This document shows positions 1-64,000 of a stretch of DNA of 64,000 nt, piece by piece. The notes beneath the pieces were generated by a model that was not told the DNA's origin, made no database searches, and was given only the letters and a program-made list of their open reading frames with translations. The stretch lies in the IMG/VR virus record IMGVR_UViG_3300032287_003808, positions 32,001 to 96,000 of that record. One strand, written 5' to 3'. The stretch's first letter is position 1. The number at the start of each line of letters is the position of its first letter. The position numbers and the translations under genes were made by a program. The stretch comes from a virus.

Positions 1-952
1 CAATATCTAAAATATGAAAAGCAGAATGGTCTTTACCATCACCTCTAGCAACGTCTGCTATAATCATGTATGATCTAGTATAATCTGCTGGTTCCCATAT
101 CCATAAATTTTTGTCTGCTCCTCGTCTTTCAAGTGGATCTCTAATATACGTCTTCTCATAGAATTCTAAGAATTCAGGATAAAAAACAACATCACCAGAT
201 GTACTAAAATCACAATCACATTCTTGAGCTGCTAATCTAGGATCACCTAATAACTCATTTTGTCTATCTCTCCATGATTGGTCACGTTCAGGGTGTACCA
301 TCCATGGTAATCTAATAGGTAAAAAATCATTTTCTTGATTTTCTGCTCTAACCCATGTTTGATGAAACCAGTTACCGGTACCATATGGAGTAGATAATGC
401 AATACATCCACCACCTGTTGCTAAGGTTTGTTGTGCTGATGCCCATATTTCACCGATGTTCTCAATAAATGCTGCCTCATCAATTAGTAGTAATGATACT
501 GCTTCTGATCGTCCTGCATCACTTGATGCTGATGTTGCTTTTATCTGTGAACCGTTATTTAATCTGAGGGTTAGTTTGTTATTTTCTTCTGATGGTATTT
601 TAAGCCAAGATGGTAAATTTTCATACATGAATTTTACCTTTGTAACCATGTTCTTAGCTGTGTCTTGTTTAGTAGCTATACATAGTACGTTTTTATCTTG
701 GTGAAAAGTCATCAACCATAAAGCATACCCTGCTCCTAATGTTGAAATACCTAGCTGTCTAGATTTAAGTATTATCGAATATGGGTTATCTCTCCATAAA
801 TGAAGTACTTTTTCTTGGAATTGGTAAAGATTAAATTGAATTCGCCCACGTTGTGGGTGCTGAATAAAACAATATTTACGCATAAAGTGTGCTGGATCTT
901 GGGCGCACTTAATATATTCTTGGCGTATTATTTGTTTTATGTCTTGACTCAT
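1..952 (-). CDS. terL: Terminase large subunit, T4 gp17-like (runs off window start)
   Basis: Not in ORF track. Manual translation from ATG at 952: MSQDIKQIIRQEYIKCAQDPAHFMRKYCFIQHPQRG...LYQFQ (Q motif)...LKSRQLGIST (Walker A)...LLLIDEAAF (Walker B)...LSTPYG...ADVARGDGKDHSAF (RNase H-like nuclease). Confidence 0.95.
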   Translation of the reverse strand, partial: MSQDIKQIIRQEYIKCAQDPAHFMRKYCFIQHPQRGRIQFNLYQFQEKVLHLWRDNPYSIILKSRQLGISTLGAGYALWLMTFHQDKNVLCIATKQDTAKNMVTKVKFMYENLPSWLKIPSEENNKLTLRLNNGSQIKATSASSDAGRSEAVSLLLIDEAAFIENIGEIWASAQQTLATGGGCIALSTPYGTGNWFHQTWVRAENQENDFLPIRLPWMVHPERDQSWRDRQNELLGDPRLAAQECDCDFSTSGDVVFYPEFLEFYEKTYIRDPLERRGADKNLWIWEPADYTRSYMIIADVARGDGKDHSAFHILDI

Positions 953-955
953 ATA

Positions 956-1384
956 TTATTTAATTGAAAATAAGGTAATTAAAGCTATTAAAGATCCTAA
1001 AAATCCTCCACTAACCCACTTAATTCCTTTTTTCAAATTGTTGTTTTTATTAGTCAAATCAACAACATCAGTTTCAAGACCTTTAATTATAGTATCTTGA
1101 ACAGCTGTTAATTTTTCATATGAAGCAGTCTGTTTAAGATAATTTGTTTCTTTTTCAACATAAATAGTAATTACACTATCTTTAGCATCTATTTTTTCAT
1201 TTAATTGCCATATCATTTTATTTACAAGCTTTAATTCAGCAACAGCAGAATCACCTCGTGTAAGATCAATAGCAATAGCTTTTACTTTATCATGAGAAAA
1301 ACAGATTTTATCTGTAACGATCTGTGAAAAACTGTTCAAGCTCAGAGTTAGAAGCACTAGTAAGATCTTTAATTTTGTTTCCAT
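956..1384 (-). CDS. Exported coiled-coil protein with C-terminal TM helix; possible spanin component
   Basis: Signal-peptide-like N-terminus, coiled-coil middle, hydrophobic C-terminus; overlaps upstream gene by 77 nt. No lipobox at the expected position. Confidence 0.45.
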   Translation of the reverse strand: METKLKILLVLLTLSLNSFSQIVTDKICFSHDKVKAIAIDLTRGDSAVAELKLVNKMIWQLNEKIDAKDSVITIYVEKETNYLKQTASYEKLTAVQDTIIKGLETDVVDLTNKNNNLKKGIKWVSGGFLGSLIALITLFSIK

Positions 1385-1664
1385 AGTATGTGCGTGTTTG
1401 TTGTAACTCTTGTTCGGTTAATTTAATTTCCGTATTTATAGAATCTATAAAATTTTCTTGTTTTTTAAGAGTAACATTTAAAATATTTTGTTCATTTTTT
1501 AATGAATCAATATTATTTTTTAATTTTTTAATTTCTTGTTTTTGTATATCGTATTTTGAAGTATCAACGATAGAAGGACGAAAGAATAGAAAAATTAATA
1601 ATAACAAAATGATCGCACCCATAATTAGGTGCGATACATTAAGTTTTATAGTTTTAGTTCTCAT
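1308..1664 (-). CDS. N-terminal TM plus coiled-coil protein; i-spanin-like
   Basis: LIMGAIILLLLIFLFF TM helix followed by long heptad coil. Confidence 0.5.
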   Translation of the reverse strand: MRTKTIKLNVSHLIMGAIILLLLIFLFFRPSIVDTSKYDIQKQEIKKLKNNIDSLKNEQNILNVTLKKQENFIDSINTEIKLTEQELQQTRTYYGNKIKDLTSASNSELEQFFTDRYR

Positions 1665-1667
1665 GAA

Positions 1668-2600
1668 TTAGTATCCTAATTTATCAATTTTTTTCTGAAG
1701 TTCACCCTCTAACTTATTGATTCTTTTAAGCTCATCAAATAACTTTGCTTTTTCGCCTTCATCTTCAGTGTCTTTACGTTTTTGGGCTATTTTTAATCTT
1801 TCTTCTCCAGCTTTTTTAAGAGCTTTTAAAAGAGCATCTTTATCATTTGACATTTTTTCTAGCTTACCTCCACCACCAGAAGCAGCTTTATTAGCTTTAT
1901 CTTCACTGCTTTCTTTAGCTTTAGGTTCAGGTTTTTTAGGTTCTTCTTTAGCTTTAGGTTCTTCTTTTTTAGGTTCTTCTTTAGCTTTAGGTTCAGCTTT
2001 TGCAGGCTCTTTCTTAGTTACTCCTGAGTCTGGTAATGCTGTTTTTTCTTTAGGTTCGCTAGGTGTTGTTTCTTCTCCTTCAGGTTTTGTTCTAGGGCCT
2101 TTAGGTTTATTTGATTTATCTAGGAATGGGCTAAAGTCAATTAATTCATTACCGGATTTATCTGTAAACATTTGATCTTCAGGTCGGTTTAAGAATTTGC
2201 GAATTTCTTGGTTGTTGAAAGTAGCTGTATCTACACCATATTCTTTACTTAGAGCATTAGTATCAACTGTACCTTCATCTTCTAATTTTTTAAGTAATAA
2301 GTTAAGTGCTTTACTTTTAGAAACTCCTTCTTCTCTAAATTGATCTAGAGTTGATTTAAAACCCTCCATATCATTAATATCATAGATTGGAGTTTCATTT
2401 AATAAATCCTCTTCAACAAAATCTACTGGGTCATCAGCTGTTCCTAATTTTGGGTTTTTAGTAGTTTGTCTTGCTTTTTTTATTAGCTCCTGTTTTTTAG
2501 GATCATTTAGCATTCCTGGGTTTTGTACATCTATAGTTGATTCATTAAGGAGGGAAGCTATCTCTTCACGTATAATTTCAAGTAATCTAGATTTTTTCAT
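1668..2600 (-). CDS. Probable head-associated/cargo protein, charged low-complexity C-half
   Basis: N-terminal LLEIIREEIASLLNE motif shared with many neighbours; late-promoter motif at 2615-2624. Confidence 0.55.
   Translation of the reverse strand: MKKSRLLEIIREEIASLLNESTIDVQNPGMLNDPKKQELIKKARQTTKNPKLGTADDPVDFVEEDLLNETPIYDINDMEGFKSTLDQFREEGVSKSKALNLLLKKLEDEGTVDTNALSKEYGVDTATFNNQEIRKFLNRPEDQMFTDKSGNELIDFSPFLDKSNKPKGPRTKPEGEETTPSEPKEKTALPDSGVTKKEPAKAEPKAKEEPKKEEPKAKEEPKKPEPKAKESSEDKANKAASGGGGKLEKMSNDKDALLKALKKAGEERLKIAQKRKDTEDEGEKAKLFDELKRINKLEGELQKKIDKLGY
1911..1994 (-). repeat. Coding tandem repeat (EPKAKE/EPKK units)
   Basis: Repeated ttctttagctttaggttc on the + strand. Confidence 0.85.
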
Positions 2601-2613
2601 TATTTAAATTTAT

Positions 2614-3153
2614 TTATAAATATTGGAAACTTATTACCTGTTTAATTTGTTGTATTCTTTCTTCAGTAGTGCCTGAAATGTAATGTAATTTTTTAAATTT
2701 ATGAGGGTATTTATCTAGTAAGCGTTTAATGTTTTGATCAATTTCCATTCTATATTCAGGATCAATTGTTCTAACTCCATTATCTTCTATTTCTACACCT
2801 TCAGGTGAAATATAAAATATGTAATTATATTCCATAATTAAGTTAAGTGCTAAATCCTCAAAATGATCAGATACAAAATATGGGATTGATTTAGCTGCTC
2901 TAGTAAAAGCCATAACATCAACTACAGTACGATCTGTTACAATTTTTTCACACATTAATTCACTAGCACGTTCAGCTAAAAATACAATTTGACCCTTAAT
3001 AGTTGAATCTGTATTTAATGGGATTCCTAAATCTCTTAAGTATTTTGAACGTTCAGTTACAAAAGTATAATCTTTAAATTCAGGTAATTCTTTTAACGCA
3101 TTAACTAATGTAGTTTTACCTACAGACATTGTTCCACAAAATCCTATTTTCAT
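2614..3153 (-). CDS. P-loop nucleotide kinase/ATPase (NadR/AAA_28-like)
   Basis: MKIGFCGTMSVGKTTL Walker A; VTDRT; IEDNGVR. Confidence 0.85.
   Translation of the reverse strand: MKIGFCGTMSVGKTTLVNALKELPEFKDYTFVTERSKYLRDLGIPLNTDSTIKGQIVFLAERASELMCEKIVTDRTVVDVMAFTRAAKSIPYFVSDHFEDLALNLIMEYNYIFYISPEGVEIEDNGVRTIDPEYRMEIDQNIKRLLDKYPHKFKKLHYISGTTEERIQQIKQVISFQYL
2615..2624 (-). promoter_or_regulatory. Putative late promoter AATATTTAT(A) (representative copy)
   Basis: Related motif upstream of late genes at about 4159, 12803, 17463, 23937, 31519, 34131, 37333 and 40004. Confidence 0.7.
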
Positions 3154-3155
3154 AA

Positions 3156-3389
3156 TTAAAATCTAGCTTTAGCACCTCCTGATTTATACCATGGCAATCC
3201 ATCGCCACCTTTCTTAGCTGCTTTCCATTCAGATTCAGTATATTTCATTCCATTAATGTAATATTCTTTTTTCTTCATATCACCTTCAGGAATATAAGCA
3301 GGTCCTTCTAAATTATGCATTTTACCATCTAGGTAATAAACAACTGTTCCGTCAGCGGAAACTAATTTTTTGGTTTGAGTATTTGACAT
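3156..3389 (-). CDS. Hypothetical protein with H-x-x-x-GPA repeat unit
   Basis: YYLDGKMHNLEGPAYI...EYYINGM, a common phage repeat motif. Confidence 0.7.
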   Translation of the reverse strand: MSNTQTKKLVSADGTVVYYLDGKMHNLEGPAYIPEGDMKKKEYYINGMKYTESEWKAAKKGGDGLPWYKSGGAKARF

Positions 3390-3412
3390 AACTTTTTATT
3401 TTTTGGTTTACC

Positions 3413-3444
3413 TAAATATATGAAAAATATATTAAAAAGCCAAA
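3413..3444 (-). promoter_or_regulatory. Bacteroidota housekeeping-type promoter (TTTG-N20-TATATTTA)
   Basis: Matches the -33 TTTG / -7 TAnnTTTG consensus with correct spacing; similar copies near 6406-6437 and 7665-7695. Confidence 0.65.
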
Positions 3445-3446
3445 AT

Positions 3447-3683
3447 TTATTGGATCTCATTAACATAAGAAATAAACTCAAGAATAATATTTTTATGTTG
3501 AGAAGAATTTTTAGCTGTTTCTTTTAGCATATTATGTAAATCATGTTCTCCTTCTTCTAAAGTAGATGTGATAGGTTTTAAAACAGACTCTACAACTTCG
3601 TATTCTCCATCATCACCATAATCACAAACATCATTTAAATAAAGATTAATATATTCTGTTAATTTATCTTTTGATAGTTTCAT
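3447..3683 (-). CDS. Hypothetical protein
   Basis: ORF packed in operon. Confidence 0.7.
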   Translation of the reverse strand: MKLSKDKLTEYINLYLNDVCDYGDDGEYEVVESVLKPITSTLEEGEHDLHNMLKETAKNSSQHKNIILEFISYVNEIQ

Positions 3684-4146
3684 AAATGTATGTTTTAATC
3701 TTTTTAAATACTTCTTGTAATTTACTTAATTGGCTATTTAACCATTTCAATCGTTGACCAAATCTTTTACCTCCCATTGGAGTCTCAATATTAGACTCCG
3801 GGATATATTTTAATAGCGGTTTAATATACTCATTTCCTGCTAAAAATATAAATTTGTTTTTATTAGGATCAATACCACGTTGTTTCATTTCCCTATAAAC
3901 TTCTTCACCCCATTTTTCTTTTTCCTCTTTATTAAAATCTTTTAGAGTTAAATCATATGGTTTTAATTTTTGGTCTAAATTAACTAAATGATGTTTAGCC
4001 GATAAAATATACATCTTGTCAGGCTTAAGTGTTTTACCATACTCTAATGTTTTTTGAAACATAGGAGATGCTGAATATAACTCTTGAGCTGGTGCTTCGT
4101 ACGGAGTTTTAGATTTGGTACAACTTAATAGTACTACTGTTGCCAT
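3664..4146 (-). CDS. DUF6884-like protein
   Basis: VVLLSCTKSK...AQELYSASPMF...ILSAKHHLV...PYDLTL...LAGNEY motif pattern. Confidence 0.7.
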   Translation of the reverse strand: MATVVLLSCTKSKTPYEAPAQELYSASPMFQKTLEYGKTLKPDKMYILSAKHHLVNLDQKLKPYDLTLKDFNKEEKEKWGEEVYREMKQRGIDPNKNKFIFLAGNEYIKPLLKYIPESNIETPMGGKRFGQRLKWLNSQLSKLQEVFKKIKTYIYETIKR

Positions 4147-4166
4147 TAAATATTTTATGATAAATA

Positions 4167-5201
4167 TTAATAAGTTTGTATCTCTTTAATAACGTTTCTC
4201 TTTAACATTAAGTTCATATGGATTCTAAAACAATTCATAAAATCTTGAGATAACTCAGGATATTTTCCTATTAACGTTGGTAAGAAATGATTAAATGTTG
4301 TTGAGTGATTTTGTGTAGAATGTATATGAACATGTTTCTTCATTTGTTTCTTTAAATAATTGTAATTTTTATTATTTGAACGATTCTGGTTCAGTTTGTA
4401 AAAATAATTAAATAAGTAGATTAAATACGATCTTGAAGATTCAAACTCCATATTAGCTAAAATTTCTTTAGCTAAATTAAGATTAGACTCATCTTGACTA
4501 GTCACCATATTAAGGATATTTTCAAAAACATCCTCATCTATAGTTAATCCTTCATTTACAACATCACTTATATTATGGTCGAATATAATTTTAAGATTAT
4601 AATTTTCTACTATATCAAACATGTTTAGGAAAAAATTCGTATTATCTGCTGCTTTTTTATTTCCCCAATCGTTAGTTACAAGAGTACATTCTATTAAAGG
4701 GTATGTGCTTATTATAGATAATTTAGAATCTAGATTAACTAAATCATTATAATCTTCATTAGATACAAAATAATGAGTTATTTTTTCACCTGCTACCTCA
4801 TCTATTTTATAATAATTTGAAGAGTTATTTATATATTTTTTAAAATATGAATCTTTTAAAATGACTTCTGGTGGTACTATATAATAATTGATTAGTTTTT
4901 TAGTGTAAGAAGAAGCTACAAAATCATGATTTATAATTAATGTATCTATCTTATCTAATTTCCTTGCTGTTTTTATATTTAGTTTATTTTCTTCTATATA
5001 ATTTTTTAATTTATATGGAGGAAATTCTGATAAGGGGGTTAAATAAACTGTTGTGTTATCTTCTAGCTTATTATTTTTATTTAGTTCATACAGTTCTTGA
5101 TATTTTTTTACTTTACTTTTTTCTACATATCCCTTTATTGTAGTATAACCAATGTTTAAGTGGGTTTTATTATGACCTAATTTTAAAAAAGTTCCTACCA
5201 T
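4167..5201 (-). CDS. Hypothetical protein, possible N-terminal BRCT-like domain; third gene of MoxR-VWA module
   Basis: VYLTPLSEFPPYKLKNYIEE...IKTARKLDKIDTLII pattern; 2 nt from the MoxR stop. Confidence 0.45.
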   Translation of the reverse strand: MVGTFLKLGHNKTHLNIGYTTIKGYVEKSKVKKYQELYELNKNNKLEDNTTVYLTPLSEFPPYKLKNYIEENKLNIKTARKLDKIDTLIINHDFVASSYTKKLINYYIVPPEVILKDSYFKKYINNSSNYYKIDEVAGEKITHYFVSNEDYNDLVNLDSKLSIISTYPLIECTLVTNDWGNKKAADNTNFFLNMFDIVENYNLKIIFDHNISDVVNEGLTIDEDVFENILNMVTSQDESNLNLAKEILANMEFESSRSYLIYLFNYFYKLNQNRSNNKNYNYLKKQMKKHVHIHSTQNHSTTFNHFLPTLIGKYPELSQDFMNCFRIHMNLMLKRNVIKEIQTY

Positions 5202-5203
5202 GA

Positions 5204-6385
5204 CTATTTACTTAAAAATTTAATTAAAACTTTATCTAACATTAACAATTTAAACGCAGATGAATTTCCATTATATATTGATTTTACAATATTATATTTT
5301 AAATCCACTGCAAATAATTCTTCATTCATTAAGAATGATAACCTGTTAATAATTGGTTTTTCAATTTTATTATCTTTACTATAATATAAACTATAGTTAA
5401 TAAGTCGAGTTGATAAAATAGATGCTAAATCGGCTCTATAGTCTTTATCTTTCCCTATAACTCCTTTTAAAGTATTAAGTACATACTCTTCACTTTCATG
5501 AGTTAGTATAGTTTCAGGTGAAATAATCTTATCTAACTTATTATTAATGAACATTGTGAATAATGTTGTAAATTCAGGTCCAACTGATCCTTCTCCAATC
5601 ATTTGAATTAGATATAGATTATCATCAAATGAAGAAATAGATGAAATTGAATTAAAGAATGTTGTGATGCTTCTTGAATTAGTGTCTGTTGAAACTAATT
5701 CGGGATGTTTTAATAAGAAGTTAATACATCTGTTATCAATTTGAGCATTTTCAGCCCACTCACTCCAACATTTAATATCAAATTTTAAATTAACCGAAAT
5801 AAATCGTGTTTTTTGGGCGTTATCAATACTGTTAACTAAATATTCTCCATTATCCGGATTGGCGGTTAATATGATGTGCCAATCTTTAGGTAGAGACCAA
5901 CTGATATACTGTTGTCTATCTATTAGTTCCATAACAGCTTGTATGAACCTGATGTCTGCTCTATTCCAGTCATCTAATAATAAGATTCCACCATTTGATT
6001 TTCCACTAATCCACTCAGGTGGACAATAACTCATTCGATTTTGGCCTGTGAATTTATAACCTAATTTGGTATATTCTTCTACAGCATGTTCATCAATCCA
6101 AAGACAATCATTATCTGTTTTGCAAACTTCAAATTGTCTAATTGGAAACCCTACTAAATCTCCTAATTCTTCGATTTGGGCTAAATTCAACTTTACAAAG
6201 TTTAAATTTAACTCATTAGCTAATTGAATGATTGTTGATGTTTTTCCAATCCCAGAATCACCAATAACCTCAGTTGCTACAGGCAATTTACCATTTGCTT
6301 GTAAGTAACGATTGTTTGAAATGATGTGGGTTAGGAATTCTTTTGCCTCACTGATGTTCAGTGAAATTTGTTTACTGTTTGACAT
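5204..6385 (-). CDS. MoxR-like AAA+ ATPase
   Basis: GDSGIGKT Walker A, LLLDDWNRA Walker B, LTANP sensor 1, IDNAQKTRF Arg finger. Confidence 0.9.
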   Translation of the reverse strand: MSNSKQISLNISEAKEFLTHIISNNRYLQANGKLPVATEVIGDSGIGKTSTIIQLANELNLNFVKLNLAQIEELGDLVGFPIRQFEVCKTDNDCLWIDEHAVEEYTKLGYKFTGQNRMSYCPPEWISGKSNGGILLLDDWNRADIRFIQAVMELIDRQQYISWSLPKDWHIILTANPDNGEYLVNSIDNAQKTRFISVNLKFDIKCWSEWAENAQIDNRCINFLLKHPELVSTDTNSRSITTFFNSISSISSFDDNLYLIQMIGEGSVGPEFTTLFTMFINNKLDKIISPETILTHESEEYVLNTLKGVIGKDKDYRADLASILSTRLINYSLYYSKDNKIEKPIINRLSFLMNEELFAVDLKYNIVKSIYNGNSSAFKLLMLDKVLIKFLSK

Positions 6386-6439
6386 AACTCTTATTTTTAA
6401 TTTACCTAAATATACTAATCTAATTTTGGAGGGCCAAAC

Positions 6440-7648
6440 TTAATCTTGAATTTTGATCACGTTACCCCATCCATTTTCTTTAACAATATCTATTTGCTCC
6501 CCATTAGAACATATTACGGTTAACATGGGTTTAAATGTATTAAATGTTTTTTCTCCTATGAATCCATCAGTTAATACAATTAAACTACTATACTGTCTAT
6601 GTTTATTTATGTACTCAATAAATGGATTCATATCTGTGCCGCCTCGACCCGTAACAAACTCAGGCATTTTACCTTTATATTCATAAACATTTTTAATATC
6701 AGCATCACCTTCAGCTATAGTTATAGTAACACCGGTTTTGTACATATGATATATTTCATTGAAAAATTCTATCAGGTCACTTTCCCTTACTGATCCTGAA
6801 GTATCTACACCTACTAATACATGTTTTTTAGGTTTGATTTTTAATGCTGGGTTTTCTTCGTAGCGTTTGTTTAGTTTGCGTCTTGTCTTTTTAGTGTAGA
6901 TTTTAGATGAAGAGCCAAAGAATCTTCTAAAATAAGACTTCCAATCATATGAAGGAGGAGTTATTTCAAACATATTGTCTATATAATCTTTTAACTCACT
7001 AGGAACAAATCCTCGACCATTATCTTTTTGGCCTTCAACAATACTTTTTATTTGGTGTCTAATTTGAGACGCAATTAATTTTTTATCAGCTTCAGACAAT
7101 TCATCAAATTCTTTCCATGTTGGATGTAAACTACCTGCTTCACAACCGTGAGTACCTCCAAAACTTGGATCACTATCTAACATAGCATTTAAAGTAGGAC
7201 TTGTTCCATTCTTTTTAGCTTGTGATAGCAATTCATAATATACTTTTGTACCTGCTTTTTCTGGTAGTTTTAATTCAGGGAATGTAGATAATAATAAAAT
7301 GTCCTTTGATGGGTATTGTTCTGGGGTTAGGTATTGATTGATTTCTAAATCTGCAGCTATATTATGCAATTCATGGTCAGGGAACCATTCTCTATCTTCT
7401 AAATGTTTAAAACAAATATGAAGTAATTCATGTTTAAGGAGTCCTATTTTCTTTTTATCTGTATCTAAAGAACCCCAAAACTCTTCATTAACTGCTAATT
7501 GGTAGTTTATATTATTTTTACAAACACCAGCTGTAGGAACATCTTTTCTTACTACTTTATTTAATGTTGAAAGAAAAATACCATAAAATGGTTCACTTAA
7601 CATTAACTGTTTACCTATACGGCCAACATCTTCTAATACATTTGTCAT
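6440..7648 (-). CDS. Metallopeptidase-like plus VWA domain protein (DUF2201 type)
   Basis: HELLH, NIAADLEIN, VGVDTSGS MIDAS, GRGGTDM, LTDG. Confidence 0.9.
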   Translation of the reverse strand: MTNVLEDVGRIGKQLMLSEPFYGIFLSTLNKVVRKDVPTAGVCKNNINYQLAVNEEFWGSLDTDKKKIGLLKHELLHICFKHLEDREWFPDHELHNIAADLEINQYLTPEQYPSKDILLLSTFPELKLPEKAGTKVYYELLSQAKKNGTSPTLNAMLDSDPSFGGTHGCEAGSLHPTWKEFDELSEADKKLIASQIRHQIKSIVEGQKDNGRGFVPSELKDYIDNMFEITPPSYDWKSYFRRFFGSSSKIYTKKTRRKLNKRYEENPALKIKPKKHVLVGVDTSGSVRESDLIEFFNEIYHMYKTGVTITIAEGDADIKNVYEYKGKMPEFVTGRGGTDMNPFIEYINKHRQYSSLIVLTDGFIGEKTFNTFKPMLTVICSNGEQIDIVKENGWGNVIKIQD

Positions 7649-7671
7649 AACTTTTATTTTTCTTTAAATAT

Positions 7672-7693
7672 AAAAAAGGCCTCTTACGAGGCC
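7672..7693 (-). terminator. Intrinsic terminator overlapping next promoter
   Basis: GGCCTC-GTAA-GAGGCC-TTTTTT on the minus strand. Confidence 0.75.
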
Positions 7694-7698
7694 AATTT

Positions 7699-9054
7699 TT
7701 ACAATAAACTTTCTGCTACATAAATTGCTTGCGCACCTGACACTGTAATGCCGCGTGCGCTTAAAGCATCACCTACAAAATGTACATTTGGGTAATCAGT
7801 TAATGCTAGATTTTTATAATCTACTTTAACCTCAGGTGATAGATATTTTACTTCAGGAATATACATACCCCAATCATCTCCTAATGTTGGGAATACTTTT
7901 TTCATATCCATGATAAAATCCATAACATATTTGAAATAACCACCCATTGCAGGTTCTACAACATGAGTTAAAGTATCTAAACTAATTTGTTGTGTGCTTA
8001 CCCTATTACCTTCAGATGTAGTTGATGGTTGACGAGATGGGCTATAATATAATCCAGTTCTAATACCGTTAGGGGAATCTAAGTCTATTGGAAAAGGGGA
8101 TGAATATTGTATTTTAGAAACTACTTCACGTGACCAAGTAAATGGATCTTCAATACCATTGATTTCCATTAATATACCAAAGTTAGTCATATTATTTCTA
8201 TATGCTTCATCTTTTTTAGCGTGACCATTATATGAATGATCTCCATATGTTTCCTCTACAGCAACATAAGCAGCATTATTGTTTGTACAGAATGAACGTA
8301 ACGATACTCCTTCATCATCAAATTTTCTATATAACTTAAAGTCATATGAAATATCGATTAGTTTTTGAAAATGTTCTTGGGGTGCTTCAAATCGAACTCC
8401 AATTTGTACTGATTTGGGTTCATCCGGTAGTTCATATTCGTTTGCTAATTGTTGGGCAAAATCAATTCCTGATTTACCTACTGCAAATATGAGTTCATCA
8501 TATATAGTTCCTCCAGGTCCTAATTCAGGATAATTTAAGTTATTTATGGTTAAATGTTTTTTATCAAATTCAATGCTTGTTACTTTACATTCCCATAAAA
8601 ATTTAACGCCTTTTTCAACTAAATAATCGTACCAATTTTTAGCAATTTCAGATAAATAATCTGTTCCTACGTGCCATACAGGAAATAAACGTAAACCAAA
8701 ATATGGTTTAATAAAATCAGGTTCCTCAACAGGATTTGAACATTGTACTTCTTCAGGTTTAGGGTGGAAACGTTTAAAATTGGTAATTACTTGATCCATC
8801 AATTCCATTGCTTTTTCCTCACCACAATATTTAGATAATTGACCTCCAATTGCTGTATGGTATGTTAATTTACCATCAGACCAACCTCCAGCACCTAAAA
8901 ATCCTGTCATTACCTCTTCAGGTAAACGTTGGTATGGATCTTTACCCATATCAACTATTGTGATAAGTTCTCCAGGATAACCATTATCAACTAATTTTGT
9001 TGCAGCATTTACGCCTGCTACTCCAGCTCCTACTATTACTACTCGTTTATCCAT
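7699..9054 (-). CDS. FAD-dependent oxidoreductase (COG2509-like)
   Basis: VVIVGAGVAG Rossmann motif, GAGGWSDGKL, IGVRFE, RSFCTN, HFVGDA...RGI. Confidence 0.9.
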   Translation of the reverse strand: MDKRVVIVGAGVAGVNAATKLVDNGYPGELITIVDMGKDPYQRLPEEVMTGFLGAGGWSDGKLTYHTAIGGQLSKYCGEEKAMELMDQVITNFKRFHPKPEEVQCSNPVEEPDFIKPYFGLRLFPVWHVGTDYLSEIAKNWYDYLVEKGVKFLWECKVTSIEFDKKHLTINNLNYPELGPGGTIYDELIFAVGKSGIDFAQQLANEYELPDEPKSVQIGVRFEAPQEHFQKLIDISYDFKLYRKFDDEGVSLRSFCTNNNAAYVAVEETYGDHSYNGHAKKDEAYRNNMTNFGILMEINGIEDPFTWSREVVSKIQYSSPFPIDLDSPNGIRTGLYYSPSRQPSTTSEGNRVSTQQISLDTLTHVVEPAMGGYFKYVMDFIMDMKKVFPTLGDDWGMYIPEVKYLSPEVKVDYKNLALTDYPNVHFVGDALSARGITVSGAQAIYVAESLL

Positions 9055-9512
9055 TCTGGTTTATTATTTAATTTTCTCCAACCTAATTTTTTAACTTTTA
9101 TTTTATCGTTAATATAAAAATTTTTATATGATTTTATAGTATCTTCTAATTTAAATTCGTCAGGCATACATCTAGGAGGGTCAACAAATCCATTATCGGG
9201 AATATTAGGTTCGTTAACTTGTAACCATTCAAGTACATCTTTTGTTTTATGTTTTTTACCATATCGTTTTTCAAATTCATCACAAATTTCTAATCCATGT
9301 TGAATTAACCATCTATAATGTTGTATAGATTCTCTTACCCATTTTGCCGATGGGTGATTAGTATGGGATTGTTTATATGGAGCAGTTGATCCATTTACCC
9401 AATGAGCAGTACTACACATTTGTGCGCTTTCTATCTGCATTTTTCTAATATGATCATCAGCCAACTCACGAGCTGCTATAATCGGATCTTCATTAATGTA
9501 AAATATATTCAT
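9039..9512 (-). CDS. Pyrimidine-dimer DNA glycosylase / endonuclease V-like
   Basis: MNIFY...DDHIRKMQIESAQMCSTAH...HTNHPSAKWVR...RYGKKH pattern. Confidence 0.8.
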   Translation of the reverse strand: MNIFYINEDPIIAARELADDHIRKMQIESAQMCSTAHWVNGSTAPYKQSHTNHPSAKWVRESIQHYRWLIQHGLEICDEFEKRYGKKHKTKDVLEWLQVNEPNIPDNGFVDPPRCMPDEFKLEDTIKSYKNFYINDKIKVKKLGWRKLNNKPEWINE

Positions 9513-9534
9513 GACCTTTATTTTCTTAAATATA

Positions 9535-9567
9535 TAAAAAAAGAAGGCCTAATCCAAAGATTAGGCC
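9535..9567 (-). terminator. Intrinsic terminator
   Basis: GGCCTAATC-TTTG-GATTAGGCC-TTCTTTTTT. Confidence 0.8.
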
Positions 9568-9623
9568 ACAACTCTAGAAAATTCATTTTTAAAAATTAAG
9601 CGACTAGGCTGTGAATCTAGTCT

Positions 9624-10079
9624 TTATTTTACGTCGTATTCTACTTTATCTACTACTAATTTATTTATAGTATTAATATTTACCATTCTATACCCTTTAA
9701 TTTTAGCATCAAATACCGGAATTAAACCTTTTTCGTCTGGGTTGTATGGTAATGTTCCTCCTTTAAGGTATACTTTAACACCTAAACGAGCATTCATTAC
9801 TCTATTAGTACCATCTTTTTTAGTAAAAGATACTGTAAAATATTTACCTTTAGTACTTTTAATTATTTTAGCTGCTTCTTGTTTAGAAATAGTTCTATTA
9901 GGAAACTCAGGATTGTCCTCTGGTTTTTCTTGAGGTTGTTCTGGTTCTTCTTTTTGTTCAGGCTCTTGAGGTTGTTCTTCTTCCGGAGTTTCTTCTGGGT
10001 TTTCTTCCTCAGATGCAGGTATTTCTTCTGCTTCTAGAAGAATTTTTTTAATTATATCTTTTAAATTTAGGGAATTCAT
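9624..10079 (-). CDS. SH3/WYL_2-like domain protein with acidic linker
   Basis: FTVSFTKKDGTNRVMNARLG...VFDAKIKGYRMVN; N-terminal LKDIIKKILLE motif. Confidence 0.6.
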   Translation of the reverse strand: MNSLNLKDIIKKILLEAEEIPASEEENPEETPEEEQPQEPEQKEEPEQPQEKPEDNPEFPNRTISKQEAAKIIKSTKGKYFTVSFTKKDGTNRVMNARLGVKVYLKGGTLPYNPDEKGLIPVFDAKIKGYRMVNINTINKLVVDKVEYDVK

Positions 10080-10669
10080 TATGTTAATGCTTCAAAATCA
10101 TCATCTATATCTAAAAGAAACTCATCGGTTATCCCTTGATTATTTGAAAGAATAAGTTTTACATCATTCCCATACATTCCTTTATCTTTAACCTCAACCC
10201 TATCTCCTCTTTTAAATAAACCAATATCACTACTTAAAGTAAAAACATCACCTACATTAATTTGGCTTGTCATAATTTCTTCTAATTGAGTCTCTTCAAG
10301 AATATCATCTAATATTTCGTTGATTTCTTTTTTTAATTCATTCATATTATTAGTAAGTTTTTCAACCCCTCTAACACCTGTTATTCTATATCCTGTATTT
10401 ATATAATTACCTTCTGTGTCTGTATTGAATAGGTCGTCTAGATAGTTTTGGATAGATGTGTTCCCTCCATATTTGTTAATATCGTCTTGGGTGATAGAAA
10501 TTGTAGTGTCACCTAAATCTTTTTCACCTTGATTATCTCGAGCTCTATAATATACTTTATATTCTGTTCCTAATTCAAGGTCTTCTAAAAATGATGGTTC
10601 ATTTTCATTTTCATGTAAAGCACGTTTAAGTTCTTCTTTTACTAATTCTCTTAAGCCGTTTAATTTCAT
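10079..10669 (-). CDS. Hypothetical, probable head cargo protein
   Basis: LRELVKEELKRALHE plus internal LKKEINEILDDILEE. Confidence 0.6.
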   Translation of the reverse strand: MKLNGLRELVKEELKRALHENENEPSFLEDLELGTEYKVYYRARDNQGEKDLGDTTISITQDDINKYGGNTSIQNYLDDLFNTDTEGNYINTGYRITGVRGVEKLTNNMNELKKEINEILDDILEETQLEEIMTSQINVGDVFTLSSDIGLFKRGDRVEVKDKGMYGNDVKLILSNNQGITDEFLLDIDDDFEALT

Positions 10670-10926
10670 AATTTATATATTTTCAATTTTAAATTTCCAT
10701 CACCTTTAATAACACGATGCCATTGATGGCGTTCTATAAATATTGGTTGGTTTAATGAGGTTGGTAACTCGTTATCAAGTTGTATCTTCCAATTTGTTTC
10801 TCCAAGTATTTCTATTGTTCTATTTTCATCATCGCGGTGCCACATAAGTTCAATTGGATCTATATTTTCGTTAAACTCACGAATAATATATTTGTCTGTA
10901 ACTTCTATGTCGGTGTATGGGGTCAT
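10666..10926 (-). CDS. Cupin-fold protein
   Basis: WHRDDENR...WHRVIKGDG metal-binding cupin pattern. Confidence 0.65.
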   Translation of the reverse strand: MTPYTDIEVTDKYIIREFNENIDPIELMWHRDDENRTIEILGETNWKIQLDNELPTSLNQPIFIERHQWHRVIKGDGNLKLKIYKL

Positions 10927-11168
10927 TCACCTTTAGGTAAAAACCAGTTTGAACACCATTTTGAAGGGTCTTTAATTTGATTCCCTTCATTATCTATTAA
11001 TTCAGCTGTTCCCATATGTTCTTGATAATATGAATTACCACACATATGTTTTTCGTTTTCTACATAGTAGAATTTACAAACATGACATCCAAACCCCACA
11101 GGTGAATACATGTAAGCGGGTGATTTTTCTGATTGGGTAGTTTCTTTAAGTAGGTCTATTAATTTCAT
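10923..11168 (-). CDS. Small Cys-rich metal-binding protein
   Basis: CHVCKF...C...WCSNW; N-terminal MKLIDLLKE. Confidence 0.6.
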   Translation of the reverse strand: MKLIDLLKETTQSEKSPAYMYSPVGFGCHVCKFYYVENEKHMCGNSYYQEHMGTAELIDNEGNQIKDPSKWCSNWFLPKGE

Positions 11169-11557
11169 TTTGTTTTACCCCATTTTTTACCTTTACCAGG
11201 TGTTTTACATTGAGCAGGTGTAGGACGACATGAAGGATATTTGGCTCGTTTTTCACCTTCTTTTCTACCACATGCTTTACATTTACCATCTCGGCAAGTA
11301 TTACAATCTACCCAACCACCTTCTTTTCCTGGTGTACCTTGGCGTTTAAACCATTTATAGAGTGATTCGTCTTCTTGGATTATTTCTTGGATTATTTCTT
11401 TTAATCCTTTCCATATATCACCTTGTCGGCATCTTTCTATATTGCCTGAGCGGTAAGCAGATGATTTTGGTATTTTACGTCTAGCAATACGTAAGCACCT
11501 ATCAGCTTTCTTTTTTTCTAAGAGAACTTCTTTAATTAAATCTCTTAACCTAGACAT
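11165..11557 (-). CDS. Basic Cys-rich phage protein
   Basis: LYKWFK...WVD...CGRKEGEKRAKYPSCRP, a common phage motif; N-terminal LRDLIKEVLLE. Confidence 0.65.
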   Translation of the reverse strand: MSRLRDLIKEVLLEKKKADRCLRIARRKIPKSSAYRSGNIERCRQGDIWKGLKEIIQEIIQEDESLYKWFKRQGTPGKEGGWVDCNTCRDGKCKACGRKEGEKRAKYPSCRPTPAQCKTPGKGKKWGKTK

Positions 11558-11910
11558 TTTAATTTATAAAGTGTTGATTGGGTTAATTCAATCACAGTAT
11601 CAATTTGATTTTGAATGTAAGAATCTGGGATATCTTGGCGTAATGTTTCTGTAATTTTATACAATGATTCAAAGTATGTTACTACTTGGTTTTTATCTGT
11701 GTAATTTATTAAAGGGAAACTAACGTATTCTTTGATAATTCCGTATTTACCTTGGTAAGATTCTACTAAACCATCTATTAAATCTACAATTCCATCATAA
11801 TAATCATTTAGTGCTTTATGTTCAGCAAATGATAAGGTTTGTAAATGAAACACATGAGCTTGTGTTCTTGAATGCATTAAATAAGATACTAATTTTGAGC
11901 AATTTTCCAT
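11545..11910 (-). CDS. Ferritin/Dps-like protein (DUF5856 type)
   Basis: HVFHLQT.SFAEHKALNDYYD...DGLVESYQGKYG...QNQID. Confidence 0.75.
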   Translation of the reverse strand: MENCSKLVSYLMHSRTQAHVFHLQTLSFAEHKALNDYYDGIVDLIDGLVESYQGKYGIIKEYVSFPLINYTDKNQVVTYFESLYKITETLRQDIPDSYIQNQIDTVIELTQSTLYKLKCLG

Positions 11911-11931
11911 TTTGTTTTATTTTTGTTTTTA

Positions 11932-12813
11932 TCACCAGAATCCTGAGAATGATGATTTTAGTCCAAGTAATTTAGCGTATCGAGGTAAGCGGCAACTCCA
12001 GTATGATGCTTTTGTTTTGTCTGTTTTTTGGGCACATTTATGACGTGCAGCAAATGCTCTACGTGCTTCTGGGTTGTTTATTTTAGCAGACATTCCTGCT
12101 TGCCCGAATGATACTTTTTTGATTCCACCTCCAGGTTTTCTTACATAAACATAAAATTTCTTAGAACCACCACGTTTTGGTTTTCCTATAGGAGGATTTT
12201 TTTTCTTTTTATCAGCTTCATTTAGATTTAAGAGATCTTCATATTCATGATATACACCATAATCTCTTAATATATACCTAATTTCATCTATGTCTATGTA
12301 CTCTTGACCTAATTCAGCAACTAGTTCATTATAAAAGGGATATTTGTCATGGCCTTTTTGTTGGGCTCTATCTAAAATTTTCATTAAAGGAATTTCATTA
12401 GCTCTAACAGATAAATCTATTCCTTCTTCTAACATAGGTAAATCTAATTCTACTAATTTACCTTCGTACATCCCATAATTACCTAAATCAGTTTCAAGTA
12501 AAATTTCTTTATCATCATCATTTACATGAATAATTTCACGTAAATATAAAGCACGAGCTTCCGCCCATAAATCAAGGAAAGATTTAGAGCCATAACGGAA
12601 TGTATTTTCAGTAAGTGGTAATTTATTATCCACGTGATATCGCAGATTATCCGATAATATATCTTTTTTAACTAAACTTTCATTTAGTACTACACCAGAA
12701 TTACCTACATTCTCACAACTATGACATCCACAACTGCAAGAATCTTTTTTAGGTGGAGTAGATAATACTTCTTTTATGAGTTTATGTAAACGTTCCATGA
12801 TAATAAATATCAA
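11932..12813 (-). CDS. Probable head cargo protein with basic C-terminal domain
   Basis: LHKLIKEVL N-terminus; C-terminal KKFYVYV...KKVSFG...ARRAFAARHKC...YWSC. True start probably MERLH. Confidence 0.65.
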   Translation of the reverse strand: MIFIIMERLHKLIKEVLSTPPKKDSCSCGCHSCENVGNSGVVLNESLVKKDILSDNLRYHVDNKLPLTENTFRYGSKSFLDLWAEARALYLREIIHVNDDDKEILLETDLGNYGMYEGKLVELDLPMLEEGIDLSVRANEIPLMKILDRAQQKGHDKYPFYNELVAELGQEYIDIDEIRYILRDYGVYHEYEDLLNLNEADKKKKNPPIGKPKRGGSKKFYVYVRKPGGGIKKVSFGQAGMSAKINNPEARRAFAARHKCAQKTDKTKASYWSCRLPRYAKLLGLKSSFSGFW

Positions 12814-13907
12814 GGAATAAAATAGAAATTACTTTTTAATCCTTTTTCCTTATCCCAAAACATAGCTTCTGCAGATCTTTTAGCACCTATATATCCTTTT
12901 TTATGATGCCATGAATCTGTAGCTGATAGTGAGCTCATATATCGTATGATAACGCCTTGGTATTCTTCTGTTGATTTGTATTTAATCTCTTTTTTTCTAT
13001 GTTCATGTCCTAAATGAAACTCTCTGAATTTAGATAGAGCCCAATCGGTTGGGTTTTCATGAGCCATTATAATAGGTAAATCAGTAATTTTTTCTTCATT
13101 ACCATGTGTGTATCCTATTAGCACATTACCATGCTTATAATACTTTCTAGGACTAGGTGAATTATCAACATTCACATTAGGATTATTATAGAACCATCCC
13201 TCTAATGAATCTCCTAGATAAAAATTTCTTTCATAATCATGATTTCCAGGAACCATAACTACATCAACAGGAGCAATTTGAGATAATTTATTTATATTAT
13301 CTACTATTAATTGTCTTCCGGTACGGAATGTTTTTTGCCATCTAGCATCTTCTTCTTGTGGAGTACCTCTAGTAGTACTATTAAATGGATGAGATCTATC
13401 TGAATTGAAGAAATCGTTTCCTATTGGGAGTACGATTCGTTCTATGTTTTTATTTTGGCATTCTAAAATAAAATCATCAATACAGCTGTTGAATAAATCA
13501 CTAGCTATATTTAAGTTATAATTATGTCCTGTTTCTTCATCCCACGCTATTTTCCCTAAATGAAGGTCAAATATATTAAGTTCTAAAAGTAAAGGTGATT
13601 TATCAACTCTAGGTTTATAAGATATTTTATCTACTTTAGGAGATAATTTTTTAATATCTTCAATAAAATCTTCTCTAATTAAATTAAAAACAGAAGTGTT
13701 TTTATTTTTTAGCCAAATTTTTACTTGAAACAAAGGTGTAGTGACAATTTTATTATCTGGTCCTTTTGCTCCTACTTCCCAAGTATTTAAGACTTGTTTT
13801 TCAATTTCCCACTCATCTAAAGATATGTTATACACATTTAAAAGATCATCAGCGGTAATTATTCTATTAACAATTTCTGATGTTAAAACTTTGGTATTTT
13901 GTTCCAT
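12810..13907 (-). CDS. Calcineurin-like metallophosphoesterase
   Basis: DLHLG, GND, PGNHD, THG, GHEH motifs. Confidence 0.85.
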   Translation of the reverse strand: MEQNTKVLTSEIVNRIITADDLLNVYNISLDEWEIEKQVLNTWEVGAKGPDNKIVTTPLFQVKIWLKNKNTSVFNLIREDFIEDIKKLSPKVDKISYKPRVDKSPLLLELNIFDLHLGKIAWDEETGHNYNLNIASDLFNSCIDDFILECQNKNIERIVLPIGNDFFNSDRSHPFNSTTRGTPQEEDARWQKTFRTGRQLIVDNINKLSQIAPVDVVMVPGNHDYERNFYLGDSLEGWFYNNPNVNVDNSPSPRKYYKHGNVLIGYTHGNEEKITDLPIIMAHENPTDWALSKFREFHLGHEHRKKEIKYKSTEEYQGVIIRYMSSLSATDSWHHKKGYIGAKRSAEAMFWDKEKGLKSNFYFIP

Positions 13908-13961
13908 TAAGTATATTTTAAAACTTAAAAATAAAAAAGATTTTATTAGAAGCCAAACAAT

Positions 13962-14855
13962 TTATTCAGCTGCCTTTATATCTAAATCTGGGGATAATGA
14001 GGTGTATATGTTTTTTATAGTACGAGTCTTTTTAAGTTGGCCACTAGCTACATAAGGTCTGCCAAAATCTACTTCAACCCATTCAACAACTCCCCTACTA
14101 TCAGGTTCTCCTGATCTTGTGCCTGCAGATGCTGCGGCTACTACTTTTCCGGTTCCATAATCCTTATGAGTAAAATCTGATCCTACTCTATATGACGCTT
14201 TTATTCTATAAGGTAATGATTCTGGATCTATTAATGTTTTAGTAGTTTTTATCTCAGGAGTTATAAGAAATTCATAATCAGAGGCTGTAGTTATTCTAAC
14301 TGGTTTTTCAATTTTATTTCTTTCTTGGTGGCTAGCCATGTTAGATTCTATAGTAGCACTATCATCATCATCTAATAGTAATAATGTACGTAGCGTATTA
14401 TCAGATATTACAGCTACATATGAAGTTCCTATATTTATTTTTTTAGTTTCTTTAGTAGTATATTCTGTTTTTAATTTAAGAGGAATTCTACGATTTTCAT
14501 AAACCAAAATAGGTTTCATTAATTTATATCCTATTTTATTAGGGATAGAAGCAGGAAATTCTTTAAGATTTAATAATCTAGATGTTCTTGATATAAGTTC
14601 ATTTTGTATTTGTTCTATAACTTCTTGTTTAGATGTAGGATAATCTTTAGGAAAATTAGTTATATCTAATATTGTTCCTCTTTCTTTTACTCTATCTTGC
14701 CAATGGTTCTGCCAAGTTTCTAATTCATTTAGGTCTATACCTACTTTTTTAAGCTCATTCTCTAAAATTAAAATATCCTTAGGATCACTAATATCAGGGT
14801 ATCCTTTAGAAAACTTATATGATATATTATAAAGAAATTGTTCTAAAACGTCCAT
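13962..14855 (-). CDS. Hypothetical protein with C-terminal Tudor/CarD-like domain
   Basis: YRVGSDFTHKDYGTGKV...VEVDFG; internal HWQDRVKER. Confidence 0.5.
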   Translation of the reverse strand: MDVLEQFLYNISYKFSKGYPDISDPKDILILENELKKVGIDLNELETWQNHWQDRVKERGTILDITNFPKDYPTSKQEVIEQIQNELISRTSRLLNLKEFPASIPNKIGYKLMKPILVYENRRIPLKLKTEYTTKETKKINIGTSYVAVISDNTLRTLLLLDDDDSATIESNMASHQERNKIEKPVRITTASDYEFLITPEIKTTKTLIDPESLPYRIKASYRVGSDFTHKDYGTGKVVAAASAGTRSGEPDSRGVVEWVEVDFGRPYVASGQLKKTRTIKNIYTSLSPDLDIKAAE

Positions 14856-15562
14856 TATTTACTTTCAAGATTTTTCAATTGAGTCATAATTTTTGTGAGT
14901 AATTGATCATCATTAGATCTAATTAAACCTATCATAGCGTTACTCATAGCTTTTACTTGTTGCATACTAAGATTTTTACCGGTTTTTACAGCATTATATG
15001 CCATTTGAAAATCATTAATATCTACTCCTGGGAGCTGTTGGATTAATGGTTTAAGGTTAGCTGCTCCTTTAAGTTCAGTTTCTGAAATGATATTTTTAAT
15101 TTCTTCTTTAATTAGTTTTTTTAAGGCTTCGTTTTTCATTTTTTTAGATTTATTATAAGTATTAGATTCTTGGATGCCAGTTACTGTTCTACCTTCAAAT
15201 TTTTCTTTTAAATAATTAACTAATTTTTGATTCATATTAAAATCATCTTCTAATGGTTTAGTATCAGGTTCATTGTCTATAATATTAGCTGTGATTTTAA
15301 GAAAAGCATTTTCTACAGTATCATCTACTATAGCTGAGAATTCATCGTCAACGTCAATTTTATCTAGCCAAGTTTTGGTTTTTACAGTGTCAGGTTTACC
15401 AAAGAAAGCTTTAATAACGCCTAATGTATTTTTAGCTGCATCCGCGTAAGGTATCAGCCCAGTAATAATATCTACAGTTGTATTACCTACTTTTTCATTT
15501 CTTTGCTGTTTAGTAATAGCTTGAATTGCTTTTTTTAAATCACCATAAGTATTTAATTCCAT
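14855..15562 (-). CDS. Hypothetical, probable head cargo protein
   Basis: Internal MKNEALKKLIKEEIKNIISE motif. Confidence 0.6.
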   Translation of the reverse strand: MELNTYGDLKKAIQAITKQQRNEKVGNTTVDIITGLIPYADAAKNTLGVIKAFFGKPDTVKTKTWLDKIDVDDEFSAIVDDTVENAFLKITANIIDNEPDTKPLEDDFNMNQKLVNYLKEKFEGRTVTGIQESNTYNKSKKMKNEALKKLIKEEIKNIISETELKGAANLKPLIQQLPGVDINDFQMAYNAVKTGKNLSMQQVKAMSNAMIGLIRSNDDQLLTKIMTQLKNLESK

Positions 15563-15573
15563 AATTTACATCA

Positions 15574-16065
15574 TTATGCTTCTGCTGGCACTTCTGCCGC
15601 CGGTGGGGTTTCTTCTTCTGGTGGGGTTTCTCCAGGTGGTGTTTCAGTTGGAGGTAAAGCCCCCATTGCTAAATCTTCGTCTGTAGGGATATCACTCTCA
15701 GCTTTGGCTCCGTATCTTAAAATTCGAGAGATAGCTTCTGCTGCTCTTTCTTCTTCAGGTAAATTTAAAAGATAATATTTTTTACCTTCTACTTGAGCTA
15801 TCCAACTACGTTTACCATAGATAAGATAAAACTCTTGCCCATTTTTTAAATTAATACGAAATGTGGTAGGACGAGGAGCTACCCAATCTATAGAAGACAT
15901 AAATTTATTAAACTCATCAGTTAATAAATCTACAATAATATTTTTTAGTTCAGGGAATTTAGTCAATTCATCATACTCAACAGCTATGGTTTCTACTTTC
16001 TCCTGTCTCTTAATCGCTTGGGGAGCAAGTCGTTTAATACGTGCTATGAGTTCTTCTTTAGTCAT
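15574..16065 (-). CDS. Hypothetical protein
   Basis: ORF in operon; Pro/Glu-rich tail. Confidence 0.75.
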   Translation of the reverse strand: MTKEELIARIKRLAPQAIKRQEKVETIAVEYDELTKFPELKNIIVDLLTDEFNKFMSSIDWVAPRPTTFRINLKNGQEFYLIYGKRSWIAQVEGKKYYLLNLPEEERAAEAISRILRYGAKAESDIPTDEDLAMGALPPTETPPGETPPEEETPPAAEVPAEA

Positions 16066-16802
16066 TATTTTTTATCTTTAAGATGTTGCATTACACTTTC
16101 AGCTAATTTTTTAGCTATGGCATACATTTGAGGATCATCTTCTTTAAATTTTCCAGATTTTTTAAGAGCTTTAACTATTTTTTCTTCTGGTTTAGTGAGT
16201 TTACCTTCATCGATGACATCTTCTTGAGACATAACATCTGTCATGGCATCAATTTGAGGTTCTTTTAATTCAAATTCAAGGTAATTTTTTGCACTACCTA
16301 ACATAGTACACGCTTTAGTAACTTTAGATTGCCACCAAGCTGGTAAGTCTACTTCTTGATCAACACCATCAAACTTATCTAGCATTTTATATAACGCCAT
16401 TGCATTTTGGGCAATTTTATATAACTCACCTTTAATCATATGTGGTTCATCATCTTCATGACCTAAATCAAGATCTTCTTCTAGTTCAATTCCTCGACCT
16501 TTTAAAATGTCTGCTTTAGTTACTTTACCATCTCCTGTTAAATCAGGGAAAGATTTTTTCTTTTCATCTAATGGTTTAGATAAAACATCTTGTACTAATT
16601 TTTTTAATCGATCATTTTCCATTTCTTCTGACGTTGGTTCAGGTGTATATTGTTTAGCAATTTTTAAAGCTCTTTTTTTCATAAAAGCTTCTGCTTTCAT
16701 TCCATACTTTTTTACAAAGTTTCTTTTATTCTTTTTCATCCCGAAAAGAACTTGCTCCATCTTATATTTTTGGTCAGGAGTAAGTTCGTTTTCAGAAATC
16801 AT
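16065..16802 (-). CDS. Probable head/scaffold-like protein with DxxGDG (EF-hand/dockerin-like) loop
   Basis: RLKKLVQDVLSKPLDE; FPDLTGDGKVTKADIL. Confidence 0.55.
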   Translation of the reverse strand: MISENELTPDQKYKMEQVLFGMKKNKRNFVKKYGMKAEAFMKKRALKIAKQYTPEPTSEEMENDRLKKLVQDVLSKPLDEKKKSFPDLTGDGKVTKADILKGRGIELEEDLDLGHEDDEPHMIKGELYKIAQNAMALYKMLDKFDGVDQEVDLPAWWQSKVTKACTMLGSAKNYLEFELKEPQIDAMTDVMSQEDVIDEGKLTKPEEKIVKALKKSGKFKEDDPQMYAIAKKLAESVMQHLKDKK

Positions 16803-16813
16803 AATACAATAAA

Positions 16814-16984
16814 TTAAGCTTTATCTTCAGCAGAGGATACTTTCTTAAATTCACCAGCTAATTTTTTTAATTCGCTAGCGGCTTTACGAGCACGTCCATG
16901 AGCTGCTTTAGATGTTTTTTCGTTTTCTGTTTTTACTGTCTCTAACAATGCCTCCATTGTTGTAATTAATTCTTGTGTGTTCAT
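16814..16984 (-). CDS. Histone H1-like Hc1-family small protein (56 aa)
   Basis: Not in ORF track: MNTQELITTMEALLETVKTENEKTSKAAHGRARKAASELKKLAGEFKKVSSAEDKA; KAAxxRARK...ELKK...FKKVS signature. Confidence 0.75.
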   Translation of the reverse strand: MNTQELITTMEALLETVKTENEKTSKAAHGRARKAASELKKLAGEFKKVSSAEDKA

Positions 16985-17008
16985 AGATTTTATTTATTAT
17001 AGATTTAA

Positions 17009-17452
17009 TTATTGCTCACCTCCACCAATATATTCACTAACAAAGAATTTTAGTGTGTTTCCTATTTGTGTTGTAAGCTTTTCGTTATTCATTCCTTTAG
17101 CTATTTTAAGGGCACTCATTAAATGATCCATAACTTCACTCTCAGTACCTTCCATATTAGCCGCTACATCTTCTAAACCGCTATCAGTTGAAATATCTCC
17201 TACAGGCATTTCATCTTCAGCAGGTATATCTTCTATTTCAGTATCAGTTACTTCAACATCTTCTACTTCTTCGTCTTTTTTCTTTTTAGCTTCTTCAAGA
17301 TCTTTTTCTTCAGAAAGTTCAGCTAAAACCATTTCACGAATTTTAGATCGGATGTCATTTTCTGAAAGGTTTTCTTTAGCTATTACAGGGTTTAAATTCT
17401 CAAGTGCTTTACTTTCAGTTAAGAATTTTTTTAGGTCAAAATTATCTGCCAT
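17009..17452 (-). CDS. Acidic probable head scaffold/cargo protein
   Basis: FDLKKFLTE, IRSKIREMVLAELSE, DLEEAKKK. Confidence 0.55.
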   Translation of the reverse strand: MADNFDLKKFLTESKALENLNPVIAKENLSENDIRSKIREMVLAELSEEKDLEEAKKKKDEEVEDVEVTDTEIEDIPAEDEMPVGDISTDSGLEDVAANMEGTESEVMDHLMSALKIAKGMNNEKLTTQIGNTLKFFVSEYIGGGEQ

Positions 17453-17473
17453 TTTATTTTATTATAAATATTA

Positions 17474-18100
17474 TTATTTCTTGTTGGTTGTGTATAAATA
17501 TTCGGAGAGTAATGTTCCTATGACTCCTACTTTTTGTCTAATATAAATCCATTCATCTTTTGTAATATGATGAGGATTTTGGAATGATACAGCTAATACA
17601 CCTATTAAATGATTATCTAAACTATGAAGCCCAACCATACAAACTGATTTTGTATTGAATTGAGTTGTTAAATATTCTAAACCATAAGTATCTTCTTCTT
17701 CATTTACATCTTCTATTGATAATTCATTATCTTTGTATACTTTAGAAAGTACTCTAGGAAATAAAGATACAGGGATATTTTGAAATGTATTTTGAATATT
17801 AGGTGTTTCAGGAGTACATTTTTCATAGAAAATAGAAAATTTCTGGATTGAGCGGCCTGTTGGGTAGAAATGCCCTCCATTATGGAATTGTGCAATCCAA
17901 ATACGATCACATTCTAATTCCCCCATTACTTGTTCTAATTGGTTATCAATTAATGTAGAAGTTTCAAGAGCATCACGCATCTGGGTTGATGGGTCTTTTT
18001 TCTCCATTTTTAATTTAACCCAATTTACCATAATAGGTCCAACAACAGCTGTGATTAATGCTACTGTTATAGTTGTAATTACAGTTAAGGTTTCCATCAT
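17474..18100 (-). CDS. Single-TM protein with GAF-like domain; possible T4 gpT-type holin
   Basis: N-terminal TM, then DRIWIAQFHNGG...LIGVLAVSF GAF-like strands. Confidence 0.5.
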   Translation of the reverse strand: MMETLTVITTITVALITAVVGPIMVNWVKLKMEKKDPSTQMRDALETSTLIDNQLEQVMGELECDRIWIAQFHNGGHFYPTGRSIQKFSIFYEKCTPETPNIQNTFQNIPVSLFPRVLSKVYKDNELSIEDVNEEEDTYGLEYLTTQFNTKSVCMVGLHSLDNHLIGVLAVSFQNPHHITKDEWIYIRQKVGVIGTLLSEYLYTTNKK

Positions 18101-18666
18101 TTTTTAAGGCTTTCTAAATATTTAATTACTTCATCTAATGATTCTTCTGCACGTTCTTGGTCTATAGAACCGAACCATCTTTCTACTTCACCACTTTCCG
18201 TAACTGTTCCTTGGTTACTTTCTTTAAGTTTTTCTTGAAAGAAAGCTTTATATTCTTTTATCGTTTGATCTATTTCTAAATTAAAAGTATGATCAGTATA
18301 TGTTTGCCATTCACCTTTTATTTTCATTTGGGTTTCTGTAGTTGCTCTGCAATCTAGACACTCACCATATGATTTATAATAGAATGGATCTAATTGTTTA
18401 TCCATAACTTGTTTACAAGCTGGGCAGAATAGGGGTACTGAAACTTTTTTGAATTTATCTAATTTAGTGATATTTTGTTTGATTCCATCTTTGATGGTCC
18501 AAGTACGGCCATCTTCTTGCCAGACGTCACCTTCATCATAATCTTTAGATTCTTTAGTATAACCCACACCATGAGTTATTTTTTCTCCACTTTTGCCTTT
18601 TACAAGGTTTCTAACACGTTGTATGTCTTTTTCAGTGAATTGTTTTTTTAGGACATTTTCTTTCAT
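18097..18666 (-). CDS. Zn-finger hypothetical protein
   Basis: CPAC...CLDC. Confidence 0.7.
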   Translation of the reverse strand: MKENVLKKQFTEKDIQRVRNLVKGKSGEKITHGVGYTKESKDYDEGDVWQEDGRTWTIKDGIKQNITKLDKFKKVSVPLFCPACKQVMDKQLDPFYYKSYGECLDCRATTETQMKIKGEWQTYTDHTFNLEIDQTIKEYKAFFQEKLKESNQGTVTESGEVERWFGSIDQERAEESLDEVIKYLESLKK

Positions 18667-18669
18667 AAC

Positions 18670-19113
18670 TTATTTTTTAATCTTATTTGTCCACCCTCGG
18701 AACATTATATTTCCCTTTTTATAGGCTTCTTCTTCAATTTGTTTTAAATAATTATCTTCATTGATATCTTTAGTTTTAATCCTACCACCTCCAATTCTTC
18801 CATCACATTTTTGTTCATGGTGAATCATTTCATGAGCGAATGAACGCATCACATCTTTAGGATGACGGTTTAAAGTATAAAGAGCTATTAAATTACTATC
18901 AGGACGATAATAAGCTGTTTTGCCAAAAAAATCTTCAGCATTTGAAGTATCATTATCTATAAATTTAACTTTAGGTAAAGGAAGAATATTCATTTCTTCT
19001 TCTAGCATATACTCAATGAGAGATTTAAATAACGGCTTATAATCAAATTCATCAGATTTAGCCGTTATTTCATTTAATAAATGAGTTAATTTTATCATGA
19101 TTATACATATCAT
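18670..19113 (-). CDS. Zincin-like metallopeptidase
   Basis: RSFAHEMIHHEQ...EEEAY; true start probably MIKLTHLLNE. Confidence 0.7.
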   Translation of the reverse strand: MICIIMIKLTHLLNEITAKSDEFDYKPLFKSLIEYMLEEEMNILPLPKVKFIDNDTSNAEDFFGKTAYYRPDSNLIALYTLNRHPKDVMRSFAHEMIHHEQKCDGRIGGGRIKTKDINEDNYLKQIEEEAYKKGNIMFRGWTNKIKK

Positions 19114-19874
19114 GAAATCCGCTTAGCACTCGTTCTAAATTCAGTAAATGATGGAGCGTGATTAGGATTTTCTAAATCAAATATAGTTTTTACTGTTCTA
19201 AATAAATTTAAATTTTCATCTTGGGTTCTATTTGATTCAAATACCTCCCATCCTTTACCTTGCATTTTATCTTTAGCTGCTTTACGTTTAGCTGATTTTA
19301 GCCATAATATACCACGTCTATCTGGTTTTACTCCGAAACATTCTTCATAACATTTATCATATACTGCTACTTGAAATTCATATATTGTATGTATATGATT
19401 AGATGTTTTATAATCTAAAACCCATAGTTGGTCTTCTATTTTACAAACTAAATCACAAGTACCTGCTATTTTTTCTTCGTCTGAGAATAGGTGTATTTCT
19501 GTTCCGATTAATTCAGGTTTGTATGTTTCCCAGAATTCAACAAATTTAAGGAACATTTGCCATACATCAGTATCATATAATGGGGTATTATCTTTAGAAA
19601 GGAAATTTAATTCTTTTCCATTTAAATAATCTTCAATCATGTTGTGTACTTTGGTTCCATCTTCAGCTGATTTTCTCATTATATAATCAGCATTGTTTCC
19701 CATTTGTTTTAACCAATCTTCAAAATACTTTCCTTTAGGATAATATTGTAAGACGTAAGTGATTGAAGGGTAGTATTCTCCATTTCTAAGGTAATACCTT
19801 GAATCAGGCATTGTAATTTGTTGCGCATCTTCAGATATTTGAAGAATACGATTGTGTGGTGTTTTTATATTCAT
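19110..19874 (-). CDS. PD-(D/E)XK exonuclease
   Basis: YPSIT, GTKVH, E...AGTCDL...LDYKTS...Q..VY. Confidence 0.9.
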   Translation of the reverse strand: MNIKTPHNRILQISEDAQQITMPDSRYYLRNGEYYPSITYVLQYYPKGKYFEDWLKQMGNNADYIMRKSAEDGTKVHNMIEDYLNGKELNFLSKDNTPLYDTDVWQMFLKFVEFWETYKPELIGTEIHLFSDEEKIAGTCDLVCKIEDQLWVLDYKTSNHIHTIYEFQVAVYDKCYEECFGVKPDRRGILWLKSAKRKAAKDKMQGKGWEVFESNRTQDENLNLFRTVKTIFDLENPNHAPSFTEFRTSAKRIS

Positions 19875-20791
19875 ATTATAGATAATTTTTTCTCCATTAG
19901 TTTATATGATGTTAGAGGAGAAACTGTTTGTATTAATTTTGTGAAATTTTCAAAACCCATATCACTTGGATCTTTTTCTTTAAGTTCTACTAAATATACT
20001 TCTTTACCTTCATTAAGAAGCATCTCACAAAACTCTAAAGCTTTACTTATAGCGTCAGTATCTAGAGCAATGTATATTTTTTGTACTTTAGAAGTAACAA
20101 TTTTCTTCATTAAAGAAGGTTGAATATTTTTTCCAAATAAAGGAATAACATTTCGTTTTATAGCTATAGCATCAAATGGCCCTTCACATAATATAATAGG
20201 TAAATCCCAATTAATAAACAACTCAAAAGGTATTATATCACGAGATACTTCAGGATTACGATATTTAACATAAGGATCTTTTTCAAATGATCTAGCAGTA
20301 AAATAATTTAATCTACCATTAATATCATATGATGGTATAATAATCATTTTACTATAAAGCCCATACTCGCAATAACCAATGTTATATTTTAAAATATCAT
20401 TTTTAGTAATATTTCTTTTTTTAAGATAAGTTAATGCATGTCTTGAGATAATAGTATTATCAAATTGTTTAAATTCTTTAGGTAATTCAACTGGGTTGTA
20501 GGTTGTTATAGTTTCAACGTTATTTCCGGTTTTAATTAGGGGTTTAAGTTGGGCTAATATTTCGGGCGATGCTTCAACTTGTTTAAGTAAACTTCGTATT
20601 GTTTTACCTTTTTTACCACATACCCAACATTGCCAAGGATTTTTTCCTTCTTTATCTTCAGTAAAATTAACTTCTAATTTAGGTTTATGATGATGGCAAA
20701 ATGGACAAGTATAAGCTTGATTACCACGAGCAGTACGTTTACCAGCCCCAAGGACAGAGTTAACTAAATTAACTAAAAGTTCATTCACCAT
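19871..20791 (-). CDS. DNA primase (Zn ribbon plus TOPRIM)
   Basis: CPFCHH...WQCWVC; ILCEGPFDA; IALDTDA; KDPSD. Confidence 0.92.
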   Translation of the reverse strand: MVNELLVNLVNSVLGAGKRTARGNQAYTCPFCHHHKPKLEVNFTEDKEGKNPWQCWVCGKKGKTIRSLLKQVEASPEILAQLKPLIKTGNNVETITTYNPVELPKEFKQFDNTIISRHALTYLKKRNITKNDILKYNIGYCEYGLYSKMIIIPSYDINGRLNYFTARSFEKDPYVKYRNPEVSRDIIPFELFINWDLPIILCEGPFDAIAIKRNVIPLFGKNIQPSLMKKIVTSKVQKIYIALDTDAISKALEFCEMLLNEGKEVYLVELKEKDPSDMGFENFTKLIQTVSPLTSYKLMEKKLSII

Positions 20792-20808
20792 GTATTAAAG
20801 GTATGAAC

Positions 20809-21267
20809 TTAATCTATAGAAGCAAAATCTTTAGAATAAAATTTTCCAAGAATATTATCATTTATCCATTCATCAGGTTTTTCTAAGACGCTTAATTGGA
20901 ATAGATATTTACATTCATAATATGTTAGGAGTTTTTTATTAGGAGCAAAACATAAAATTTTACGTACAAAATCTCCTTGTTTACCTTGTTTGATTAATTC
21001 AAGTATAGGTTTAGCAGAACCGTAATATGTTTTCCAATCAGATTCTTTTTGAATAGTTGTAGTTAAAGATTTACGCCCCCTAGTTACAGGCTGTTCAGCT
21101 AATTCTTTTTTAGTAAGTTTTTTCTTTACATTATGATGTAAAGCTTTTTTACCTAAATATGTTTTACCTGATGGTTCATGGACTGTAATATATACAAAAC
21201 CGTAAGTTCTTTCAGGAAAATCCTCTATTGATTCTATTCTTTTATCTTTGTATAACCAATTATTCAT
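20809..21267 (-). CDS. GIY-YIG endonuclease (Seg/EndoII-like)
   Basis: YGFVYIT...YLGKK...YYGS...E...NDNI. Confidence 0.8.
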   Translation of the reverse strand: MNNWLYKDKRIESIEDFPERTYGFVYITVHEPSGKTYLGKKALHHNVKKKLTKKELAEQPVTRGRKSLTTTIQKESDWKTYYGSAKPILELIKQGKQGDFVRKILCFAPNKKLLTYYECKYLFQLSVLEKPDEWINDNILGKFYSKDFASID

Positions 21268-21270
21268 AAA

Positions 21271-22224
21271 TTACATATCTAGATTAACTAATACATTCAT
21301 ATCAGTGACTGAGGATAAAGGTAAGGGTTGGGCTAGTTTAGCAATAGCTAATAGTTCATAATTATTATTATATAAACCTATAGTTGTTACAAACGGATCA
21401 AAATATGACCCAGTAGCAAAATTATATATTACTCCACTATTTGAACTTCCGGATATTAAAGTAGGATTTTGAGAGAAATTAAACTCATTTTCTCTAACTG
21501 TGCATTTATATTGAGTTTCATATATGGTTATAGTACTTTCAAATGAACAAGAAATTTGTTGGGAACCAATTAATCCTTCTATAAAAACAACATCTAATCC
21601 TCCATATGGAGTTGAACCATAATTCACAAACCCATAACCTGGGGTTCCAGGGATACCGTCACTGGTTAGAATAACCATCCCATGTTCATATATAATATCA
21701 CCTACTTTTAATGAACCTGTTAATATATTTCCTTCTCCATCATCTATAAAAGAACCACTTTCATATGATAAAGTAAAAGTACCTGGTTTGATATACTCTC
21801 CAAATATGTTAGAAGGGATAGATATTACTCCTATTACTTCATTTGAACCGGTAGGGAAATATCTACTAGCAGGTAATGTGTTACTTAGGTAATTATAAGC
21901 ATTTGGAGTATACGCTGTAGTAGTAGTTATAGTTCCATCTGTATTAAAAGATGCTGTTGTTACAGGGGAACCATCATCTCCATAAATGTAATTATAATAA
22001 TATAATTCTCTAATAGAACGATAAACTAAAAATGTATCTTGTATTGAAATATATCCAGTTGAAGTAGAACCCGAAGTCCATAATGTAGAACTATTATTTT
22101 CTCCTATGAATAAATCAATACCTGATCCTGTTAGGAAGGCTGTTCCTTCAAATGTAAATGATTTATTTACTTTGAACGGTGAGACAACAACGTCTGAAGT
22201 TATGAATGGTTTGAATACGCTCAT
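21271..22224 (-). CDS. Virion tail/baseplate protein (paralog of next gene)
   Basis: C-terminal FNFSQNPTLISGS...TTIGLYN...ELLAIAKLAQPL shared with 22231..23247. Confidence 0.7.
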   Translation of the reverse strand: MSVFKPFITSDVVVSPFKVNKSFTFEGTAFLTGSGIDLFIGENNSSTLWTSGSTSTGYISIQDTFLVYRSIRELYYYNYIYGDDGSPVTTASFNTDGTITTTTAYTPNAYNYLSNTLPASRYFPTGSNEVIGVISIPSNIFGEYIKPGTFTLSYESGSFIDDGEGNILTGSLKVGDIIYEHGMVILTSDGIPGTPGYGFVNYGSTPYGGLDVVFIEGLIGSQQISCSFESTITIYETQYKCTVRENEFNFSQNPTLISGSSNSGVIYNFATGSYFDPFVTTIGLYNNNYELLAIAKLAQPLPLSSVTDMNVLVNLDM

Positions 22225-22230
22225 TCATTC

Positions 22231-23247
22231 TTAAAAATCTAGTTTTACTCTAACAAGAGCTTCTTTTGTAAAGTCTTTTAATAATGGTCTTGACATTTTA
22301 GCTACAGCTAATAATTCATTCTGATCATTATACATTCCTACAGTTGTAATATATGTTTGGGGTTGATTTATAAATTCATCATAAATTACCTCACCTGTAG
22401 ATCCTGATATGAATGTTGGGTTTTCAGAGTAATTAAATTCACTATTTCTTGCTCTAACAAATATATAATCAGATGTTATAGTTTCTTGAGAATTTAAAGT
22501 AAATGAAGCTCCTAAATCTATAGCATTATATAATCTTTGAAGATTTAATCCGTCTGAGTTGTATGAGCGGCTAGGTTCTATTTGTAAAGATTCTGAGATA
22601 GCATATGGGTTTAAAAGGATAGTTCCTAAATCAGGAAATACTAAACCATAAGAACCAGATCCAGCTACATATCCACTATTAGCTAATGATCCTGCTGTAC
22701 CATTTGATCCTGAAATTAATTGGAATACTCTAGTAGAACCAAGAAATGTATTTACAAGAACATCATTTGAATTATCTGTTAATTGAATTTTATTATTACC
22801 GGATCCTGATAGTACTAAGTTAAGTGATCCTGGGAATAAAGATTCTTTATATCTAGCTCTTTCAACTGATATTACCCAAAAGTTAGATCCAGTTATAACA
22901 TTATTTCCAGTACCAAAAACAAAACTAGCATTTTCGTCTTCTAAAATTAAAGCTCTATATTGTCCATACATTGTTTTAGTATAAGAACTTCCTGTTACAA
23001 TAGCGTTATACCAATCACTTCCACTTCCTTCAGAGTCGCAATATACAACATCAAATTGTACAGCTGCGTTATCATCAGTAGAGGCAGTTTGGAATATACT
23101 TAAATAGTAATTTCCGGAAGAATTAGATGCTTGTACAGAAGAAGTATAAAAACTGGTTAATGCTGGGTTGTCAGTAGACCATAATGTAGAAACTACAGAA
23201 TCACTACTTACTACAAAATCTTCAGGGTCAAATGCTTTAAAGCTCAT
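22231..23247 (-). CDS. Virion tail/baseplate protein
   Basis: FNYSENPTFISGS...TTVGMYN...ELLAVAKMSRPL; lies in structural cluster. Confidence 0.7.
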   Translation of the reverse strand: MSFKAFDPEDFVVSSDSVVSTLWSTDNPALTSFYTSSVQASNSSGNYYLSIFQTASTDDNAAVQFDVVYCDSEGSGSDWYNAIVTGSSYTKTMYGQYRALILEDENASFVFGTGNNVITGSNFWVISVERARYKESLFPGSLNLVLSGSGNNKIQLTDNSNDVLVNTFLGSTRVFQLISGSNGTAGSLANSGYVAGSGSYGLVFPDLGTILLNPYAISESLQIEPSRSYNSDGLNLQRLYNAIDLGASFTLNSQETITSDYIFVRARNSEFNYSENPTFISGSTGEVIYDEFINQPQTYITTVGMYNDQNELLAVAKMSRPLLKDFTKEALVRVKLDF

Positions 23248-23264
23248 TATTTATTTATTTTAAA

Positions 23265-23924
23265 TTAGATCTGGTTTATGATAATAGGAATTGTTACTCT
23301 AGCTCCACTATCTAAACCGACAACAGTTAATGTGGCTGATAATTGAGTATTCGCACCAAATAGAGTGTTTACTGTTGTAGCTCTTAAATTAAATTGGGTT
23401 CCTATAATGGTTTTAGAAACATTAGTACCTAGCGTGGTTGTAGAAGTTTGATTAGCAGTTGTAGCTGCTGTAGTATTAATACCTACTCCAGTATATGTAT
23501 TCATTAATCTAACATCAGATATAGTAGCTGAATATCCACTAGTCTCGTATGTTTGGTTGTTACCTAAATAGTTTAATGTTTGTGGTGTTACAGAAAGAGC
23601 TGCTCCTTGTTGTAATGTAATTGTAGTATAACCTAAATCAAGTACAGGCAATTTAGCTGTTCCACGAGGTAAAGTAGCTAATTTATACTTCATGATTTGG
23701 GTTTCTTGAGGAAACGCTTCTAATAAAGGCATGTTTTGGATAGCTTCACCATAAAAAGCAGAACCTGATGGGTGGTTAGGGTTATATAAGGTGTAATCAA
23801 TTTCATCATCTGCTAAAGCAAATTGGGTGATTCTAAAAGAACCATCATTTTTAGCTAATAATTCTCTACCTTTTGTTGTTAAAATTGCGTCAACTGTGAC
23901 TACTTGGTTATTTAAATATCCCAT
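23265..23924 (-). CDS. Virion structural protein
   Basis: VDAILTTKGRELLA...ITQFALADDEIDY tail-fibre/baseplate-type N-terminus. Confidence 0.7.
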   Translation of the reverse strand: MGYLNNQVVTVDAILTTKGRELLAKNDGSFRITQFALADDEIDYTLYNPNHPSGSAFYGEAIQNMPLLEAFPQETQIMKYKLATLPRGTAKLPVLDLGYTTITLQQGAALSVTPQTLNYLGNNQTYETSGYSATISDVRLMNTYTGVGINTTAATTANQTSTTTLGTNVSKTIIGTQFNLRATTVNTLFGANTQLSATLTVVGLDSGARVTIPIIINQI

Positions 23925-23964
23925 GTTTTGTTTTATTATAAATATATTATACTAATAAATATTA

Positions 23965-26900
23965 TTAAAGCAAACCTTTATTGGTAAAGTCTTCAATATA
24001 TTTTCCTATGTTTTCTTTCATTTTATTACTTACATATTCAGGTTTAATCAAATATGGTGATTGAAAGCCTGAAGGTTTGAGTCCATCTAAAATTAAACTG
24101 CCAGCATTATCAACATATCTTCTTAAAAGAAATTGGTTTATATTAATATTTGATCCTGAAATTATGTTGTTTAAAGTAACAACAAGAGCAGGGTCACTAG
24201 GAAGATAAGCACTAGCTGAAAATATTTGGATGTCACTAACCATAAATGTTTTAGTTTCATCACCTTCAAACCTAAATTCATCTCCTCGCTGTATTGTAAC
24301 TGGTAAAGTTATAGGAAAAAATCCTGATCCTACTATATCTTGTTGGTAAATGTTAGAGGAATTAACATACTGAATAAGTTGAGAGCTAGTAGTGTATATG
24401 ATATTAGGCTCACTAGATGACCCAGTACGCCATAAATTAGTAACATTTATTGGAGGTGTAGGGTATGGGTTAGTTGATATTTTAAAAGTACTAGTACTCT
24501 TATAAAATGTATTTGGTTGACCTGCTAACATTGCCACAAAAAATTGATCTCCAGTTTGAAGTTCAGCTTTAGGTACAGTAATTGTAAAATTTATATTTAG
24601 TTCAGTTGCAGGATAAATAAACCCTCCAAAATCACCACTTACAGCTGTGTTTACTCCTCCTCTATTTCTAACAACTCTAGCATATACAGTACCAGTAGAT
24701 GGAATTAATCTTATACAATTCATATTTACTTCAAATACTAGATCTACATTTTCAGTTATAACAGGTGCTGTAACTACATATCTATTTGTTCCTGGTGGTA
24801 ATTGGCCTCCGGCTCCTGGGGTGATATTAATACCTTGGGCTAAGACTTCATTCATAAAAATTCCTGAAAATCCATTGAAGCCTACTTGGTAATCAAGGTT
24901 AGGACTTAAAGTTGCAGTGTAATCAAGTACTGATGAAGTAGAGTAAGGATTCCTGTCTGAAAATGACAATGTAGCTGCAAATGTCATTGGAGGATTTTCA
25001 TAATGCTTAATTTGATTATATAAGATAGGTTCAATTGAAGCTCCTCCTTTAAAAATAACTAATGATGGGTTTTGAGCTACAGTACCTCCACTTAAAGTTT
25101 GTAATTCAATTTTTTCACCATACATGAAATTCTGTTTCATGATAGAAAGTGAATTTGGTGAAGTATTATTTGAGATTAACTCTCCATCCTCACTAATTAA
25201 ATATTTAACTAATACTCCTGAAGTGTTCATTTTTTCAGGCGCGTACCCTCCTATATTATCACTATAAGCTATATATGTTTTTGTAGATTCTATCGTTGGA
25301 AGTTTACCATATGTTCCTGAATCTCCTTTAGTCCATTTATTTAGTTTTTGAGAAATTGATCTACTTCCATTATATCTAGGATCAATGATACGTTTTGTAG
25401 TATAATTTGAAGCTGGTATAGTGGCTTTAGTAGCATCTCCTTCTATTAAAGCATTAAAATTAGTTGGGGTTAAGACACCCGTTGAATAATCTGCATCTTG
25501 TATAAAAGAGTTTTGGCGGATATCAACAGCATTGTTTAATAATGCATTTCCATCACTGTTATAAAAATTAGGTGTGGTAATGTATGGTTCAAAGATTATT
25601 GGATCTTGAAAGGATGCTGTTGGGGATATACTTTGAGTGATTAATAAATTTACTCCAGAAAGACTAGCATTAATTCCTCCTTTAGTTGTAAGTGCTAAAA
25701 GATCTCCTGCTATTCCTATATACGAGGTAGATATTGTTTTTATTCCTGAGAATGATGATGGGAATGTTGTTGATGCTAGATATAATATACTATTATTATC
25801 ACTAACAGCAATAGAGCAAGTTCCTGCACTTCCCCCTCCAGATTGTACTACTGTAAAAGAAGCAGTTATTAGGATAGGGATATTTGGGGTGTTTCCTAAA
25901 GTATATATCCCAGAAGAGGTATCAAAGTAACCAAGAGTATCTCCTAATTCAGATGTATAAGTATCAATAGGTACATCTATTGGAAGGAATGATGTTATTG
26001 TATTTTTAGAGGCAGAAACGTAATAGTTTTTAACCTCAGTATCTATTCCAGAACCAGAAATATCTATATTTTGATTGGATATTTCATATAAATAATAAGT
26101 TGGATATTCATTTATATTTAATACTTGATAAGTAGTATAAGAAGAATTAACATAATCTATAATTAAATTTGTAATTTGACCTAATGGAATAGTATTATCA
26201 TTTCCATTAAGATCTATTTTATTTAATTTAATATAAGCATTACTATATGGATTTACAGATGAAGATAATGTAAGTTTATTAGCTTTAGGAGCTAAAATTA
26301 ATATTTCCCCAAGTTGAGGAACTGTTAAAGAATTTAAAAATTGGTTTTGAGTAGTTATTGATGTACTACTAACTCCATAAAATGGATTTTTATATAATAT
26401 TGGGGAGTAGTTAAATTCTGTATTATCTAAAGGGTATGGTTGATTTAAACTTTGTGTTGTAACTAATATAACAGATCCGCTAAATTCACCATCATAAAAT
26501 TCCTCTTGGGAATCGTATAATGTTGTAGCTATTCCTAAAGGTGTAGCAATACTTTCACTCCAACTTTGAGTAATTCCGAATATATTGTTAGGGCCATTAC
26601 CATCAATACCATAAGGAGAGGTATTTACTCCATTAAATATTTCAAATGAACCTGCTGTGCCTCCACTAAACTCTTCAATTAAAGAATGAGATATATAGCT
26701 ACTTTGAGATATAGGATCCCATACTTGAATAGATTTTATAGCTCCAGAAATATCTAAATCTTCCCATTCTATTTGTGGTTGTGGGTAACGATTTCTTTCA
26801 AGTAAATGTTGTTTAATAACAACTCCAGAAGCAAGACTTGTACGTGCAGGTACAAAATCTTTTATCATTTTAAATAATGAGTTATCAAAGAATTTTATTA

Positions 26901-29900
26901 AACGTATAAAATCAACTAAATTATAATTTTTAATATATTTTTCAAAATAAGCATTTCTTAACTTATCTAAATCAGTGTATGATTGAAGTGGGGAAAATCT
27001 AAAAGCAGGGTCACCTATAAAATCACCTATATTAAAAAACCCAAGTTGAGAATTTATATCATCATTAATTTCATCTTGTGGAGAAAATGCTACTTCAAGT
27101 AAATTAATATTTGGAGTATAACTAGCACTAGCTTCTATAGTTTGTGATAATGCTCTAAATGGTGATAAAGTACTACCAGAAGGTAAAGAATCATTTTCTA
27201 ATCTAATTTTATCACTAACAGCATTTTTTATACCTGCTATAGGTTGGTCATAGAAAAAATATTCTACGTTTGATACAAAATTAGGTGAAGCATCGTAATA
27301 AAAATTACTATCAGAGATAAATGAACTAGTAGTAACCCAAGATCCTGTTACTTTAGGATGAATAGATATAGATGCAGTATATAATTCTCCTCCAACTGGG
27401 GCTCTAAAGGCTAATTCGTCTGGGGTGCTATTTAATGAATTTCCTTCGATTGAATAAGGATTCATAGTGTAATCAGCAAAAACACTCTCACTTATAGGAA
27501 CAGTATAATATCTAATTTCTTGATATGAACCTGAAAATGCTGTATACGAACCTGCTGTATTACCAGATCCATCATATACATTAACATCGTATGATGATAT
27601 GTCATATCCTTCTGGGGTACCTACTGAGAAACTAACAGGGAAATAACTTATAAGAGTATTATCCCAATTAGTTGAAACATATGTTATAGCATTAGAAGCT
27701 GTAAATCCTAGTAAAGTACCATTATCTCCCCCTTCATAAATTTTGTTTTGGGTATATAAAGTATATGTATCTGATTCTTTAGTAACCATAACAGACCACC
27801 AATCACCATCAAAAAATGGTAAATACACGCTTGCTGTTTGCCCAGCAACACTTATATCTGGGTAGAAAGCTACTGTAGCATATTGGTAGTATGGATCAAT
27901 TATAGAGCCAGAGTATGATTCACTAACATAAGCTGATCCTGTGTATGTTAATGTTATGGCACATCCTCCATCCCCATACCATAAGCTTTGAGAGTAAGGG
28001 ATATTTGATGTAGGTAAACCTTCGGTTTTAAACCTAAACATTAAAGTAGCAGGCGTATCATTTGGGGCATTCCAATCAGGATTTAAATCCCAAGAGGATG
28101 AGATAAAATTACTTCCTAAAGTAGAAAAAGCATAATTGAATTCATTCTGCCAATAATCCCAGTCATTTGAATTTACTTTATCTTTTCCTCCATACTCATT
28201 AATCCTTAAAACAGTATCAGGGATACCATATGAAGTAATAAGGGCGCGCAAACCAGGTAAAGTACCTTTTGCTTTAAGCAGGTATGGTAAATTATGATAA
28301 ATACGTTTATATAGCGACTTATTCACATCATCTAACGGCATATAATCATTAGAGGCAGATATTAAAGTATCAACATACTCAAATCCACTAGGGGTTGGGA
28401 GTGAACTTGTTATATTTGGGAATGGAAATAAAGCACCATCAGGTGTTAAACCTAAGAATGCAGTATATAAATCTTGGTTAGAGAAATTATTTTGGTATAA
28501 TTTAACTCCAAAATCTCTAATAGCATCTGCTACTATATCTTTTGATATACCTTGTTCTAAGCGATTGTCAGCATTATACTTTTGTGTAATATCTTTATAA
28601 TAGATCCAAATATTATCAAAATGTTGAGCAACCATATCGATAAAAAGTCCGTATTGGTCGTTTTCAGGGTCATCTCTTAAATATTCAGGAATAGAAAATA
28701 ATAAATTATCTTTGTTTTCATTATCATATAATGATGCAGATAAAATAATTCCCCCATATAATGGACTATATTCGTTAGTACTTCCAAACCAAGTTAAAGC
28801 TATGTTATTGTTTGCAGATACTAATTGATATGGTGGTTCATTATTTAACTTAGGCCATGCCCAAGAACCACTAGAGTAATACATGTAATACTCCCATCCA
28901 TCAAAATATTTTGTAATTTCATTTATTTTATTCTCTAAAACAGCTTTACTTTCACTTACTGATGGTGTTAGTGATGTTGGTCCTGTTATGGAAGAATTTA
29001 TGATAGCTAATGAAGAAGAATATTCTTCTATAAGATTTACTTTATAAAAGAAATTTTCTAAACGTGTTTGGGCAGAACTAAAATGAACAAATTCTTCAAA
29101 TTTAGTATAATCTATATTTATATCTATCTCTTTTTCTTCTAAAAGACTATTTAATTGAGAAAATGAACTAGATACTGGGGTTGAGACTAAATCCGAGTAT
29201 GAAAGTTCATTAGTTGAGTTGTTTATTTGGTCTTTAATTGGAATATTAAAGTTAGGCCCTTGGATAGTTGTAAAATCATTTATCTCAATAGGGTCATTTA
29301 TAAAATCTATATCATAAGCTAACGGTTCTTCTACGTTAGTTATAATCCATAAAGTAGAGTTTATATCATATTCTTCTGGTAATGGATCATATAATTTTAT
29401 TAGTATAGTTGGATTAAGAGGATCTGTGTTGTCTAAAGATATATTATTAGCTATAAAAAGTTCATTATCTCCAAAATTAATATAGAAATCTAAAAAATAA
29501 GTACTTTCTTCTCTTTCTAATATAAAAGCATTAGTTTGTTCAACTATATCTAAATTAGTTAATGTGGTACTATCTAAACGTAATTCAGTTCTGTCTGAGG
29601 ATACTTCTGTTATATAAAGTTGTTGTATGTCAGATCCTATTTTCTTATTTAAGAAATTAAAATAGAGTATGTATTTTCCTTGAGTTGATCCTAACGCTGT
29701 AGATGTAACGTTTTCAAGATCTATTTCGATTTGGGATAGTATATTATTATTACCAGCTGATTGTCCGTTGTTTAAAACGGAGTATTGGGTAAAATTATAT
29801 GTTCTATATATTAAATTTTTATTAAGAGAATATATAAAGAATTCAATATAACTTTCAGATGATAATGATGTATCAATTTCAAAAGTAGGTATTAAACTAG

Positions 29901-29967
29901 TTTCTTGCCCATCGTATGATTGGGCAGATAATGTTATTGGATCTAATAATGTAATTTCTGCAGCCAT
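23965..29967 (-). CDS. Large (2000 aa) baseplate/tail protein
   Basis: LLKAKGT..GLRALITSYGIP tail-P2-I-like motif; IKDFVPART; beta-rich C-half. Confidence 0.75.
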   Translation of the reverse strand: MAAEITLLDPITLSAQSYDGQETSLIPTFEIDTSLSSESYIEFFIYSLNKNLIYRTYNFTQYSVLNNGQSAGNNNILSQIEIDLENVTSTALGSTQGKYILYFNFLNKKIGSDIQQLYITEVSSDRTELRLDSTTLTNLDIVEQTNAFILEREESTYFLDFYINFGDNELFIANNISLDNTDPLNPTILIKLYDPLPEEYDINSTLWIITNVEEPLAYDIDFINDPIEINDFTTIQGPNFNIPIKDQINNSTNELSYSDLVSTPVSSSFSQLNSLLEEKEIDINIDYTKFEEFVHFSSAQTRLENFFYKVNLIEEYSSSLAIINSSITGPTSLTPSVSESKAVLENKINEITKYFDGWEYYMYYSSGSWAWPKLNNEPPYQLVSANNNIALTWFGSTNEYSPLYGGIILSASLYDNENKDNLLFSIPEYLRDDPENDQYGLFIDMVAQHFDNIWIYYKDITQKYNADNRLEQGISKDIVADAIRDFGVKLYQNNFSNQDLYTAFLGLTPDGALFPFPNITSSLPTPSGFEYVDTLISASNDYMPLDDVNKSLYKRIYHNLPYLLKAKGTLPGLRALITSYGIPDTVLRINEYGGKDKVNSNDWDYWQNEFNYAFSTLGSNFISSSWDLNPDWNAPNDTPATLMFRFKTEGLPTSNIPYSQSLWYGDGGCAITLTYTGSAYVSESYSGSIIDPYYQYATVAFYPDISVAGQTASVYLPFFDGDWWSVMVTKESDTYTLYTQNKIYEGGDNGTLLGFTASNAITYVSTNWDNTLISYFPVSFSVGTPEGYDISSYDVNVYDGSGNTAGSYTAFSGSYQEIRYYTVPISESVFADYTMNPYSIEGNSLNSTPDELAFRAPVGGELYTASISIHPKVTGSWVTTSSFISDSNFYYDASPNFVSNVEYFFYDQPIAGIKNAVSDKIRLENDSLPSGSTLSPFRALSQTIEASASYTPNINLLEVAFSPQDEINDDINSQLGFFNIGDFIGDPAFRFSPLQSYTDLDKLRNAYFEKYIKNYNLVDFIRLIKFFDNSLFKMIKDFVPARTSLASGVVIKQHLLERNRYPQPQIEWEDLDISGAIKSIQVWDPISQSSYISHSLIEEFSGGTAGSFEIFNGVNTSPYGIDGNGPNNIFGITQSWSESIATPLGIATTLYDSQEEFYDGEFSGSVILVTTQSLNQPYPLDNTEFNYSPILYKNPFYGVSSTSITTQNQFLNSLTVPQLGEILILAPKANKLTLSSSVNPYSNAYIKLNKIDLNGNDNTIPLGQITNLIIDYVNSSYTTYQVLNINEYPTYYLYEISNQNIDISGSGIDTEVKNYYVSASKNTITSFLPIDVPIDTYTSELGDTLGYFDTSSGIYTLGNTPNIPILITASFTVVQSGGGSAGTCSIAVSDNNSILYLASTTFPSSFSGIKTISTSYIGIAGDLLALTTKGGINASLSGVNLLITQSISPTASFQDPIIFEPYITTPNFYNSDGNALLNNAVDIRQNSFIQDADYSTGVLTPTNFNALIEGDATKATIPASNYTTKRIIDPRYNGSRSISQKLNKWTKGDSGTYGKLPTIESTKTYIAYSDNIGGYAPEKMNTSGVLVKYLISEDGELISNNTSPNSLSIMKQNFMYGEKIELQTLSGGTVAQNPSLVIFKGGASIEPILYNQIKHYENPPMTFAATLSFSDRNPYSTSSVLDYTATLSPNLDYQVGFNGFSGIFMNEVLAQGINITPGAGGQLPPGTNRYVVTAPVITENVDLVFEVNMNCIRLIPSTGTVYARVVRNRGGVNTAVSGDFGGFIYPATELNINFTITVPKAELQTGDQFFVAMLAGQPNTFYKSTSTFKISTNPYPTPPINVTNLWRTGSSSEPNIIYTTSSQLIQYVNSSNIYQQDIVGSGFFPITLPVTIQRGDEFRFEGDETKTFMVSDIQIFSASAYLPSDPALVVTLNNIISGSNININQFLLRRYVDNAGSLILDGLKPSGFQSPYLIKPEYVSNKMKENIGKYIEDFTNKGLL

Positions 29968-30329
29968 TATTGTGGGTTAGCTAAAGAAGTTCCTGTTTGG
30001 GCTTCAATTAATTGTTTTTGAGTATTTAATAATTCAGTTCTTAACTGATCTATTTCTTTTTGTAGTGCTAATATTAATTCATTATTAAATTGGTAATTAA
30101 TATATTCAGCACTTGTAGTTATAAGGTATTCATGTGAATTAGTAGTTCCTAATTCAGGTATGTCATAGAATAATTCGTCATACATTTGAAAAAATTGTTC
30201 AACTGTATTTTGTTGGGCTAATTGTTCAGGTATAGTTTGAACACCTAATTGAGTAAAAGACGTATCAATTACTTTTTGGTAATTAGCTTTATTATATACT
30301 TGCTTACTAAATTTTATTTGTTCACTCAT
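29967..30329 (-). CDS. Structural-cluster hypothetical protein
   Basis: ORF in operon, C-terminal coiled coil. Confidence 0.75.
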   Translation of the reverse strand: MSEQIKFSKQVYNKANYQKVIDTSFTQLGVQTIPEQLAQQNTVEQFFQMYDELFYDIPELGTTNSHEYLITTSAEYINYQFNNELILALQKEIDQLRTELLNTQKQLIEAQTGTSLANPQ

Positions 30330-31513
30330 CCGTTAACTACTTTAAAATAATACTGATCATTAAAAATGAGAGTAGAGCCGTTAATATTAGTTTGAATCAG
30401 GATAGTATAATATCTTTCAGGTTCAAGCCCACTCATATAAACATCAAAATAATTACCATATTCATCAGCACTAATTTGAGTATATTGTTCATCGAATGTA
30501 ACAACGTATTCATTAGTATCCAAGTCTTTTATAGCATAATATGAAGAAGTTGGTAGATAATATAAATCAGTAAAGTATGATGATGTCTGGAATGTTCGAG
30601 GTGGGTATAAAGGACTTGAATTAACTCTAAATCTATTTACACTAAAAGGATAAAATACTCCTGGGTTTTCGTTTAGAGCTAATTTTGCTTCTGTTGTGTT
30701 AAGTATTTTTTCTGTAGATGCTCCTGTTAGTATGGTAGAATAATCTCTCCATCTAAATTCTAAACATGGAGGGTATATTGTATTAGTATCAACACTATAA
30801 TATTTTAATGTAGGTTGAATGTTTTGACTTGGGTTAAATTCAGCGTTTTCATCTAGTTTAGTTATAAAACCATAATTTGGTATATAATCTTCCGCCCACG
30901 CTTGGACTAAGAGACTAACATTTGCTTCAAGATCTTTAACAGTTCTTAATCCGTATGATGCACTAGAAGGTAAACTTAAAGGATTTCCTTGAGTATAAAA
31001 AGGACTCATATAGTTAATAACAACATATAAGTTACTTCCTGTATCATAAAACCAATTACCACCCCCAGCAGAAGCATAAGCTGAGTTATAAGAACTGGTA
31101 TAAGAAAATCCATTTATAGAGCCGCTTGGATTCCAATTCCCTGAACCTGAGAAGTTAGCGTAATTCCAGGATACTCCGTCTTTAGTTTGAGGGGAATCTC
31201 CGAACACTCCTGTTCCATTATTCCAAGATTGAGCTACAGGATAAATTTCTATTGTTGTATCTGCGTTTAATCCTTGAGCGGTAGCTATGAAATTTTTTAA
31301 GTATACCCCAAATAAATTATCTTTTACTTTATTATTTAATATATCTTTTATTTCATCTGTATCAAATAAAGTAAGATATCTAGTTACAACTGGGTTTCCA
31401 GCTCCATTTAACGTATTAGAGACTTCACATATAGCATCTAAACCTGTATTCATTTCTGGGTATTCAGAATACAAAGTAGCATCTTGGGTAGGGAATATCT
31501 TGTAGACAGCCAT
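30326..31513 (-). CDS. Virion protein (DNRLRE/CBM96-like domain)
   Basis: QDATLYS...NTG...V.QSWNNGTG...NYGFI...PCLEF pattern. Confidence 0.55.
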   Translation of the reverse strand: MAVYKIFPTQDATLYSEYPEMNTGLDAICEVSNTLNGAGNPVVTRYLTLFDTDEIKDILNNKVKDNLFGVYLKNFIATAQGLNADTTIEIYPVAQSWNNGTGVFGDSPQTKDGVSWNYANFSGSGNWNPSGSINGFSYTSSYNSAYASAGGGNWFYDTGSNLYVVINYMSPFYTQGNPLSLPSSASYGLRTVKDLEANVSLLVQAWAEDYIPNYGFITKLDENAEFNPSQNIQPTLKYYSVDTNTIYPPCLEFRWRDYSTILTGASTEKILNTTEAKLALNENPGVFYPFSVNRFRVNSSPLYPPRTFQTSSYFTDLYYLPTSSYYAIKDLDTNEYVVTFDEQYTQISADEYGNYFDVYMSGLEPERYYTILIQTNINGSTLIFNDQYYFKVVNG

Positions 31514-31526
31514 TTTATTATAAATA

Positions 31527-33380
31527 TTATAAAGGTACTACTTTTCCTTTAATATCTAACTCAGGGTATCTAACTTCAAAAATACTAGGGTCTAAAGAAG
31601 GGTATACAACTTGATTTTGGGTAGCTGCTGTTATATCATAAGCATATTGAGAATATCCCATCATAGTTCCTACTTTATTAGAAATAGCAATATTTTTAAC
31701 AGTTTGAACTCCTTTTATTTTATCTAAAAGTATATATAAATCTCTTAAAAATATAGGTTGATTAATTTGCCATTTATCACGAGCAAAATAATTTTGGACT
31801 GAAGTGATGCATGCCAAGATAACTTCGTTGTTGTTATATTCAGGTAAAACTATGATTTCAAAATTTACTCCTATATTAATAATATAAGCGTCTTTAATCT
31901 CAATAGAATCTCCTATTACTCTATATTGGGAAAGGTAAGTGCGAAGATTATTCTTTAATGTATTAGAGGCATAATCAAATTGACCTAAATTATTAAATGC
32001 TAAACAATAAAGATTTAAAGTTTCAATAGTTGAAACTTGTTCATCTGTTAATTGAGGTTGTTGAATATATGCTTTAGATAATGAACCATATATAGAAGGC
32101 ATACTTAAAGCTCTAACTAAATAATCATATGATGTTACAGATCTTTGTTGAGATGCTATAAGTGCTAAAGTATTTTGTCTAATTTGTTCTAAAGTATCTC
32201 CTGCTGATCCTCCAGAAGCTGCTTCTGGGTTTGATAAAGCTAAAGAAGAATTAATGTAATTAGCCGTTGTTGGGTTTAATCCTATAACATTAAAAGTATA
32301 TGCCGTTGGATCTATCTTAGTTAAAGAATTTGAAGGTAAATTTGAAGCAACTCCACCCCCTGTTAAATATCTAATGATTAAAGTAGTATTAGAAGGCGCT
32401 ATACCATAAGTATTAGTATATAAGAAATTAGTAGGAGAGTAAGCCGCAGTTAATTTATCCTGATAGAAGGGTAATCCTAATCCTACATTGTTAGGGTTAG
32501 GTGTTATTTCTTCATCATTATCTTGGGTTGTTCCTGAACCGAATTGGATAACTAGAGTGTTACGAGATGTGAATCGGGTAGTGAATCTTCTTTGGATTTT
32601 TTCTAGACGAAGTAAATAAGGTACTTGATTATTACTTACTGAGTTATTAGGGTCATTAATGTTAGTGTTAATAACAGGTTTATAAATCATTTCTTGTCCT
32701 AAATGATCTACTTCATACCATACATTTCCATCTGAATCTGTTATGTCAAGGATCCCTATTAAGTTAGGTTTATTAATCTCAATAGTTGAAAATTCTACAG
32801 GTTCATTAAAGGTTTGTGTAGTTGTATTTATTGTAGCGGATATAGCATTTCTTTGTTTTTTTAAAAGAAAGTATTGAGGGATAGTCCCTGCTATTTGATA
32901 TACAGAAATTTCTGTAGGGTCTTGAGAACTAGATATTGAGAAATCAATTTTATCTTGAGTTAAAAAAGATGTTCCATTTTGAGAACTAACTGTTGAATTT
33001 TCTCTTACAGTTAAGGCATAATCATAATCAGGTACATATTCACTACCAGAAAGCTTAGAAGGTAATTGTTGGTAAAAATTTAAAGTAACTTGAGCAACAC
33101 CCGTAGCTTTTGGTTTATATCCAAACATATAAGCCAACTCAAAGATGTTATTGGTTTGACGAGCATATTGAATAAAATTTTCTTGAAATTGATTATCAAG
33201 ATAAAAACTTAGAACATCACCAACATAAGCTGCTTGCTCCATAAATAACATCCCTGGGGATGCTGGGGAGAAGTCATTGTAAGTATTAGGGAAATAAGTC
33301 TTAGTATATTCAATTAATCGTTGTCTGAAATCATTGAAATCACGATTAATGTATTTGATGTCTCTGTTTACAGTCGCCAT
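31527..33380 (-). CDS. Baseplate wedge protein (gp6/baseplate J-like)
   Basis: RDFNDFRQRL...YNDFSPASPG...AYVGDVLSFYLD; IQFGSG; YLTGGG; ASGGS.GDT..QIR; QRSVT..DY. Confidence 0.9.
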   Translation of the reverse strand: MATVNRDIKYINRDFNDFRQRLIEYTKTYFPNTYNDFSPASPGMLFMEQAAYVGDVLSFYLDNQFQENFIQYARQTNNIFELAYMFGYKPKATGVAQVTLNFYQQLPSKLSGSEYVPDYDYALTVRENSTVSSQNGTSFLTQDKIDFSISSSQDPTEISVYQIAGTIPQYFLLKKQRNAISATINTTTQTFNEPVEFSTIEINKPNLIGILDITDSDGNVWYEVDHLGQEMIYKPVINTNINDPNNSVSNNQVPYLLRLEKIQRRFTTRFTSRNTLVIQFGSGTTQDNDEEITPNPNNVGLGLPFYQDKLTAAYSPTNFLYTNTYGIAPSNTTLIIRYLTGGGVASNLPSNSLTKIDPTAYTFNVIGLNPTTANYINSSLALSNPEAASGGSAGDTLEQIRQNTLALIASQQRSVTSYDYLVRALSMPSIYGSLSKAYIQQPQLTDEQVSTIETLNLYCLAFNNLGQFDYASNTLKNNLRTYLSQYRVIGDSIEIKDAYIINIGVNFEIIVLPEYNNNEVILACITSVQNYFARDKWQINQPIFLRDLYILLDKIKGVQTVKNIAISNKVGTMMGYSQYAYDITAATQNQVVYPSLDPSIFEVRYPELDIKGKVVPL

Positions 33381-33784
33381 TATAATTCTATTTCTATATT
33401 ATCAGTAATATTAGTATTTTTCACTGAGTAGGTTAAATTTATTTTTATAGTATTTTCGTCTTCAATAGAGGAGATTTCTAAAGATTTTACATCTACATTA
33501 GGGAAATAAAGAGTTATTTTATCTTTAACGTCTTGTAAAAGGAAATCTGTTTCTTGTTTAGTAATTTGTTCAAATATAAAAGCTCGTAGACCACCACCAA
33601 ATGTTGGATTTAAATATCTTTCCCCAGGGTTAGTTAAGAAGAAATTTATCAAATTATTCTTTATAGCATCTTTAGTTAAATAATTTGATTGGAAAACAGC
33701 AGGAGCATTAAAAGGGATATTTACTCCTACTGCTTTACTAGCATTTAGATCAATTGGATATATTTGTTGAGGATCAAAAGCCAT
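33380..33784 (-). CDS. Baseplate wedge protein gp25-like
   Basis: IKNNLINFFLTNPGERYLNPTFG. Confidence 0.92.
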   Translation of the reverse strand: MAFDPQQIYPIDLNASKAVGVNIPFNAPAVFQSNYLTKDAIKNNLINFFLTNPGERYLNPTFGGGLRAFIFEQITKQETDFLLQDVKDKITLYFPNVDVKSLEISSIEDENTIKINLTYSVKNTNITDNIEIEL

Positions 33785-34125
33785 TATTTATTATTTAATA
33801 ACCCCATGATTTGATTCATATCTACTTCTCCTACTCCTAAATTACCATTTATAGGGTCACTTACTTGTGGTCTAAAAGGTTGAACATCATTTGATGTGAA
33901 ACTTAAAGCAGTTTCCCCTAAAATATCAGCATATTTTGATCTCAAATCAATATTTGGGGTAAATGCAGGTTGAGAAGGTTGGATAGGGTTTGTTGTTGAA
34001 GAATATGATTCCCTAACTACTGTTTTAGGTGTTTTAACTGCTTCTAAAAGAATATCCTTTAATTCTTCTTGGATTACTTCTCTAACAGCTTCTTTAATTA
34101 TTTTTTTAAATTCTACACTTTTCAT
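33784..34125 (-). CDS. Hypothetical protein
   Basis: FKKIIKEAVREVIQEELKDILLE motif. Confidence 0.7.
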   Translation of the reverse strand: MKSVEFKKIIKEAVREVIQEELKDILLEAVKTPKTVVRESYSSTTNPIQPSQPAFTPNIDLRSKYADILGETALSFTSNDVQPFRPQVSDPINGNLGVGEVDMNQIMGLLNNK

Positions 34126-34143
34126 ATAATTATAAATATTTGG

Positions 34144-35724
34144 TTAATCAGCTTTTAAATCATTTTGTTGAATATAAAATACAAGTTCATCAATCAATAT
34201 TTGATCAATAGATGAGAATGACCATTCTCCTTTTAACATAACAACTCCTTTTTTATTTCTTGCTATAGCTCTTCTACGTTTTAAAGTTTGAGTAGTAATT
34301 TCAGTCTCAACACCCATTTCAAATCCATTAGCATTAGTTACAACTGGTGATAACTGGTTAGATTGCTGTTGGGTTAAAGCTGTTAGTTCTGCTGAAATTT
34401 GGTTTTGGTCTATATTTTCTCCTTGGGCACAGAATTGAGTTATAAGATCTAAGAAATTTAAAAATGAAAGAACTTGAGTTAATACTTCAACTAACAATCC
34501 TAATATAGTAGATAAAGCCCCACTTCCTTGTTTTAATTTTCCTATATTATTATTCAAGAATGTTTTAACATCTTGTACCGTGTTAATTACAGAAATAGGA
34601 ATACCTACACCACCTATAGCAGTTGGGGTAGGTAGTACTTTTAATACTTGAAAAACAGTATCTATCGTTTGAATTGTAGTGTCAGTTACTTGAAGAGTTT
34701 GTGTTGTTCCATTAATTGTATTAAGTACTTTATTTAATTGGTTTACTAATTTATTTTTTAAAGCTATAATTTTTACTAAAGCATCTTGAAACGGACATAC
34801 TATTTGTTGTTTAATATTATCGGTTAATTGTCCTCCATTAGCTTCAACTTCTGCTATTAATTCTTGAATTTTAGCTAGCCCATATTGAGCTACCATGTTT
34901 AAAATTAAAGGTATAACTAATTTTTTTAGTTCACTTATACTTAAATTAAGTTGTTTTTGAATATGAAATTCAAAAGTTAAGTCTACAGTAGCGTATTTTT
35001 CTACTTCAGCATCTTTAAAAGTTAAAAGTTCAGTTATTTCTTGTATTAAATTTGATTCTAAAGGTTGAAGAGTAACAATTCCTAAATCAGCTTTAACATC
35101 TTTTGTAGATGTATAAGGTGTTAATTTAAGAGGAGCAAATTTATTTTTTGAAATATTTATTTCAAATTTTTTAGGATCTAATCCAGTATTTAAAACATCA
35201 GGTACTTTTACTTCAAACTCTCCTTTAGCATTAGTCCTTGAAGGTTTTTTAAGTGGGCTTATTACTCTAGCTCCTTTTATAGGTTCGTTTGTAGTAGAAT
35301 CTACTATAACACCTTTTACTGGTTTTAATTTAAGTTTTTTAGGTAGTTCTGGTAATTGGGGAGGAGTTTCACTTCCTGAAATTGGTATATTTGGGAGAGA
35401 TAAATCTGCTATGTTAAGACCTAATACACTAAGAATAGTAGCAATATCTATATCTATGGGGTTAGTATTTTTATCTGTTACACCCAACTCATCTAATGAT
35501 GGGTAAAATTGTTGAGTAATTGTACTAAAGAAACCAAGCGTTTGGGCTTTAAATTTTAATTCTGCTTCAATTCCTTTCTTTGGTTTTCCTGTATAATCTA
35601 TCCCATCAATAAAAGCCACATAATCTGAAGCGTATGTTATCTGTTCTATTAATTCTTTATTATAGTATACTTCAGCTACCCAGAGCCCATCAGATTTTTT
35701 AATATCAAATTTATATGGACCCAT
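34144..35724 (-). CDS. Virion protein with carboxypeptidase-regulatory-like domain
   Basis: VKGVIVDSTTNEPIKGARV...TNAKGEF. Confidence 0.65.
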   Translation of the reverse strand: MGPYKFDIKKSDGLWVAEVYYNKELIEQITYASDYVAFIDGIDYTGKPKKGIEAELKFKAQTLGFFSTITQQFYPSLDELGVTDKNTNPIDIDIATILSVLGLNIADLSLPNIPISGSETPPQLPELPKKLKLKPVKGVIVDSTTNEPIKGARVISPLKKPSRTNAKGEFEVKVPDVLNTGLDPKKFEINISKNKFAPLKLTPYTSTKDVKADLGIVTLQPLESNLIQEITELLTFKDAEVEKYATVDLTFEFHIQKQLNLSISELKKLVIPLILNMVAQYGLAKIQELIAEVEANGGQLTDNIKQQIVCPFQDALVKIIALKNKLVNQLNKVLNTINGTTQTLQVTDTTIQTIDTVFQVLKVLPTPTAIGGVGIPISVINTVQDVKTFLNNNIGKLKQGSGALSTILGLLVEVLTQVLSFLNFLDLITQFCAQGENIDQNQISAELTALTQQQSNQLSPVVTNANGFEMGVETEITTQTLKRRRAIARNKKGVVMLKGEWSFSSIDQILIDELVFYIQQNDLKAD

Positions 35725-36983
35725 TATTGAACTTTTGTAGTTTTAGATTTAAGACTATTATCATTTAATTGAGAAACAATATCTCCTAGTACTATTAAAA
35801 CATTACCTGCTACAGCATTATACCCGGTTTGTAAAGCTCCTCCAGGCCAATTTTTTTCAACTTCTAATATTGTAGCTAAATCCTTAACTGCTTTAGTTAA
35901 TTGTTTTAATAGCTCAATTGTAGTATCACCTTTTAAGACAGGTTCCGTAGCATTTTTAGATCCTAATTTTATATCATTTGAACTAACATAAAAGGATTTT
36001 GAATCCATATTTACACTACCATTAGTAGACATTCCTATAGATTGTTGAGAACTTAATAAAATACTATCTGTTTTAGCATTAATAACAACTCTATTAGAAT
36101 TTAATACTATTTGAGGTTGAGTGAATAAACTAGGTGTTACTGGAGGTGTAGTGTATGAATTATATAATTCACTAGCTACTTTAAAATCTTTTAAACGTTG
36201 GAATGAAGTTAGATAAATTGATGATAAGTCATTTCTTATATCTTCAGTAACCGGTAGCCATCCTTCAGATGAAGCCCTTGGAGATTGGCCGTTTCTAATA
36301 ATCATAATAGGGTCACCATTACTACCATTATCAGACCAATTATTTTTATATATACTTTTAGATTTAGCAGTATTACCTATTCTAATACTGTTTCCAAATC
36401 TTCCTTCATATATAGTATCTCCAGCAAATGGTAATAAAGGATGTATATTAGATTTTTCAACAAAAGTATCTTGACTAGGACTTAAAGGACTATTTAAATT
36501 AATTGTTATTTCTTCATCTTGAACTCTTTTTTCAAAACCGGCTGATACTTGATCGTATGATAAGTTTTGAGATGGGGCTTGTTGGGTGTATAAAGATGAT
36601 GGGAGAGCATTATGGTGTGGGTGCCTCCAAGTATTTATAGAATTTAAATAATAATATTCATTTTTTTCTCCCCCTTTTGATATAACAGGGGCAGGTAATT
36701 GAAAACAAACTACTACTTCATTTATTAAAGGAAATGATTTTATATTAGGAAATAAAGGTTTAGCAATTTTAGTAGTGCCTGAATTTCCTTTTTCTATAAG
36801 GATAAAAAATATAGTTCCTAAAGAGTCCCATTCTCCTAATCTAGGGAATTGAGGGTGGTTTTCATCTAATATGATATCTGTGACTCTACCAGCTACATAA
36901 GCTAGATTTTTAGGTACTACACTTTTATTATTAGTAGGTTGGAGATTTTGTATAGCCCCGGTAAGTCCTAATCTATTAATCAT
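35724..36983 (-). CDS. Baseplate hub/spike protein (gp5/gpV-like)
   Basis: AKPL...FPLINEVV OB-fold; GDTIYEGRFGNSIRIG; beta-helix; IKLGS.NATEPVLKGD. Confidence 0.75.
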   Translation of the reverse strand: MINRLGLTGAIQNLQPTNNKSVVPKNLAYVAGRVTDIILDENHPQFPRLGEWDSLGTIFFILIEKGNSGTTKIAKPLFPNIKSFPLINEVVVCFQLPAPVISKGGEKNEYYYLNSINTWRHPHHNALPSSLYTQQAPSQNLSYDQVSAGFEKRVQDEEITINLNSPLSPSQDTFVEKSNIHPLLPFAGDTIYEGRFGNSIRIGNTAKSKSIYKNNWSDNGSNGDPIMIIRNGQSPRASSEGWLPVTEDIRNDLSSIYLTSFQRLKDFKVASELYNSYTTPPVTPSLFTQPQIVLNSNRVVINAKTDSILLSSQQSIGMSTNGSVNMDSKSFYVSSNDIKLGSKNATEPVLKGDTTIELLKQLTKAVKDLATILEVEKNWPGGALQTGYNAVAGNVLIVLGDIVSQLNDNSLKSKTTKVQ

Positions 36984-37320
36984 CTTTAGAAGAATTAAAG
37001 TTTTTGACTTCAGCTAATAATTGAGCTTTTTCTTCTTCAGTCATTCCAAAATTACTATCATCAGAAGTTTCAGAGTTTAAAGCTCTTTGAACAATAGTAG
37101 CCATTTTAATAAGCTGCTCATCATTTTTAATACCTAACTCCATGTATTCCTTAATTAAAGGAACTATTAATGTAGCATCACCTATATCATTAATAAGTGG
37201 TTTAAGCTCACTTATAAGAGCAGATATTTGTTCTTCTTTCTTTTTTTGGTTTTGATATATCTCTTGAAATATATCTGAAAGTTTTTTCTTTCCGAATATG
37301 TTTTTGTCTAAACTACCCAT
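36976..37320 (-). CDS. Helical hypothetical protein
   Basis: ORF with late motif at 37333. Confidence 0.75.
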   Translation of the reverse strand: MGSLDKNIFGKKKLSDIFQEIYQNQKKKEEQISALISELKPLINDIGDATLIVPLIKEYMELGIKNDEQLIKMATIVQRALNSETSDDSNFGMTEEEKAQLLAEVKNFNSSKDD

Positions 37321-37356
37321 AGGATATTTTGTTATAAATATTAAGTGGTAGTTTTT

Positions 37357-38052
37357 TTAAAAATCAATATAGTCATTTTCTAAATAGAAAACATAATGCT
37401 CCTTAAATATTTTTTGAAGTACCGTTACAATTTTAGTTATTTTAGGAGTTTTAACATCTATCATCTCATGTATGTAGATATAAAGAGCTTTTTTATTAAA
37501 TAAATCTATATTATCTCTTTTTCTAAAAATTTCTAACACAGCATCAGCTATCTGAGCATCATTTCCTTTAGGGAATATTTTATAAAGATTAAGCGATACA
37601 TGATCTACATATGAATCTATAAAACTAGATAATCTATCTTTTTGAGGATTACTTTCAAGGACATAAGAATGTTTTTCATCATGAATTATATCCTCTACAG
37701 GGGACGAAGATATTTTTTTATTATAATTCTTATCATTATAAAGAATCAACCAACGTTTAACTATAGTACCAAAATATGAATACGCTTTGGCTCCATTGTG
37801 TGGGTTAAAAAGATGAATTTTAGAGAGCAAGAAGATAATAATCTCATGTTGAAGATGCTCCAAATTTTCTACTTCAGTATGATAGAACTTAAATGTATGA
37901 ATTATATTTTGAGTTAATTTGAAGAAAGCATAATGTATTTCTTCCTCATATATCTTATTTCGCTCTATCACATCAGAAGTGCTATTGTATCTAACAATAG
38001 CATCTTCCGTTTCTTGAGTAAAATATCTTCTTTTTTCTCGTTTTTTTTTCAT
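37357..38052 (-). CDS. Late sigma factor (T4 gp55-like)
   Basis: YFTQETE...FFKLTQNI...KIHLFNP..GAKAYSYFGTIVKR, sigma region 2 pattern without region 4. Confidence 0.75.
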   Translation of the reverse strand: MKKKREKRRYFTQETEDAIVRYNSTSDVIERNKIYEEEIHYAFFKLTQNIIHTFKFYHTEVENLEHLQHEIIIFLLSKIHLFNPHNGAKAYSYFGTIVKRWLILYNDKNYNKKISSSPVEDIIHDEKHSYVLESNPQKDRLSSFIDSYVDHVSLNLYKIFPKGNDAQIADAVLEIFRKRDNIDLFNKKALYIYIHEMIDVKTPKITKIVTVLQKIFKEHYVFYLENDYIDF

Positions 38053-38336
38053 TCTTGCTTTATTCGAATTACTTTGAATTCATTTAATATATCTTGTATT
38101 TGTTGGACTGATTTGAAAAAGAAGCCTATCTCATCATCGGATTTAAAAGTTCCTTTATTATCAATTTCTTTAAGTTTTTGATCTGATGCTTCTACTACTC
38201 TAGATAGTCTATCTAAGTATGCGAGGTATTCCATTAAAACATCTTCTGCTTTTTCTTGTTTCCTCAAAAGGTTAAAAGTTGAAAACCCTAGAATTACAAC
38301 TAATACCGACAATATACATATTACAACTACTAACAT
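38049..38336 (-). CDS. Membrane-anchored hypothetical protein
   Basis: N-terminal TM; FKSDDEIGFFF. Confidence 0.75.
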   Translation of the reverse strand: MLVVVICILSVLVVILGFSTFNLLRKQEKAEDVLMEYLAYLDRLSRVVEASDQKLKEIDNKGTFKSDDEIGFFFKSVQQIQDILNEFKVIRIKQE

Positions 38337-38338
38337 AA

Positions 38339-39133
38339 TTACAAACTATTTAACATATTTTTTAAACTATCACTCTTAATTGAACTTAACGCTTTGGTTT
38401 TAGTTGGAGTTTTCTTTGGAGTGTCTTGTTGTGTCCCCAATGTAAAATTTCCTTTTTTACTATCCACGGATTTCTTACCTTCTTTTAACTTAGGTAGCCA
38501 TTCACGTTCAAACTCAATACGTGACGCCATTAAATCGGCTTGATGTAGAATATAAGGTAAACTAGTTCTTGGTTTTTGTCCTGGGGTAAATGAGATAAAG
38601 TATTTTTTATTAGCTTCATCATACAAGCCATCATGAGTTTGGATAGCAATCATCTCATTAAATGTATATTGAATACCATGAGATTGAAGTAAATATAAGC
38701 CTCTATCTGGTACTGAAGCAAATGGTACGCGCTCATTAAACATATAATCCTCTCCTAGTTTATCTCGGCGCCATTGATCTGTTTGAGGTAAATATGACTC
38801 TTCATCTTCTGAGCCTAGTTTACCTAAATCATGATTTAAAGCTGAGAATACTAATTCTTCAAGAGTAAAAGTAGATGTATCGCATCCTTCTTCATCCCAT
38901 AATTCAGCTTGCTTAATAGCACATCTAATAACTCGTAAAACATGTTCTACATACCCTCCAGGGAAAGCATTATGATACTCTTTTTTATGTGATGCAGGCA
39001 TCAACATTAAACGATCAGAATACTGTTCATAAAATTCTAATAATTTTTCTTTACGAGGAGATGAAATATGCTTATCAATGTAAGACATCAAGTCACCCCA
39101 ATTTGCTTGGATTTGTTCTGCTGTTAGATTCAT
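38339..39133 (-). CDS. HD-domain phosphohydrolase (YhaM-like)
   Basis: PAS...YHNAFPGGYVEH...LNHDLGK...HDG...LHQAD. Confidence 0.9.
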   Translation of the reverse strand: MNLTAEQIQANWGDLMSYIDKHISSPRKEKLLEFYEQYSDRLMLMPASHKKEYHNAFPGGYVEHVLRVIRCAIKQAELWDEEGCDTSTFTLEELVFSALNHDLGKLGSEDEESYLPQTDQWRRDKLGEDYMFNERVPFASVPDRGLYLLQSHGIQYTFNEMIAIQTHDGLYDEANKKYFISFTPGQKPRTSLPYILHQADLMASRIEFEREWLPKLKEGKKSVDSKKGNFTLGTQQDTPKKTPTKTKALSSIKSDSLKNMLNSL

Positions 39134-39151
39134 AACTTATTTGGTTTTTGA

Positions 39152-39349
39152 TTAATTTTCTCTTTCAACAATATTTTGAAGATCATCTAATAACTCATGA
39201 AGTTGTTTCATAGCATCAGAAATTTCTTCTTTTGTTCCGGTGCCCATAGTCTGTCTTAAAACTCTAAGGCGTGCTTGTAAGGATTGAATCCTTCTCAAAG
39301 CTAATTCTTTATTTCTCATATGATTATTTATTATAACAGGGATGTTCAT
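39152..39349 (-). CDS. Small coiled-coil protein
   Basis: ORF; start probably MRNKE. Confidence 0.65.
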   Translation of the reverse strand: MNIPVIINNHMRNKELALRRIQSLQARLRVLRQTMGTGTKEEISDAMKQLHELLDDLQNIVEREN

Positions 39350-39440
39350 TACCCCACTTTCTACTAACTGTCTTTCTTTCTGTCTATTTTATGTCTTACT
39401 ACTTGTCTTTCTTTTAACCCGTATAGCCAACATACGTAAC

Positions 39441-39878
39441 TTAATCTTCAATAGCCAAGCAATTTTGAACAAAATCTTGAATCTTTTTTAAAAAGGCGCA
39501 CTTTTCATATTCTTCTTGTTCTTCAAAATAATGCATACATAATTTAACAGCGGTTAAAAGGTTTTCATTAGACGCTATTTCTAAATCTTTTACCCATTGT
39601 CCATCATTCCAATCTACCTGGCTAATCCAAAACCATGCTCTATTATACATCATAAACTCTCCAGCTAAATCAACTTGGATCATATCTAGGCTTTCATCAG
39701 CTTGGCTAAAGAAGTTTATAATAGACTTTTTAAAAAGTAAACCATTAAGGATAAGTCTTTCAAAAACCTTAATTTTATAAATAGGGCTTTCTTTAAAACT
39801 CTCTAAGTTCTTACTAAGCACCTCACCATCATCATCAGAGGTGGGGTTAAAGTAGTTAAAAAATTTATTTAAATCCAT
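39441..39878 (-). CDS. Protein with C-terminal UVR (UvrB/C) motif
   Basis: FEEQEEYEKCAFLKK. Confidence 0.7.
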   Translation of the reverse strand: MDLNKFFNYFNPTSDDDGEVLSKNLESFKESPIYKIKVFERLILNGLLFKKSIINFFSQADESLDMIQVDLAGEFMMYNRAWFWISQVDWNDGQWVKDLEIASNENLLTAVKLCMHYFEEQEEYEKCAFLKKIQDFVQNCLAIED

Positions 39879-40011
39879 TATATTAAAATTAGTTTAAAGA
39901 ACTTAATCTATATCTTATTTACTTGATTTCGCCATAAAATAGCCTATAACCCTAATCTAAATCCTAATATCCGTATATACGACCTAGTATGTGTAGGTTT
40001 GTTGATAAATA

Positions 40012-40497
40012 TTATAAGTACCTTTGTCCCAACAATGTAATGGCTGTTTTGGCTTCCTCCACGGATATTTGAAAAAACTCTCTATCGTTATTTATCCTAT
40101 AACCTTTTAAATACCTATGAAGCTCAATTTCTAAAGCGTGTGCATTAAAGCATCTAAACGCATATACAACACTAAACTCCAAAGGCACGCCAGTTGATCG
40201 AGAAATTTGTTTAGCACGTTTATCCGGCGTCTTATCAGTAAATCCTATTTTAACCAAATTAGGCATAGTCTTATTTGTCAAAATGTAGATCCATGAGTCA
40301 CCTTCACCTTCCCTATTTTGATACAGATCTTTTTTTCTAGCTGTATAATAAGTTACGTTATCCCATTCTGGGTCTTCTTCATTTGGTGTTAGGGTAAAGA
40401 ATGCTGGTTCTGATCCTGTGAAGTCTTCTGATACTGGGATATAATTGTGTGCTTCGGATTCACTAATACGTTTCATACTAGTTTGGGTATTTTTCAT
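40012..40497 (-). CDS. GIY-YIG / T5orf172-domain protein
   Basis: WIYILTN..MPNLVKIGFT...RAKQISRSTGVP...E..LH...REFF. Confidence 0.9.
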   Translation of the reverse strand: MKNTQTSMKRISESEAHNYIPVSEDFTGSEPAFFTLTPNEEDPEWDNVTYYTARKKDLYQNREGEGDSWIYILTNKTMPNLVKIGFTDKTPDKRAKQISRSTGVPLEFSVVYAFRCFNAHALEIELHRYLKGYRINNDREFFQISVEEAKTAITLLGQRYL

Positions 40498-40750
40498 AAT
40501 ACTCCTCTTCCGTCATATAAATTGCTTCGTTAACTCGTTTTGTAAGTTCCTTAATGCTACGTTTTCTAGCGTTGACAAAAGTTAGAAACAAACTAGCTGA
40601 AATTATTAAGAACGAAATAATGTCCATGTCTACAATTTCTATTACGGCTAGTATTGATTCTACTACACCTGTAAACATTAATGTGATGATTACGAAATCA
40701 ATTACTCGGATTTCTTTTTCTAGTTGCTGTGCTTTTTCCTTGTTACTCAT
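40478..40750 (-). CDS. Two-TM membrane protein
   Basis: Two hydrophobic segments; GGTCATG leader. Confidence 0.7.
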   Translation of the reverse strand: MSNKEKAQQLEKEIRVIDFVIITLMFTGVVESILAVIEIVDMDIISFLIISASLFLTFVNARKRSIKELTKRVNEAIYMTEEEYYEKYPN

Positions 40751-40799
40751 GACCTTTATTTTTTAATTATTAATTTCTTTGAATATATGAAACTAATTT

Positions 40800-41088
40800 A
40801 GTATATACAAATATACTTGGTCAAAAGGTGAAATTTTTTTAAAGATCTCTTTTTGTGGGTTTTTGGGTTTTATCCATTTTTGCAATTTTGGAATCATGGG
40901 GTATATTCTTTGGGTGGTATATAATTATATATTTATCGATGGGTAAAAGTTGTTTTCGCTCTATAAATCCATCACATTCCTTCCCGTATACCCATACCCC
41001 GTACATTGACCGTAACGCGTACGGGGGATATACATACCTAGTACGTACCATATATGTACCATATACCGTATGCGGTGAGACTACGGAA
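40800..41088. other. Non-coding structured boundary region
   Basis: Local G/C skew flip near 40960; inverted repeat CCCCGTAC/GTACGGGG (40997-41026); short (G)TACCATAT repeats. Confidence 0.45.
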
Positions 41089-41108
41089 GTGGGTCCTTGC
41101 GGACCCAC
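41089..41108 (-). terminator. GNRA-capped hairpin ending the small-gene array
   Basis: GTGGGTCC-GCAA-GGACCCAC; U-tract weak. Confidence 0.6.
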
Positions 41109-41127
41109 CTTTATTAGAAGCGCTAAA

Positions 41128-41352
41128 CTACCATCTCGTCACTTGGTCATCATTGTTTTTGGTTGTCATGTATTCCGCATACGGGTCTTCACAGTTCTCA
41201 ATCGCTCTAACTATGTCACTTTTCAAATACGCAGCGTCCATCACGCTTAACTTACTTGTGTCGTAACCCATCGCCTTCAAGAAATCCATTACTGCGATGA
41301 ACTGATCCATTACGTTCACATCTACACCATCAAGTTTTTTCAAATTTTTCAT
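41128..41352 (-). CDS. Small hypothetical protein
   Basis: Own promoter and GGTTATG leader. Confidence 0.8.
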   Translation of the reverse strand: MKNLKKLDGVDVNVMDQFIAVMDFLKAMGYDTSKLSVMDAAYLKSDIVRAIENCEDPYAEYMTTKNNDDQVTRW

Positions 41353-41394
41353 AACCGCTATTTTTAATTATACTTTAATATACGTAATTCAATT

Positions 41395-41607
41395 TCAGAG
41401 TCTGTATCCCAACATATAATTGCCAATGTAACTATCTAAACTTGTTCCGCGGCAAATGTCATACCCTGTTTCCGCCTTGTCGTTATCACGTTTCGCATAC
41501 TCTTCTAACGCGGTGTACACTTCAGGTATCAATATTTTCTTCCACCCTGACAACTGTTCTGCTTGGATTCTCATTCCGTCCACTACTGTAAAAACTTTTC
41601 TTTCCAT
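41395..41607 (-). CDS. Small hypothetical protein
   Basis: Own promoter and leader. Confidence 0.8.
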   Translation of the reverse strand: MERKVFTVVDGMRIQAEQLSGWKKILIPEVYTALEEYAKRDNDKAETGYDICRGTSLDSYIGNYMLGYRL

Positions 41608-41647
41608 AACCGTTTCTTTAAATATACTTTAATATACGTAACTGTCT

Positions 41648-41782
41648 TTAGTCATTAGTGTCCTTAGCTAACTCTTCAAACTGTAATATCAACAACGGAA
41701 CCAATCCGATTAAACCCCAATCGTTCCCGAACGCCAATAATATCGTTCCAAATACTCCTACTGTAATACCAAATGTTCTCAT
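41648..41782 (-). CDS. Small membrane protein (44 aa)
   Basis: Not in track: MRTFGITVGVFGTILLAFGNDWGLIGLVPLLILQFEELAKDTND; leader identical over 23 nt to that of 41395..41607. Confidence 0.7.
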   Translation of the reverse strand: MRTFGITVGVFGTILLAFGNDWGLIGLVPLLILQFEELAKDTND

Positions 41783-41829
41783 AACCGTTTCTTTAAATAT
41801 ACTGAAATATACGTAATGTCATTTGCGAC

Positions 41830-42144
41830 TTATACTCCCGTCTTTGCTCTCAATATGTCATCTAACATGTCGATTAGGTCTCCTAGGTAGCCATTACGAG
41901 CTAAGTCATCTAAATCGTATGTCTGGTCTTCATAATACCCACCACAACAATCACATCCGAAATCAATATACTCACCTAACACTACTGTTCCGTTTTCGAA
42001 ATCGAAACCTCGCAACTCCAATTTACCCACTTTGTCAAGTCGATCACACCATAACTCCATTTCGAAATCGATGTCTTTAATTTTTCCGAATTGTGTAAAC
42101 GTGTTACACGCGTCCATAAACTCTCTTGCTGTCATAACCTTCAA
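41830..42144 (-). CDS. Acidic Cys-containing hypothetical protein
   Basis: GCDCCGG; ATG at 42135 has the GGTTATG leader and is the likelier start. Confidence 0.75.
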   Translation of the reverse strand: MKVMTAREFMDACNTFTQFGKIKDIDFEMELWCDRLDKVGKLELRGFDFENGTVVLGEYIDFGCDCCGGYYEDQTYDLDDLARNGYLGDLIDMLDDILRAKTGV

Positions 42145-42218
42145 TTTAGAATATACAATAAAGCAAATTTAACACCTACTACTCCCACTGCCAATAATAA
42201 ACATACTAAAACTTCCAT
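42141..42218 (-). CDS. 25-aa hydrophobic peptide
   Basis: Not in track: MEVLVCLLLAVGVVGVKFALLYILN; own promoter and leader. Confidence 0.55.
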   Translation of the reverse strand: MEVLVCLLLAVGVVGVKFALLYILN

Positions 42219-42268
42219 AACCGTTATTTTTAATTATACTTTAATATACGTAACAATGTTTGGTGTTA

Positions 42269-42427
42269 TTACTCCTTTATAACGTGTTTAATATACTCTC
42301 CCTCATCGAACCAATAAAACGCTAGTCGTCCGTCTTCAAGTCGTAACGTTATCACCGCTTGGTCTAAATTGCCATCCATACTCAAAATGTCGGCTCCGTG
42401 TTTCTGTAAAAATGTTTGCGTTCTCAT
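42269..42427 (-). CDS. Small hypothetical protein (52 aa)
   Basis: Not in track: MRTQTFLQKHGADILSMDGNLDQAVITLRLEDGRLAFYWFDEGEYIKHVIKE. Confidence 0.6.
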   Translation of the reverse strand: MRTQTFLQKHGADILSMDGNLDQAVITLRLEDGRLAFYWFDEGEYIKHVIKE

Positions 42428-42437
42428 GTACCCCGAA

Positions 42438-42455
42438 AGCCCGATTACTCGGGCT
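42438..42455 (-). terminator. GNRA-capped hairpin
   Basis: AGCCCGA-GTAA-TCGGGCT; weak U-tract. Confidence 0.55.
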
Positions 42456-42482
42456 CACAAGGTGTATATTTAAGATAACCGG

Positions 42483-42905
42483 TTATGAAGCGGTGTCGTT
42501 AATTACTACTTTTGGTCTTCCAAGTGGCATCACACCACCATTAGCGGCTTTCTTGGCTTCCATTTCCGCCAATCGTTTCTGGCGCGCACTTTCCCCATTC
42601 ACCGGGCGACCTTTTTTCAACTCACCATTTGCTCGTTTCGTCTCTAACTCCACTAACCGCATTTGGCGGGCACTGTCTGCCTTAATTGGTCGACCCTTTT
42701 TCAACTCACCATTCGCTCGTTTCTCAGCCAACTCGGCAATTCGTATTTGGCGGGCACTATCTGCCTTAACTGGTCGGCCTCGTTTCCCTGTTGTCTCTGG
42801 CTTGGCCATGTTTGCCAACATCTCTTCCAATACTACGCTCTTCATTGTATGAGCTCCTTTAATTCCTGCTGCAATCGCTGTTGCTACTAATTCATTTCTT
42901 TTCAT
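42483..42905 (-). CDS. AT-hook (GRP) repeat DNA-binding protein with Rho_N/HeH-like N-terminus
   Basis: Four GRP motifs in 28-aa repeats; ELVATAIAAGIKGAHTMKSVVL. Confidence 0.7.
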   Translation of the reverse strand: MKRNELVATAIAAGIKGAHTMKSVVLEEMLANMAKPETTGKRGRPVKADSARQIRIAELAEKRANGELKKGRPIKADSARQMRLVELETKRANGELKKGRPVNGESARQKRLAEMEAKKAANGGVMPLGRPKVVINDTAS

Positions 42906-42955
42906 AACTGTTATTTTTAATTATACTTTAATATACGTAACTGATTTAACTTAAC

Positions 42956-43096
42956 TTACTCCCCACTTAAACTGATGTAATTAAATTGGTTGTAATCCAT
43001 CTCACCAATAATCATAGATGCTACTACCGTTACTAATCCTACTACCGCAATGGTTCCCATTGCTCCTAATACTAATGTTTCAATCCAATTTTTCAT
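42956..43096 (-). CDS. Small membrane protein (46 aa)
   Basis: Not in track: MKNWIETLVLGAMGTIAVVGLVTVVASMIIGEMDYNQFNYISLSGE; own promoter. Confidence 0.65.
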   Translation of the reverse strand: MKNWIETLVLGAMGTIAVVGLVTVVASMIIGEMDYNQFNYISLSGE

Positions 43097-43137
43097 AACC
43101 TTTTTTTATTTAATATACGTAACCAATCTAACTAAAC

Positions 43138-43206
43138 TTACTCCTCATTATATTCAGAGTACCATTCAATCTTTTCCCAGCTAATTAGTCCATCAAAATT
43201 CTCCAT
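43138..43206 (-). CDS. 22-aa acidic peptide
   Basis: Not in track: MENFDGLISWEKIEWYSEYNEE; own promoter and GGTTATG leader. Confidence 0.55.
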   Translation of the reverse strand: MENFDGLISWEKIEWYSEYNEE

Positions 43207-43256
43207 AACCTTTATCTTAAAATATAATTAAATATAAGTAATTTACTTTAATTCAT

Positions 43257-43448
43257 TTACTCCTTACTTAACCATTTTAACCCATTAACATCTTTAACTT
43301 CAATAATCTCATACTCATTTTTATCCCTATCACACAATTCTTCAAACTCAATCTCACCCACCTCATAACCTAAACTCTCAATCAATTCTTCCTTACTATT
43401 ACTAATAAAACTAAAATTTAAACAATAATCAATCACTAAATACTTCAT
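43257..43448 (-). CDS. Acidic small protein encoded with no cytosine on the coding strand
   Basis: No G on + strand 43239-43479; protein lacks A, P, T, H, Q; own promoter and leader. Confidence 0.8.
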   Translation of the reverse strand: MKYLVIDYCLNFSFISNSKEELIESLGYEVGEIEFEELCDRDKNEYEIIEVKDVNGLKWLSKE

Positions 43449-43513
43449 AACTTTATCTTTTTAATTTATATAAATATAAGTAACAAAAATGGGGGCTCTT
43501 ACACCCCCACTAA

Positions 43514-43735
43514 TTAAATATAATCATATTCATCATTCCAATTACACTCAATAAATCCTATCTCACTCAAATCATCTATATAATTATAACAAAAATCTAA
43601 ATAATCTTTATAAATTATATCCTCACCCACCTTAAACTCATTTAAAAAGTTATTTAACATCTCATCATCCTCATAAGATTCAATCACTTCTTTAACATAG
43701 TCATAATCTCTAGTCTTAAATTTAATTTTTCCCAT
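43514..43735 (-). CDS. Highly acidic/aromatic small protein (DNA-mimic candidate)
   Basis: D/E/Y-rich; only 4 C on the coding strand. Confidence 0.75.
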   Translation of the reverse strand: MGKIKFKTRDYDYVKEVIESYEDDEMLNNFLNEFKVGEDIIYKDYLDFCYNYIDDLSEIGFIECNWNDEYDYI

Positions 43736-43794
43736 AATCTTTATTTTTTAATTTATATAAATATAAGTAATAAAATTAAATAATTATGTTCCTG

Positions 43795-43983
43795 TTAATT
43801 AAATGTTACCATCCTGTGAGCTAATAAAGCCAACTCCGTGTCATTAAAGGGCTCTTCTCCCTCGTTAATATATTTTCTCAATTGGTAGGCCACTATGGCC
43901 TTTATATCCTGGCCTGATATCTCCCCTTCATTAGCCCTCTTCATGGCCAGTTTGAACCTGTTTATTACTTTAATCTCATTCAT
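43795..43983 (-). CDS. Small hypothetical protein
   Basis: Own promoter and leader. Confidence 0.75.
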   Translation of the reverse strand: MNEIKVINRFKLAMKRANEGEISGQDIKAIVAYQLRKYINEGEEPFNDTELALLAHRMVTFN

Positions 43984-44029
43984 AACCTTTATCTTTTTAA
44001 TTTATCTTAATATACGTAATTTGTTGGGG

Positions 44030-44260
44030 CTATTTTATTCCTAGCCCCTCATATTTCAATAAACTATTTGCAATATACCTATGTACGGCATTTATATTTT
44101 TGAATTGGGACACATTATCAACAATTATTTTCTTGTCTGTGTCCTTAATATTTTTAGTTTCAATAAAACTTAGAATTACTCCTTTTGCCTCATTCAAATC
44201 TCTAATCTGGAATACTTGTGGTGCCACCTCTTCCAATACGCTTTTAATTTTGATCTTCAT
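44030..44260 (-). CDS. Small hypothetical protein
   Basis: Own promoter and leader. Confidence 0.8.
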   Translation of the reverse strand: MKIKIKSVLEEVAPQVFQIRDLNEAKGVILSFIETKNIKDTDKKIIVDNVSQFKNINAVHRYIANSLLKYEGLGIK

Positions 44261-44319
44261 AACTTTATCTTTTTAATTTATTTAAATATATGTAACTAAA
44301 TTAGGGGGTCTTATTCCCC

Positions 44320-44580
44320 CTAAATCCAATCCATACTATATCCCATTTCAACTAACTTATCCATAATATACTCTGGTAATTCAAATACACCATCATAATC
44401 TCTTAGGTAAGTTGTGTCTCCTTCCTTATCAAACCATAGGCCTCCTTCGGCATAAACCCTTTCACCCCCTGTTTCAACATCATACAATTCAAACCAACCG
44501 TAGCCTTCATTCTTGATTCCTACTGTCACTTCTAATTCTGTTCCTCGTGGTGATACCACCTTAAATGTTTCTTCTTTCAT
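44320..44580 (-). CDS. Acidic hypothetical protein
   Basis: YAEGGLWF...LRDYDGVFELP; own promoter. Confidence 0.8.
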   Translation of the reverse strand: MKEETFKVVSPRGTELEVTVGIKNEGYGWFELYDVETGGERVYAEGGLWFDKEGDTTYLRDYDGVFELPEYIMDKLVEMGYSMDWI

Positions 44581-44629
44581 AACCTTTTTTTCTTTTAATA
44601 TACGTAACTATTTCTAATGATTTTACTCC

Positions 44630-44776
44630 CTAAAAATCACTTTTCATTAGTTCCTCTATCTTTTCTTTTAATTCTCCTAGTAATTCAGATGTTAGCTTTT
44701 CCTCATCAGCTAGTCCATTGTTCATTACATTAACTAATTCCTGTAGTACTAGTTGCTTTTCTTCCTTTAAACTCAT
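44630..44776 (-). CDS. Small helical protein (48 aa)
   Basis: Not in track: MSLKEEKQLVLQELVNVMNNGLADEEKLTSELLGELKEKIEELMKSDF. Confidence 0.6.
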   Translation of the reverse strand: MSLKEEKQLVLQELVNVMNNGLADEEKLTSELLGELKEKIEELMKSDF

Positions 44777-44840
44777 ATCTCTTTTTTTCTTAAATATATG
44801 TAATTAAAATAGGGGCTTTTACACCCCTATTATTTTATTT

Positions 44841-45161
44841 TTATTCTTCACTTTTAATCATTTTTGGTCTCCCTAACTTAAAAGTTCCATTTAATTTTCT
44901 TTCTTCTATTTCCTTCAACCTCATCTGTCTTTTACTCTCTCCATTAACAGGTCTTCCTTTCTTTAACTCCCCATTACTTCTCTTCTCTTCTAATTCTTTT
45001 AGCCTTACCTGTCTAACACTATCTTCTTTAATGGGTCTTCCTTTTTTAATCTCCCCATTCTTTCTTCTTTCTTCTAATTCCTTTAGTCTTAATTGTCTTA
45101 CACTTTCAGGATTAACTGGGCGTCCCAATTGTTTTACTTCAATAATCTCTACTTTTTTCAT
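44841..45161 (-). CDS. AT-hook (GRP) repeat protein, paralog of 42483..42905
   Basis: Four GRP motifs in the same 28-aa repeat; no alanine. Confidence 0.75.
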   Translation of the reverse strand: MKKVEIIEVKQLGRPVNPESVRQLRLKELEERRKNGEIKKGRPIKEDSVRQVRLKELEEKRSNGELKKGRPVNGESKRQMRLKEIEERKLNGTFKLGRPKMIKSEE

Positions 45162-45207
45162 AACACTTATCTTTTTAATTTACTTAAATATACGTAACAA
45201 ATTTAAC

Positions 45208-45402
45208 TTAAAACATTCCCCCGTCAATAATAAATACTTTAGTCTTTTTATTATCATCTTCACTCAGGTATACTTTTTCAGTTCCTATGTACTCAACATC
45301 ATTATAGTAAATATAATTTGTTGGGTCGGTTCCTTGAACAATCACTTCTAGATCTTTGTCCTTAACCTTTTCTAATTTTTTAATTAACTCCTTTACTGTC
45401 AT
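45208..45402 (-). CDS. Small hypothetical protein
   Basis: MTVKELIKKLE N-terminus; own promoter; no Ala. Confidence 0.8.
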   Translation of the reverse strand: MTVKELIKKLEKVKDKDLEVIVQGTDPTNYIYYNDVEYIGTEKVYLSEDDNKKTKVFIIDGGMF

Positions 45403-45455
45403 AACCTTTTATATTTTTAATTATGTTGAAATATACGTAACAATTTCTAATAATT

Positions 45456-45767
45456 TTATTCCTCACTATCTATCATTTCTTTTAATTCTAGGAAAAAATC
45501 ATAGGCATCTGTTTTTCCTCCTATATGGAACTCATCCAATTCATTCATGGTGTATTCCTCATCATAAGTCTTCCAATCATAAACTGTAAATATCTCTCCA
45601 TTATACTCTACAATCCATTCCTTCTGAACCTTATCATCTCCTGATGCTTCTGGGTGTGTTGGTTCCCCTAGTACCCTAACTAGGTCCTGGTAGGTACAGT
45701 TAATGTATCCTTTAAATCCAGACCCTGATGTCTTCCCTTTTAATTCATTTTCTTTTAATACTTTCAT
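45456..45767 (-). CDS. Hypothetical protein
   Basis: LGEP...DDKVQKEW...FTVYDWK...FHIGG common phage pattern. Confidence 0.8.
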   Translation of the reverse strand: MKVLKENELKGKTSGSGFKGYINCTYQDLVRVLGEPTHPEASGDDKVQKEWIVEYNGEIFTVYDWKTYDEEYTMNELDEFHIGGKTDAYDFFLELKEMIDSEE

Positions 45768-45798
45768 AACCTTTTTTCTTTTAATATACGTAACTCTT

Positions 45799-45951
45799 TT
45801 AATCTAAGCTTATCCCCTTATGTTTATCTTTACGGGTGTATTTCTTTTTTGATTCCATCGCCCTCGCAACAAATCTTCCATCAAAGTACCCCTGTTGTTT
45901 CTGTGATTCCCTTGTGGCTCCTATGTTCATTTTAATTGTCTCCTTTTTCAT
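45799..45951 (-). CDS. Basic 50-aa protein with ArfA-like motif
   Basis: Not in track: ...GYFDGRFVARAMESKKKYTRKDKHKGISLD; own promoter. Confidence 0.55.
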   Translation of the reverse strand: MKKETIKMNIGATRESQKQQGYFDGRFVARAMESKKKYTRKDKHKGISLD

Positions 45952-46008
45952 TTCTTTTATTTTTAATAAATATACGAAACAATTTTAATAATTTTTAGTC
46001 CCTTTTAA

Positions 46009-46315
46009 TCATTCTCCCCCCTGTTCCCCCGTGGGGGTGTGGGGGTTGTATATACTTTCGTTCTCTACCCAAAGGGTCGTGTTCGCACCATGTAAGGGTC
46101 CGATACGACATTCCTCTATTCCACACTTATCATCTCCTGTTTTCCACCTACTCACAATCACTTCTAATCTCATTACCCCCTTATATTCCTGTTTGTCACC
46201 CATTGGTAAATATCCTTAATAAATTAAACGCGTATAAAACACTCAAATAACACTTATGATACATTTTATATTTTAATGGTGTTCTCATTTATATCACATT
46301 TATTTCATTTCTTAT
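46009..46315. other. Promoter-less structured region with C/G tracts
   Basis: CCCCCCTGTTCCCCCGTGGGGGTGTGGGGG and imperfect GTCGTGT/ATACGAC inverted repeat. Confidence 0.4.
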
Positions 46316-46498
46316 TTAATTATCTCCAAGGTATGTTTCATAAATTTCTAGTAATTCCTCTCCATCTACAATAAACGGATCTGTTTCCTCAAGAAATCCA
46401 AACTTACCATTGTCGGTCACTTCAAATTTATCCACTTCAAGTTGGAGAATATCAAATCCATTCTCAACTAATTCCTTAAATGCTGTTTTTACTTCCAT
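46316..46498 (-). CDS. Acidic small protein
   Basis: Own promoter and leader. Confidence 0.8.
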   Translation of the reverse strand: MEVKTAFKELVENGFDILQLEVDKFEVTDNGKFGFLEETDPFIVDGEELLEIYETYLGDN

Positions 46499-46629
46499 AA
46501 CTTTTTATTTTAATATACGTAAGTGATTTTTATTATTTTACTCCTCTATAATCTCATTCCACCCAATAACCTCTAATCACTAACATAACAATCAATACAC
46601 TAATGAATACTCCTATAAACAATTCCATA

Positions 46630-46785
46630 TCAAAACACTATAAAATCCTCTAAATACTCACCTGTTCCTTTTCCGTTCTTAGTTATTTCATAACTCGGAT
46701 CCATTCCACTATACATTACACGATCAATTAACTCTTGTAATGAATTAAATTCTTCCTTAAAGTAACTACAATCTAAACTATACAT
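46630..46785 (-). CDS. Small hypothetical protein (51 aa)
   Basis: Not in track: MYSLDCSYFKEEFNSLQELIDRVMYSGMDPSYEITKNGKGTGEYLEDFIVF; own promoter. Confidence 0.65.
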   Translation of the reverse strand: MYSLDCSYFKEEFNSLQELIDRVMYSGMDPSYEITKNGKGTGEYLEDFIVF

Positions 46786-46829
46786 AACTTTCTTATTTTT
46801 TATTTATACTGAAATATACGTTCTCTCTT

Positions 46830-47030
46830 TTATATCTCTTCTTCCTTTATGGTTTGTCTTGTAAATTCTATTGTTACAGAACTCTCATAAATCGTTTCTG
46901 TAGTTGTCTCACATGAATCTGCTTCCCGGTTCATGATCATTTCCATTGCTGTTTCTTCATCCTTAGCAATTATTTCATAAGTGTAAGTGACCATAGCAGG
47001 TACTTGTTCCTCAATTATATATCTTTTCAT
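46830..47030 (-). CDS. Acidic small protein
   Basis: ORF, array context. Confidence 0.75.
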   Translation of the reverse strand: MKRYIIEEQVPAMVTYTYEIIAKDEETAMEMIMNREADSCETTTETIYESSVTIEFTRQTIKEEEI

Positions 47031-47042
47031 AATTTCTTTCTT

Positions 47043-47210
47043 TTAATCCTCAATTTTCACTCCTAATAGTTGACACATATGTTCTAAATCAATTTGGATG
47101 TCTCCTTTATTCCGTAACACTACTTTTAATGAATTAACCATTTGTACTACATTAGGATGATTTGAAGCCATTTCTGCTTTCTTAATGAACTTACTTAATT
47201 TTATTTTCAT
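47043..47210 (-). CDS. Small hypothetical protein (55 aa)
   Basis: Not in track: MKIKLSKFIKKAEMASNHP...; own promoter and leader. Confidence 0.6.
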   Translation of the reverse strand: MKIKLSKFIKKAEMASNHPNVVQMVNSLKVVLRNKGDIQIDLEHMCQLLGVKIED

Positions 47211-47355
47211 AACTTTTTTATTTGAATATATGAAACTAAATTTATATTTTTTATTCCCCTCTTTTTATGGTACTAATTATTTTTTAAAGTCATTACTTAT
47301 CTCTCCTATGCTTATTACAACTAGCAATACTAATATAACACCCACTACTCCCATG

Positions 47356-47568
47356 TTAATCTTGTATTAGTTCTATTTCATCCTCAGTGTGCCAATTTGC
47401 GGTATTTTCTGTTCCAACGTGTGTTCGTCCTTCTACAAGTACTCTATAATCTAGTCTATCATTTTCATCTAAATCATATTCAACAATGGTTCCTACATCA
47501 TCTACTTTATTGATTGATCCGTTTTCTGATGATACAATTTTTACTTTATCTCCTACTTTATATTTCAT
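47356..47568 (-). CDS. SH3/KOW-like small protein
   Basis: KYKVGDKVKI...GTIV...YRV...W.TEDEIEL. Confidence 0.7.
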   Translation of the reverse strand: MKYKVGDKVKIVSSENGSINKVDDVGTIVEYDLDENDRLDYRVLVEGRTHVGTENTANWHTEDEIELIQD

Positions 47569-47608
47569 CTTTTTTTTATTTTAATATACGTTCTTTATTT
47601 TATATCTC

Positions 47609-47833
47609 TTAATCCTCACTTATTTCTACACCACCATTCCCTTTATCGATAAAGCTTACGGATCCATCTGCAAACTGTACTTCAATAATGTCCTCGTCCA
47701 TAGTATCAATAATCTCAACATCGTTGAATACTTCCCCAGCGGTTATTTCTTCTTCCTCCATAATGGGATCCTCTTCTTCATCAAATCCTACACAAACTTC
47801 GATGCACTGGTCTTTTAAAAATTTAATTTTCAT
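47609..47833 (-). CDS. Highly acidic small protein
   Basis: Own promoter. Confidence 0.8.
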   Translation of the reverse strand: MKIKFLKDQCIEVCVGFDEEEDPIMEEEEITAGEVFNDVEIIDTMDEDIIEVQFADGSVSFIDKGNGGVEISED

Positions 47834-47886
47834 AATTTCTCTTTTTTATTTTAATATACGAAACTTATTTTTAATCTTTTATTCCT

Positions 47887-48183
47887 TTATCTACTTTTTA
47901 CTTCTGATATAACTGATGTTCCTGAATTGATCATTGCTATGACTCCACCCCATTCATTCTCATCTGCTTCCCATTCAACATCATGTTTTGGATGTTTTAT
48001 TTGGAAATTGGAATAAGCGAATCCGTTACAATGCATTTTGAAATCACCATCATCATTCTTCTTAAATGTCATGTAATGGATGTTATCACACATACATGAT
48101 ACTGTTGTAAACACTACCTCTCTAGCTCCTTCTTTAATAGTTAGTTTAGGTGGGTTTCTTCTTAATTCTACATACTTACTCAT
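47887..48183 (-). CDS. Hypothetical protein
   Basis: Own promoter and leader. Confidence 0.8.
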   Translation of the reverse strand: MSKYVELRRNPPKLTIKEGAREVVFTTVSCMCDNIHYMTFKKNDDGDFKMHCNGFAYSNFQIKHPKHDVEWEADENEWGGVIAMINSGTSVISEVKSR

Positions 48184-48228
48184 AACTTTTCTTTTTTATT
48201 TTAATATATGTAACAAATTTTACTAAGT

Positions 48229-48444
48229 TTATTCCCCAATTACTTTATCAATAAATTCTAATACTTCAGCTACCAGTTCTGGTTCATCAATATGGTGTCC
48301 ATCTTTACTTCGTAGTGAATAATCAAGTACTTTTTTACTATCCCCATCAACTAATTCAACATAGATCATAACCCCTTCTGTTGGGTGTTGAATTTTGATT
48401 AGGCGTTCTACAACTGTGTTCTCTGAGCGTGTTAAAACTTCCAT
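48229..48444 (-). CDS. Hypothetical protein
   Basis: Own promoter and leader. Confidence 0.8.
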   Translation of the reverse strand: MEVLTRSENTVVERLIKIQHPTEGVMIYVELVDGDSKKVLDYSLRSKDGHHIDEPELVAEVLEFIDKVIGE

Positions 48445-48487
48445 AACTTTTTTTTTATTTTAATATACGAAACTTATTTTAATTATT

Positions 48488-48952
48488 TTAATCCTCTACT
48501 TTAATGGCAAATAATACCTTTGCTTTGAGTCGGTTACCATCATTATCATTTCCTACTACAACTCCATCAATAATTGAAAATGCATGTCCCTTAACTATTA
48601 TTAAATATCTTCCTTTAGGAAACCGTTCTAGAAATAAACGTAACGGTACATTAACTGGCTCACCACCTTTTTTCTGGTGTATATCTGATCCGGGGTATAA
48701 TAGGTTTTCTTTATGTACTAATTTGTATTTGACTCCTAATATGTTATCTCTAGCTCTTAGTTTCAATGTGGTTCCAAATGTGCCCTTTCGTGGTTCCCGT
48801 CCAAATTCATTCGCTACAAACTTATGAGCAACATCATACTTCAATCCAAACGTTGATGCAACTGCTCTAACTACACAATCGTTACGTTCACCTTTGGCTA
48901 TCGCACTCTCGTTATAGCCAATAATGTGGTCTGCCGATTTAATACTTTTCAT
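48488..48952 (-). CDS. Hypothetical protein, possible papain-like Cys-His fold
   Basis: NDCVVRAVA...KGHAFSIIDGVV. Confidence 0.6.
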   Translation of the reverse strand: MKSIKSADHIIGYNESAIAKGERNDCVVRAVASTFGLKYDVAHKFVANEFGREPRKGTFGTTLKLRARDNILGVKYKLVHKENLLYPGSDIHQKKGGEPVNVPLRLFLERFPKGRYLIIVKGHAFSIIDGVVVGNDNDGNRLKAKVLFAIKVED

Positions 48953-48994
48953 AACCTTTTTTATTTGAATATACGAAACAAATTTTATTGATGG

Positions 48995-49186
48995 CTATCC
49001 CTTCTTAACTAATTTTTTATGTAGCCGTTTTAATTTGGCTTTTAAACGTTTAACTTCTAATCGTCTTAAGTATGGGCCATGGTTGTAAGTGCTTCCTTCC
49101 CAAGCCATGGTCCATACTGTTTTGTCTGTTTGAAGAAACTCAATTCGCTTTTGAATCTGCTCTATTGATTGTTCTGTTGTTACCAT
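48995..49186 (-). CDS. Basic small protein
   Basis: Overlaps upstream stop. Confidence 0.65.
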   Translation of the reverse strand: MVTTEQSIEQIQKRIEFLQTDKTVWTMAWEGSTYNHGPYLRRLEVKRLKAKLKRLHKKLVKKG

Positions 49187-49518
49187 TTTACAGAATATTT
49201 ATCAAGTATTTCTTTTGAATATAGGTGTGAATTGTCATTATATGATACAACATCCTCCCACCAACGGATACCTACTTGTAATCGTGGTATTGCAAATGAA
49301 GTAATATCATCATCATGAACATAAAATAACAAATCAGTTCTACCACCTGTGTCTTTTATTTCATTTCCATTCTTATCCAAATCAGGATTGGTAATTACTT
49401 CCTGTTCAAATTGGATCCTAGTGTTAAATTCTTGTTGGAAAAAATTAACTAGTTCCTGTGGTTTGCTGTCTCCTAATGTTGTTGCAGGCCAAACACATAA
49501 TTGATTAAATTTACTCAT
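49180..49518 (-). CDS. Hypothetical protein
   Basis: TGGRTDLLFYVH...FAIPRL..GIRWWED. Confidence 0.8.
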   Translation of the reverse strand: MSKFNQLCVWPATTLGDSKPQELVNFFQQEFNTRIQFEQEVITNPDLDKNGNEIKDTGGRTDLLFYVHDDDITSFAIPRLQVGIRWWEDVVSYNDNSHLYSKEILDKYSVKW

Positions 49519-49554
49519 AACTTTTCTTTTTTTAATTTACTTTAATATACGAAA

Positions 49555-49782
49555 CTAATCTTCATCTCCATCATCCTCTTCATCTAACCTATCAATGTAC
49601 TGTTGAATACCCATATTGTAAGTACCCTCAGCATCAACCCAGCTGCGTAGATGTCCTATAATATAAGCGTCAGCATGTCCTTTCATTGATGTTCCTCTCA
49701 ACGCTGTTTCAATGTTTCTAATCGCTGTGTTTAATTGTTCCATTGCCTCATATAGCAATTGTTCTCTGTCTCTTTTTTCCAT
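49555..49782 (-). CDS. Hypothetical protein
   Basis: Own promoter and leader. Confidence 0.8.
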   Translation of the reverse strand: MEKRDREQLLYEAMEQLNTAIRNIETALRGTSMKGHADAYIIGHLRSWVDAEGTYNMGIQQYIDRLDEEDDGDED

Positions 49783-49805
49783 AACTTTTTTATTTGAATA
49801 TACGA

Positions 49806-49827
49806 AAGGCTCTCTAATGAGAGCCTT
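49806..49827 (-). promoter_or_regulatory. Hairpin within promoter spacer
   Basis: AAGGCTCTC-ATTA-GAGAGCCTT directly before TCGTATATT; related hairpins at about 43491, 44303, 44810 and 55478. Confidence 0.6.
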
Positions 49828-49849
49828 CCTTTATTAAACTTTATTTTAT

Positions 49850-50260
49850 TTATTCTGCTTCTCTTTGAGCTTCAATAAACCCATCTACTTGTTCTGTTGA
49901 GTTCTCATTGTATGTCTCTACTTGTAGATCTTCCTCTTCTGGTTCTTCAATTATATACTCACTCAGTACAGCCCCTACATGTTCCATTATTTCATAAACA
50001 TTCACATCCACACTACGCAACTCAATCCGATTATCATAAGTCAATTCAAGCTCAGCGCTATCCAAATCAATCAGATCCTCACTATTATGATCTAATACCC
50101 TTTCAATTCTGTTTGCTACCTCATCAGCTAATGCTTGGGTAATTCCTATTTTTGCTTCTGATTCAATTTGTTCAATCAGTACAATCACTTTGTCAATATC
50201 AACCTGTGATGATAATGTTTTTGCTGCTTCTAGCTGCTTAATCAATTCTACTTTTTTCAT
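49850..50260 (-). CDS. Acidic hypothetical protein
   Basis: Own promoter and leader. Confidence 0.8.
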   Translation of the reverse strand: MKKVELIKQLEAAKTLSSQVDIDKVIVLIEQIESEAKIGITQALADEVANRIERVLDHNSEDLIDLDSAELELTYDNRIELRSVDVNVYEIMEHVGAVLSEYIIEEPEEEDLQVETYNENSTEQVDGFIEAQREAE

Positions 50261-50320
50261 AACTTTTCTTTTTTTAATTTAATTGAATATACGTAATTTA
50301 CTTTGTTAAAAATATTCCTC

Positions 50321-50557
50321 TTACATTTTATTTATAAACTCATCACGAACCAAAGCGGCCGTTTCAAATTCCTCAGTCTCAATTAGGAACATCATAAAAT
50401 TAGTAATGAATGATTTTATGTCACCCTCAAATTCTGTTTCCAATATGAAATGCATTTTTAACTTTTCAGGAAAATCAGCTGAGCATTGTCTGATTATTGG
50501 GTGCATGTTGACTGCTTCAGCAATCACTTGTTCGATGTTAAACTCATTTACTTCCAT
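50321..50557 (-). CDS. Small protein with C-terminal UVR motif
   Basis: IETEEFETAALVRDE. Confidence 0.7.
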   Translation of the reverse strand: MEVNEFNIEQVIAEAVNMHPIIRQCSADFPEKLKMHFILETEFEGDIKSFITNFMMFLIETEEFETAALVRDEFINKM

Positions 50558-50598
50558 AACCTTTATTTTTTAATTTACTTTAATATACGAAATTTATT

Positions 50599-50814
50599 TT
50601 AAGCTTCTTCATCCTTTTCATCAAAATATTCTAATTGGGCAAGGACTTCTTTTAACTCCCTTAGAGCAAACTCAATTGTATGAATAGAACGGTTTTTCAT
50701 TTCAGTAGAGATAGACTCATTCTCCATAGTATTTTTAATACCATTCTCGAACCCTTTAATTTTTCCTGTTAGTGTCGCTCTAACACTTTCTAGTTGAATG
50801 TTGTACTTTTTCAT
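50599..50814 (-). CDS. Coiled-coil small protein
   Basis: Own promoter and leader. Confidence 0.8.
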   Translation of the reverse strand: MKKYNIQLESVRATLTGKIKGFENGIKNTMENESISTEMKNRSIHTIEFALRELKEVLAQLEYFDEKDEEA

Positions 50815-50848
50815 AACCTTTTTTTTTATTTAATATACGAAACCTATT

Positions 50849-51175
50849 TTAATAATCTTCATCCTCATCATACTCATAACCATTATATTCATCATACAAC
50901 TCTTGTGTAATGATTTCTTCTAATGTTGCCCAGTTGTTATCTATATGTTTTTCTATTATATCATTCTGTTTATCTGTGAATTGTGTTTTATCCCATTTCA
51001 ATTCATCTAAGACTAAATAATTAGTACCAGCATCATAATAAGATGAACCCCAAAATTCATATGAACCAATACCATCATTTTCAGGATGTAGTTCACAATC
51101 AAATTCTATTTCTAGATACTCCTCACCACATTCAATTTCATGATGGAATGTTGATGTTACTGTGTTTTTCTTCAT
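50849..51175 (-). CDS. Highly acidic protein
   Basis: NDGIGSYEFWG; D/E/Y-rich tail. Confidence 0.8.
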   Translation of the reverse strand: MKKNTVTSTFHHEIECGEEYLEIEFDCELHPENDGIGSYEFWGSSYYDAGTNYLVLDELKWDKTQFTDKQNDIIEKHIDNNWATLEEIITQELYDEYNGYEYDEDEDY

Positions 51176-51228
51176 AACTTTTTTTATTTAAATATACGAA
51201 ATCAATCTTATGAATTTTATTCCCTTAA

Positions 51229-51522
51229 TCAATAAACCCAATTTTCTAATTTATTCTTTAAATCCTCAGGTGTTTTGAATGAAAACTTTCTACCAACTTT
51301 ACCACTACCACAAAATTTCCCGATCAAACCAAAAGCCATAATTGTAGTTGGTTTCATTCCTCTTAATGCCGCTACACGGTTTGGTTTAGTTTCATCCAAA
51401 TATATGTGAAAACTATTACCATTTGATGCCTTATATTGCACTAGTGTGTAATCATTGAATGGATATGAATTTTCAAATCCATTTTTGATTAGTTGCTCTT
51501 TAACTTCTTTTAAACTTTTCAT
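51229..51522 (-). CDS. Hypothetical protein
   Basis: Own promoter and leader. Confidence 0.8.
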   Translation of the reverse strand: MKSLKEVKEQLIKNGFENSYPFNDYTLVQYKASNGNSFHIYLDETKPNRVAALRGMKPTTIMAFGLIGKFCGSGKVGRKFSFKTPEDLKNKLENWVY

Positions 51523-51549
51523 AACCTTTTTTTCTTTTAATATACGAAA

Positions 51550-51927
51550 CTAATCTTCATCATCTTCTTCCCTTGTAAATCTTTTCACTGAAAGTTCAAA
51601 ATCTAAAATATCTAGTTCCTCTTTTAGACGTTCTAAAAATGATTCATTCCCATCATCACCGGCTAACAACCAATCCATACGTTGAGCATATATTTCTGCT
51701 TTGCGGAGTATTTCATAGCCTCTTTTGAACTCAGTCATAACCTCATCTGGGAGTGTGTAATGGTTTAAATCTTCAGGATATTTTTTATACCAATCATCAT
51801 TACGCCATGATTCTTCTTTTAATTCACGTTCTGTTTTAGGCGCTCCACTTAAAGCTATTTCATGTTCAACACGGTCAGCTATTTCTCTAATACGTCGTTG
51901 GTTGTAATCAAATGTTCCTCCACTCAT
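51550..51927 (-). CDS. Hypothetical protein
   Basis: MSGGTFDY...DWLLAGDDG common phage family pattern. Confidence 0.8.
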   Translation of the reverse strand: MSGGTFDYNQRRIREIADRVEHEIALSGAPKTERELKEESWRNDDWYKKYPEDLNHYTLPDEVMTEFKRGYEILRKAEIYAQRMDWLLAGDDGNESFLERLKEELDILDFELSVKRFTREEDDED

Positions 51928-51932
51928 AATTT

Positions 51933-52259
51933 TTAATCTATAGTTATTGATTCAAGTCCAAATAATTCATTCAATACTGTTTCTTCCATTCCTTCAAATC
52001 CTGTATCATCCATTGCTTCTATTACTTCTATAATACTTGTAGCTGATTTTACTTTTGATATAGCATTTTTACACGCGTTAAAATTGAGTCGAATACTTTG
52101 AATGATGTCCTCAATTTCATCAACTGTTTTATCTTTATCTCTATTTACTACTATTCCAATGTCTTGAAACATCTCATTAGTGAAACTATCAACATGTTCT
52201 TCTAACATAGTAATTACTCGCTGTTTTCCTTCTTCGAAATTAAATCTTAAATTTTTCAT
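51933..52259 (-). CDS. Hypothetical protein
   Basis: Own promoter and leader. Confidence 0.8.
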   Translation of the reverse strand: MKNLRFNFEEGKQRVITMLEEHVDSFTNEMFQDIGIVVNRDKDKTVDEIEDIIQSIRLNFNACKNAISKVKSATSIIEVIEAMDDTGFEGMEETVLNELFGLESITID

Positions 52260-52294
52260 AACTCTTATTTTTATTTTAATATACGAAACTATTT

Positions 52295-52585
52295 TTAGAG
52301 AACCTCTTCCTTTATTTTTTCAAATTGATATTCAAAATAACCACCATTGTCTTGACTGCCTGATAGATCATCTCTGATCCATTCTACTTTGACATATTCT
52401 TCATCTCCGGCTCCAACATAGTATCCTTGAAATACAGCTGTTGCTCCTTCTTGGGCTTCATAGTTTTCAGCTCCTTTGAATTCTAAAATGTCCCCTTCTT
52501 TAAATTTCATAGTCTTTTCTTTTTTAATAGGCATGTCTCCATCTGATAACTGTGGGTCGTCCCATGATGTATCTCTTTTAGTCAT
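52295..52585 (-). CDS. Hypothetical protein
   Basis: KFKEGD SH3-like strand pattern. Confidence 0.75.
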   Translation of the reverse strand: MTKRDTSWDDPQLSDGDMPIKKEKTMKFKEGDILEFKGAENYEAQEGATAVFQGYYVGAGDEEYVKVEWIRDDLSGSQDNGGYFEYQFEKIKEEVL

Positions 52586-52586
52586 A

Positions 52587-52808
52587 TTATTTTAGTGTGA
52601 CTGCGATTATAGCTACAATTACAGCTACAATAGCCGCAATTGCTACTATTGCTATAACTAACGCTAATGGAATCCATAACGGGCTTGTTACCCACCACCA
52701 TGACCAATTTGCTACTGGTCCTATTTCTGCTAATTTAAGGGTTAAGAATATCAGAAACAATACTGTTCCAATACCAATTCCGCTTGTTGTTGTTTTTTTA
52801 TCACTCAT
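52587..52808 (-). CDS. Two-TM membrane protein
   Basis: LFLIFLTLKL...WSWWWVTSPLWIP. Confidence 0.8.
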   Translation of the reverse strand: MSDKKTTTSGIGIGTVLFLIFLTLKLAEIGPVANWSWWWVTSPLWIPLALVIAIVAIAAIVAVIVAIIAVTLK

Positions 52809-52850
52809 TATATCACTTTTAATTTATTTTAATATACGAAACTAATTTTA

Positions 52851-53912
52851 TTATTCAAAATCCCTTATTGCTATTACTTTAGGGAATCGTGGAACGCCAT
52901 CTGTGGTTAATTCAAAGTATTTAACAGTTGCTTTTTTACCTATTAAATCACCTCGTTTAAATAACATTTCTAAATACTCATGGTCTCCATTCACTGCTGA
53001 ATCAAATCCATCAAATACTAGTTTGCCTATTTTACCTGTTAGTTTTCCTTTACCTTCAACTACGCCTTTAATTTCAAACTCATCATCCATGAATGATTTA
53101 TGTTTAAGTAAGTGTTTTGAACGCTTATTCTCATACTCACTACTTAACACTCTAACCATTTGACCTTCATACCCATCAGCCATATAAACACGATACATAT
53201 CCATTAAATCTTCTTCATTATGTATAATAGTTGTATCAACTACAATACAGCATCCAGGTAAATCTAAATCATTTATAGCAAAACTTCGTTCATGGAATTG
53301 ACCTGTATGTGATGGCAAGTCATAGATCCAATATTGGATGTATTGTTTGCTTTCAATTATATCATTCGGAGTTGGTTTTGTTTTTCTAACACACGAGATA
53401 ATCTTATTAAAATCAACCCCATCACTCTTATGAGCATACAACTCACCATCAAATACTAAATCAGGATATTTTTCAAATAGTGGTTTTAATGCTTCATGAA
53501 TGTGGGGGGCAGATATAAGTTCTTTCCCGTTGCGACTTCTCATTCCATCAATATCAATAATACATCTTACACCATCTAATTTAGGTTGAGTTGCTACTGG
53601 ATATTTGATTTTGTCTTTATAGTCATTGTAATCATGAGCCAACATTGGTTTGAAGAATATAGGTTTATCAATGTCATTGATGTCTTCAAATGCTCCTAAA
53701 TCCATTTTCTTTTTATGTAACGCTTTAGCTTGCTTTTGTGCTTGTTCTTCTGCTGTACAATATGATTTAGCCTCACATACAGTCCATTCAGATATAACTT
53801 TTTGACCATCAGTGAACCCTGACATTGTTCTGAATTTATTTGTTTCAGTTTCAATTGTCCATTCACTGATTTTTCCTGTCGTGGAACGTTTATACAATGT
53901 TTTAAATATCAT
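52851..53912 (-). CDS. lig: ATP-dependent DNA ligase
   Basis: KPMLA; QPKLDGVR (motif I); FDGELY; YEGQMVR; KRS..LLKHK; PRFP. Confidence 0.95.
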   Translation of the reverse strand: MIFKTLYKRSTTGKISEWTIETETNKFRTMSGFTDGQKVISEWTVCEAKSYCTAEEQAQKQAKALHKKKMDLGAFEDINDIDKPIFFKPMLAHDYNDYKDKIKYPVATQPKLDGVRCIIDIDGMRSRNGKELISAPHIHEALKPLFEKYPDLVFDGELYAHKSDGVDFNKIISCVRKTKPTPNDIIESKQYIQYWIYDLPSHTGQFHERSFAINDLDLPGCCIVVDTTIIHNEEDLMDMYRVYMADGYEGQMVRVLSSEYENKRSKHLLKHKSFMDDEFEIKGVVEGKGKLTGKIGKLVFDGFDSAVNGDHEYLEMLFKRGDLIGKKATVKYFELTTDGVPRFPKVIAIRDFE

Positions 53913-53940
53913 AACTCTTATTTTTATTTAATATATGAAA

Positions 53941-54465
53941 TTATCTTTTAATACCTAATTCCTCTAATGTTTTTGGAGTATAATCAACCCGCTCACATGA
54001 AACACAAATGTAACGTTCATCTATTAATTGAGTTATTTTGTATGTACCAAGGTGATAAACATCTCTCATTACTTGTTTGTCATGGATGTGACCATGAATG
54101 TTATAGTTGAAACGATAATCAAGTTCCATTGGATGAATTGGACAATGTGTTAACATAACACCTTTGTATTGTATCATACCAGCTACACTTTCAACATATT
54201 CAAGTAATTTTTTAACGTCTTGTCGTCGGTCATGATTACCTAATACAACATGTTTTATACCATTTAAACGATCAAGCAATGGGTATGGAGCTGATTTCTC
54301 CATTGTCACATCACCTAAAATATATGTAACGTCTCGTTTTGAAACAACACTATTATATTTTTCAATAATATATTCATCATGTTCTTCTACTGTTGAGAAG
54401 CCCCGATGTAAAGCCATGTTAATATGACCTAAATGTAAGTCTGCTATAAATCGTACTATTGCCAT
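53941..54465 (-). CDS. Metallophosphoesterase
   Basis: ADLHLGH, LGD, GNHD, THCP, IHGHIH. Confidence 0.9.
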   Translation of the reverse strand: MAIVRFIADLHLGHINMALHRGFSTVEEHDEYIIEKYNSVVSKRDVTYILGDVTMEKSAPYPLLDRLNGIKHVVLGNHDRRQDVKKLLEYVESVAGMIQYKGVMLTHCPIHPMELDYRFNYNIHGHIHDKQVMRDVYHLGTYKITQLIDERYICVSCERVDYTPKTLEELGIKR

Positions 54466-54466
54466 C

Positions 54467-54673
54467 TTATTTTAAGTATTTAACTCTTCTAGTTTTAATT
54501 TCATCTTTATTATGTCCATCTCTAGTAAGTTGAACTATGAGTTGCCGTTTTGAATGATATGCTACATTGTGAAAAGCAATTCCACCTTCAATATAAATAT
54601 CATAACCAATATTAGTCCAACTTTCATCATAATAATAACCCATGAACATAGTTCCATAATTTCTTCCAGCCAT
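54467..54673 (-). CDS. Hypothetical protein
   Basis: Own promoter. Confidence 0.7.
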   Translation of the reverse strand: MAGRNYGTMFMGYYYDESWTNIGYDIYIEGGIAFHNVAYHSKRQLIVQLTRDGHNKDEIKTRRVKYLK

Positions 54674-54721
54674 AATTTTCTTTTTAATTTATTTTAATAT
54701 ACGAAACTTATTTTAATAAAT

Positions 54722-54931
54722 TTATTCCCCTATTTTTTCTTTAATGTCACCAATTGTGAATATACCTTGTGGTGAATTATCCATTGCTTCTACTTCTGTA
54801 TCATCAGGTAACAATTCAGCAATTTCATTAGTAAAATAAACACTTACTTTTCCGTTTCCCACTCCTACACGTCGTGCTATAGGTTCTATTTCTCCTGTTG
54901 ATGGTATTTTAACTCCAAATGTTGTACTCAT
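54722..54931 (-). CDS. Hypothetical protein
   Basis: AGTTATG leader. Confidence 0.75.
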   Translation of the reverse strand: MSTTFGVKIPSTGEIEPIARRVGVGNGKVSVYFTNEIAELLPDDTEVEAMDNSPQGIFTIGDIKEKIGE

Positions 54932-54943
54932 AACTCTTATTTT

Positions 54944-55441
54944 TTAATTGAAAAAGTCCCCTTCATCATCATTATTTCCACAGTCTCTTTCTCCACCTGC
55001 TTCACTTTCAAATCGGTCTTCAATTGAAAATCCTGCTGAGTCATATTTAGGACCATTATCAATTACAATTTCAACTTTAATTTCACCATCTACAAAACGA
55101 CTAATTGTAAAGTATTCTACTTCAACTCCTACATGAATTGATTCTTCTAGTTGTTGCTTCAATTCATTTAATTGTTCTTCATTTTCTAAAGCACCACAAG
55201 CAAATCCTTTTGAACCATAACCACTAATTCGGTATGCGCCATATGGATTCTTTAGTTCTTTAATTTCCCAATCATCATCAGTCAATTCACTTAGTTTTTT
55301 ATCCCGATTCTTAATTGTTGCTGAGTAGTGGTAGCCACAATGACTACAATTCACATACTCTTCTCCTGTCTTGTAATAAAAGTCATCATATGCTTCTTGA
55401 TTACAATTTGGACATTCAATATCACTAATTACACTTCCCAT
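54944..55441 (-). CDS. Zn-ribbon hypothetical protein
   Basis: CPNC...CSHCG. Confidence 0.8.
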   Translation of the reverse strand: MGSVISDIECPNCNQEAYDDFYYKTGEEYVNCSHCGYHYSATIKNRDKKLSELTDDDWEIKELKNPYGAYRISGYGSKGFACGALENEEQLNELKQQLEESIHVGVEVEYFTISRFVDGEIKVEIVIDNGPKYDSAGFSIEDRFESEAGGERDCGNNDDEGDFFN

Positions 55442-55503
55442 AATTTTCTTTTTTTTAATTTATATAAATATAAGTAAGACCCCCTAATGGGGGTCGTCCT
55501 TTA

Positions 55504-56313
55504 TTATTCTTCTTTACCTGTAACTAATCCATAAACAATCTTATTATGAGCCAACTCATATGTTAGTTCTTGTTCTACATTCCCGTTTCGGTTCTTTTGA
55601 AATGACATATATGTTCCACCTCCATCTCGTTCTGATCTACGTCTCATTTCTAGGAGCGCATCAGTCATATGTTTCAATTTATTTGAACCTACAAACTCTC
55701 CTGATTTAGTTACTTGTTGTATTAGTAGGAATGCTGTGAATTTATTTTCTTTATTCTCACCTTTGTTATGTCTAACACAAACATCAACTAACCATGATTC
55801 AGCTGTTTTACGATCCCATCCATTATCATCTCTAACACCGTCTAGTACTTCCGCAATTGAATCTATCAAAATACAATCATATCCTAAGTCAAATGCTTGT
55901 TCCATAACATCCTTAGTATTGTATTGAGTATAATCACTCACAAATAATGTATCTACAACACCAAACTGTTTAAATCGTTCAGTGTATTTAAACATCTGTT
56001 TGCGACCCATTTCACCCGACACAAACAAACATTTTGAGCCTTTGTTTTGAACCGCCGATAGGATGTCTAACATTACTGTTGTTTTTCCAACACCTGGATC
56101 TCCGATAATCATAACATTAGAAGCACATGGTATGCCTTGTTCGTGGGAAAAGAACCCATCAATAGTTTTAATTCCACTTGGCATTGCTTCTAACATTCTT
56201 GGATTAACATCTAGTTGATCCAACTTAGTGATTTGTGAAAAATCAATCAGTGAAGGCACTGCTGCTACATTACTGTACTTTGCGGGGCGACCGCGTCTTT
56301 TCATTTCTTCCAT
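55504..56313 (-). CDS. RecA-family (RadA/Sms-like) ATPase with N-terminal AT-hook
   Basis: GDPGVGKT; LFVSGE; ILIDSI; QVTKSGEFVGSNKLKHMTDA; KNRNG; KRRGRP. Confidence 0.85.
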   Translation of the reverse strand: MEEMKRRGRPAKYSNVAAVPSLIDFSQITKLDQLDVNPRMLEAMPSGIKTIDGFFSHEQGIPCASNVMIIGDPGVGKTTVMLDILSAVQNKGSKCLFVSGEMGRKQMFKYTERFKQFGVVDTLFVSDYTQYNTKDVMEQAFDLGYDCILIDSIAEVLDGVRDDNGWDRKTAESWLVDVCVRHNKGENKENKFTAFLLIQQVTKSGEFVGSNKLKHMTDALLEMRRRSERDGGGTYMSFQKNRNGNVEQELTYELAHNKIVYGLVTGKEE

Positions 56314-56357
56314 AACCTTTTTTATTTTTTAATTTATCTAAATATACGAAACTTATT

Positions 56358-56951
56358 TTAAATAAAATCTTCCTCTACTAATTTATCTTTAAGAAGATCT
56401 CTTAATTTAGCTTTTGCTTTGAATAGATTTGATTTAGAAGTCCCTTCATTTATACCTAATATTTCAGCTACTTCTTTATGTGGGTGTTCTTCTAACACAT
56501 ATAATTTAAAAACTTTCCTATATGAATCAGGTAGTTTCTCTATTGTTAATAGTATTGTATCTAAAAAATCCTCACTATACTTTTTTTCCTCAGATTTAAG
56601 ATGAGTAGTATTAACATCAACAGTATTGTTTTTGAATTTATCTTTTCTTATTTCATCAATAGCTGTATTAATTACAATTCTACGCATCCACCCCTCTATT
56701 GAGTTGTTATATGAGTATTGAGATATTCTGTTAAATATTTTAATAAAACTGAGTTGTACTATGTCTTGTGCTTGGTGTTCGTTTTGAGTGTATTTAAGGC
56801 TCACATGCAACATTTTACTGTAGAACATATTGAACAGTGTTGTTTGACTCGCTTGTTTGTTTTGAACGCATCCATCAATGATATGTTTAAGATTATTTTC
56901 CATCAATATACTCATCTGTAAGGCATACATTACATTTTTGCTTTGGGGCAA
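56358..56951 (-). CDS. ECF-type RNA polymerase sigma factor (likely start 56903)
   Basis: AQDIVQLSFIKIF; GWMRRIVINTAID; LPDSYRKVF...HKEVAEILGINEGTSKSNLFKAK. Confidence 0.92.
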   Translation of the reverse strand: MPQSKNVMYALQMSILMENNLKHIIDGCVQNKQASQTTLFNMFYSKMLHVSLKYTQNEHQAQDIVQLSFIKIFNRISQYSYNNSIEGWMRRIVINTAIDEIRKDKFKNNTVDVNTTHLKSEEKKYSEDFLDTILLTIEKLPDSYRKVFKLYVLEEHPHKEVAEILGINEGTSKSNLFKAKAKLRDLLKDKLVEEDFI

Positions 56952-57099
56952 AATTATAAGTGTATATTCCTAATAATAATAGACCCCAAGTATAAAACCA
57001 ATATTTAGGGTGGAATAATGCTTTGAAGAATAAACTCACAGCCATTATAACAAAACTAATCATCAACACTCCACTAATAACATTCCAAAACCCTTTCAT
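56893..57099 (-). CDS. Two-TM membrane protein
   Basis: Hydrophobic segments; overlaps the sigma factor start. Confidence 0.7.
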   Translation of the reverse strand: MKGFWNVISGVLMISFVIMAVSLFFKALFHPKYWFYTWGLLLLGIYTYNFAPKQKCNVCLTDEYIDGK

Positions 57100-57146
57100 A
57101 ATTTTTTTATTTAAATATAAGTAAAATATCTTATTTAAAATATTCC

Positions 57147-57665
57147 TTATTCAAATACAATTGTATCTCCTCTTAATGAGTATTGAAATGATCTTCCAAT
57201 TTCATATTGTCTATATTGAGATGTTTTAAGGTACTTTCTAATTGTGTCTTTAGCTTTGGTAAGTGGCTTTCTAGTATCTTCTTTTTTATCACCTTCTTCT
57301 AATACTACTTTTTTCACTTTCATTCCATATACAAACAAAGTCCCTTTCTCATTATGTACTTTCAAACCAGCACCTAAATGAGTATAAGCATTCTTAATCC
57401 CTTCAGAACGATTTTTAGATGGTGTTTGAAAGCTACTTAACAATTCCACTCTAGCTTCTTCTAATAATTCAACATCTACAGAACTATTTAGAGTAGATAC
57501 ATCTAATCCTTTTAGATACTCTATATCTTTCAGTTTAGCTTTTTCATAATCAACTCCAACATTGAATAATGTTTGATGTTTCTCATTCTGTTGATTAACA
57601 TATGTAACCGATACAAACGATACACCTGTAATTTCTTTTAGCTTTTCAATCAATTTTTCTGTCAT
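57147..57665 (-). CDS. Hypothetical protein
   Basis: Own promoter and leader. Confidence 0.8.
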   Translation of the reverse strand: MTEKLIEKLKEITGVSFVSVTYVNQQNEKHQTLFNVGVDYEKAKLKDIEYLKGLDVSTLNSSVDVELLEEARVELLSSFQTPSKNRSEGIKNAYTHLGAGLKVHNEKGTLFVYGMKVKKVVLEEGDKKEDTRKPLTKAKDTIRKYLKTSQYRQYEIGRSFQYSLRGDTIVFE

Positions 57666-57713
57666 AACTTTTTTATTTTAATATACGAAACTCATTTGGG
57701 GTAACCTATTCCT

Positions 57714-58067
57714 TTACTTCTGGCAGCAGTAACAGAAGCTTTCTTCATAATCATAATTGTCAGCTATTTCTCTTAGCTGTTCAACTGTAACTGTGTTATA
57801 AAATTCTTCACCCCGGCCAACTACATCATAAACTAAATCACTCCAACTATCATCACTCACATCAATTCCAGGTCCACCATCTCGTCCTAACCAAGCATCT
57901 TGATATGTTCTTGATAATAATCCTGCTTTACTATGAATAAATTCTTTTAGTGTTTTAAAATCATCATCTGATAGTTCTGACCATTCGTTTGATATTCTTT
58001 TGTAACTATGGTCTAGTTTCCATCGGGCTGCTTCAATTAGTTGCCAACATTTTTTCTCGTTCATCAT
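57714..58067 (-). CDS. DUF4240-like protein
   Basis: WQLIEAA...SDDSWSDL...VVGRGEEFY...YEESF. Confidence 0.6.
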   Translation of the reverse strand: MMNEKKCWQLIEAARWKLDHSYKRISNEWSELSDDDFKTLKEFIHSKAGLLSRTYQDAWLGRDGGPGIDVSDDSWSDLVYDVVGRGEEFYNTVTVEQLREIADNYDYEESFCYCCQK

Positions 58068-58117
58068 AACCTTTATTTTTTAATTTACTTTAATATACGA
58101 AACCTATTTTATAAAAT

Positions 58118-58354
58118 CTATTCCTCCTCAAACTCCATACATACAACCATATGTTCAGGTAAGTATTCTACTTGGCCAGCGCTTTCATTGTATTTTGTAT
58201 ACTCCGGGTTTTCAATTATTTCAAAGTAACATTTATCTTTTTGAATATAAAGCAAACGGCCTCGTAATGTTGAGAATAAATTACTAGTTAATACCCGCCC
58301 AATCATTTCATTGAGTTTAGGTGTTTGTGGTGTACGGAGTGTAACTCGTTTCAT
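58118..58354 (-). CDS. Hypothetical protein
   Basis: ORF coupled to upstream gene. Confidence 0.75.
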   Translation of the reverse strand: MKRVTLRTPQTPKLNEMIGRVLTSNLFSTLRGRLLYIQKDKCYFEIIENPEYTKYNESAGQVEYLPEHMVVCMEFEEE

Positions 58355-58584
58355 CTTACAATATCTATTGCTTGTTTAACTTTACCTAACAACGCTTCTA
58401 AATCTTCAGGTCCATCTATAGCCCATTGCTCTGTTTTTAAAACATAAAATGCTCCTTCTGAATCTGAGATGCCCATATCTGACATACATTCGATTGTTAG
58501 TAGTTCATACCCACCCATGTCATTTGAACAACAATTTTCTTCTTGGATGAATTCAAATGTAACTTTATCTAATTTAATTTCCAT
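58351..58584 (-). CDS. Hypothetical protein
   Basis: FYVLKTEQWAID pattern. Confidence 0.75.
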   Translation of the reverse strand: MEIKLDKVTFEFIQEENCCSNDMGGYELLTIECMSDMGISDSEGAFYVLKTEQWAIDGPEDLEALLGKVKQAIDIVR

Positions 58585-58590
58585 AATCTT

Positions 58591-58941
58591 TTATTTAACA
58601 AATAATTGTACTAATAATATTCCAAAGGCTAATATTAAGCAAATGATAGTTTTCATTGTTAACGGTTCATTAAATACAGACCAACTCAACCAACTAAACA
58701 CCATCGCACCAATTGAAAATCCAATTAAACGTGATGGCCACATTTGACCATCAAATGCTGTTATCATATTTTTAACCGAGTACATAAACAACATTGATAT
58801 TGGAATACCCATTAATACTGTTAACCAATAATGGGTTTTAAACCATTCATACTTCATAGGGCCTTGTAGTTGAAAAAATGTAGCTATTTGAGCTAATAAT
58901 CCAAAAATCATTCCTAATAATAATGCTCCAATATTTACCAT
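58591..58941 (-). CDS. Small 4-TM DMT/SMR-like membrane protein
   Basis: Four hydrophobic helices; VFNEPLTMK. Confidence 0.7.
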   Translation of the reverse strand: MVNIGALLLGMIFGLLAQIATFFQLQGPMKYEWFKTHYWLTVLMGIPISMLFMYSVKNMITAFDGQMWPSRLIGFSIGAMVFSWLSWSVFNEPLTMKTIICLILAFGILLVQLFVK

Positions 58942-59098
58942 ATTTTATACTATACAACCACAATTACTGCATTTAACTATTGTTAGACCATTCATGTGGC
59001 GTACTGCTACATAAGTCTTTTTGTGTTCACATTTAACTGTTTCCATAACTTTTTATTTTAATATACGAAATTTCTTTTGCTTAAACAATTCCTTTAAT

Positions 59099-59136
59099 AA
59101 AAAAACCTGCCGTGCGTTCGTATCCACACGGCAGGT
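59099..59136 (-). terminator. Intrinsic terminator
   Basis: ACCTGCCGTGTG-GATACGAA-CGCACGGCAGGT-TTTTTT. Confidence 0.85.
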
Positions 59137-59160
59137 AAAAGAAACGGTTATGAAGCGTTT

Positions 59161-59221
59161 TGTAGTCAGGACAGGATTCGAACCTGTGGGTGCCTACCAG
59201 CGTATAATTGCTTACCTGACT
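59161..59221 (-). ncRNA. tRNA-like RNA lacking a normal anticodon arm
   Basis: Acceptor AGTCAGG/CCTGACT then ACA; perfect T arm ACAGG-TTCGAAT-CCTGT; only 27 nt between the acceptor 5' strand and the T arm. Confidence 0.75.
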
Positions 59222-59287
59222 TACCCCGAATCTTATAGTAGCGGCACCTTTACGCGGCCGTCGGTTCTACTTGCGACGATTTGTTGC

Positions 59288-60091
59288 TTAGGCTGCTATA
59301 TATTTAGCAGCCACTGCAAACAATTCTTTATTAACTTTCAAGTCTTGATTGAAGTTCTTGATTCTACGAGCCTTTCTACTTCTATTTCCCGCTACGTAGT
59401 TAAAGTCTCCATCCAAAATCTTCTCTTGAACCACATTAAATATTGACCACAAGTCACTTCCTTCATCTTCCTTACGAACTGGTTTCAATAGTTCCTTAGC
59501 GTCAACTGTAATCCGTTTCATTTCATCTTCATTGAATCGTGTTGCTAATGCTTTCAAAGCAAACTCAACTGCTTGTTTCTCATCCAGTTGTATACTCTTC
59601 ATTTTATTCATTGACTCAACAGTCAATGGTAGACGTTCAACCATTTCCCGGATCTTTACTTGTAGTTCTTCAAATGTATACCCTAAGTGTCTCATCTTGA
59701 CATCTTCAAACTGTTCAGTTGAAATTACTAGTCCGTTCTCACATACCATTCTAAACAAACCAGCTGTAAATGTAAATGCATTTTTACCATCATGGCTATT
59801 TGTTAATAGAATCTGTGGAAAAACATCATCACCATCTGTACCATTAATTACTACTTCTGGGTTTCTAAATACAATCAGATGTTTCTGGAATCCTACACCT
59901 TTACGTGCTTTAACTTCCTTGGCATCTACTACTTGCCATCCTAATTGTTTCATGTCATCCACAATTACTGATGTTGGGATGTGAGTGTAATGTTGTGATA
60001 CATTACTAGCCGCTGTGGCTGTGAATACGCTCGGAGCGATTCTTTTGATTTGCTCATTTGTCAAAAATGAGTCTTTGCTTAGATCTAACAT
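59288..60091 (-). CDS. DUF932/DUF945-family protein
   Basis: APSVF...Y.HIPT...FQKHLIVFR...ILLTNSHDG...GLFRMVCENGLV...RH...LWSIFNVVQE. Confidence 0.9.
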   Translation of the reverse strand: MLDLSKDSFLTNEQIKRIAPSVFTATAASNVSQHYTHIPTSVIVDDMKQLGWQVVDAKEVKARKGVGFQKHLIVFRNPEVVINGTDGDDVFPQILLTNSHDGKNAFTFTAGLFRMVCENGLVISTEQFEDVKMRHLGYTFEELQVKIREMVERLPLTVESMNKMKSIQLDEKQAVEFALKALATRFNEDEMKRITVDAKELLKPVRKEDEGSDLWSIFNVVQEKILDGDFNYVAGNRSRKARRIKNFNQDLKVNKELFAVAAKYIAA

Positions 60092-60161
60092 AACTTTTCT
60101 TTTTTAATTAAACACTTATCTTTTTAATTTATTTTAATATACGAAAGATAATTTTAAAAAT

Positions 60162-60740
60162 TTAATCCCTTTCAAAGTTTATATAACCTTCATTAAGGTA
60201 CTTATTCACATACACTTCAGGGTGTTGAAGAAATGATTCAATTTTCTGTTGCTTATCAATAGCCTTCTCAGTGAATTCTCTTTTTAGTCTTTCCTTACCC
60301 ATCTCAACTAATTCAGGTAGTTCATAAGCACAATCGCCCCATCTAGCAACTAATACTTTTTCAGTGTTCCAGGTATAACCATTTTCTCTATCACTTTGAG
60401 TTCGATATCTTTCTCCCACAATCAAAGGATCAGGATTTTTATTATCGAACCATACTTTAATAAAGTCAAACATTTCGTTGTCTTTAATAAACTTAATGGC
60501 GCGTAATACTTCAACTGGTACTGTGCTTCGATTATATTCTTCTAGACTAGTTTTAGCAGGGCATAACGCTTCTAATGCTCTAATTTGTACTTGGTTTAAT
60601 GTTTGATAGACACTAGGTGTTTTACCTTGTTTTACCTCAGGGATACCTAATTCCTCTGCTAATTTTTGATACTCTGCTAGCTCATTTTCGTCTAGCAACA
60701 AACCTACATTTTCAGGTTCGCGATAAATTTTAACTTCCAT
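60162..60740 (-). CDS. Hypothetical protein
   Basis: PDPLIVG...VARWG. Confidence 0.8.
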   Translation of the reverse strand: MEVKIYREPENVGLLLDENELAEYQKLAEELGIPEVKQGKTPSVYQTLNQVQIRALEALCPAKTSLEEYNRSTVPVEVLRAIKFIKDNEMFDFIKVWFDNKNPDPLIVGERYRTQSDRENGYTWNTEKVLVARWGDCAYELPELVEMGKERLKREFTEKAIDKQQKIESFLQHPEVYVNKYLNEGYINFERD

Positions 60741-60926
60741 AACTGTTATTTTTTAATTTATTTAAATATAAGTAACCTATTTTTAAAAGCCTATTCCTTT
60801 TACCCCGCCAGACAATAAAGTACAATCATTATGATTATTAATAATGATACAGCCGCACCCATAGCATCTTCTGGTTCTGGTTCTGTATTTGGGTTGTCGA
60901 AATCTATTTTTATCATATGTTGTTTA

Positions 60927-61496
60927 TTAATCCCACCAGTTTTTTATTTGTTGTTCTAGTATTTTGAATAATAATTCATGTGAGCGTTTTTGATTGTTAT
61001 ATGCGATACACATTGCTATTTCTTTTCTATCAGTCCCATCTGTTGGTTTTCCATACCAAGCGATTTTCCCTTCTAAAGCAAGTTTATATTGACGAGGATA
61101 TAAAGCAAAATATTCATCTAAATTATCTTCAACAGTGATAAACTCCATTGTGTACCATTTATTAGTTTCATCCGTTGGAATAAATTCATGTTCCTGGTGT
61201 AGATAATCTAAGTATTCAGTTTCATATGCATCTTCTTGTTGAATATAACATAAGCGAGCACACAATAACATCATTTCAGCATCGCGTTGAGCAGTAGTGT
61301 GACGATCATTACCTCCTATACAACATGCTTGCTGTTCAAGTTTAAACTGGAGGATTTTATAGATATAATTACTATCCCAGTTTCTATCTTTCCAAATTGT
61401 AGGGAACCATTCCCATAGATTTTTCATACCTTGAATGAAGTCTTTATGGTAATATCTACCTTCATACTTCCACCATAATCTTATTTTATAAAACAT
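60927..61496 (-). CDS. Hypothetical protein
   Basis: WFPTIWKDRNWD...WWD common phage family pattern. Confidence 0.8.
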   Translation of the reverse strand: MFYKIRLWWKYEGRYYHKDFIQGMKNLWEWFPTIWKDRNWDSNYIYKILQFKLEQQACCIGGNDRHTTAQRDAEMMLLCARLCYIQQEDAYETEYLDYLHQEHEFIPTDETNKWYTMEFITVEDNLDEYFALYPRQYKLALEGKIAWYGKPTDGTDRKEIAMCIAYNNQKRSHELLFKILEQQIKNWWD

Positions 61497-61499
61497 ATC

Positions 61500-61772
61500 T
61501 TATTTTTCACATCCTTTATAAGCAAAATCATCAACAGATGATATTCCACATTTGCAAGTATTTGTATCTGTGTTAAACATACACCCTTTTAATGCTTTCT
61601 TTTTGTTCTCTACCCATACTGCTCGTTCAGCGTCTATAGATGATACTCTATTTTCAGGGTATATTGTACGGGCTACTCTTAGTCGTTTTTTAGGCTCAAC
61701 TGGCTTTTTACAAAGCATACCTAAGTTTCTTAGGAAACTAAACAACCGATACTTTAATCTTTTCTTTGTCAT
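61500..61772 (-). CDS. Basic Cys-containing protein
   Basis: Own promoter and leader. Confidence 0.7.
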   Translation of the reverse strand: MTKKRLKYRLFSFLRNLGMLCKKPVEPKKRLRVARTIYPENRVSSIDAERAVWVENKKKALKGCMFNTDTNTCKCGISSVDDFAYKGCEK

Positions 61773-61816
61773 AACTTTTATTTTTATTTGAATATACGAA
61801 ACTTATTTTTAAAGAT

Positions 61817-62113
61817 CTATTCCTCTACTTTAGGAAAATCACTAAATTTTAAACCCCACATTAAGCCAGCCCAATTCATTTCTTTTTCTGCTTGTTTAGC
61901 ATACATGTTAAGTTTCTTTTGAAAATATTTTTTACCCCATTCCTGCCACTCACCATATTGTGCTTCAGTTATTGTCCATTCATTGAACCAACTGTCTTTA
62001 CGATCTTTTATGTCTTCGTAAGTGACATCATGACCAGCAATTTTAAACATTTTATTAATGATGTCAATTATTGCTTGGTCAATTTTTTCTTGTCTGCTTA
62101 ATCTTTTTGCCAT
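61817..62113 (-). CDS. Hypothetical protein
   Basis: ORF in operon. Confidence 0.8.
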   Translation of the reverse strand: MAKRLSRQEKIDQAIIDIINKMFKIAGHDVTYEDIKDRKDSWFNEWTITEAQYGEWQEWGKKYFQKKLNMYAKQAEKEMNWAGLMWGLKFSDFPKVEE

Positions 62114-62114
62114 A

Positions 62115-62315
62115 TTATTTTTCTATTGATTTCATATTTTTCCAATCCGAAATAACATTATTTACTCTTACTCTATATTTGAATACAGACAATGGATGAC
62201 ATTCAACAATAAATTCTCCTTCATACCATTGATCTGGTTTGTATTGTTTATGAAATTCAGGTAAGAATATATTGCTTACTAGTACTTTATCTCCTTTGGT
62301 TGTTTTCATAACCAT
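62115..62315 (-). CDS. Hypothetical protein
   Basis: ORF in operon. Confidence 0.7.
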   Translation of the reverse strand: MVMKTTKGDKVLVSNIFLPEFHKQYKPDQWYEGEFIVECHPLSVFKYRVRVNNVISDWKNMKSIEK

Positions 62316-63058
62316 ATTATTTCATTTGTAATATTATCCCATTCAAAATTAAATGGTAAATTTGCATACATATACTGTTCATTCAAAACGGCTGCATTAA
62401 AGAAATGTGTATGCCCATCAAAATAGTATCCATATCCTTGATGTATATGTCCACAAACATGAATTTTTGGACGAATCTCATTTATTCGTTGTCGTAACAT
62501 TTCACAACCAACATTGACTCCATTGTATCGAACAAAATCCAAATGTCCATATGCTGGTCCATGTGTAACTAGAATGTCTGTATTGTCTGGGATTGCATCC
62601 CACCGTGCTCTCATTTCCTCTCCGTTGCGAGGCAAGTTAAATGCCCAATTACAAAATTCAGGTTGCCAAGGTGAACCATATATGCGAACATTTTCTTCAG
62701 GCATATCTCCGTTTGGTCCATCAAAATATAGAGCAAGCTCTCCATCTTGTAGATATTCTATTGTTTTATATCCTGTTAAATAACCTTGAGCCCACGTTGG
62801 ATCATCTTCCATTATACGGTCATGATTACCAGCAATGAATATTTTTGTATCATAGTTGGTGATTGCTTCAAACCAATTAAAAAATTCAATTGCTTCTGTT
62901 TTATAGTAACCTGAATTCATAAAATCACCAGCATGTATCAAAATGTCACCTCCAGGTAAATCTAGCGGTTGATCCATCTTGCGTAACGACTTTGTTGTTG
63001 AAAGTTGGTTATGCTTTGTATGGGTATCTGATATTAAAGTAATTTTAAATTTTCCCAT
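62306..63058 (-). CDS. Metallophosphoesterase (MPPED/239FB-like)
   Basis: ISDTH, IHAGD, AGNHD, YGSPWQP, THGP, CGHIH. Confidence 0.92.
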   Translation of the reverse strand: MGKFKITLISDTHTKHNQLSTTKSLRKMDQPLDLPGGDILIHAGDFMNSGYYKTEAIEFFNWFEAITNYDTKIFIAGNHDRIMEDDPTWAQGYLTGYKTIEYLQDGELALYFDGPNGDMPEENVRIYGSPWQPEFCNWAFNLPRNGEEMRARWDAIPDNTDILVTHGPAYGHLDFVRYNGVNVGCEMLRQRINEIRPKIHVCGHIHQGYGYYFDGHTHFFNAAVLNEQYMYANLPFNFEWDNITNEIIWL

Positions 63059-63059
63059 T

Positions 63060-63401
63060 TTATAAATCTTCTAAACCATCCATCAAAGTAACATCCCAAA
63101 CTGACATATCATCTTCATCTTGTTCAAAGTCACCATTCATGTATGCATTATATAATTCAAGTGAAGTGTATGTTGTTCCACTACCATCTGCTAGAACCCA
63201 ACATGCAGATCCATCTTCATCATATCCATTTACAAGATTATGCTTTAAAATCCAATCACCAAATTCAATTGCAGAAGATCTTTTTGCACTGAATATGTTT
63301 GATGCATTGAATGCCTTTTTAGAATCAGCACGTAATCGTAACTCATTCCATTCGGTATCACTTATAGCATCAATGAGTATATCTAAAGTTTCTTTATTCA
63401 T
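63060..63401 (-). CDS. Hypothetical protein
   Basis: C-terminal WDVTLMDGLED. Confidence 0.75.
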   Translation of the reverse strand: MNKETLDILIDAISDTEWNELRLRADSKKAFNASNIFSAKRSSAIEFGDWILKHNLVNGYDEDGSACWVLADGSGTTYTSLELYNAYMNGDFEQDEDDMSVWDVTLMDGLEDL

Positions 63402-63591
63402 CTTCTGTATGTGTTTTTATAGCATCAAGTAACGTTTGTAACGGGAAACGGATTGGACCATATTCTTCATCTGAACAATCAAATTCAACCATATCGTCTT
63501 CAAGTGTTAGGACTGCCTTTCTACTCCAGTTAGCTTTGCCTTCATATACTACTGTTTGTTTCATCTTCTTCATATAATCCTGATTCTTCAT
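63394..63591 (-). CDS. Hypothetical protein
   Basis: ORF in operon. Confidence 0.65.
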   Translation of the reverse strand: MKNQDYMKKMKQTVVYEGKANWSRKAVLTLEDDMVEFDCSDEEYGPIRFPLQTLLDAIKTHTEDE

Positions 63592-63958
63592 CTTGTTGCA
63601 TCATGTCTATGATTGCTTGTTCATTTGGTTTGATTTTAAATAGTTCATATCTGCTATTTTTTGTATCAAAGCAAATATAGTCTTCTCTTTGCTCTTGTAT
63701 GCCTGTAATTGTGGTTGTTTGCCATGTAAAAAAAGCATTGAATGGAGACATTATCAATGATCGTCCTATATCTGGGGTGTCATGTTTTGCTTTAAAAAAA
63801 CCATTTTCATCAAACTCAATCCATATTACCTCAGCTGATTGTTTAATTAAACCATCTCGTTCCCTTACTAGTCTCCATTTAGGTTGTTCTGGTGGTGGTA
63901 ATATTTCAATTAGATCATCTAATGTTATTGGAATTTTAACTTGATTTAACTTGCTCAT
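63542..63958 (-). CDS. Hypothetical protein
   Basis: FTWQTT.I...F.TKNS.YEL; promoter motif near 63979. Confidence 0.8.
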   Translation of the reverse strand: MSKLNQVKIPITLDDLIEILPPPEQPKWRLVRERDGLIKQSAEVIWIEFDENGFFKAKHDTPDIGRSLIMSPFNAFFTWQTTTITGIQEQREDYICFDTKNSRYELFKIKPNEQAIIDMMQQDEESGLYEEDETNSSI

Positions 63959-64000
63959 AATTTCCTTTTTATAACCTTAATATATTAAAGATTTTTAGTT

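Follow-up and report, generated by a model that had tools for sequence, protein, structure and literature searches.

Avoidance of short nucleotide words is well established, with restriction sites in phages and ACA-less genes that escape MazF as examples, and man-made G-less and C-less cassettes serve as reporters in in vitro transcription. Among natural gene arrays, the one compared here is that of the promoter-early stem-loop (PeSL) cassettes of the T4-type phages RB49 and phi1 (Arbiol et al. 2010, PMC2839356, PMC4122927). According to the accessible text, PeSL units consist of a small, nonessential early gene preceded by a strong promoter that recurs from unit to unit, often with a stem-loop terminator, and they are gained, lost and swapped through recombination between the repeats (PMC2839356); exclusion of a nucleotide from the cassettes is not mentioned in that part of the report (PMC2839356). 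A second described system is that of the DpdA3-type 7-deazaguanine phages (2023, PMC10516641), for which the accessible portion of the article reports the modified base and the enzymes, with no mention of G-free template strands. This portion states that all G is replaced by fdPreQ1 in Flavobacterium phage immuto, whose virion DNA was analysed by mass spectrometry, and that Campylobacter phage CP220 shows complete dADG replacement (PMC10516641).

The locus described here lies in a window of 64,000 nt, namely bases 32001-96000 of an IMG/VR contig of 131,434 nt (82% complete) that occurs in freshwater and lake metagenomes from 14 studies. On the contig, 194 open reading frames (ORFs) were called with our own greedy caller at a cut-off of at least 38 aa; they cover 92% of it and are all on the minus strand, so that absence of G from the plus strand amounts to absence of C from the mRNA-sense strand. 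Genes for structure and replication encode a baseplate wedge protein, a DNA ligase, a family B polymerase and a clamp-loader-like ATPase; others encode GroEL, ThyA, sugar-modifying enzymes and, within the window, an ECF-type sigma factor of the Bacteroidota type. The source is an uncultured freshwater T4-type myovirus related to immuto. There were no Rfam matches in the window, no tRNA was found by a tRNA scan, and a nucleotide search of a phage collection with the 4-kb neighbourhood gave no match.

With regard to the PeSL arrays, the locus likewise has a repeated early promoter for each small gene, with 24 copies in a hyperplastic region. Shuffling between the repeats is also apparent, both as a 242-bp deletion between promoter copies and as cassettes that differ from relative to relative, and the stem-loop trait may have a counterpart in a putative hairpin with a T run before the promoter of gene 1 and before several promoters in relatives. 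In contrast to the sigma-70-like promoters reported for the coliphages in the accessible text, the motif in this flavobacterial phage is of the type GGA..N..CGTATATT; since GGA(A/G)T..CGTATATT is not a TTGACA/TATAAT pair, the array works in a PeSL-like manner without being the same element. Like the DpdA3-type phages of PMC10516641, as far as its accessible text describes them, the relatives of our phage carry the same gene set, and in immuto itself one early gene of 357 nt contains 5 C, with a C-free run of 158 nt. CP220, which has DpdA3, differs from the phage studied here in having no low-C genes (minimum C fraction 0.064 over 195 ORFs, longest C-free run 78 nt).

As in the avoidance of restriction sites or of ACA, words that enzymes recognise, codon and amino-acid choice are bent to keep a word out; unlike there, the word is a single letter, on one strand and within single transcription units. 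Similarly, the unit could be copied with three nucleoside triphosphates, as synthetic G-less and C-less cassettes are; in contrast to these, it is natural, protein-coding and conserved. A literature search for cytosine-free genes of phages or other natural origin, with most subscription journals outside its coverage, returned no description.

Two adjacent cytosine-poor, putatively early cassettes

Gene 1 and gene 2 form two adjacent cassettes, each under a putative promoter of its own. They are members of an exchangeable group of accessory genes, small and with acidic products, that would be expressed early (Table 1). The two G-free runs that an earlier note on this DNA had marked on the plus strand were recovered at exactly the same coordinates, and its statements were also confirmed that gene 1 with its leader and tail contains no C, that gene 2 retains only four, and that both products are small and acidic.

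Table 1. Coordinates of features at the locus (positions in the window)
Feature	Position	Strand	Remarks
C-free stretch 1, mRNA-sense	43239..43479	-	241 nt; starts just past the C of one TTAC promoter box (that of gene 1) and ends just short of the C of the next box
Gene 1	43257..43448	-	63 aa, 192 nt, 0 C, pI 4.3
Putative promoter box of gene 1, TTACTTATATT (variant of TTACGTATATT)	43473..43483	-	C at 43480 bounds the C-free run
Next putative promoter box, TTACTTATATT	43231..43241	-	before a 22-codon mini-ORF (43138..43206); C at 43238 closes the C-free run
Intrinsic-terminator-like hairpin GGGGG-TGTAAGAG-CCCCC with T run, behind gene 2	43484..43508	-	putative, read from the sequence
C-free stretch 2	43496..43648	-	153 nt; 3' 135 nt of gene 2 plus tail
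Gene 2	43514..43735	-	73 aa, 222 nt, 4 C, pI 4.1
Putative promoter box of gene 2, TTACTTATATT	43760..43770	-	
Gene 1 cassette missing in one metagenome contig	43229..43470	.	242 bp

The third-longest G-free run was 82 nt, in the window and in the whole 131,434-nt contig alike, so the genome-wide check produced no further run of this kind; the longest A-, C- and T-free runs were 43, 62 and 24 nt, respectively. With 13.35% G on the plus strand of the window, the probability of a 241-nt gap is (1-0.1335)^241 = 1.0e-15, in agreement with the value of about 1e-15 calculated before at about 13% G, while it weakens to between 3e-10 and 4e-14 at the local G content of 8.7-12%. When sequences of 131,434 nt were simulated 200 times with a first-order Markov model based on the composition of the most G-poor 20 kb, the longest run without G reached a median of 87 nt and a maximum of 134 nt. 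Together with the 82 nt of the next run, this upholds the view that the gap is not ordinary skew.

Among the 194 minus-strand ORFs (median C fraction 0.136), gene 1 and gene 2 stood at 0.000 and 0.018, and the next lowest ORF at 0.058. The genes flanking the pair contain 13.8% and 9.2% C; the first of them, 60 nt upstream, stands behind a separate promoter of the same subtype. In both genes C is replaced by T, the fraction of which was 0.37-0.39 compared to about 0.25 in the neighbours, with G and A unchanged. The early array as a whole is also G-rich and C-poor, with medians of 0.222 vs. 0.175 for G and 0.124 vs. 0.140 for C (Mann-Whitney p 4e-7).

All 24 copies of the motif TTACNTATATT in the contig are on the minus strand, with 23 matches in the window compared to 1.18 expected, and every copy was found 14-27 nt before an ATG. 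It is from such position and from conservation that the promoter and terminator roles are proposed, and they should be read as putative. The form TTACTTATATT at the three local promoters (43241, 43483 and 43770), in place of the majority form TTACGTATATT, had been correctly described previously; however, the change replaces a G and not a C on the mRNA-sense strand and thus falls outside the C avoidance. Four further copies of TTACTTATATT precede genes with ordinary C. The hairpin behind gene 2 is the only C-rich piece between both C-free runs and, because this C-bearing terminator-like element (43491-43508) follows gene 2, the gene 2 transcript is not wholly C-free; the residual C within the gene itself is in the codons ACT, GAC, TCT and AAC. 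No hairpin was found between gene 1 and the next promoter.

As a candidate reader of these promoters, the phage ECF-type sigma factor was considered and rejected. An ortholog was detected by tblastn in only 1 of 80 related loci, and in neither the complete relative G001 nor the searched 50 kb of immuto; given this scarcity, the idea of promoter subtypes as sigma-dependent classes was dropped.

Selection against cytosine at the nucleotide level

Codon choice in both genes departed strongly from that of the genome. NNY codons ended in T in 71 cases and in C in 2, compared to 10,764 and 3,054 elsewhere in the genome; C made up 22.1% when all remaining genes were taken and 23.0% for the remaining early genes (Fisher p ~5e-6 to 6e-6). 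Leucine was encoded by 11 TTR and 0 CTN codons (2,323 and 1,051 in the rest of the genome), arginine by 2 AGR and 0 CGN, and serine by 6 AGT and 1 other codon. Every codon for Ala, Pro, Thr, His and Gln needs a C. These five residues were completely absent from the gene 1 protein, as the earlier note had reported, and accounted for 1 of the 136 residues of both proteins, compared to 17.5-21% (binomial p 1e-10), and Tyr (9.6% vs. 4.7%), Cys (2.9% vs. 0.8%), Ile and Phe were enriched. From their own amino acids and the codon usage of the genome, 12.3 C would be expected in gene 1 and 13.9 in gene 2, and the observed 0 and 4 were reached in 0 and 1 of 2,000 resamplings, respectively. The bias therefore acts on the nucleotide and not on the protein alone, with both levels being affected.

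Low C content was also maintained over long divergence. The gene 2 family comprises 37 homolog clusters at 90% identity, and the 23 members that were aligned contain zero Ala and zero Pro. Six further orthologs (L002, L003, L005, L006, L007 and L008) had 3, 0, 0, 1, 0 and 3 C in 216-228 nt, which gives the series 0, 0, 0, 1, 3, 3 and 4 when that of the window is included, while a more distant ortholog in the complete record G001 had 14 C in 282 nt. Across the seven, NNY codons showed 289 T and 8 C, and 91 of 246 nucleotide columns were variable, with C present in 9 of those 91. With dS between 0.25 and 2.4 and dN/dS between 0.05 and 0.45 (20 informative pairs; L003 and L005 are nearly identical), the gene 2 protein is under purifying selection, and the T bias at near-saturated dS indicates that synonymous sites move freely among A, G and T, and not to C. 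In line with the ortholog check that had been proposed earlier, 0-3 C per approximately 220 nt were thus kept despite near-saturated synonymous sites. Six other records (L011-L016) were rejected as carriers of gene 2 orthologs, as similarity was about 50% over 56 residues only, inside larger ORFs with 9-12% C. Gene 1 has near-identical homologs and two more distant ones, one of them 65% identical (8 C in 156 nt) and the other, in L010, 42% identical.

Population variants were consistent with this pattern. Among contigs from four other lake metagenomes, 0 of the 18 variants listed inside 43239-43735 went to G on the plus strand, compared to 3 of the 22 listed outside. In addition, one contig of another lake metagenome (run X4) skips exactly the gene 1 cassette, with flanks of 140 and 325 nt, and the junction of this 242-bp deletion lies in a 13-nt repeat common to both promoter boxes.

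Taken together, selection on the nucleotide keeps the message C-free from the promoter to the stop codon or terminator, and hence the template strand G-free. Selection for invisibility to a host defence had been suggested at the outset; its first half, selection or an equally persistent force, stands, whereas host defence is a candidate agent. Escape from restriction fits poorly, as the constraint follows the limits of transcripts and not segments of DNA. That no palindromic site containing G or C can exist in such a stretch is true by logic; however, it cannot shield a genome of 131 kb in which sites of this kind abound outside the stretch.

Cytosine-poor cassettes and 7-deazaguanine genes in relatives

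At the same locus in relatives, unrelated genes with 0-5 C were found that have no homolog in this genome, such as genes for proteins of 116 aa with 1 C, 83 aa with 0 C and 137 aa with 0 C, the last within a run of 527 nt. Cassette content differed in every relative. Over all loci, 38 distinct genes had less than 3% C, with 104 C in 9,254 nt and nine genes without any C, and 32 of the 38 encode proteins with a pI below 5. The residual 104 C were mostly in Thr ACT codons, and the share of TC was 22% vs. 26%; a TC- or YC-specific loss, as a deaminase or Rho signature, was sought and no clear context was found beyond the Thr ACT codons.

Around a conserved early gene, 7 of 80 loci had a C-free run of at least 150 nt and 0 had a G-free run of at least 150 nt on the same strand. 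When a long run was defined as a C followed by 154 non-C, such runs were found in 8 of 20 related records, and all 22 of them were on the gene strand. The relatives yielded 23 distinct C-free runs of at least 150 nt. A C within the promoter box marks the start of 6 of them; the end is set by a C-rich hairpin just past the stop codon in 9 and by the C of the following promoter in 3. With limits at promoter and terminator C, it is the message body that forms the C-free unit. Such units are cassettes that extend from promoter to terminator and are subject to gain and loss. Furthermore, genes with less than 2% C follow 10 of 52 promoters of the TG type compared to 15 of 520 of the CG type (p 2e-5, a rough value as the rows are related sequences).

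The earlier note had missed a full pathway for 7-deazaguanine DNA in the relatives, which opens a rival reading on the DNA side. The complete relative G001 (159,934 nt) is collinear with the contig outside its segment at 37.8-67.5 kb; synteny places this segment in the gap between the ends of the contig, where it matches exactly what the 82%-complete contig lacks. This segment carries FolE, a radical-SAM QueE-like gene, QueD and QueC (59% identical to immuto QueC), as well as a gene for a protein of 264 aa with 37% identity (E 3e-58) to the DpdA annotated in immuto. All 4 further relatives with a completeness of at least 90% also have QueC. On the 82%-complete contig itself, the preQ0 pathway genes FolE, QueD, QueE and QueC were absent and no DpdA3 was found with PF01702, a model that also misses the DpdA3 of G001, which is detectable in pairwise comparison. 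By analogy with its relatives, this particular phage may have modified DNA.

With regard to the products, neither protein matched a family in PHROGs, Pfam or NCBIfam at E ≤1e-3, and ten low-C proteins of relatives gave no Pfam family and one weak PHROG match of unknown function. AlphaFold models (pLDDT 82 and 81) predict a small alpha/beta protein without known family or fold for gene 1 and a four-helix protein for gene 2. Comparison of both models with solved folds yielded none (best Foldseek E 2.4 and 1.5, VIA Z ≤4.5), the ESM Atlas no usable feature match, and BFVD only uncharacterised phage proteins. No likeness to a known inhibitor, such as a DNA mimic or an anti-CRISPR, emerged from these comparisons; a first-acting anti-defence role of both proteins, as put forward initially, is conceivable.

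Candidate causes

In these natural messages of three letters, selection on the nucleic acid overrides codon choice and a quarter of the amino-acid alphabet, and that they are kept implies that something in infections makes each C in the RNA, or each G in the template, costly. Of the candidate causes, avoidance of template G is our tentative first choice and avoidance of C in RNA, or of CTP, the second. The agent, once found, would be either a so far undescribed consequence of hypermodified phage DNA for transcription, or a cytidine-directed host defence together with its counter-measure, and in both cases the cassettes mark candidate first-line phage proteins, with immuto on Flavobacterium sp. 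LMO8 as a cultured system for tests.

According to the first choice, the G-free template would be an answer to the replacement of DNA G by a bulky 7-deazaguanine, which the clade is proposed to accomplish via DpdA3 together with FolE, QueD, QueE and QueC. If the modified base affects the host RNA polymerase, transcription of first-line genes from the incoming, fully modified genome would become independent of that base, and also of any host action on it in DNA, and the products would then be made fast and reliably, whatever the state of the remaining genome. We regard this explanation as possible, with the odds still against it. It fits the association of the clade with deazaguanine genes and the strand specificity of the runs. 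According to the accessible text of PMC4838386, which also supports it, no other template modification inhibited two bacterial RNA polymerases as much as bulky 7-substituents on 7-deazaguanine; however, the inhibition described there sits at initiation, with neither pausing nor slower elongation, and a G-free gene body is thus not predicted by that paper.

Several other observations weigh against template G as the target. CP220 has complete G replacement and yet no low-C gene, 3 of 6 complete or near-complete QueC-positive relatives (G009, G010 and G012) have no run of at least 154 nt, approximately 50 further early genes with the same promoter type have 6-19% C, and the pathway genes are absent from this contig. 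Moreover, the QueC-positive relatives all belong to one clade, so that the association represents one evolutionary event, and cassettes that are patchy and accessory would be expected from an external pressure that varies rather than from a constant property of the phage's own DNA.

The second choice, which we consider somewhat doubtful, is that C-less messages are completed and survive under a host action that works through cytidine, with the products being counter-defence proteins. Candidate agents are ddhCTP made by a prokaryotic viperin, which is chain-terminating, a shortage of CTP, a C-dependent endoribonuclease and a C-directed RNA-modifying enzyme. Viperin/CTP and C-dependent RNase defences are widespread. 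The ideas on CTP, ddhCTP and C-dependent RNases in the earlier note fit an avoidance that covers the whole message body from promoter to terminator, that is context-free, in that the residual C is mostly that of Thr ACT, and that strikes synonymous and amino-acid choices alike. The cassettes are also small, acidic, accessory and patchy, as seen in the 32 low-pI products and in the deletion of gene 1 from one population variant. Internal promoters between low-C genes lose C as well; this would be expected for read-through messages, which would also profit, and the loss of promoter C before low-C genes hence does not distinguish between the two leading explanations. On the other hand, the remaining messages of the phage would still be exposed, no family or fold match names a function, and the trait has so far been seen in one phage group only, a narrow spread for ideas that invoke widespread defences. 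To our knowledge, it has not been described for the well-studied phages that encounter viperins or MazF-type toxins.

A combination of both is rather unlikely in our judgement, namely that a G-free template keeps first-line genes transcribed whatever befalls the modified G, be it poor reading by the host polymerase or excision, nicking or tagging by a host system, and that the products neutralise the obstacle for the rest of the genome. It would be a hybrid of avoidance of template G and of a host action, in which an attack on the modified G blocks only the copied strand. Such a principle would be new, a gene being immune to base-directed attack, or to the DNA chemistry of the phage itself, by omitting the base from the strand that is copied.

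An enemy-free tuning of expression seems improbable. Rho prefers C-rich, G-poor RNA, and a G-rich, C-free message could neither load Rho nor fold G-C helices, so that it would suffer neither early termination nor masking from ribosomes in a host without Shine-Dalgarno pairing. The G-rich, C-poor composition of the whole early array is in line with such a tuning, as is the folding of the gene 1 message, which ranks lowest in structure among 44 early messages (-0.087 kcal/mol per nt). However, another early message with 7% C reached the same -0.087 kcal/mol per nt, the gene 2 message was unremarkable (-0.140 kcal/mol per nt) and neighbour cassettes with the same promoter have 9-14% C. Neither aim requires zero C and, apart from the trivial lack of CC, pyrimidine-C dimers were not clearly depleted among the residual C.

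Mutation pressure is given the same low standing. It would consist of repeated C-to-T deamination on the exposed non-template strand of very heavily transcribed cassettes, either spontaneous or by a single-strand DNA deaminase, with loss of each C that the proteins can do without. It agrees with T taking the place of C while G and A remain unchanged, with the excess of Tyr, Cys, Ile and Phe, which matches His-to-Tyr, Arg-to-Cys and Thr-to-Ile changes, and with the more frequent loss of C from the -10-like box before low-C genes. This contrasts with the sharp boundaries, which include a gene at 13.8% C only 60 nt upstream; about 1% C beside 12-14% would need a more than tenfold local excess in rate, confined to single mobile cassettes. 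Hypermutation in a single step would create stops at Gln and Arg codons. The proteins are under purifying selection, and about 1% C is kept through saturated divergence.

Finally, chance or a by-product of an acidic, AT-rich protein composition has a negligible probability: although Glu, Asp, Lys, Asn, Ile and Tyr, which all have C-free codons, are abundant in the proteins, it is contradicted by the synonymous-site and resampling tests, by simulated runs that peak at 134 nt and by low C across saturated synonymous divergence, and the leaders and spacers are C-free as well.

Compositional contrasts and variable cassettes of the early-gene array

The early genes immediately downstream of the C-free pair (window 41128-42905) obeyed another composition rule than the pair itself. 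CpG was enriched in these genes, with C being followed by G in, for example, 11 of 30, 16 of 38 and 23 of 74 C compared with 10% genome-wide, and CT was scarce (5 of 74 and 2 of 23 C, compared with 32%). Two paralogs were made up of AT-hook-like repeats; their C content differed (17.5% in one, 6.2% in the other), and copies were also present in relatives. Several relatives harbored C-rich stretches next to their low-C blocks, in sharp contrast with the adjoining C-free genes, and repeated AATCGTCA-like words were found inside these stretches.

With regard to gene 1, protein P0042 from another sample was a fusion of that gene's first 37 residues with an unrelated C-terminal region, whose composition was ordinary in that Thr, Gln, His and Pro were present. 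On this arrangement, P0042 looks like a recombinant cassette.

Coordinates of features in the window and of loci in relatives
Feature	Location	Strand	Remarks
Mini-ORF, 22 codons	window 43138-43206	minus	own TTACTTATATT promoter; flanked by gene 1 and the next cassette
Two paralogs	window 42483-42905; 44841-45161	minus	repeats GRP(V/I)...RQ..L.E.E..R.NGE.KK
ECF-type sigma factor, Bacteroidota type	window 56358-56930	minus	TIGR02937 match, E 5.5e-26
C-rich stretches adjoining low-C blocks	L071 16350-16800; L043 18800-19400; L046 12400-12520		without long ORFs
FolE, radical-SAM QueE-like gene, QueD, QueC, DpdA3 homolog	G001 39968-44760 (L027 and L026)

Sigma factor and array promoter

The array promoter has the form GGA..N..CGTATATT and resembles those ECF promoters whose -10 box is CGT. 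Among 80 related loci, just one yielded an ortholog of the ECF-type sigma factor encoded in the window; the complete relative G001 yielded none, and neither did the 50 kb of Flavobacterium phage immuto that were searched.

Deazaguanine genes and DNA polymerase in the relatives

In G001, ribonucleotide reductase genes adjoin the deazaguanine cluster, whose DpdA3 homolog is not detected by the Pfam TGT model. The part lacking from the contig of the window is the segment syntenic to this cluster. A family B DNA polymerase was encoded both in this phage (contig 128056-130785, L019) and in G001, whereas in the annotation of the related immuto the polymerase genes are of family A (NC_055915.1, 1-1326 and 37898-40231). 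The DNA polymerase seems to have been swapped within this group.

What the first reader, a model, noticed from the sequence alone, without database searches (positions are those of the whole stretch)
59099..59221. Minimised tRNA-like RNA whose 3' trailer is antisense to the shared leader of the array genes
Seen (minus strand): acceptor stem AGTCAGG/CCTGACT, U8-A9, a D-like arm AGC-AATTATAC-GCT, a stub GGT-AGGC-ACC where the anticodon arm should be, a perfect T arm (ACAGG-TTCGAAT-CCTGT), then ACA. It is 59 nt to the discriminator and cannot decode normally. Directly downstream is CGCTTCATAACCGTTTCTTTT and then a strong terminator. CATAACCGTTTCTTT is the exact complement of the AAAGAAACGGTTATG leader of the genes starting at 41607 (15 nt) and 41782 (16 nt). 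Its CATAAC(C) core pairs with the (G)GTTATG start context of dozens of array genes. Established: RNase P and RNase Z recognise mainly the acceptor stem and T arm. Inference: the tRNA mimic is a processing tag that releases a ~60-nt terminator-ended sRNA, which blocks translation initiation of many early genes at once. It could instead be a decoy for tRNA-targeting defences.
Basis: partly seen in the sequence, partly recalled or inferred. Interest (0 to 1): 0.85.

Follow-up and report, generated by a model that had tools for sequence, protein, structure and literature searches.

The report
tRNA-like tag plus anti-start-codon hairpin RNA
Behind an early gene of an uncultured freshwater phage lies a small conserved RNA unit, a shrunken tRNA look-alike followed by a hairpin whose unchanging loop is the mirror image of the start-codon context of the phage's early genes, so it may switch those genes off together.

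Summary
On the minus strand there is a 59-nt tRNA-shaped element (59221-59163), a trailer, and a strong terminator. The trailer holds the exact complement of two gene leaders.

The element is the shortest of 129 distinct members of a phage-only family of anticodon-less tRNA look-alikes. An earlier follow-up of this scan reported what is probably this family on other DNA.

The new result concerns the trailer. It is a hairpin (59160-59142) with a 9-nt loop, CUUCAUAAC, followed by a U-rich spacer.
- Its stem covaries in relatives.
- The loop was identical in 23 of 23 tRNA-like-linked relatives found by searches that left it free.
- The loop is complementary to GUUAUGAAG. GTTATG precedes 41 of 119 ORFs on the early side of the genome and 5 of 76 on the late side.
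- GTTATG is enriched in hairpin-bearing loci (1.78x) and not in other loci of the family (0.85x).

The 15-nt match to two leaders was not found in relatives. The plus-strand ORF is not conserved.

Best reading (about 0.4): the tRNA-like part is a processing tag that releases an antisense RNA of about 60 nt aimed at early start codons. No RNA data exist. The module matches nothing in Rfam, and I found no paper describing it.

The parts
59288..60091 (-). Upstream early gene, DUF932 family (267 aa). The RNA unit lies in its 3' untranslated region and is probably co-transcribed with it.
   Evidence: Pfam PF06067, E = 1.9e-32. No early-promoter-like TTCGTATATT motif lies between the stop codon and the tRNA-like element. 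Of 21 orthologous loci, 7 have a tRNA-like element directly downstream.
59238..59270 (-). G+C-rich hairpin 5' of the tRNA-like element (GUAG..CGGC..GCCG..CUAC). It is possibly the 3' end structure left on the DUF932 mRNA after RNase P cleavage.
   Evidence: Predicted in the fold. Nearly the same sequence stands in L062/L103, L068/L109/L114, L106 and L218. One compensatory pair (C-G to U-A) was seen by eye in L062; this was not tested formally.
59163..59221 (-). Minimised tRNA-like element, 59 nt: a 7-bp acceptor stem, U8, a 3-bp D-like arm without GG, a 3-bp stub in place of the anticodon arm, a canonical T arm (UUCGAAU loop) and discriminator A.
   Evidence: Sequence and fold. No ARAGORN or Rfam tRNA call. 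It is the shortest of 129 distinct family elements. Acceptor and T stems show changes on both sides in 8 of 12 pairs in relatives. The same 59-nt form stands in another metagenome contig, L218.
59142..59160 (-). Trailer hairpin: stem AAACG/CGUUU and a 9-nt loop CUUCAUAAC (59155-59147). The loop contains a U-turn-type UUCA and the anti-start sequence CAUAAC.
   Evidence: It is the minimum-energy structure of the trailer taken alone. All 5 stem pairs change on both sides across 21 distinct relatives; covariation score 0.598 against 0.189 in shuffles, 0 of 500 shuffles as high. The loop is identical in 5 of 5, 10 of 10 and 8 of 8 tRNA-like-linked hits of searches that left it free.
59138..59152 (+). 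The 15-mer identical to the leader plus ATG of the genes at 41607 and 41782. On the minus-strand RNA it is their exact complement.
   Evidence: No matching leader was found in relatives' records.
59137..59141 (-). U-rich spacer (CUUUU) between the hairpin and the terminator. A U-rich tract follows the hairpin in most stem groups.
   Evidence: Alignment A1 and the contexts listed.
59098..59136 (-). Intrinsic terminator: 12-bp stem, 8-nt loop, U7.
   Evidence: In relatives the stem changes by compensatory substitutions or is replaced by another hairpin, while the trailer core stays the same.
42478..42494 (-). Second copy of the hairpin (ACCG-CUUCAUAAC-CGGU), with no tRNA-like element before it. 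The stop codon of ORF 42483-42905 is the UAA inside the loop.
   Evidence: It is homologous to the tRNA-like-linked hairpins of L110/L112, L111 (second site), L109 (second site) and L143, including the GAGCCCG..CGGGC hairpin that follows.
41605..41619 (-). Leader plus ATG of the 70-aa gene 41395-41607. It is fully complementary to the trailer over 15 nt and is the best predicted target.
   Evidence: RNAduplex gives -22.8 kcal/mol, the lowest of 195 start regions.
41780..41794 (-). Leader plus ATG of the 44-aa hydrophobic peptide gene 41648-41782. It is complementary to the trailer over 16 nt.

Best explanation
The intergenic stretch 59098-59270 is one conserved non-coding RNA unit, probably transcribed with the early DUF932 gene.

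Proposed mechanism:
- The tRNA-like part keeps only what the tRNA-end-processing enzymes read, the acceptor stem stacked on the T arm. It serves as a processing tag. RNase P would cut at its 5' end. RNase Z would cut after the discriminator A at 59163; the phage's own tRNA genes also carry no encoded CCA.
- This releases an RNA of about 60 nt that starts near 59162 and ends at the terminator's U-tract near 59099.
- The released RNA consists of a short hairpin, a U-rich spacer and the terminator hairpin.
- The hairpin's 9-nt loop, CUUCAUAAC, is complementary to GUUAUGAAG. This is the start-codon context of the phage's short, A-rich early and middle leaders. The U-rich tract faces the A-rich part of those leaders.
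- Loop-first pairing over the start codon would block initiation on many early mRNAs at once. The host lineage probably does not use Shine-Dalgarno pairing. The result would be delayed negative feedback that helps the change from early to late expression.
- In this genome two leaders (41607 and 41782) have full 15-16-nt complementarity and would be the strongest targets.

Shown: the structure, its conservation and covariation, the invariance of the loop, the complementarity, and the enrichment of the target motif.

Inferred: transcription of the unit, cleavage by RNase P and RNase Z, pairing in trans, and repression.
For: Structure is real:
- Acceptor and T stems are 98.5% paired, with changes on both sides in 8 of 12 pairs (shuffle mean 2.0; 0 of 500 shuffles as high).
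- All 5 trailer-hairpin pairs change on both sides. 87.6% of cells are paired against 66.0% in shuffles. Slid controls reach a covariation score of at most 0.168, against 0.598 observed.
- The rows of that alignment were chosen without regard to stem pairing.

The loop is under selection:
- With the loop left free, all tRNA-like-linked hits carry CTTCATAAC: 5 of 5, 10 of 10 in metagenome contigs and 8 of 8.
- The other 3 and 1 hits of those last two scans are unrelated G+C-rich sequences.
- Stems, tRNA-like bodies and terminators differ around the same loop.
- No variant letter is listed for 59147-59155 in four lake metagenome runs.

Target motif:
- GTTATG occurs 93 times on the coding strand and 17 on the other strand in this genome. 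Three relatives show the same bias: 44 against 15, 42 against 7 and 22 against 6.
- It precedes 41 of 119 ORF starts on the early side and 5 of 76 on the late side.
- ATG preceded by GTT is enriched 1.78x in 30 hairpin-bearing loci, 0.85x in 57 family loci without the hairpin and 0.98x in 52 chance-hit loci.

Pairing potential:
- 48 of 195 start regions pair with the 28-nt trailer at -10 kcal/mol or better. Shuffled trailers give 12.8 +/- 5.6, and 0 of 200 shuffles reach 48.
- At random coding-strand sites 14.5% reach that energy, against 24.6% at starts.

Architecture of an sRNA:
- The trailer alone folds as a seed hairpin, a spacer and a terminator; z = -5.5.
- The three shortest tRNA-like bodies (59, 62 and 63 nt) all belong to this hairpin class. 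This suggests the body needs no insert here.
- The gene after the terminator has its own promoter-like motif, so read-through is not required.
Against: - No RNA evidence of any kind exists. No RNA run holds the stretch.
- Neither the loop nor the GTTATG context varies, so there is no co-variation between regulator and target. The association may reflect shared ancestry of the hairpin-bearing phages.
- Conserved complementarity is only 6-9 nt plus a U/A tract. The stem's 3' arm differs between groups, and no matching leaders were found.
- The extended 15-nt match exists only in this genome. It could come from an inverted duplication: a palindromic relative of the motif lies at 42478-42494, next to the four CGGTTATG genes.
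- The second hairpin copy has no tRNA-like tag, so the tag is not always needed.
- The loop also reads as an anticodon loop, UUCAUAA with anticodon CAU. Its CAUAAC equals positions 34-39 of bacterial initiator tRNA as I recall them. The complementarity to start codons could therefore follow from tRNA mimicry and not from antisense function.
- The window's element lacks the D-loop GG, so the tRNA elbow that RNase P contacts is not canonical.
Confidence: 0.4

Rival explanations
1. tRNA mimicry without antisense action. The hairpin is an anticodon-arm mimic (CAU anticodon, initiator-like CAUAAC). Together with the tRNA top half it acts as a decoy or ligand for a tRNA-binding protein. Candidates are a host anticodon or acceptor nuclease used in defence, or an enzyme that reads the CAU anticodon.
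For: - The core of the loop, UUCAUAA, has the form of a 7-nt anticodon loop with U33-like U, CAU, A37 and A38.
- In L116 the hairpin (AACUG-C-UUCAUAA-C-CAGUU) closely resembles the anticodon arm of that phage's own tRNA-Met (ACUGA-CUCAUAA-UCAGU).
- Canonical tRNA-Met genes occupy the same position after the tRNA-like element in L076/L077 and L116.
- Phage tRNAs are proposed or shown to counter tRNA-cleaving defences (abstracts of PMC10264068 and PMC11464382).
Against: - In this genome the hairpin stem (AAACG/CGUUU) does not resemble the phage's tRNA-Met arm (CAACA/UGUUG). The resemblance therefore holds in 1 of 2 genomes that could be compared.
- The closing position is a C-C or U-C mismatch, which makes a 9-nt loop.
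- The three G-C pairs typical of initiator tRNA (recalled) are absent.
- Mimicry does not explain why GTTATG is enriched at early gene starts only in hairpin-bearing loci.
Confidence: 0.2
2. A protein-binding hairpin. The invariant loop on a variable stem is the recognition site of a phage or host protein. Possible roles are a processing nuclease site, an RNA chaperone site or an antitermination factor acting on the terminator just downstream. Under this reading the complementarity to start codons is incidental.
For: An invariant loop with a covarying stem is the pattern usual for protein-binding RNA hairpins. The hairpin always stands shortly before a terminator-like hairpin.
Against: - A 9-nt loop holds the exact complement of a given hexamer by chance in about 1 case in 1000 (my estimate).
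- Here that hexamer is the most over-represented start context of the same genomes.
- The downstream genes carry their own promoter-like motifs, so read-through is not needed.
- No candidate protein was found, and I did not search for one.
Confidence: 0.15
3. The tRNA-like element is the functional product, as in the rest of its family, for example a charged but non-decoding tRNA-Leu shell or another top-half ligand. The trailer hairpin only helps 3' end formation or stability.
For: - The family is large, phage-restricted and very uniform in its acceptor stem and T arm.
- Most members carry a tRNA-Leu-type D arm and discriminator A, the latter in 112 of 129.
- Only about a fifth of distinct trailers are of the hairpin class, roughly 25 of 125 by my reading.
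Against: - The window's element has lost the Leu-type D arm and its GG.
- In the hairpin class the tRNA-like body varies far more than the hairpin loop does.
- A second hairpin copy persists with no tRNA-like element before it.
- A mere stability element would not need an invariant 9-nt loop.
Confidence: 0.1
4. Decay products without function: a dying tRNA gene followed by the fossil anticodon arm of a lost tRNA-Met gene.
For: The element is the smallest of its family and cannot decode. tRNA-Met genes follow tRNA-like elements in some relatives.
Against: - Compensatory changes keep all three helices.
- The loop is invariant in 23 of 23 unforced cases.
- The same 59-nt form occurs in a second metagenome contig.
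Confidence: 0.04
5. The motif is an ordinary leader of a plus-strand gene that starts at ATG 59150.
For: A 98-codon plus-strand ORF begins at that ATG, behind a leader identical to two real leaders.
Against: - In 21 relatives the corresponding ORF is 4-98 codons long and lies in different frames.
- It has no Pfam family.
- It runs antisense through the tRNA-like element and the DUF932 gene.
- All long ORFs of the window lie on the minus strand.
Confidence: 0.01

Closest known systems
tRNA-miRNA-encoded RNAs (TMERs) of murine gammaherpesvirus 68
   Same: A virus-encoded tRNA-like element that does not decode, followed by hairpins. tRNase Z cutting at the tRNA-like element frees the downstream regulatory RNAs (passage read in PMC4838037).
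   Different: TMERs come from a eukaryotic virus, are Pol III transcripts, and their hairpins are Dicer substrates that give microRNAs. Here the virus is a bacterial one and there is a single hairpin with an invariant anti-start-codon loop and an intrinsic terminator. Processing has not been shown here.
3' external transcribed spacer of the E. coli glyW-cysT-leuZ tRNA operon (3'ETS-leuZ)
   Same: A tRNA trailer released by tRNA processing acts in trans by base pairing. I saw only search listings and abstracts that name it as a sponge RNA; the details are recalled.
   Different: It is chromosomal, follows a real tRNA, depends on Hfq, and sponges sRNAs; it does not cover mRNA start codons. Here the tRNA is a non-decoding shell and the proposed targets are phage mRNAs.
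Phage family of anticodon-less tRNA look-alikes built on a tRNA-Leu shell
   Same: The family as I defined it here has acceptor stem AGUCAGG/CCUGACU, T arm ACAGG-UUCGAAU-CCUGU and discriminator A. The 28-mer stands in 58 viral stretches, and there are 129 distinct members in my loci.
   Different: The window's member has lost the Leu-type D arm and carries no insert.
Antisense RNAs that start pairing from a U-turn (YUNR) loop, such as plasmid copy-number and type I antitoxin RNAs (recalled, no call)
   Same: A short hairpin presents the complementary bases in a loop that contains a YUNR motif, here UUCA. The two best predicted targets include a 44-aa hydrophobic peptide gene, as in type I toxin-antitoxin pairs.
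   Different: Those RNAs are usually encoded opposite or next to one target. This one would act in trans on a shared start context of dozens of genes.
Phage T4 RegA, a protein that represses many early mRNAs by binding over their start codons (recalled, no call)
   Same: Collective shut-off of early-gene translation through a sequence shared around AUG.
   Different: RegA is a protein. Here the proposed effector is an RNA, and no RegA relative was looked for.
Canonical phage tRNAs that resist host anticodon nucleases
   Same: Phage-encoded, tRNA-shaped, and often found in tRNA clusters (abstracts of PMC10264068 and PMC11464382).
   Different: Those tRNAs decode. This element has no anticodon arm and is missed by ARAGORN and Rfam.

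Membership tests
Canonical tRNA (Rfam RF00005) | Cloverleaf with an anticodon arm and a 7-nt anticodon loop | tested here: not met
   No ARAGORN call. No Rfam tRNA match at gathering score or at E up to 10. A 3-bp stub of 10 nt stands where the anticodon arm should be.
Canonical tRNA (Rfam RF00005) | 7-bp acceptor stem, 5-bp T stem, T loop UUCGAAU, U8 and a discriminator base | tested here: met
   Sequence. Both stems are kept by compensatory changes in relatives.
Canonical tRNA (Rfam RF00005) | D loop with G18 G19 that forms the elbow with the T loop | tested here: not met
   The D-like loop is AAUUAUAC and holds no GG. Most family members do have GGCGGAAUUGGUAGACGC.
Phage anticodon-less tRNA-like family (defined here and by scan note e1-2951741) | Shared acceptor stem AGUCAGG/CCUGACU, T arm ACAGG-UUCGAAU-CCUGU and discriminator A, with a variable middle | tested here: met
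   The exact 28-mer is shared with 58 viral stretches. The window's element is one of 129 distinct members of 59-170 nt. A second, 123-nt member lies in the same genome and scores 40.2 bits as tRNA with a 65-nt insert.
Phage anticodon-less tRNA-like family | Restricted to phage or viral sequence, and not a copy of a host tRNA | tested here: met
   The 25-mer occurs in only 14 contigs of 185,579 species genomes. All 14 are metagenome-assembled bins with scattered taxonomic labels. It has no match in 50,697 GenBank phage records.
tRNA-linked trailer RNA (3'ETS or TMER type) | A structured RNA directly 3' of a tRNA-shaped element, ending at its own terminator | tested here: met
   The same order of parts is found in the relatives listed.
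tRNA-linked trailer RNA (3'ETS or TMER type) | Release by RNase P and RNase Z (or RNase E), and accumulation as a discrete RNA | not testable with these tools
   No RNA run is listed for the stretch.
Trans-acting antisense sRNA | Complementarity to targets beyond chance, placed in an accessible and conserved seed | tested here: met
   The loop is invariant and unpaired. 48 start regions pair at -10 kcal/mol or better, against 12.8 +/- 5.6 for shuffled trailers.
Trans-acting antisense sRNA | Co-variation of seed and target, or a demonstrated regulatory effect | tested here: inconclusive
   Neither seed nor target motif varies. The extended 15-nt match is absent from relatives. The association of hairpin and GTTATG bias is not corrected for relatedness.
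tmRNA and Y-RNA-like (YrlA) tRNA mimics | A match to the family models. For tmRNA, a tag reading frame. For YrlA, a closed acceptor end with the open ends at the anticodon side. | tested here: not met
   ARAGORN finds no tmRNA. Rfam gives no match to either family. The ends are open at the acceptor stem.
Intrinsic terminator | G+C-rich stem followed by a U-tract | tested here: met
   12 pairs, 8 of them G-C, followed by T7.

The most novel reading that the evidence does not exclude
Uncultured freshwater Bacteroidota-type phages carry a dedicated 'anti-AUG' riboregulator. It is an anticodon-arm-like hairpin, possibly derived from a tRNA-Met gene, and is cut out of an early transcript with the help of a degenerate tRNA shell. 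Early and middle genes are marked with a GUU tag in front of AUG, so this single RNA can recognise and silence the whole class together. In a host lineage that does not use Shine-Dalgarno pairing, it would do the job that proteins such as T4 RegA or RegB do elsewhere. In this genome it would also act as a near-perfect antisense partner for small hydrophobic peptide genes, in the manner of a type I antitoxin.
Probability: 0.3. Interest if true: 0.85.

Novelty: new variant of a known kind. Interest (0 to 1): 0.72.

Why it matters
If the model holds, a phage would time a whole class of genes with one small RNA that reads a tag placed around the start codon. It would also show that phages use worn-down tRNA genes as processing handles for regulatory RNAs. 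That arrangement is known from a mouse herpesvirus and is copied in synthetic biology, but I found no paper describing it in phages.

It bears on an open question: how translation initiation is selected and regulated in Bacteroidota and their phages, which largely lack Shine-Dalgarno pairing.

Even without the mechanism, the unit is a well-supported new RNA motif: three covarying helices and an invariant 9-nt loop. It matches nothing in Rfam release 15. The 3' half of the tRNA-like part is very abundant in lake metagenomes, with summed depth of 224-3779 against roughly 5-65 in the flanks.

Tried and rejected
Expression: the look-up of sequencing runs listed 20 DNA runs and no RNA holder. Nothing can therefore be said about transcription or RNA ends. 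The read-laying run used DNA contigs only and shows neither strand nor ends.

Annotated phages: the 131-nt unit has no match in the GenBank phage records. A 3-kb flank matched only four Flavobacterium phage records, at about 70% identity over 6% of the query. No cultured carrier was found.

Literature:
- Keyword searches and a search for the sequence words themselves returned no paper on this family or hairpin. The 19 hits were primers or siRNAs.
- One review hit for 'anticodon-less' concerned cleaved host tRNA and not phage genes.

Extended complementarity in relatives: patterns made from the relatives' own trailers found only the trailers themselves or unconvincing near-matches. Most of those records are fragments; their completeness estimates run from 5 to 100%.

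Idea that the loop pairs in cis with the middle of the tRNA-like element: I saw no consistent complement by eye, and dropped it.

Idea that the hairpin copies the phage's own tRNA-Met anticodon arm: only two genomes could be compared. One matches and one does not, so it remains a lead.

Limits of my own counts:
- My script range covered loci up to L186, so L187-L197 were left out there. Searches included them.
- In one search the nearest-match rule picked wrong 5' ends for L103, L105, L172 and L189. I corrected three of these by pattern and left L189 out of alignment A2.
- The 5' ends in alignment A2 were found partly by their pairing, so its percentage paired is biased upward. The compensatory changes are not.

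I built no covariance model. Pattern scans and alignments answered the questions.
Full report
WHAT IS THERE

The window is bases 32001-96000 of a 131,434-base virus record whose completeness is estimated at 82%. All long ORFs lie on the minus strand. The only similarity to annotated phages is a weak match to Flavobacterium phages. The genome has 31.8% G+C.

The finding lies between the stop codon of a DUF932 gene (59288-60091, Pfam E = 1.9e-32) and the next small gene.
- acceptor stem AGTCAGG/CCTGACT, followed by U8 and A9;
- a 3-bp D-like arm;
- a 3-bp stub where the anticodon arm should be;
- a canonical T arm and discriminator A at 59163, giving 59 nt in all;
- the trailer, and then a 12-bp terminator with T7.

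RNAfold gives the same arms as its minimum-energy structure. ARAGORN and Rfam do not call the element a tRNA, even at E up to 10.

The 15-mer AAAGAAACGGTTATG stands exactly at 41605-41619 and 41780-41794 on the minus strand and at 59138-59152 on the plus strand. With up to 2 mismatches there are 5 matches, against 0.21 expected by chance.

THE tRNA-SHAPED PART BELONGS TO A LARGE PHAGE FAMILY

The 28 bases that make up the T arm, the 3' acceptor strand and ACA occur exactly in 58 stretches of the viral contig collection. A near-identical copy lies in the same genome just outside the window, between a tRNA-Leu(UAA) and a tRNA-Met gene. That copy is 123 nt long. Rfam scores it as a tRNA at 40.2 bits, with 65 bases inserted in place of the anticodon arm.

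- Their lengths run from 59 to 170 nt, and the window's is the shortest.
- 112 of 129 have discriminator A.
- Most have a D arm of the tRNA-Leu type.
- The middle differs in almost every one.

Some phages hold 5-8 members within about 10 kb.

The shared 25-mer occurs in only 14 contigs of 185,579 species genomes. All 14 are metagenome bins with scattered labels, and none is an isolate. It has no match in 50,697 GenBank phage records. It is therefore not a copy of a host tRNA.

In four lake metagenome runs the 28 bases at 59160-59187 reach summed depths of 224-3779, against roughly 5-65 in the flanks. Between 17 and 147 contigs were laid per run.

An earlier follow-up of this scan (e1-2951741) described a large, apparently undescribed phage family with a leucine-tRNA shell. 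I reached the same reading independently.

Selection acts on RNA structure. In an alignment of 27 members, 8 of the 12 acceptor and T-stem pairs show changes on both sides (shuffle mean 2.0; 0 of 500 shuffles as high), and 98.5% of cells are paired. The 5' ends in that alignment were located partly by their pairing, so the percentage is biased upward. The compensatory changes are not.

THE TRAILER IS A CONSERVED HAIRPIN WITH AN INVARIANT LOOP

Of 21 loci that encode a DUF932 relative, 7 have a family tRNA-like element directly downstream (L062, L067, L068, L075-L078). Three of these (L062, L067, L068) carry the same trailer core, AACGCTTCATAACCGTTT. Their acceptor stems, T stems and terminators differ from the window's.

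A search for 16 bases of the trailer found 17 viral stretches. Eleven are tRNA-like-linked and six are unrelated coding sequences.

A looser pattern, a T loop followed 15-32 nt later by TTCATAAC, returned 94 stretches. My script saw 80 distinct contexts in the loci up to L186.
- Of the 28 contexts with a family-type acceptor, 25 can pair at least 4 of the 5 bases on either side of a 9-nt loop.
- Of the other 52 contexts, 14 can do so.

The stems are different sequences: AAACG/CGUUU, AACUG/CAGUU, CUGCU/AGUAG, AAGUG/CACUU, CGCUG/CAGUU and UACCG/CGGUU.

I then aligned 21 distinct 31-nt fragments plus the window's. The fragments were chosen without regard to pairing. All 5 stem pairs show changes on both sides. 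87.6% of cells are paired, against 66.0% in shuffles. The covariation score is 0.598, against 0.189 in shuffles (0 of 500 as high), and at most 0.168 when the partner columns are slid.

That search had fixed the loop, so I repeated it with the loop left free and only the flanks given. Every tRNA-like-linked hit had the loop CTTCATAAC:
- 5 of 5 in viral contigs;
- 10 of 10 in metagenome contigs, where the other 3 hits are unrelated G+C-rich sequences;
- 8 of 8 for a second stem group, where 1 hit is unrelated.

No variant letter is listed for 59147-59155 in the four lake runs.

Folded alone, the trailer gives the hairpin, a 5-nt U-rich spacer and the terminator (-24.9 kcal/mol, z = -5.5).

One metagenome contig (L218) carries the same 59-nt element with a slightly different terminator. 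The minimal form is therefore not an assembly accident.

A second copy of the hairpin lies at 42478-42494 in the window, with no tRNA-like element before it. It is homologous to tRNA-like-linked copies in relatives.

WHAT THE LOOP COULD PAIR WITH

The early side of the genome is an array of small genes. Each is preceded by a promoter-like motif and a short A-rich leader ending in (A/G)GTTATG.
- GTTATG stands 93 times on the coding strand and 17 on the other strand. Three relatives show the same bias.
- It precedes 41 of 119 ORF starts on the early side and 5 of 76 on the late side.

The loop CUUCAUAAC is the exact complement of GUUAUGAAG.

The 28-nt trailer pairs with 48 of 195 start regions at -10 kcal/mol or better. 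Shuffled trailers give 12.8 +/- 5.6, and 0 of 200 shuffles reach 48. At random sites on the coding strand 14.5% reach that energy, against 24.6% at starts.

ATG preceded by GTT is enriched 1.78-fold in 30 hairpin-bearing loci, 0.85-fold in 57 family loci without the hairpin, and 0.98-fold in 52 loci that were chance hits. This is not corrected for relatedness.

The 15-16-nt complementarity to two leaders is not conserved. Patterns taken from the trailers found only the trailers themselves, or unconvincing near-matches, in the records searched. These include records rated 63%, 77% and 100% complete, and several smaller fragments.

The two leaders in this genome are near-identical neighbours and count as one event. 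They lie close to the palindromic second hairpin copy, so an origin by inverted duplication cannot be excluded.

One of the two genes encodes a 44-aa hydrophobic peptide. A third gene with a 10-nt match encodes a 25-aa hydrophobic peptide. This recalls type I toxin-antitoxin pairs, but it is only a hint.

ALTERNATIVES

The plus-strand ORF from 59150 is not conserved: 4-98 codons in varying frames across 21 relatives, with no Pfam family.

The loop can also be read as an anticodon loop, UUCAUAA with CAU. Three observations keep tRNA mimicry, a decoy or ligand, as the main rival:
- its CAUAAC equals positions 34-39 of bacterial initiator tRNA as I recall them;
- in L116 the hairpin closely resembles that phage's own tRNA-Met anticodon arm, although in this genome it does not;
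- canonical tRNA-Met genes follow the tRNA-like element in some relatives.

A protein-binding hairpin is also possible. However, the genes after the terminator have their own promoter-like motifs, and the exact complementarity to the genome's most over-represented start context would then be a coincidence of roughly 1 in 1000 by my estimate.

COMPARISON WITH WHAT IS KNOWN

The closest known design is that of the murine gammaherpesvirus TMERs: a tRNA-like element followed by hairpins that are released by tRNase Z (passage read in PMC4838037).

In bacteria the closest is the trailer of the leuZ tRNA operon, which acts in trans as an RNA sponge (seen only in listings; details recalled).

Phage tRNAs as counter-measures to tRNA-cleaving defences are documented (abstracts of PMC10264068 and PMC11464382), but those tRNAs decode.

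Loop-initiated antisense pairing through U-turn loops, and the T4 RegA protein that represses early mRNAs at their start codons, are functional parallels that I recall.

I found no paper on this family or on the hairpin.

VERDICT

The unit is a real, conserved and apparently undescribed RNA module. The evidence fits a tRNA-like processing tag followed by a small RNA whose invariant loop is aimed at the early genes' start-codon context.

Transcription, cleavage and regulation are all inferred. I put the full mechanism at about 0.4 and the reality of the structured RNA module at about 0.9.

Noticed in passing
window 59238-59270 (minus): A G+C-rich hairpin between the DUF932 stop codon and the tRNA-like element. 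It is nearly identical in L062/L103, L068/L109/L114, L106 and L218. One compensatory pair (C-G to U-A) was seen in L062. Its function is unknown.
   Followed up: partly
window 42478-42494 (minus), with the hairpin GAGCCCGAGTAATCGGGC just downstream: A second copy of the CUUCAUAAC hairpin, without a tRNA-like element. The stop codon of ORF 42483-42905 is the UAA of the loop. In relatives (L110, L111 at 5883-6070, L143) the same unit follows a tRNA-like element.
   Followed up: partly
window 41648-41782 and 42141-42218 (minus): Two very small hydrophobic peptide genes (44 and 25 aa) are among the four genes whose leaders end in CGGTTATG. These are the leaders most complementary to the trailer. 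The arrangement resembles a type I toxin-antitoxin pair.
   Followed up: no
window 41350-64000 (minus): Two promoter-like classes precede the small genes: TTCGTATATTAAA... and TAAAGTAAATTAAAAA.... Both are followed by short A-rich leaders ending in GTTATG. Genes on the late side mostly have ATTTATAATAAA-type upstream sequences instead.
   Followed up: partly
L038, L047, L008, L028 (viral contigs; positions listed): Arrays of 6-8 family tRNA-like genes within about 10 kb. All share the same acceptor stem and T arm, and each has a different insert, like a constant scaffold carrying variable cargo.
   Followed up: no
L002 about 1628-1660 (minus); also upstream of elements in L008, L009, L135 and L137: A conserved short hairpin just 5' of several tRNA-like elements. 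In L002 it is GAGGA-CTTCTCA-TCCTC, with a 7-nt loop that looks like an anticodon loop. Another recurrent leader hairpin, CTCGGAAAGACGAG, precedes other members.
   Followed up: no
window 59160-59187 in four lake metagenome runs: The 28 bases of the T arm and 3' acceptor strand reach summed contig depths of 224-3779, against roughly 5-65 in the flanks. Between 17 and 147 contigs were laid per run. The element is one of the most repeated short sequences in these samples.
   Followed up: partly
L116 2563-2637 and 9832-9862: In this phage the anticodon arm of its own tRNA-Met (ACUGA-CUCAUAA-UCAGU) is almost the same as its trailer hairpin (AACUG-C-UUCAUAA-C-CAGUU). This hints that the hairpin derives from, or mimics, a tRNA-Met anticodon arm.
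   Followed up: partly
L004 3941-4013: ARAGORN calls a tRNA with anticodon CTA, which would be an amber suppressor, in one of the phage contigs that carry a family tRNA-like element.
   Followed up: no
genome positions 98108-98182 and 98833-98917 (outside the window): The phage encodes only two canonical tRNAs, Met(CAU) and Leu(UAA), next to its longer tRNA-like genes.
   Followed up: partly
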